17,552 bases of DNA from Thermoproteota archaeon (GTDB lineage Archaea; Korarchaeota; Korarchaeia; Korarchaeales; Korarchaeaceae). The DNA is taken from NCBI GenBank assembly GCA_015522685.1, contig WALU01000015.1, positions 1 through 17,552 on the forward strand. The letters run 5' to 3'. Below, one piece after another: positions 1 to 17,552 of this stretch. The translations under genes were made by a program, and so were the position numbers. The notes under the pieces are model-generated. The model searched no databases, was not told where the DNA came from, and worked only from the letters and a program-made list of their open reading frames with translations. The number at the start of each line of letters is the position of its first letter. Positions within the stretch are counted from its first letter, which is position 1.

Positions 1-49
1 TCACCTTTCCGCAGGATTCAAACACCCTTCTAAGCTTCTTGAGATCCAT
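1..49 (-). CDS. 5' end of a gene running off the window, possibly a minimal nucleotidyltransferase (MNT)
   Basis: ATG at 49 reads MDLKKLRRVFESCGKV to the window edge. This resembles the helix that precedes the 'AYLFGS' motif of archaeal MNT proteins, but the motif itself lies outside the window. Confidence 0.3.
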   Translation of the reverse strand, partial: MDLKKLRRVFESCGKV

Positions 50-123
50 CAGGCTTAACCGTGGGAATGGGTTAAAATCGTTTCTGGGAGTTCGATTCAC
101 TAGTCGACTTAACTTCGCGCGTG

Positions 124-427
124 ATGGACCTCCGATTCCTCTGGGCGCGTCAATGTCCGGAAACCAGAAATTTCCGGAAATTAGGAAGACTTATTGGTGA
201 GACATCTCCCTTTTTAAACCGGATGCTAGATGAAACTTTCACCTTTAGTATCCTCTACATTAGACATTTGACCACCAGCCTATACTGAATGTTACATTTA
301 ATATAATCACACGCGATTTAGCGAAAAATCGACAATCGAAGAGGATCAAATTGTGGATCATATCTTTGAGGGCTTCAATAAATTCTTAGAAGAACAAGAA
401 AAAGAAGGTAGGGAAGGCCTCAGCTGA
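124..427 (+). pseudogene. Frameshifted remnant of an unknown protein
   Basis: Protein-like segments in successive frames: ...KLGRLIGETSPFLNRMLDETFTFSILYIR / FDHQPILNVTFNIITRDLAK / STIEEDQIVDHIFEGFNKFLEEQEKEGREGLS* (TGA 425-427). No family recognised. Confidence 0.25.
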
Positions 428-432
428 ATTCC

Positions 433-773
433 TTAATGTGATTTCTTCTTCCTTACGATTATTCTCTTCTTTTTGGAAGTCGTTTTCTTACCTTCGCTCG
501 ATGGAGGCGGTGAAGGAGGCCTGTATCTATCATCGTAGTAGTAAGGAGGAGGCGGAGGATAGTACTCCTCCTTCCCTTTAGCAGCGAAACCGTAAGCCAT
601 CACGATCACGCCTATTATCATCGCTAGTAAGCCGTATTCGGGAAAATTAACTGCATGTGTTGTCGTGAATTGAAAGGTCCTATTTCATGCTTTATGGGTA
701 TATTCTGAGGTGTATAGAGGAAGACGCCAATCAAAAGCAGCGCAATTCCCAGAACAACAATGCCTCCTCTCAC
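433..773 (-). pseudogene. Two-TM membrane protein with Pro/Tyr-rich linker and basic tail, split by a 1-nt frameshift near 673
   Basis: GTG at 773 gives MRGGIVVLGIALLLIGVFLYTPQNIPIKHEIGPF. Adding one base at CCT-TT-CAA continues QFTTTHAVNFPEYGLLAMIIGVIVMAYGFAAKGKEEYYPPPPPYYYDDRY...KKKRIIVRKKKSH, which is the tracked 433..621 ORF. It starts 13 nt after the stop of the upstream PH-like gene. Confidence 0.7.
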
Positions 774-786
774 TTTTCTTCATCTT

Positions 787-1095
787 CTACTTCGGTATAT
801 GCATGTAGAACTGCCTCATCGCCTTCGGATGCCCTTCTATCCTCACCTTTCTCCTCCTAAATGAGATAACGAGTGTTCCCATCTTCCTCAATATTCCTTC
901 TTCCTTGAACTGTACTTCATCTACTTCTTGCAGCTTAATTCTCACCACATCATCATTCTTGATTATAGTTCCCCTTCTTGCATAGAGGATGATGCTCCTG
1001 TCGGTCAGATAGGCTGTGTAGCGATCCTTCCCATACCTCACTGGAACCTTAAATAATATCTCCTCCTTAGGTTCTAGGTAGTCATCTAAGGGCAA
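787..1095 (-). CDS. Prokaryotic PH-like domain protein
   Basis: Pattern 'YLEPKEEILF...AYLTDRSIILY...G....DVVRIKLQEVDEVQFKEEGIL..GTLVI....C-terminal helix' is typical of bacterial/archaeal PH-like domains. A GGTGA RBS at 1101-1105 favours a TTG start at 1095 over the tracked 1158. Confidence 0.75.
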   Translation of the reverse strand: MPLDDYLEPKEEILFKVPVRYGKDRYTAYLTDRSIILYARRGTIIKNDDVVRIKLQEVDEVQFKEEGILRKMGTLVISFRRRKVRIEGHPKAMRQFYMHIPK

Positions 1096-1368
1096 AAGTA
1101 TCACCTGCTTTTTCATTATTTTGTGAAAGTAATAAGATCTGCGCACCCGAAATTTCATTCTCTTTAAAAAAGAAGTGAAAAGTTGGAATTTTTAGTCCCT
1201 CCTACACTTTCTCTTGCTACTCTTCACTATGGCATAGATTGTGGAGAAACCAACAGAGGGTGAGATCATCGTGTTCGCCGTCCCTAGGAGATTCTTTGGC
1301 TGACATATTATACTCGGCTTTAAATACAGAGTCAGAACTCCAAAATTTTAGAGAAGCGAGCGCTATAT

Positions 1369-1604
1369 TCATTTCAAACAATGTTCTTTTTCTATTTGCT
1401 TTAAGTATATCGACGAGGGCAGGTAGACCTTTCTGAGATATCTAACAAGTTGCTCGATGCTCTCTAATTCCAGAAAATCGCCTGGATCTTTCCCTTTTAC
1501 AGAGGCCTTCACTGTTTGAAATTTCAGCGCAGTTCTCTCGATAATTGAGAGTATATGATCTTCTGATTTTAGGGCCTTTCTTATCAAGGGAACATTCTGT
1601 GGTA
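1369..1604 (-). pseudogene. Fragment of unknown gene fused in frame behind the endonuclease remnant
   Basis: After SVSIP the frame continues IPQNVPLIRKALKSEDHILSII...HCLK* with no further resemblance to the endonuclease and no own start or RBS. Confidence 0.3.
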
Positions 1605-2150
1605 TGGGAATTGATACAGAGATTATGGTCACGGGTTTTTATATTCCTCTCCTTTAGATCTTCAGCGATCTTTGAAATCTTGACGCTGAAGCCTTGGAGA
1701 ATTTGAACATCATCTTTCGATAGGCTGAGTGTGTTTAACAGAGTTTCTCGCTCCAGCTTGTGCATAAATATGCCGCGAATGAGGCTTTCTGCGATTAATT
1801 CCTCTTTTTTAGAATCAGTAGAGGCATCAAGCTTCGCCAAGATATTCCTGACTTTTTCCATGAAGAATCGATGAACTCTTCTGTAATCCTCGCTTATCTC
1901 CCTGACTATGTCCCTGTAAGAGGGTATATGAACAGAAAGCCAAATGTGAAGACAAGCTTCCTTGAGCCATCGGCAAGCTCATATACGGGAGGTATTGAGG
2001 GATACACCAGCAGAGGTTAGGGAAGCTGCCTTTTTCCCACTTTCAGTAATGCTGGATGAGTGGTCTGGTTTATTCCCAGATTTATCGTACCCTTGAAGTC
2101 AGATGGATTTTCAAGATTAGCAGTCTTTACCTCTATGAAGATAAGAAAAT
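1605..2150 (-). pseudogene. BglI/SfiI-like type II restriction endonuclease remnant (N-terminus lost, one stop, two frameshifts)
   Basis: Reconstructed read: [32 protein letters not shown]...QLP*PLLVYPSIPPVYELADGSRKLVFTFGFLFIYP / SYRDIVREI...(tracked 1442..1861 ORF)...ERNIK / PVTIISVSIP. Lesions are TAA at 2017-2019, a missing base near 1921 and an extra base in the run at 1636-1640. The E-x-K, NQ, P-x-IPP-x-Y-x-L-x-DG and (S)IP blocks follow the order I recall for BglI. Confidence 0.6.
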
Positions 2151-2191
2151 AAAGTTTAAGGTCCTAGCTCTATTCCTTCAGCTTGATATCT

Positions 2192-2400
2192 CTTGAGGAC
2201 TTAGGAACTGTCATCAGGGAGGGAATATACCCGAAAAACCTTATGGAGGCCAGAGGATCTTTGACTTCACTAGAGCATTCCTCTGGCTTCTGTTCTCATT
2301 TTAAGGCTATACACTATTTCGCATGTAGAGATCTAGGTTAAGTCAAGGAATTCAGAATCAACGGTGAATTCGAGGCTTATTTAGATACTTTTAATCAATT
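2192..2400 (+). pseudogene. Possible PIN/VapC-like toxin remnant
   Basis: LEDLGTVIREGIYPKNLMEAR...SHFKAIHYFACRDLG*VKEF resembles the 'DA(I/L)HYA.C..LG..E' C-terminal segment of archaeal PIN domains. There is an internal stop and no start. Confidence 0.25.
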
Positions 2401-2637
2401 TTCGGTCCGAAAAGGAGTGATTTCAGCTGCTAAGGCCGGTCGATAACGGAAGCACTTCCATGATGTTCCTTTATCTTGGGATCGTGAGGGATCGGGTATT
2501 CAGGAGGGCACTGCTATGATGACTTCACGAACTTCCTCAAGGCACGGAATCTTTGGAAAGGAAGAGAATAGGTACTTCGTATATGCTACATTCAACAACG
2601 CCTTCTAACACTGGTGCTTTCCGTCGTCTCCCGCAAG

Positions 2638-3048
2638 TCAGCGCTCAAATATCTTACTTAGCTCTCTCATTCTTCTTGGTTCTATCTTTAGGGAGACTAG
2701 AGCCCCACCTCTCGATTCCACAGTCAGTAACGCTTTCTTTCTGAGGCCCCATATTGCCATTATAAATCCCAGAATCGTGAGTATCATGTAAAGGTTGTAA
2801 TATCCCGAGTAATAGCCGTAATAATAGGGAGGGCTTATCGAGAGCATTAGGACACCAATGATAAGGAGGACTATACCCAATATCCCTGCCCTCAGACTGT
2901 TGAAGGATTTATGGACCATAACGAGAGCGAAATCTCTGAAAATTATTTTGTATTGTCTAGTATTAATCTGGAGCCTTTCTCCCTCTTGGACTAGGTCAGT
3001 AAGTGGTTCGTCTAATCTAAAATGCTCGCCCATAGGCATCACATTCAA
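2638..3048 (-). CDS. Hypothetical membrane protein (two TM helices with a Tyr-rich loop, flanked by PH-like beta segments)
   Basis: Hydrophobic hairpin AGILGIVLLIIGVLMLSI / LYMILTILGFIMAIWGL around SPPYYYGYYSGYYN. It is followed by 'RKKALLTVESRGG..VSLKI' and a terminal helix. The start may be one of the first three Met codons. Confidence 0.7.
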   Translation of the reverse strand: MNVMPMGEHFRLDEPLTDLVQEGERLQINTRQYKIIFRDFALVMVHKSFNSLRAGILGIVLLIIGVLMLSISPPYYYGYYSGYYNLYMILTILGFIMAIWGLRKKALLTVESRGGALVSLKIEPRRMRELSKIFER

Positions 3049-3254
3049 GTTTTTCGGAAATATACTAAAAATATTAGTTTACAACACTCAAGCCTTTGCG
3101 CACGTTTATCATGGCCAATTTCTCTAAAGACCATCAGGACGATTCTCTTCACCCAACGACTGAGTCGAGTTCCCTATCACTAGGTTTAGGGCTTCCATTA
3201 AGGGTCGTAGGAAATCCCTCTCGGTGCCTACACCAACTAGGCCAAGATCTAGCA

Positions 3255-3579
3255 ATCTCTCGTAATAATTGCAGTTCCTCGTGAGGAGTGGAGACATCGT
3301 ATGATACCCAAGTCAAGGGGCGGGGACCGGCTGGGGGCGGAAAATATCGTCATAATATGCGCGAATTGCCATAGGATTCTTACTAGAGCTGAGTGCCTCA
3401 TAAACAGGTACTTTGAGAAATTCCTATCCACCGAAAGCAATCTCTACTGCCCTCATTTCAAAATCCATGAGGAGATTCTACAATTACCTCAGAGAAAATT
3501 GGAGCAGTATTCTCAACAAAATGAGGAATCGGCGTCAACCCTCATTGGAGGATTTCTTCTAAATGAGGTATATTTATGA
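3255..3579 (+). pseudogene. Degenerate HNH endonuclease
   Basis: IPKSRGGDRLGAENIVIICANCHR is an HNH core. The in-frame codons before ATG 3301 are CAT-CGT (H-R-M-I-P instead of H-H-x-I-P). The upstream Cys segment (NNCSSS*GVE) is out of frame and has a stop. Confidence 0.65.
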
Positions 3580-3658
3580 ATCACAATTCTTCTCTCGTGC
3601 CTGCTGTTATTACACTAAACCAAACCTAGCTAACGATAATAACAATTTTCATAAAATT

Positions 3659-4186
3659 CTATATAATATCCAAAATTAAGTGACTGGAGTATCCTATTAT
3701 GTAAGCAGCCGCTGTTGGAGTGAAAGCTACACCGTATTGATCCGATATGAGTAAAATACTCCATATTCCAACTACCAACCCTAGAAACCAGTGCCATGCG
3801 CCTCTATGGGAAAAGAATCTTGGAATTATCGCAAATACCAAAACGATCACTGTGAAAGCAAGCACCTTCTCATCTATGCTTATGGCCTCAATCCCGAAGA
3901 GAGGTAGTACTACCACCATGAAAAGGAGAAAAATAGATAGTGAAGTAACCACGCTTCTTATCTTAGATGCATGGCTATCCAAATCTGGAGCTAGAGATCC
4001 GAATAGAAGAGAGATCAGACTGTAAATCAGCGTTTGAGGATCATTAGGAACTATCTGATGAAGAAATGATGTTAGAGATTCGGACAGGCCTACTTCGATC
4101 CTACCAGTTAGCTGAAGGATGATGAAGACAATTACCATAAAGTAGAATACAAGTCCACCCATCAGGTGAGTTTTATACCCGGCCAT
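3659..4186 (-). CDS. Membrane-bound metal-dependent hydrolase (YdjM-like)
   Basis: All four family motifs are present: N-terminal TH, GSLAPDLD, HRGAWH and YSSHLILD, separated by several TM helices. Confidence 0.9.
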   Translation of the reverse strand: MAGYKTHLMGGLVFYFMVIVFIILQLTGRIEVGLSESLTSFLHQIVPNDPQTLIYSLISLLFGSLAPDLDSHASKIRSVVTSLSIFLLFMVVVLPLFGIEAISIDEKVLAFTVIVLVFAIIPRFFSHRGAWHWFLGLVVGIWSILLISDQYGVAFTPTAAAYIIGYSSHLILDII

Positions 4187-4245
4187 AGCTGAGTCCCCGA
4201 GATACGTAAGGGAAGGGATGTGAGCTATCCAAATTGGTCAGATTA

Positions 4246-4422
4246 TCAGAACAATCCTAAGAACTTTTTCTTCTTCCTAGGACCTCTTGGTTTTCCGGCA
4301 TCGCTTCTCTTTTTTCTCCACCGGCCCGATTTTGTTCTGGCTCTCGGTACCTTGCCAACATGAGGTATCTTACCAGCCCGTCGATCGGTTGAATATGAGC
4401 TTTTCTTGGATTTCCTTGCCAT
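4246..4422 (-). CDS. 58-aa highly basic small protein (below the ORF-track size cutoff)
   Basis: ATG 4422 to TGA 4246-4248 reads MARKSKKSSYSTDRRAGKIPHVGKVPRARTKSGRWRKKRSDAGKPRGPRKKKKFLGLF. It has 13 K + 10 R versus 2 D. A TATA-like box lies ~25-30 nt upstream and the hydrolase starts 59 nt downstream on the same strand. Confidence 0.8.
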   Translation of the reverse strand: MARKSKKSSYSTDRRAGKIPHVGKVPRARTKSGRWRKKRSDAGKPRGPRKKKKFLGLF

Positions 4423-4443
4423 GATCTAGATAGTAGTTTTTAA

Positions 4444-4466
4444 TAGATAAAAAGATTTGTGTTTCT
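4444..4466 (-). promoter_or_regulatory. Putative BRE/TATA promoter for the basic peptide-hydrolase unit
   Basis: Minus strand reads GAAACACAAATC-TTTTTATC, placing the box 24-31 nt before ATG 4422, the spacing expected for a leaderless archaeal transcript. Confidence 0.45.
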
Positions 4467-4540
4467 CATAATATAATCCATGAGTAATCCAATTTAATAT
4501 TAAATAATAAAAATGTATATCATTGCTCTAGATGATCAGA

Positions 4541-4954
4541 TCAGGAGAACCTCCTGCTCACCGCAATCTTTTCCTTCAGCTTCCCTTTCAACCCGCTGAA
4601 CCTTTCTTTATCCACAACATTGCCGCTCTCCCAATCTATCCTAAGGTATACGGATCCCCCATCCTCCATCCTCAGCTTAGCAATCCATGCTGGACTTGAG
4701 GTGGATTCCTTTATCTCAACTTCCTTGGCACCATCCACAAGAGATCTAGCCTTTTGTACAGCCAGCTCACGCGACATCCTCCTGCTTATCTCCCTCGACA
4801 CTCCCTCTTTAGTAAGGACAGCTCGGTACTCCCATCCTCCTATGAGCCCTTCAATTGACCACTTTTCTCCCCTGAACTCGGCGGATATGATCTCAGGGCT
4901 GATTCCATATTTCTTCTCCCATTCAAGTTTAACTACCTCGGTGCTGGCGTGCTC
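4541..4954 (-). pseudogene. 3' fragment of a larger protein with PepSY-like repeats
   Basis: The frame is open well upstream of the tracked 4801 start (EHASTEVVKLEWEKKYGISPEIISAEFRGEKWSIEGLIGGWEYRAVLTKEGV...) up to TAA 4955-4957 with no credible start. The unit MSRELAVQKARSLV...W.......VYLRIDWESGNVV has a PepSY-like pattern. Confidence 0.55.
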
Positions 4955-5721
4955 TTAAAGGCTGGAGAACTCTTAGGCGCGCGCGAACTGGGAGACATCT
5001 TCACCAAGAAGGAGGCCCAAGAGAAGCTCGGTATAACCACCAAGCAATTAAACTACTACCTTGAGGCGCTCCTCAGAGAAGAGTTTCTCCGGAGAATCAC
5101 CAGGGGTATCTACGTCCTCTCCCTAGAACCCGGAAAGGCCTCTTCACCTCATGAGTTCCTTTTAGGCCAGTTGTTGGTGCCCAACGGGGCAGTTGCGTAC
5201 TGGTCCGCTCTCAACTACTACGGACTGACCGAGCAGATTCCAAGAACAGTTTTCCTTCAAACTCCAGTAAAGAGAGGTTACCGAAAGCTCCTAATCCTCG
5301 ACGGCAAGAGGTTCAAGGTAGTTGTAGTCAGCCCTGAGAAGTTTTTTGGAATCAGCACCGTACGTCTTGGACGCAGGGAGGTCCGGATAACAGATCCCGA
5401 AAAGACCCTCGTGGACTGCTTGGACAAGCCCAAGTACTGCGGGGGAATAACCGAAGCTGTTAAGGCCCTCAAGAACGCGAGGCTGAATTATGAAAAGCTG
5501 TTGGAATACGCTGAATGGATGAAGAGCAAGGCCTCCTAAAGCGTTTAGGATTTTTAAGTGAGAGGCTGGGACTTGGAATCGAGGAGGAAATTAAACTTTC
5601 TGAAAAGGACAGGAAGAGCTTTGCCCTTCTTGACCCCTCAATGCCTATTGGAGGCAGTTTTAGCTATCAATGAGGCCTCAGAATCAACGTTCCGGATGAT
5701 TATTGGGAGGAGATAGAATAA
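4949..5721 (+). pseudogene. abiEi: Type IV TA antitoxin, AbiEi family, disrupted
   Basis: Winged-helix N-terminus (LRRITRGIY), AYWSALNYYGLTEQIP and TDPEKTLVDCLDKP motifs. A frameshift near 5532 hides the continuation LLKRLGFLSE...LLDPSMP...SYQ*GLRINVPDDYWEEIE*, which has TGA at 5671-5673 where Trp is expected. The N-terminus looks clipped. Confidence 0.88.
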
Positions 5722-6551
5722 TTGAGGACGAGATAAAGGTCTTGAGTTCCGAGCTTGGGGTGTCGGTTTCTACCGTTGAAAAGGACTATGCTATAAGCTG
5801 GATGCTCTACGGCATCTGGAAGTCAAGATTTTGGAGGGTATTGGCTTTTAAGGGAGGTACCTGCCTGAAAAAGGCTTACTTTCTAGACTACAGGTTTTCT
5901 GAGGATCTTGACTATACCCTGCTTTTGGAAGAACCGGATATAGAAGACATCCAAGCTAAAATATCTGAGGCTGTTGAAACGGCCAGTGAGGGGCCTGTTC
6001 AGTTCCTTGATTTTGAACTAAGGCCAAGATACGGGGTGAAGCTTTTCCAAGGAGAGCTTCTTGGATTTGAAGTTCGAATTCTGTTTAGGCTGCTCAGCAG
6101 AACCGGAAATCTGCCGAAGATTAAAATGGACATAACGCTGGAAAAGTACGAGAATATATTGTTGCCCCTCCAAGAAAGGCAGATTCTTCATGGTTATTCA
6201 GACAGCCCAAGATTTTCTGTGGTAAGCATTAGGGCTTACAGCTTAGAGGAAATACTGGCTGAGAAAATCAGGTCTCTGTTTCAGAGGACGAGGCCGAGGG
6301 ATTTGTACGATGTATGGTTTCTGAAAAACGTTGCCGATCTGGGAAGTGCGGCTCAAATACTCTGCCCCAAGTTCGAGGCTAAGGAAGTCGAGCCGGATGT
6401 GAATGCCCTTCAAGGTAGAAAGCCCTACTATGAAAGAGCATGGAAGAGCAGTCTGGGTCATCAGTTGAGTTGCCCTGAGACGTCCTCCCATCCCTATGGG
6501 ATATATCACCAGTCCCTTATAGAGGAATACCGAAGGTTCATCCTTCCTTAG
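5703..6551 (+). CDS. abiEii: Type IV TA toxin, AbiEii-family nucleotidyltransferase (start codon probably mutated, C-terminus probably replaced)
   Basis: VEKDY, FKGGTCL, YRFSEDLD, EEILAEK and RPRDLYD motifs are intact. A GGAGGAG RBS at 5706-5712 points to ATA at 5718-5720 rather than TTG 5703. Confidence 0.88.
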   Translation: MGGDRIIEDEIKVLSSELGVSVSTVEKDYAISWMLYGIWKSRFWRVLAFKGGTCLKKAYFLDYRFSEDLDYTLLLEEPDIEDIQAKISEAVETASEGPVQFLDFELRPRYGVKLFQGELLGFEVRILFRLLSRTGNLPKIKMDITLEKYENILLPLQERQILHGYSDSPRFSVVSIRAYSLEEILAEKIRSLFQRTRPRDLYDVWFLKNVADLGSAAQILCPKFEAKEVEPDVNALQGRKPYYERAWKSSLGHQLSCPETSSHPYGIYHQSLIEEYRRFILP

Positions 6552-7092
6552 GGAATAGCTTGCTCTCCATGAGCTTTATCACATCACTCTTGATGGAAGA
6601 GACTTCCTGCTGTAGAACCCTTATATCTGACCTCAACTCCCTTATCCTCATACTTAGATCATCTATGCGCTGATTCAGCCTCTTCTCCATCTCCTTCATC
6701 TTCGTCGACAAGTTCTCCTCCACGGCATCTATTCTAACATTCAGCTTCGCTTCCACAGAATCTATGCGCTGATTCAGCCTCTTCTCCATCTCCTTCATCT
6801 TCGTCGAAAGGTTAGCTTCTATCGAATCTATGCGCTGATTGATGCTAGCTGCCATGTCATCTATCCTCCGGTTCAGGCTAACGCTCAGATCATCTATGCG
6901 CTTATTTGTATCATCTATGCGCTGATTCAGGCTGCTATTCATTTCATCCATTCTCTTACTCATTAGATCTAGAAGGAGAACTATCATCTCTGTATCTGAG
7001 ATCTTCTTTCCCTCAGTCAGCTTCCTAGCCACTCTATCTGAGACCTGCTTTACTGCCTCCTCAAATATTGATGAAATCACTACCTCAGACAT
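6538..7092 (-). CDS. Repeat-containing coiled-coil protein (paREP15-like)
   Basis: Small N-terminal head (KLTEGKKISDTEMIVLLLD) followed by 11- and 7-residue (L/I/T)NxRID units. A TATA-like TTTTAATC lies about 25 nt upstream. Confidence 0.8.
   Translation of the reverse strand: MSEVVISSIFEEAVKQVSDRVARKLTEGKKISDTEMIVLLLDLMSKRMDEMNSSLNQRIDDTNKRIDDLSVSLNRRIDDMAASINQRIDSIEANLSTKMKEMEKRLNQRIDSVEAKLNVRIDAVEENLSTKMKEMEKRLNQRIDDLSMRIRELRSDIRVLQQEVSSIKSDVIKLMESKLFPKEG
6661..6931. repeat. Intragenic direct repeats
   Basis: Exact 48-bp repeat ATCTATGCGCTGATTCAGCCTCTTCTCCATCTCCTTCATCTTCGTCGA at 6661-6708 and 6760-6807 (99-bp period). The core ATCTATGCGCT recurs near 6827, 6892 and 6913. Confidence 0.95.
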
Positions 7093-7261
7093 CTACCTAA
7101 TTGGGAAGGTTCAGATTAAAAGATTACTTTTACCGATAGAAAAGGAACTTTTCGCATGGGACTTGAGTAAGGTCCTAGAAATTTCATCCAGTACTCTTAC
7201 TAAAACCTTCTAAGGGTATGCTAGGGTACTAAATGCCCTAGAGATAGGTAGGAGAAAGTAA

Positions 7262-7350
7262 ATTATACTTCCAACACCACTTCTATTCAAAGAAGAAACT
7301 GAGTAGTTCGTGAAGGAGGCTGAGAGGATCGTCGAAGGAATGAGGTTTCC
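7262..7350 (+). pseudogene. Possible HEPN C-terminal remnant
   Basis: KEETE*FVKEAERIVEGMR (7289-7345) resembles the final helix of archaeal HEPN proteins and contains an internal TAG. Confidence 0.25.
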
Positions 7351-7380
7351 TTCTTACATCTCTCTCGGTCTCTTATCTAT

Positions 7381-7394
7381 GAAATAATTTTAAC
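7381..7394 (+). promoter_or_regulatory. Putative BRE/TATA promoter of the ATP-cone gene
   Basis: GAAATAA-TTTTAAC lies 22-28 nt before ATG 7416, and there is no RBS, consistent with a leaderless mRNA. Confidence 0.45.
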
Positions 7395-7415
7395 TAAGCT
7401 CCTCTTTTCCTCTCA

Positions 7416-8195
7416 ATGAAGATCCAGAAGGCTTCCGGGCAGATAGAGGAGTATAATAGAGATAAGCTCATATCAAGTCTTACTGCTTCAGGACTTGATG
7501 AGGAATCCGCTAATGAGATTGTAAGGGAAATCGAACATATTAGGGGAATAAAGACGACTAAAGATCTCTATAAAGCTGCTAGAAAGATCCTCCTTCAAAG
7601 GCATCCTATAGTTGCAGTCAAGTATTCCTTGAAAGATGCAATAATGAGGCTGGGACCCACTGGCTTCCCATTCGAGGAGTACGCTGCTGAGATATTGAGG
7701 TCTCTCGGCCATCGAGTGAAGACCCATCAGTTCATAAGAGGAAAGTGCGTGACCCACGAGATCGATCTATTGATAGATGGAAGAGAGATAGGAGAGTGCA
7801 AGTATCATAATGAGAGGGGGATTTATACGGGACTGAAAGAGGCCATGTACACTTACATGAGATTCCTGGATATAAATCCTATTAGGGAGTTGAGCGGCGT
7901 GGTCCTAGTTACTAACACGAAGCTCTCGAGGGAAGCGAAGGAGTTCTCCGAGTGCTATGGACTTCGCCTTGTTGGCTGGAAGTATCCTCCCGGCGAAGGG
8001 CTTGAGAAAATGATTGAGAGGAGCAGTATGTATCCAATCACGATCCTTTCCGGAATTATGCCGGAGAGAACCATTAGAAGGTTGGTATCATCGAAGGTAG
8101 TGACGATAACCCAGCTGGCAGGGAGGAGAGATGTAGATGAGAGATGCTTAGAAGTGGTAAGGAAGTTACTCAGATCCGTAGATGGTGATGTTTAA
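7416..8195 (+). CDS. ATP-cone domain fused to Mrr-like PD-(D/E)xK nuclease domain
   Basis: N-terminal IQKASGQIEEYNRDKLISSL (ATP cone), followed by LGPTGFPFE, HEIDL...GECKYHN and LVTNTKLS..A (restriction-endonuclease-like core). Confidence 0.88.
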   Translation: MKIQKASGQIEEYNRDKLISSLTASGLDEESANEIVREIEHIRGIKTTKDLYKAARKILLQRHPIVAVKYSLKDAIMRLGPTGFPFEEYAAEILRSLGHRVKTHQFIRGKCVTHEIDLLIDGREIGECKYHNERGIYTGLKEAMYTYMRFLDINPIRELSGVVLVTNTKLSREAKEFSECYGLRLVGWKYPPGEGLEKMIERSSMYPITILSGIMPERTIRRLVSSKVVTITQLAGRRDVDERCLEVVRKLLRSVDGDV

Positions 8196-8208
8196 TGCCC
8201 TAACCAGA

Positions 8209-8829
8209 TCAACTGCTGTCCTTCCTCTCCTTACAGAATTGTCTGACTGGGCATTCCTTACATCTATCTCTCTTACAATATTCTAATCTAAGCCTAATGA
8301 GGGCAGATTCGTAAAGCTTTATCTTATTTGCATCCAAGCCTAAGGATTTCCCCATATCAATAGCTACCTTTGAAGGCCTAGGTTCAGCCTTCTCCCATAC
8401 CCCTCTAAGCTCTCTCAGGAATATGTTGACGCAGACGGGACCGACCCCCTTGAATTCCAGCAATCTCCTCTCCAAATCTCTCGGATCCTTAGCCAACTTA
8501 TGCAGCTCCTCTAAGCCTCCATACCTCTCTTTCAACTCCTTTATTATCTCCTGTAGGTTAGATGCAGTCGAGAAATCGTACCTCACATATCCGCCAGAAT
8601 CTAAGACATTGACCAATCTATCCCATCCAGCCTCCAGTATGCTATCTGGAGTTATCAAACCCTCCTCAACGAATTTCCTGAAGGTTCTCTTAGCTATCTC
8701 AGAGGATATCCTTCTAGCAAAGAGTATTGAGGCCAAGAACCATTTGAATCTATCCTCTGGCTTTCTCAGATCCAATCCAAGCTCTTCTGAGTATTTAGGA
8801 AGCTTGGTAAGTATATCCTCGACTTTCAT
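8209..8829 (-). CDS. HhH-GPD superfamily protein with C-terminal four-Cys cluster
   Basis: FKWFLASIL, TPDSILEA, HhH motif LLEFKGVGPVCVNIFLRE and CKRDRCKECPVRQFC. Confidence 0.85.
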   Translation of the reverse strand: MKVEDILTKLPKYSEELGLDLRKPEDRFKWFLASILFARRISSEIAKRTFRKFVEEGLITPDSILEAGWDRLVNVLDSGGYVRYDFSTASNLQEIIKELKERYGGLEELHKLAKDPRDLERRLLEFKGVGPVCVNIFLRELRGVWEKAEPRPSKVAIDMGKSLGLDANKIKLYESALIRLRLEYCKRDRCKECPVRQFCKERKDSS

Positions 8830-8880
8830 TTACCCCTTAAATCGTCTGAACTCAAGGATAAGCTTAAGGTGCATGGTTGC

Positions 8881-9050
8881 TCATCTTCCCTTCTCCCCTG
8901 TTATGACTCCCTTGAGAAGCTGACTTGTCTCCTCGGATTTTATGTAATGGATGCCTGCTAAAAGAGGGATCAAGCTTATGAGAAGGAGGACTATTTGCAA
9001 AGGAAGGAAAGGAAGATATTGAAAATAGCTGGCTGAAGCCCAGGATGTAT
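8881..9050 (-). pseudogene. Orphan 3' fragment of a membrane protein
   Basis: ...YFQYLPFLPLQIVLLLISLIPLLAGIHYIKSEETSQLLKGVITGEKGR* (TGA 8881-8883) has no start and abuts the MNT stop codon. Confidence 0.3.
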
Positions 9051-9056
9051 GATGTT

Positions 9057-9365
9057 TCAGAGCAATCTCAGGCCCTTTCTCCTCGCTTCCTCTATGAGAT
9101 GGGAATATGTCTCATTATTTGCTATAATAAGGTCCATTGAAAGCCCTACATCCAGCAGAAGGTATAGCTCCTCCTTCAAAAGATTGAAGAAATTTATCTC
9201 CTCTTTAGGGACTATTAGAAGATCGAAGTCACTCTCTCCTTTAATAGCATAGCCCTTTACAATAGATCCGAACACGTAAGCTTCCTTGACCTTACCTTGG
9301 AGCTTACTCTTGAGCCTCTTTACTATGCAGTCTACATCCTTCAAGCTAAGTGACTCAGCGCCCAT
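9057..9365 (-). CDS. Minimal nucleotidyltransferase (MNT) antitoxin
   Basis: AYVFGSIVKG....ESDFDLLIV and MDLI motifs in a 102-aa protein that overlaps the HEPN gene by 11 nt. Confidence 0.92.
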   Translation of the reverse strand: MGAESLSLKDVDCIVKRLKSKLQGKVKEAYVFGSIVKGYAIKGESDFDLLIVPKEEINFFNLLKEELYLLLDVGLSMDLIIANNETYSHLIEEARRKGLRLL

Positions 9366-9723
9366 GCCCCAGCTTCCTCCTGAGCCTCTCTATGATACTC
9401 TCCATCAGTTCTAGATCTTCTCTTCTTATAGAGGGTACCGCTCCATAATCACCTCTCTCCCTCATACTCTGAGCCCTTGCTATACTGCTTATTAGGTCCC
9501 TATCTAGATCCAATTCATCCTTGAGAGCCCATAGCTTAGAAATCAGCCCGGAATGAGTTTTTGGAAGACTTTCTCCATACTTCAGGAGTAAAGCATAGCA
9601 GAGATGAAGAATGGCGTAATATCCCCTAGAAGCGGCATCCTCCATCAACCCTCTACTTTTTAGTAGCCTAAACGACTCATAAGCCTTCTCAGCTCTCTTC
9701 ACATGGATCTCATACTCTTCCAT
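9355..9723 (-). CDS. HEPN domain protein (UPF0332-type)
   Basis: AASRGYYAILH, PKTHSGL and RERGDY motifs; paired with MNT. Confidence 0.92.
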   Translation of the reverse strand: MEEYEIHVKRAEKAYESFRLLKSRGLMEDAASRGYYAILHLCYALLLKYGESLPKTHSGLISKLWALKDELDLDRDLISSIARAQSMRERGDYGAVPSIRREDLELMESIIERLRRKLGHGR

Positions 9724-9813
9724 CGTCCAATGAAATGTGGTAAATTAGAAAAACATTCGGTATCTGTTAGCCCTGCTTTACATTCTTTGATATTACTGCC
9801 GATTTAACTTGCC

Positions 9814-10308
9814 GTGAGTTCTCTATCTGATACAGATCACAGGTATGCTGAGAAGATTTATTATTCCGAGGCTTCAGGTAGTATTGTGACGATCAAGGAA
9901 GAGGAAACTGCAGAGAAGCATCCTGCTTCAAAAGATGATTTTCTTGCTAAACTCTTAAGTCTGGGGGAAGTCCCGCTGAAGGAAGGAGCTACGGATCTTA
10001 TCTCACTTCTTGAGGATGTTGAGAGCATCTTAAGCTCAGAAGAGCTGACAGATCTGGAGAGGCAGGGCTTCATTTTGATAAGGGAGTACTTGAAGGAAGC
10101 TACCATTCTAGAACTCAGAAAGCTTCCTAGAGCATCCCTTACGAATAAGATAAGGGAGATAGCCTCCATTCTCAAAAATATTGATAATTTAAGGGGAAAG
10201 GGAATTCAGATAATCTCTCTGGGAGATTTGACCGTCGTAGGTGAGATCGATGGGAGACCGATCTATTCAATCAGGCAGGAGGATAAAAGAGATAGTTCTA
10301 ATAGATAA
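9814..10308 (+). CDS. Hypothetical protein
   Basis: 164-aa ORF with helical, charged composition; coupled to the next ORF. No family recognised. Confidence 0.65.
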   Translation: MSSLSDTDHRYAEKIYYSEASGSIVTIKEEETAEKHPASKDDFLAKLLSLGEVPLKEGATDLISLLEDVESILSSEELTDLERQGFILIREYLKEATILELRKLPRASLTNKIREIASILKNIDNLRGKGIQIISLGDLTVVGEIDGRPIYSIRQEDKRDSSNR

Positions 10309-10573
10309 GAACCCAAAGAAGGTCCTCGTTGAGCGAAGGAGAGAGCTGGAGATTCACTACTTTTACTGGGATCTGGATCTCTACAAGCCATTCGATTATG
10401 AGCCGGTAACTGTACTGGAATCATTTGTTCTCTCTCGGTATCATTGGAAGGGCCTAGTGCTGTGGAACGCTCCCCTCAAGCGTGAGAATAAACCGCTTAT
10501 CAGCTTCTTCATTGGAGTTCACACTCCCTTGGTTGCCTCGCGCTGCTCGCGATCGCGCGCGCAGTTTACTTAA
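10250..10573 (+). CDS. Hypothetical protein, probably C-terminally truncated
   Basis: GGTGAG RBS at 10240-10245 before ATG 10250. Aromatic-rich sequence (HYFYWDLDLYKPFDYEP, YHWKGLVLWNAP). Base composition changes abruptly to a CG run at ~10537. Confidence 0.6.
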   Translation: MGDRSIQSGRRIKEIVLIDKNPKKVLVERRRELEIHYFYWDLDLYKPFDYEPVTVLESFVLSRYHWKGLVLWNAPLKRENKPLISFFIGVHTPLVASRCSRSRAQFT

Positions 10574-10704
10574 GATTATATTACCATAAACTAAGTTATA
10601 CGTAAAAAGTTATAATTCTCTATAATCGGCCTAAGGCATGCGATCTGATTAATGGGTAAAGAAAGGAGTTATTGTGAATTAAGGTCTTAGGGGAGGGGGT
10701 AGGA

Positions 10705-10812
10705 GTGCTAAACGAAATGATTTTAGGAGGAGCTGGCACCTTAGCTGCCGCTTATCTGATATTCTTGAGAAGGATGTCTACCAGAGCTGTGATGGAGAAG
10801 ATAAGGGGATGA
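10705..10812 (+). CDS. 35-aa single-TM small ORF or 5' remnant of a membrane-anchored protein
   Basis: GGAGG-containing purine run, then GTG: MLNEMILGGAGTLAAAYLIFLRRMSTRAVMEKIRG*. The frame continues *DRVL*KATNKRK, so the stops may be mutated Trp codons. Confidence 0.35.
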   Translation: MLNEMILGGAGTLAAAYLIFLRRMSTRAVMEKIRG

Positions 10813-11040
10813 GACCGGGTGCTATAGAAAGCTACGAACAAGAGGAAGCCCTTAGAACACTATCTGCTGTCCTGATAGCTACACTACGCATCAAGGAATA
10901 CTCTTCAATCTGGTGCTCAAGCCGATTTCCACAAAGAGACTAGGAGCCCTGAGAAGATCACTAGTAACCGTTAGATACCTGCTTAGAAGGATAAGAAGCT
11001 GAAAAATAAAGATAGCTAAGGATAAACAGTAGTTAGTTAA

Positions 11041-12087
11041 TTAGCTTCCAGTCTTCCTCTTCTGCTTCATTTCCTTTATGACTTCTATTATCGCCGGGAT
11101 TACTTCCTTATAATTGCCTACTATTCCATAGTCAGCACTCTCAAATATTGGGGCATTAGGATCTATATTTATGGCTATGACCCTCCTGGCCTCTCTTATG
11201 CCGAATACGTGCTGAGCAGCTCCACTTATTGCCACAGCGAAGTATACATTCGGCTTGACAGCTTTTCCTGTCTGTCCAACCTGATGGTTATGATCTATCC
11301 ATCCAGCATCTACGACCTTCCTTGAGCCAGCTATCACTCCTCCTAAGAGATCTGCTAATTCCTTAAGAAGCTTAAATCCGTCCTCAGATCCAAGACCTTT
11401 TCCTCCAGAAACTATTATCTCAGCCTTTTCTATCGGGATCTCTTCCTTTTTCTTTATTGGGATGCGTCCAACAAGCCTGATTCCTTTCGGTTCGGGAACA
11501 TCTACCTCCTCTTTTACTATCTCACCCTTCCTTTTCTCATCTCTCTGTGGGGTTGAGAAGATGTTAGGCCTGACAGACCCCATAACAGGTCTTCTAGTCT
11601 TGGTAACTATGTGAGCGAGCATGTAGCCGCCGAAAGGAGGTCTTATGAGGACGACCTCTTTGCTTTTTGGATCTATATCCATCGAAGTTAGGTCAGCGGT
11701 TATACCAGTCCTGAACATGTTAGCTATATATGGAGCCATTTCCCTTCCCTTTAGGGTTGCTGGGATCAGCAAAACCTCCGGTTTATATTTCTCCGCTAGC
11801 TTGCGGATAGCCATCCCATAAGTTGAAGGGTAATAAATAGCGAGCTTCTCATCATCCACGACGAATACTTTATCAGCTCCATAGTAGATGAGCTCCTCAG
11901 CTAGCTCTTTTATTTTATACCCAACTAATGCTACACCTATATATGTTCCCAGCTTATCTGCTAGTTCCTTGGCTGCTCCAATCAGCTGCAGAGATGCTTC
12001 ATTTATCTCTCCTTCTTCAACTAGAGCGCCAACCCATACCCCCTTATATTCGTCAAGCTTTATCTCGGGCCATTCGCTGCATATCAT
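11041..12087 (-). CDS. fixB: Electron transfer flavoprotein alpha subunit (FixB/EtfA)
   Basis: IIVSGGKG, GSRKVVDAGW, QVGQTGKAVKP, ISGAAQH and IAINIDPNAPIF motifs. A GAGGTGA RBS indicates ATG 12087 rather than 12162. Confidence 0.96.
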   Translation of the reverse strand: MICSEWPEIKLDEYKGVWVGALVEEGEINEASLQLIGAAKELADKLGTYIGVALVGYKIKELAEELIYYGADKVFVVDDEKLAIYYPSTYGMAIRKLAEKYKPEVLLIPATLKGREMAPYIANMFRTGITADLTSMDIDPKSKEVVLIRPPFGGYMLAHIVTKTRRPVMGSVRPNIFSTPQRDEKRKGEIVKEEVDVPEPKGIRLVGRIPIKKKEEIPIEKAEIIVSGGKGLGSEDGFKLLKELADLLGGVIAGSRKVVDAGWIDHNHQVGQTGKAVKPNVYFAVAISGAAQHVFGIREARRVIAINIDPNAPIFESADYGIVGNYKEVIPAIIEVIKEMKQKRKTGS

Positions 12088-12116
12088 TAGGATCACCTCT
12101 AATCCAATCAGAATCA

Positions 12117-12920
12117 TCAGATCTCTATCAGGCCCTCCTCCAGTAGCTTCTTCACGAGCCATCTAGCTGCTTTCTTCACATCATTTCCCTTAAATACCTC
12201 ATTCTTCCTAAGAACCTTTGGGATCATCTCTATCTTTGCTAGAGCTGTTGGAGATCCCTTAAGGCCTATGCAGTTCTTCTCTAATCCGAGAATCTCATTG
12301 CTCCATGTCTCTATTGGGCTTTCAAGTTTCACTCTTAACTTGTTATATATACTTACCCTCCTCGGGTTAAGGGAGTGCATGGCTACCGATATTAGAGCTG
12401 GAAGCTCTAGTTCATATGTCTCATAGGCATTCTCCAATGCTCTCTTTACTCTGATTATATTCCTATCCTCTATATATCTCGCCTCCGTGACATAATAGAT
12501 ATAAGGTATCTTGAGCCACGAGGCAACTTGGGCGCCTATGTGTGCGGTTGAGGAGTCTATCGTCTCTTGACCGAACACTATAAGGTTGTAATCTAACCTC
12601 TCCATAGTCTTCGCTAGGGCATAGGATGTAGCTAATGTATCAGCGCCGGCAAATGCTCTATCGGAGACAAGTATTCCACGATCGGCGCCCATCCCTATTA
12701 CATGCTCCAGGCCAGCAATCGCTGATGGGGGAGACATCGTTATCACCGTGACAGTTCCTCCATATTCATTCTTCAATCTCAGAGCCATCTCAACGGCCAC
12801 AAGATCATGCGGATTTACGATGCTTGATATTCCTTCTCTTATGAGAGTTCCTGTCCTCGGATCTATGTTCACTAATGTTGTATTTGGAACCCACTTTATA
12901 CCAACCACTATGTTGAGCAT
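12117..12920 (-). CDS. fixA: Electron transfer flavoprotein beta subunit (FixA/EtfB)
   Basis: IVVGIKWVP, NPHDLVAVE, MGADRG..VSDRAFAGADTLATS and GLKGSPT motifs; GAGGTGA RBS. Confidence 0.96.
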   Translation of the reverse strand: MLNIVVGIKWVPNTTLVNIDPRTGTLIREGISSIVNPHDLVAVEMALRLKNEYGGTVTVITMSPPSAIAGLEHVIGMGADRGILVSDRAFAGADTLATSYALAKTMERLDYNLIVFGQETIDSSTAHIGAQVASWLKIPYIYYVTEARYIEDRNIIRVKRALENAYETYELELPALISVAMHSLNPRRVSIYNKLRVKLESPIETWSNEILGLEKNCIGLKGSPTALAKIEMIPKVLRKNEVFKGNDVKKAARWLVKKLLEEGLIEI

Positions 12921-12929
12921 AAAATCACC

Positions 12930-13241
12930 TCAGCTGAACCTGTAATGGATTCCTCTCCCACTAACTGGATAATTCCATGTGATCGCATTTTCCGGGCATA
13001 TTACCCTGCAAGTGCCGCATTCGAGGCATCCTTCATAGCTGAATAAGACTTCATTCCCGACGAGAGTATAGCACTGGGCAGGGCATAGATAGAGACAGGG
13101 CTTATTCTTGCATTTCCTACACTTCTCACTGTCCACCCTTATGTGCGGCTCATAATCGACATCCCATATATCATTATTCAATATATCATCGACTTTCATT
13201 GGTTTCTCCTTCTTAACTCTCTCATCCTTTGCAACACTCAT
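12930..13241 (-). CDS. fixX: FixX-type ferredoxin
   Basis: CRKC...PCLYLCPAQCY and YEGCLECGTCRVIC, W.YP..G.GI.YRF; ATGA overlap with fixC. Confidence 0.95.
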   Translation of the reverse strand: MSVAKDERVKKEKPMKVDDILNNDIWDVDYEPHIRVDSEKCRKCKNKPCLYLCPAQCYTLVGNEVLFSYEGCLECGTCRVICPENAITWNYPVSGRGIHYRFS

Positions 13242-14524
13242 ATACTCCTACTCACCTCGTAAAGATCTCTAATAAGGGTAAACCATCCAATTCTTCCTTT
13301 ATTTGCCTCTTTAAATGCATCCATGATCTTGGGAGTCTCATACTTGGCATGAAATATCTTATCTGCTATGGCGTTTATCAGATAAGGGTAGAAGTCATAT
13401 AATCTTTCATTCTTCCTCATTTTAGGAGCGTTCTTGAATTTCCTAAGCTCCCTTAGGATAAAACTCTTCTCTAACAGTTCTTGGTAAATTGACAGATTCT
13501 CAGCGGACATACCTCCCAAGGAGTGAGCCTTCTCTACTGCTTGAGCTGCCAAATAACCCGAATATGATGCAAAATCAACTCCCCTAAAATTGTAGCCTAG
13601 GTTGAGGAGCAAGCCAGCTGCATCTCCGGCCACCAAGAAGCCATCCCCGTAAAGCCTGTGCGGTATCGCTGGCCAAACATATTCAGGTACTAGATGGGCA
13701 GAATACTCCATTATCCTACCTTCCCTGAAGTACTTCTCCAAGAGAGGATGGAGTCTGAGCCTCTCCACATACCGAGATATATGCTCCTTCATTCTCTCCA
13801 TGGCGCTGCCCAGCATCACCACTATTCCCAAGCTTATCGAATCCTTATTTGTGTAGAGAAAGGCCCCTCCAGGTAGCCCCTCCATTATATCTCCTATAAG
13901 GAGCCATGCTATTCCCTCCCCACTTCCCAGGCCGAAGTTCTTCTCTATATCCTCCTTCGAGAGTTTTATTACTTCCTTTACTCCCAAACCAGCATAGTTT
14001 GGGGTTATTCTGGGAATCAGGCCTGCTCTTTCCAATAGAAGTCTATTTATTCCTTCCGCATCGATCACCACATCAGAGAATACTTCCTCATTACCAACCC
14101 TGATTCCCTTAACTCTTCCATCCTTCACAATAAAGTTATCAACCGTTATCTCTGTGAGAACTATCCCTCCAGCTTCCTCCACCTGCTTGGCCATCCAATT
14201 ACTAAGCTCTGTGAGATAGGTAGTAAAGCTAACATTCTTTTTCCCCTCGAACTCTAAGGAAGTCATCTTTTCGCCGCTCACCATGGAGATTCTCTCCTTA
14301 GTGACCCACCTATGTATTGGGGCAGATTTATTGAGATTAGGGAACACCTCTCTAATAGGATCCGCGTAGACTCGTCCCCCAAACATGTTTTTGGAACCAG
14401 GCGTTCTACCTCTCTCGACAACTAATACCTTGAATCCCTTCCTCGCTAACGTATAAGCGGCTGAAGATCCAGCAGGCCCAGCTCCGACTACTATGGCATC
14501 GAATATATAGCCTGCCCCCTTCAA
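13238..14524 (-). CDS. fixC: FixC-type FAD-dependent ETF:quinone oxidoreductase
   Basis: GAGPAG, ERG..PGSKNMFGG, GGAFLYTN, EYSAHLVPE and GDAAG motifs. A GGTGA RBS suggests TTG 14524 as start (track: 14536). Confidence 0.95.
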   Translation of the reverse strand: MKGAGYIFDAIVVGAGPAGSSAAYTLARKGFKVLVVERGRTPGSKNMFGGRVYADPIREVFPNLNKSAPIHRWVTKERISMVSGEKMTSLEFEGKKNVSFTTYLTELSNWMAKQVEEAGGIVLTEITVDNFIVKDGRVKGIRVGNEEVFSDVVIDAEGINRLLLERAGLIPRITPNYAGLGVKEVIKLSKEDIEKNFGLGSGEGIAWLLIGDIMEGLPGGAFLYTNKDSISLGIVVMLGSAMERMKEHISRYVERLRLHPLLEKYFREGRIMEYSAHLVPEYVWPAIPHRLYGDGFLVAGDAAGLLLNLGYNFRGVDFASYSGYLAAQAVEKAHSLGGMSAENLSIYQELLEKSFILRELRKFKNAPKMRKNERLYDFYPYLINAIADKIFHAKYETPKIMDAFKEANKGRIGWFTLIRDLYEVSRSI

Positions 14525-14549
14525 TTGTGATATCACCTTTCCCAGCTTA

Positions 14550-14580
14550 TCACATGCATGTTTGTTATATAATTTTATCC
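14550..14580 (-). promoter_or_regulatory. Putative promoter of the fixCXAB operon
   Basis: Minus strand GGATAAAA-TTATATAA (BRE/TATA-like, 14565-14580), followed by the palindrome ACATGCATGT at 14552-14561. Confidence 0.5.
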
Positions 14581-14666
14581 AGCTTCTAATACCTCCTTTT
14601 ATTTCAGATGAAAGGCATTCATGGATAAAACATTTCTTAGCTAATCTATGAGCTCATTATAATAAA

Positions 14667-14798
14667 ATGAAGTCTAAATATGATTATCTAAAGATAGTAG
14701 CTGACCAGTTTAGTGTTCCTCTAAAGGGAGCAATTAACCTAGCCAAAGAGATATCATCGAGAGGAGGGGTGGAATTAAAGCTAGTTCTGGACCAATAG
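14667..14798 (+). pseudogene. Possible LarC C-terminal remnant
   Basis: MKSKYDYLKIVADQFSVPLKGAINLAKE loosely fits the 'KPEY(E/D)D.K.IA....(V/I)PL.E' end of LarC/DUF111 proteins. Surrounding frames contain many stops. Confidence 0.2.
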
Positions 14799-14871
14799 AT
14801 AACTTCCTTCTCCTTTCCTCAGCTAACTCAAGATTGATGAGTTGATAATTAAGGAGGCTAGTAAGTTCAAA

Positions 14872-15705
14872 CTAGATGATCATTGATGCAGTGATTATCA
14901 TTAAGGCACCTAAGCTTCCTGTCAAGCCTAAAGGCTCTCCCATGAGCAGGCCTATCATCAGAGCTACGAAGGGCTCTAGTGTTGATATAACACTTGCTGT
15001 ACTCGCTTCTATTACCTTAAGACCTTTAGCTTGCAAAATATAAGGTATAACTGCTGTGAAAATACCTAGATATACTATAGAGGCTAGAGAGACTAGAGTA
15101 ACTCTTAGGGAGAAGAAAGGCAGAAGCTCTAGAGATGTCCATATTAAGGGGGAGGCACCCACTTTTACGGGATCATAACCGTATAGCATGAGCTTCCTTA
15201 CATAGATTATCATGCCTGCATAGAAAAAGGCTGACATGAGGCCTAGGAGTATACCTAGTGGGTTAGGGCTAAACAGCCCTTCCTTGAACTGGGTTAAGAT
15301 GACCCCAAAAGTCGCTAAGATAGCTGCTATCAGTTTTTTAATCGTAATTCTCTCCCTCAGCAGTAGAGGAGATAGTAGGGTTACTATTGTTGGTGCTAGA
15401 TAGAGCAGAGCCGCAGCTATTCCTATACCTGAATATTTGATGCTGTAGATGTAGCTGAAGTAGAGGGGACCGACCAAGAGCAAACCCATCTTGGCCATCC
15501 TCAAGTCCAAAAAACTAGATTTGATTAGAGGTAGACCTATCATGAAACCTATTAAAGCCCTGAAAAATGCTATGGATCCGGGGGTCATTCTATCCAGCAT
15601 AGCAAGGCTGGCAACTAAGCCTAATGTTCCCCATAGAGAAGCTGCGGTCGTTATGTATACCTTGCCCAAAAATCTGTCTCTCATTTCCCGACACTCAGAG
15701 AGCAT
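14872..15705 (-). CDS. EamA/DMT family transporter
   Basis: About ten TM helices in two repeats; LWGT, AFFR, AAALLYLAP, G..VIEASTASVISTLEP motifs. Confidence 0.93.
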   Translation of the reverse strand: MLSECREMRDRFLGKVYITTAASLWGTLGLVASLAMLDRMTPGSIAFFRALIGFMIGLPLIKSSFLDLRMAKMGLLLVGPLYFSYIYSIKYSGIGIAAALLYLAPTIVTLLSPLLLRERITIKKLIAAILATFGVILTQFKEGLFSPNPLGILLGLMSAFFYAGMIIYVRKLMLYGYDPVKVGASPLIWTSLELLPFFSLRVTLVSLASIVYLGIFTAVIPYILQAKGLKVIEASTASVISTLEPFVALMIGLLMGEPLGLTGSLGALMIITASMII

Positions 15706-15799
15706 ATTTAATATATCTGCCTGATTGGATATACCGATTAATAAGGTTTTATATCAGAAAAAGCTGAAAAACTACTAATTATCAACGCTGGCGGATCTA

Positions 15800-16140
15800 C
15801 CCAGAGAATTTGGTGAGACAATCTCTTGGATGAGAATAAAGAGATAGGGGTCATAAGGTTGGCTATGAGGAACTTTTTAGTCAGTAGATAACTTCCTATC
15901 TATCAGGTAGGTAGTAGAGGGATATAGGGAAATTCTCGAGATATTGAGCAAGCCTTCAAGGTGCTTAGAAGTCAAGAGAGGAATTAACATATCCTTAGAA
16001 ATAAATATAAGTAATAAAGAAGTTCCTAATTATCTAGATGAAGTGCTAGAATATAGATCTATTACTAAAAAGACGTATTATATGAGATAGCTGATCCACT
16101 CTTGGCGGAAGCTGCCAGAAGGGACTATGCTAGGCAGCAA
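15800..16140 (+). pseudogene. Decayed C-terminal winged-helix part of an archaeal ATPase (ATPase_2-type)
   Basis: Fragments GYREILEIL / RCLEVKRGINISLEINISNKEVPNYLDEVLEYRSITKK / YEIADPLLAEAARR (16081-16122) match the 'RY..IL...W.EIK....I.......L..L..Y..I.K....Y.I.DP' pattern; multiple frameshifts. Confidence 0.55.
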
Positions 16141-16277
16141 TTCTTATACCTTTTTGTTTTTAATTTACTATATGTCATCAATGGATTCATTTTCTATAAC
16201 AATATTAACAAAAATGTAGAGTTGAGGCTCTTAAACTAAGAAAATTTCAATGAAGGAAAAATAGCAGTCACATCCTG

Positions 16278-16299
16278 CGATAATGCTTTTAAGTTATCG
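16278..16299 (+). promoter_or_regulatory. TATA box embedded in an inverted repeat upstream of aor
   Basis: CGATAA-N10-TTATCG encloses TTTTAAG (16287-16293), 36-42 nt before ATG 16329. Confidence 0.55.
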
Positions 16300-16328
16300 G
16301 TATGAATTACATCATAAGATGATTTGTT

Positions 16329-17552
16329 ATGAATGCAGGGGGATATATAGGTAAGATTTTAAGGACAGATCTATCCACTGGATCAATCAAGGTCGAGCCA
16401 ACATCCGAGGAGATCGCCAAGAGATATATAGGAGGAAAGGGATACGCAGTCTATCTTCTTTACCAATACCTCAAGGAGTATATATCAAAAGGGATTGCTC
16501 CCAGGGATATAAATCCGTTAGGACCAGAGAATGTTCTGGTACTGGCAACAGGTCCTGGTACTGGCATTCCAGGCTTTCCATCCCCAGGCAGGTACCATGC
16601 CATGGCCCTGAGAGCCCCTCTAACAGGGTCAATAGGGAGCGGTAATTCTGGAGGAGAGTGGGGGACCTACCTCAAGATGGCTGGCTATGATGCTATCATA
16701 CTAGAAGGTGCATCTGAAGAGCCTGTTTATCTCTCCATAGTAGATGGAGAAGCTGAACTCAAGGGAGCGAAGGATCTATGGGGCGGGAATACTTTTATTA
16801 CGGATAAAGTGCTTAAGAGAAGAATAGGAAGGAGGAACGCTAGTGTTCTCTGTATAGGGCCAGCGGGAGAGAATCTAACTTATTTTGCCAGTATTATAAA
16901 TGATGAGCACAGATCCGCTGGTAGAGGTGGGCTAGGAGCAGTCATGGGATCCAAGAAGCTCAAGGGTATTGTGGTATCTGGTACTCAGAGATTACCAATA
17001 GCGAACAGGGAGAAGTATCAAGAAGCTTCTAAGAAAGCTTTGGATATGATGAAGAAGAACTCTGTGACTGGGGAGGGCTTATCTAAATATGGAACAGCCA
17101 TCTTAGTAAATATAATAAATCAGGCTGGGATGCTCCCCTACAAGAATTGGCAGACTGGCGTTAACCCCAATGCAGATAAGATAAGTGGTGAATACCTAGA
17201 AGCCAATTATCTCATAAGGAATAGGGCATGTTGGGGATGCACTTCGGCATGTGGAAGGGTGACGAAAGTTGAATCAGGGCCATATCAGGTCCTATACAGT
17301 GAGGGCCCAGAATATGAGTCTATATGGGCTCTAGGAAGTTCCACTGCTGTAAATAACTTGGAAGCCATAATAAAGGCCAATCATTATTGTGATGAATTCG
17401 GCTTGGATACCATATCAATGGGATCTACGATAGCTGCTGCTATGGAGCTGAATGAGAAGGGTTACATACCGAAAGAGGACTTGGAAGGACTGGACCTCAG
17501 ATTTGGTAACGCTGCAGCTCTAGTTGAGGCTGTATGGCGCACTGCCCACAAG
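16329..17552 (+). CDS. aor: Aldehyde:ferredoxin oxidoreductase (tungstopterin AOR family), 3' end outside the window
   Basis: ATG 16329: MNAGGYIGKILRTDLSTG...YIGGKG...PLGPEN...APLTG..GSGNSGG.WG..LK.AGYDAI...CIGPAGENL...AGRGGLGAVMGSKKLK...CWGCTSAC...EGPEYES...CDEFGLDTIS. Absent from the ORF track because no stop occurs in the window. Confidence 0.97.
   Translation, partial: MNAGGYIGKILRTDLSTGSIKVEPTSEEIAKRYIGGKGYAVYLLYQYLKEYISKGIAPRDINPLGPENVLVLATGPGTGIPGFPSPGRYHAMALRAPLTGSIGSGNSGGEWGTYLKMAGYDAIILEGASEEPVYLSIVDGEAELKGAKDLWGGNTFITDKVLKRRIGRRNASVLCIGPAGENLTYFASIINDEHRSAGRGGLGAVMGSKKLKGIVVSGTQRLPIANREKYQEASKKALDMMKKNSVTGEGLSKYGTAILVNIINQAGMLPYKNWQTGVNPNADKISGEYLEANYLIRNRACWGCTSACGRVTKVESGPYQVLYSEGPEYESIWALGSSTAVNNLEAIIKANHYCDEFGLDTISMGSTIAAAMELNEKGYIPKEDLEGLDLRFGNAAALVEAVWRTAHK

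Follow-up and report, generated by a model that had tools for sequence, protein, structure and literature searches.

A nameless family of highly basic mini-proteins built on a portable 35-residue module, and a candidate DNA-to-membrane tether in an archaeal genome

Bacillus subtilis Noc is a membrane tether of DNA that combines an amphipathic anchor with a nucleic-acid-binding element, and lentiviral Tat peptides are arginine-rich beta-hairpin nucleic-acid binders that fold on binding. Small basic proteins are also found in the ribosome (bTHX, bS22 and eL41), and the AT-hook is defined by an R-G-R-P core flanked by basic residues. The membrane-targeting sequence of Escherichia coli MinD is KGFLKRLFGG, as given in PMC5471200.

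Here we analyse a small archaeal gene located in a window of 17,552 nucleotides (the window is the whole stretch of DNA that was analysed). The gene, its parts and the element preceding it are as follows:

4246..4422, minus strand: polybasic mini-protein gene (P0001), stop codon included (open reading frame and translation, homologues, purifying selection)
4390..4422, minus strand: N-terminal extension, residues 1-11 (MARKSKKSSYS) (alignments)
4285..4389, minus strand: conserved module, residues 12-46 (TDRRAGKIPHVGKVPRARTKSGRWRKKRSDAGKPR) (alignment A2, profile match)
4249..4284, minus strand: C-terminal tail, residues 47-58 (GPRKKKKFLGLF), in which a Lys run precedes hydrophobic FLGLF (comparable tails in relatives)
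4249-4263, minus strand: hydrophobic end FLGLF within the tail
4445..4454, minus strand: AT-rich element CTTTTTATCT, candidate TATA box (same 10-mer in the nearest relative, G011)

The P0001 reading frame starts with ATG and comprises 58 codons plus TGA. The protein contains 13 Lys and 10 Arg (23 basic residues, 39.7%), two Asp, no Glu and one His, carries the core PRARTKSGRWRKKRSDAGKPR and ends in KKKKFLGLF; the length, the balance of 23 basic to two acidic residues, the core and the FLGLF end are all as the earlier note described them. The 11-residue extension is present only in two archaeal copies, the other of which (G011) starts MARKSRSKNKSPYS, while most of the 72 distinct family sequences start M-[AT]-D-R-R. 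A protein identical to P0001 is already present, nameless, in a public protein collection (sources NCBI and ENA).

The nearest relative, G011, encodes a protein 89% identical to P0001. Over the last 47 codons, the two genes differ by 34.0 synonymous and 3.0 non-synonymous changes (pS ~1.0, pN 0.028), and nucleotide identity over a 19-codon core of 66 members is 0.76, 0.86 and 0.41 at the first, second and third codon positions, respectively. The excess of synonymous changes and the low third-position identity indicate, at the sequence level, that P0001 is encoded by a genuine gene whose protein reading frame is strongly selected. Homologs with codon-level conservation, whose absence the earlier note had named as refuting, were found. 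A 118-nt AT-rich spacer lies 5' of the ATG. Within it, CTTTTTATCT sits 22 nt before the start codon in the window and 19 nt before it in G011, with all 10 nucleotides identical, and was kept between the two despite saturated synonymous sites. We consider it a candidate TATA box whose mRNA would be leaderless or nearly so. The gene had been credited with its own TATA-like promoter; the AT-rich element stands and is kept in G011, and its promoter activity is putative. Rfam and ARAGORN scans of the window gave no match. Among sequencing runs, one DNA run contains the stretch, and none of RNA was listed for it.

By sequence comparison, P0001 belongs to an unnamed family of highly basic mini-proteins with a patchy spread over bacteria, archaea, phages and small plasmids. 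P0001 matched the profile of alignment A2 over the full-length module (E 2.3e-17). Of 22 candidates, 20 proved to be homologues; 134 relatives were found in genome contigs and at least 418 in metagenomes, and a cluster search gave 361 clusters at 50% identity (E <= 1e-3), the best 150 of which are all 37-154 aa long. The earlier note's statement that similar G-x-W-R-K-K-R-S-D peptides occur among uncharacterised prokaryotic proteins was correct and, with these numbers, understated.

Carriage is sporadic. In the phylum of the window archaeon, 2 of 43 genomes carry the gene (2 of the 25 near-complete ones), and in two bacterial groups, carriage is 3/41 and 4/41 genomes. Carriers among cultured organisms include Rubrobacter marinus, Streptococcus henryi DSM 19005 and Ktedonobacter sp. 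The gene is also present on small enterobacterial plasmids: a query with the plasmid ORF matched 109 records (E <= 1e-3), and one with the 21-aa core matched 115 (E <= 10). This 43-codon ORF is without annotation in all but one of the best 40 of the 109 matching records. In E. coli, 14 of 5426 complete genomes carry it, on plasmids of 4-6 kb. Profile comparison linked P0001 with the plasmid subfamily at 98.7% (E 2.7e-16). A tblastn search of plasmids and phages with the full-length 58-aa protein gave no match at E <= 1e-3, which for plasmids is a false negative, since the query is short and compositionally biased. Relatives are rare in viral sequences (only 6 in 2.9 million viral contigs and one doubtful record among cultured phages).

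Searches of described families returned little. Pfam and NCBIfam gave no family for P0001 and eight bacterial members, and PADLOC gave none for 12 proteins. With PHROGs, the best E was 0.0046 and no match covered the WRKKRSD core; the best PDB sequence in a profile search was an esterase-like protein (E 1.4). The ESM Atlas returned only unnamed clusters at 0.80-0.84, which is below the useful range, and a literature search with family motif strings found no match. As judged by these comparisons, the family and its domain are new, with no detectable relative among described families.

The family is built on a module of about 35 residues, DRRAG..PHV..PRxR..DGxWRKKRSDAGK. Ten positions are invariant across the 48 aligned members of A2 (R27, G33, W35, R36, K37, K38, R39, S40, D41 and G43); in the plasmid subfamily, this "invariant" Trp is replaced by Val or Ile. 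The module is found singly, in tandem (P0021 and P0022), in fusions with other domains and as the N-terminal part of unrelated phage proteins. In four phage proteins, what is shared is confined to the first ~35 residues (53-69% identity), and in three phage contigs the module protein is encoded just after the portal gene. Fusion partners include XRE, MarR, PrlF and Vsr proteins, membrane helices (P0227 and P0284) and the CFI-box domain, CFI-box-CTERM NF041770 being present in all four proteins examined. All eight longer matches with a precomputed Pfam domain were DNA-binding or DNA-processing proteins (HTH_3/19/31/37, MarR_2, Vsr+MTES_1575 and PrlF). The module is N-terminal on the PrlF-like antitoxin and C-terminal on the XRE and MarR proteins. 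In one locus (L023), the PrlF-like fusion (4416-5015) is followed by a gene (4969-5505) that resembles the YhaV toxin, judged from translation alone. The earlier note had placed R-K-x-R-S-D-x-G segments in the basic linkers of several transposases (here taken as Mu/Tn7-type), a statement that found no support in these searches: no transposase was found among the best 120 of 178 longer module matches, the two occurrences of [RK][RK]xRSDxG outside the family in the fetched loci were not in transposases, and the literature search with motif strings gave no paper. The module is modular in sequence and sporadically carried, and we read it as portable and horizontally scattered.

The peptide gene lies in toxin-antitoxin and defence-rich islands, and some of its neighbours recur. 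In 32 of 166 loci, the peptide gene has an HNH-like ORF next to it in the same orientation, downstream in 29 (gaps of 21-100 nt) and upstream in three. This count and the other neighbour counts contain near-duplicate metagenome contigs and are for that reason not independent. One archaeal locus (L096) is among the 32; the remaining 134 loci, and G011, have no adjacent HNH. Two HNH groups are involved, related at 93.4% probability in profile comparison. The assignment of one of them (L174-type) is based on its CxxC…DH…N…CxxCH motif and on this match to the Pfam-verified group, a precomputed Pfam domain being present on none of its five homologues. In 21 of 166 loci, the gene immediately upstream codes for an XRE/M78 regulator; in the majority, it is divergent from the peptide gene, not co-directional. 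Integrases or recombinases adjoin the gene in four loci (L031, L062, L100 and L190). On plasmids, a gene named "protein L" was adjacent in all 15 cross-checked records, in both gene orders, and the pair also occurs in locus L194. Protein L was considered as an HNH relative and rejected: hhalign gave only 17.7% and 1.0%, so it is not demonstrably HNH-like. It had no match in the PDB. Its name presumably comes from CloDF13; a literature search combining "CloDF13" with "protein L" found no match.

The peptide gene of the window has these neighbours:

4544..4951, minus strand: upstream neighbour, 3' remnant of a multi-repeat PepSY-like protein gene (match to G011, weak PepSY match)
3659..4186, minus strand: downstream neighbour, YdjM-like membrane metal-dependent hydrolase (PF04307, E 2.2e-9)
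3301..3579, plus strand: N-terminally truncated HNH endonuclease remnant (PF01844, E 2.1e-4, model positions 19-45 of 47)

The PepSY-like remnant has an open frame of 137 aa (the called ORF, 4541-4801, has 86 aa) and corresponds, with 62% identity, to residues 233-369 of a protein of 369 or more aa whose gene immediately precedes that of the peptide in G011. It is the only neighbour syntenic between the window and G011, and the other window neighbours were dismissed as partners. On its far side, AbiEi starts at 4949 on the opposite strand. The YdjM-like gene follows the P0001 stop codon after 59 nt without an obvious terminator. The HNH remnant lies 667 nt past the P0001 stop, on the opposite strand and with another gene in between, and in-frame stops are present upstream of it. 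It could be left over from the peptide-HNH pairing of relatives, or be there by coincidence. The window itself lacks an intact partner of the HNH, XRE or "protein L" kind, and tblastn with two protein L types gave no match in it.

The AF2 model of P0001 is of low confidence (pLDDT 64.7), and its beta-bridges are confined to residues 21-35 (pLDDT 60-76). In the model of a CFI-box fusion, the module has a pLDDT of 46-60 beside a confident helical bundle. The module showed no similarity to known DNA-binding folds.

About one third of the short members (38 of 116, by a crude rule) have a hydrophobic or aromatic end, and many metagenome members end in SWW. Some relatives carry the tails KKGFLARLFRG, KGSFLGRLFK and GGIFSRLFGG, which, like the MinD sequence in PMC5471200, are short, placed at the extreme C-terminus, basic and then rich in Phe/Leu, and are near-identical strings. 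The likeness is confined to the tail; between the conserved module and the MinD ATPase there is no relationship. The tail of P0001 has the extreme C-terminal position and a Lys run. However, it has only five hydrophobic residues and, compared with the MinD sequence, is shorter and lacks the second half of the KGFLKRLFGG pattern. Its hydrophobic moment (0.25-0.48) falls inside the range of arbitrary 10-mers from P0001 (0.09-0.58). The MinD-like tail that had been proposed is well matched in a subfamily, the window's own KKKKFLGLF being a shorter version. The majority of the family (Actinomycetota and Chloroflexota) lacks a hydrophobic tail, which excludes membrane tethering as the general function of the family.

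We favour, with a probability of roughly 0.4, the reading that the window ORF is a stand-alone copy of the module, combining an induced DNA-binding hairpin with a weak membrane-seeking tail, and is an orphan in a defence and toxin-antitoxin island. The lone module would be mostly unfolded, and a polyanion, most probably DNA, would induce its folding; an Arg/Lys-lined beta-hairpin would form on binding around the D/S-G-x-W turn. In the archaeal protein, the Lys run and FLGLF would provide a weak membrane-seeking end, so that P0001 would be placed on the inner side of the membrane, where it would retain nucleic acid. In relatives, the module would act beside or fused to HNH-like nucleases, XRE/MarR/PrlF regulators, recombinases and phage head-module proteins. 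The window copy would be an orphan that has a promoter-like element; its syntenic upstream gene is truncated, and the HNH gene nearby has decayed. We infer nucleic-acid binding, the hairpin, membrane association and a role in conflicts between mobile elements and hosts from these sequence features; DNA binding is the most likely property of the family, and P0001 may attach to membranes. The DNA/RNA-to-membrane tether of the earlier note is still the best guess, supported indirectly by fusion partners, neighbour genes and tails. The invariant Ser-Asp within the basic stretch is equally compatible with a modification site or a protein-protein contact. More broadly, the module might be a general DNA-gripping mini-domain of ~35 residues traded among phages, plasmids and defence islands of bacteria and archaea and attached to nucleases, repressors, virion proteins and membrane anchors. 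Free peptides with tails would then be minimal DNA-to-membrane tethers and, with HNH or "protein L", the peptide would form a new small module of plasmid or phage exclusion or maintenance. We put this generalisation forward very tentatively and regard it as doubtful.

Other readings draw on the same observations. WRKKRSDAG is near-invariant in bacteria and archaea amid varied genomic context, which suggests a universal, specific target; the module could dock onto some conserved machine of protein or ribonucleoprotein nature (ribosome, RNA polymerase, protease or chaperone), with free copies acting to regulate or inhibit it, possibly as a small toxin or counter-measure in mobile element-host conflicts. 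An invariant Ser-Asp is odd for a plain polyanion binder, and the location of the gene in toxin-antitoxin and defence-rich islands would also fit. We nevertheless consider this unlikely, since no ribosomal or other known family was matched in the searches, the fused and adjacent partners are chiefly DNA-handling proteins, and no operon with an obvious antidote gene was seen, the XRE/M78 genes being mostly divergent. The same-strand HNH-like ORFs, the kinship of the two HNH groups, the adjacency of protein L in the cross-checked plasmid records and in L194, and the HNH remnant in the window would suit a small subunit or a cofactor within a two-gene module, which targets, activates or restrains an HNH-like nuclease or plasmid protein L and is a leftover in the window, its partner having decayed. 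Most loci and G011 lack an adjacent HNH, the window remnant is on the opposite strand and behind another gene, and the kinship of protein L with HNH reached only 17.7%; we regard this role as distinctly unlikely. It overlaps with our preferred reading, and both can hold.

A membrane-active cationic peptide, with its basic part on anionic lipid head groups and its hydrophobic end inserted, might act as a toxin that perturbs membranes or as a small effector of abortive infection or exclusion. The polycationic stretch with a hydrophobic C-terminus, the tails, or true membrane helices, that recur behind the module and the island context are consistent with this, but most members lack the tail, conservation resides in the hydrophilic module and not in the tail, and the module is also found on soluble regulators and phage proteins, which makes this role quite improbable. 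Very improbable, in our view, is an address label or substrate, either a tag that directs proteins to phage heads or to a place in the cell, or a target of phosphorylation, ADP-ribosylation or cleavage, with the free copies as decoys or remnants. It would explain the N-terminal module on four unrelated phage proteins (in three cases the gene comes right after that for the portal), the M78 peptidase genes beside the peptide in 21 loci and the resemblance of RKKRSD to what we take to be a basophilic kinase site; against it are the scarcity of viral relatives noted above and the strong purifying selection on free 40-aa copies. The earlier note also offered a partner of the adjacent hydrolase, a ribosome-associated peptide or a protamine-like chromatin protein. 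The short gap without an obvious terminator would suit the former and the extreme basicity of P0001 the latter two. However, a tblastn search of the other fetched loci found the YdjM-like gene beside the peptide in none of them, and for lack of synteny we rejected it as a conserved partner. A ribosomal or chromatin protein of this archaeon is contradicted by its presence in so few genomes of the phylum (2/43, 2/25 near-complete) and by the absence of Pfam, NCBIfam and PDB matches. The lacking synteny and sporadic carriage largely refute these three roles, which are hardly credible.

A 35-residue sequence that is almost constant from hydrothermal-vent archaea to Klebsiella plasmids, yet present in a few per cent of genomes and nameless, is unusual; proteins this small are routinely overlooked. 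If the module were a general nucleic-acid grip, it would account for a feature that recurs, unannotated, in phage proteins, antitoxins and HNH cassettes, and would offer a very small tag for biotechnology. The proposal is testable now, as carriers include cultured organisms and 4-6 kb E. coli plasmids.

Compared with known systems, P0001 resembles small basic ribosomal proteins in size and charge, but is sporadic and has no ribosomal match in Pfam or NCBIfam and none among PDB chains, ribosome structures included. The AT-hook core is absent; P0001 has P-R-G-P-R instead, in a stretch that the family does not conserve. Fusions join the module to type II antitoxins and XRE-type regulators (PrlF/SohA, HTH_3/HTH_31 and MarR), and the stand-alone gene is often beside XRE/M78; unlike PrlF/SohA, XRE and MarR regulators, P0001 has no HTH or toxin-binding part and no evident toxin partner. 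CFI-box-CTERM proteins (NF041770; ~155 aa, Pseudomonadota) carry the same module at their N-terminus and add a helical bundle of ~100 residues (pLDDT 82-92), a domain that P0001 lacks. A Foldseek search of the PDB with a CFI-box fusion model gave no match at E <= 1e-3, and a literature search for the name "CFI-box-CTERM" found none. The module is more strongly conserved in these proteins than elsewhere, with G16, P17, V19, G22, P23, T24, G26, R29, R31, G35, W37, K40, R41, S42 and D43 invariant in 39 fusion sequences. With Noc and Tat, P0001 would share the proposed logic (a basic binder with an anchor, and a hairpin formed on binding), a likeness that lies in the proposal alone, as P0001 is far smaller and has no sequence relationship to either. 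As a mechanism, the proposed pairing of a membrane anchor with a basic element for nucleic-acid binding has known analogues, and the novelty lies in the family and its domain.

The ORF at 4246-4422 of the minus strand has 58 codons, from an ATG start to a TGA stop, and encodes MARKSKKSSYSTDRRAGKIPHVGKVPRARTKSGRWRKKRSDAGKPRGPRKKKKFLGLF. Its strongly basic composition, pointed out in the earlier note, was confirmed (13 Lys and 10 Arg, with 2 Asp and no Glu). The exact peptide exists as a nameless entry in a public protein collection. Of 22 candidates from a word-indexed search, 20 were homologues; a pattern scan in which each species was represented by one genome gave 134 relatives, and a scan of metagenomes at least 418. 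HMMER, run in full against 1.84 billion representatives, detected 361 clusters at E <= 1e-3, of which 79 also passed E <= 1e-10, with lengths of 37-154 aa in all of the best 150 of the 361. The peptide of G011, the genome with the closest relative, is 89% identical in protein, and comparison of the last 47 codons of the two genes counts 34.0 synonymous against 3.0 non-synonymous changes (pS ~1.0, pN 0.028). Among 66 members with a DNA G+C of 30 to 73%, identity in a 19-codon core was 76, 86 and 41% at codon positions 1, 2 and 3, respectively. Most of the 72 distinct genome-derived sequences start exactly at M-[AT]-D-R-R. The earlier note gave a lack of homologues with codon-level conservation as grounds for refutation; this objection falls because the homologues are many and carry a purifying codon pattern, and the ORF is a real, strongly constrained gene. 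An AT-rich spacer of 118 nt lies 5' of it. The 10-nt element CTTTTTATCT stops 22 nt short of the ATG, and the identical 10-mer stops 19 nt short of the peptide ATG in G011, despite synonymous saturation of both coding regions, which fits a candidate TATA box for a leaderless or nearly leaderless mRNA.

The window peptide belongs to a large unnamed family. Typical members have 40-45 residues, arranged as M-A-D-R-R-A-G-x-x-P-H-V, an optional P-x-x-G-G-G insert and K-x-P-R-x-R-N-x-D-G-x-W-R-K-K-R-S-D-A-G-K-x-R-K-K. Ten positions are invariant in 48 aligned members (R27, G33, W35, R36, K37, K38, R39, S40, D41 and G43, window numbering). Members matched no Pfam, NCBIfam, PADLOC or PHROGs model and no PDB chain, the motif strings are absent from the searchable literature, and all relatives with names are called 'hypothetical' or 'uncharacterized' protein. 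Since no described family, structure or searchable paper covers it, the conserved module of about 35 residues is new at the family level. AlphaFold2 with the family alignment gave a mostly extended model of low confidence (pLDDT 64.7), with beta-bridges solely in residues 21-35, around the D/S-G-x-W turn.

In the window, the peptide gene is located in a stretch of accessory genes followed by core metabolic genes:

3301-3579, strand opposite to the peptide gene: HNH remnant, N-truncated
4949-6551, +: AbiEi-like antitoxin (AbiEi_4, AbiEi_1 weak) and AbiEii nucleotidyltransferase toxin (AbiEii PF08843, E 3e-31)
7416-8195, +: ATP-cone/AF1548-like protein, 259 aa (two weak Pfam matches below cut-offs)
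9057-9365, -: minimal nucleotidyltransferase, paired with HEPN
9355-9723, -: HEPN
11041-14536, -: FixABCX-like set (ETF alpha, ETF beta, ferredoxin-like protein, ETF-QO-like flavoprotein), core metabolism bordering the island
16329-17552, +: aldehyde:ferredoxin oxidoreductase, core metabolism bordering the island

The HEPN/nucleotidyltransferase pair is a second toxin-antitoxin-type module of the same island. The 259-aa protein joins an ATP-cone N-terminus to an AF1548-like (restriction-endonuclease-like) C-terminus, an unusual combination. The window and G011 share a single neighbour of the peptide gene, the upstream one, which in G011 codes for a PepSY-like protein with repeats, 369 residues long or longer. 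The window retains its last 137 codons only, and this remnant ends exactly at the AbiEi start, which suggests that insertion of the AbiEi/AbiEii cassette truncated it. Downstream of the peptide gene, G011 has a pair of genes for a MazE-like antitoxin and a probable PIN-domain toxin (locus L021, 1728-2197) in place of the YdjM-like gene, MazE being a Pfam match and the VapC-like PIN read from the translation. An HNH, XRE or protein L partner in intact form is missing from the window, which makes its peptide gene an orphan copy. The YdjM-like hydrolase gene directly downstream of it, which the earlier note had proposed as partner, adjoins the peptide in no other locus compared, and this proposal is essentially excluded. 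A ribosomal protein is likewise essentially excluded as a reading of the peptide.

Carriage is sporadic and crosses the bacteria-archaea divide. In the window's own phylum 2/43 genomes (2/25 near-complete ones) are carriers, both of the same genus; among relatives of a Solirubrobacterales and of a Dehalococcoidia carrier the figures are 3/41 and 4/41. Record titles place carriers in Actinomycetota, Chloroflexota, cyanobacterial sponge symbionts, Nitrospiria, Bacillota, Thermoplasmatota, Bathyarchaeota and others. One gene copy per genome was found in 5/5 carriers checked. In a Nitrospiria MAG (L022, 1-12141), a segment of about 5 kb is duplicated in tandem (80-98% identity) and holds two peptide-gene copies, each with an upstream HNH-like ORF. 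The gene is rare in viral contigs: six relatives lie in those of IMG/VR, and the single match among cultured phages is a doubtful 3.7-kb record.

The family is recurrently associated with DNA-handling genes and with mobile and defence contexts. Across 166 loci, the commonest neighbour was an HNH-like nuclease gene, adjacent on the same strand (gap <= 300 nt) in 32, downstream in 29 and upstream in 3, including the Nitrospiria locus and a Bathyarchaeota MAG (L096). An XRE-HTH gene, in most cases as a fusion with an M78 (ImmA/IrrE-type) peptidase, lay directly upstream in 21, mostly divergently, and a class II ribonucleotide reductase gene was adjacent in 8; these counts overstate independent events because many metagenome contigs are near-duplicates. 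Two HNH groups, one of them Pfam-verified, are mutually related (93.4%, E 2.4e-7). Many of the HNH-like proteins themselves bear long Lys/Arg tails; the following C-terminal tails are rich in Lys/Arg/Thr:

L116, 4095-4607: peptide-adjacent HNH-like protein
L122, 1641-2132: peptide-adjacent HNH-like protein
L129, 644-1075: peptide-adjacent HNH-like protein
L096, 1444-1845: peptide-adjacent HNH-like protein
L035, 5514-5924: peptide-adjacent HNH-like protein

The last ends in FEGLFGF, resembling peptide tails. Among the nearest larger ORFs of genome-derived loci, Pfam families of mobile elements, defence or toxin-antitoxin systems accounted for 16/69 upstream and 17/70 downstream (among them Fic, integrases, transposases, AbiEii, Mrr, DndB, N6_Mtase, SMODS, MazE and Macro). 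The flanks of 13/60 loci contain tRNA or tmRNA genes, and one locus (L031) has the order tRNA-Arg, integrase, peptide. In five Acidimicrobiia loci (L041, L049, L053, L085, L175) the peptide gene is directly preceded, at a distance of 40-60 nt and on the same strand, by a conserved ORF of ~72 aa that contains Cys and His motifs (…YHDVSDCPDG…CEYC…); this ORF may represent another partner, specific to the lineage.

With the 21-residue core as query, a plasmid subfamily was found with Val or Ile in place of Trp (115 plasmid records at a loose threshold); its 43-codon ORF, almost never annotated, matched the family profile (98.7%, E 2.7e-16) and as query gave 109 plasmid records at E <= 1e-3. Most carriers are ColE1-type plasmids of 4-10 kb from Klebsiella, Enterobacter, Escherichia, Salmonella and relatives. 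The ORF occurs in 14/5426 complete E. coli genomes, always on a plasmid. Among the matches listed, the gene of protein L (80-86 aa, CxxC…PPQNHHQH) directly adjoins the ORF in all 15 cross-checkable plasmid records, and it does so in L194 also, on the same strand and in either order:

L189, 2026-2438: family ORF and protein L pair, enterobacterial ColE1-type plasmid
L193 and L194, 2685-3066: family ORF and protein L pair, enterobacterial ColE1-type plasmids

These three pairs sit beside HigBA/RelE-type modules. The two protein L types are only about 49% identical; an HNH likeness of protein L was not demonstrable. Three larger plasmids, with incomplete gene tables, showed no protein L near the family ORF.

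The module is portable: proteins of four viral contigs, unrelated in the rest of their length, have it as their first ~35 residues, aligning at 53-69% identity along the initial 31-43 residues and not beyond. The module-N-terminal phage proteins of IMG/VR contigs are:

L101, 5989-6270
L103, 5270-5677
L105, 5989-6348
L104, 5992-6837
L102, near its 5' end

Three of these genes come just after a portal gene and a gene of ~170-184 codons in the head-morphogenesis block; one encodes a papain-family peptidase beside lysis genes (holin, endolysin), and one product has a membrane helix. Longer cellular proteins with the module numbered 178 at E <= 0.01, and the figures here rest on the best 120 of 178. 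The largest group among the matches listed (~155 aa) has the module followed by an NCBIfam CFI-box-CTERM domain, confirmed in 4/4 fusions tested; AF2 modelled this domain as a confident helical bundle and the module at pLDDT 46-60. Tandem doubles and a module with a membrane helix also occur. All eight longer matches listed with a precomputed Pfam domain are DNA-binding or DNA-processing fusions (XRE-type HTH in five, MarR, Vsr with REase, PrlF). In two sponge-symbiont cyanobacteria (L023, L036) a PrlF-like fusion is followed by a YhaV-toxin-like gene (a likeness read from the translation alone), and ~1 kb downstream there is a stand-alone peptide gene whose product has a long hydrophobic tail:

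L023, 4416-5505: PrlF-like antitoxin fusion (module as N-terminus) and YhaV-like gene, an arrangement conserved in two or more genomes

A crude criterion, three or more of F/L/I/W/M/V in the final 11 residues, assigned a hydrophobic or aromatic tail to 38/116 short members, a few calls being doubtful. Among metagenome members, SWW, SFW or GLW is a frequent ending, and the majority of actinobacterial and chloroflexal members have a plain K/R end. The hydrophobic moment of the tails gave values without discriminating power. Tails of the closest relatives (KKGFLARLFRG, KGSFLGRLFK, GGIFSRLFGG) nearly equal KGFLKRLFGG, the E. coli MinD membrane-targeting sequence as quoted in PMC5471200, and the FLGLF of the window peptide is a shortened version of them.

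We tentatively favour, at a probability of about 0.4, a module that binds nucleic acid, probably DNA, on which an Arg/Lys-lined hairpin would be induced; some versions would be anchored at the membrane by their C-terminal tails or membrane helices, and perhaps by the CFI-box. The DNA-related fusions and the beta-bridges around the turn are consistent with this, and the models of the module are of low confidence. With lower probability, the module could instead be a docking peptide for a protein machine. Less probable still, it could depend on HNH or protein L as an obligate partner, which would match the adjacencies, or be a membrane-active peptide, which would match the tails, although plain K/R ends predominate in two bacterial groups. 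Finally, the module may be an address label or a modification substrate.

Few unnamed sequences of this size are as conserved as the module, whose family is systematically overlooked by annotation, and the question is directly testable with small E. coli plasmids and several cultured carriers. For the proposed binding and anchoring, Noc-type DNA-membrane tethers and Arg-rich hairpin peptides are analogues, and the MinD tail is the analogue for the membrane part.
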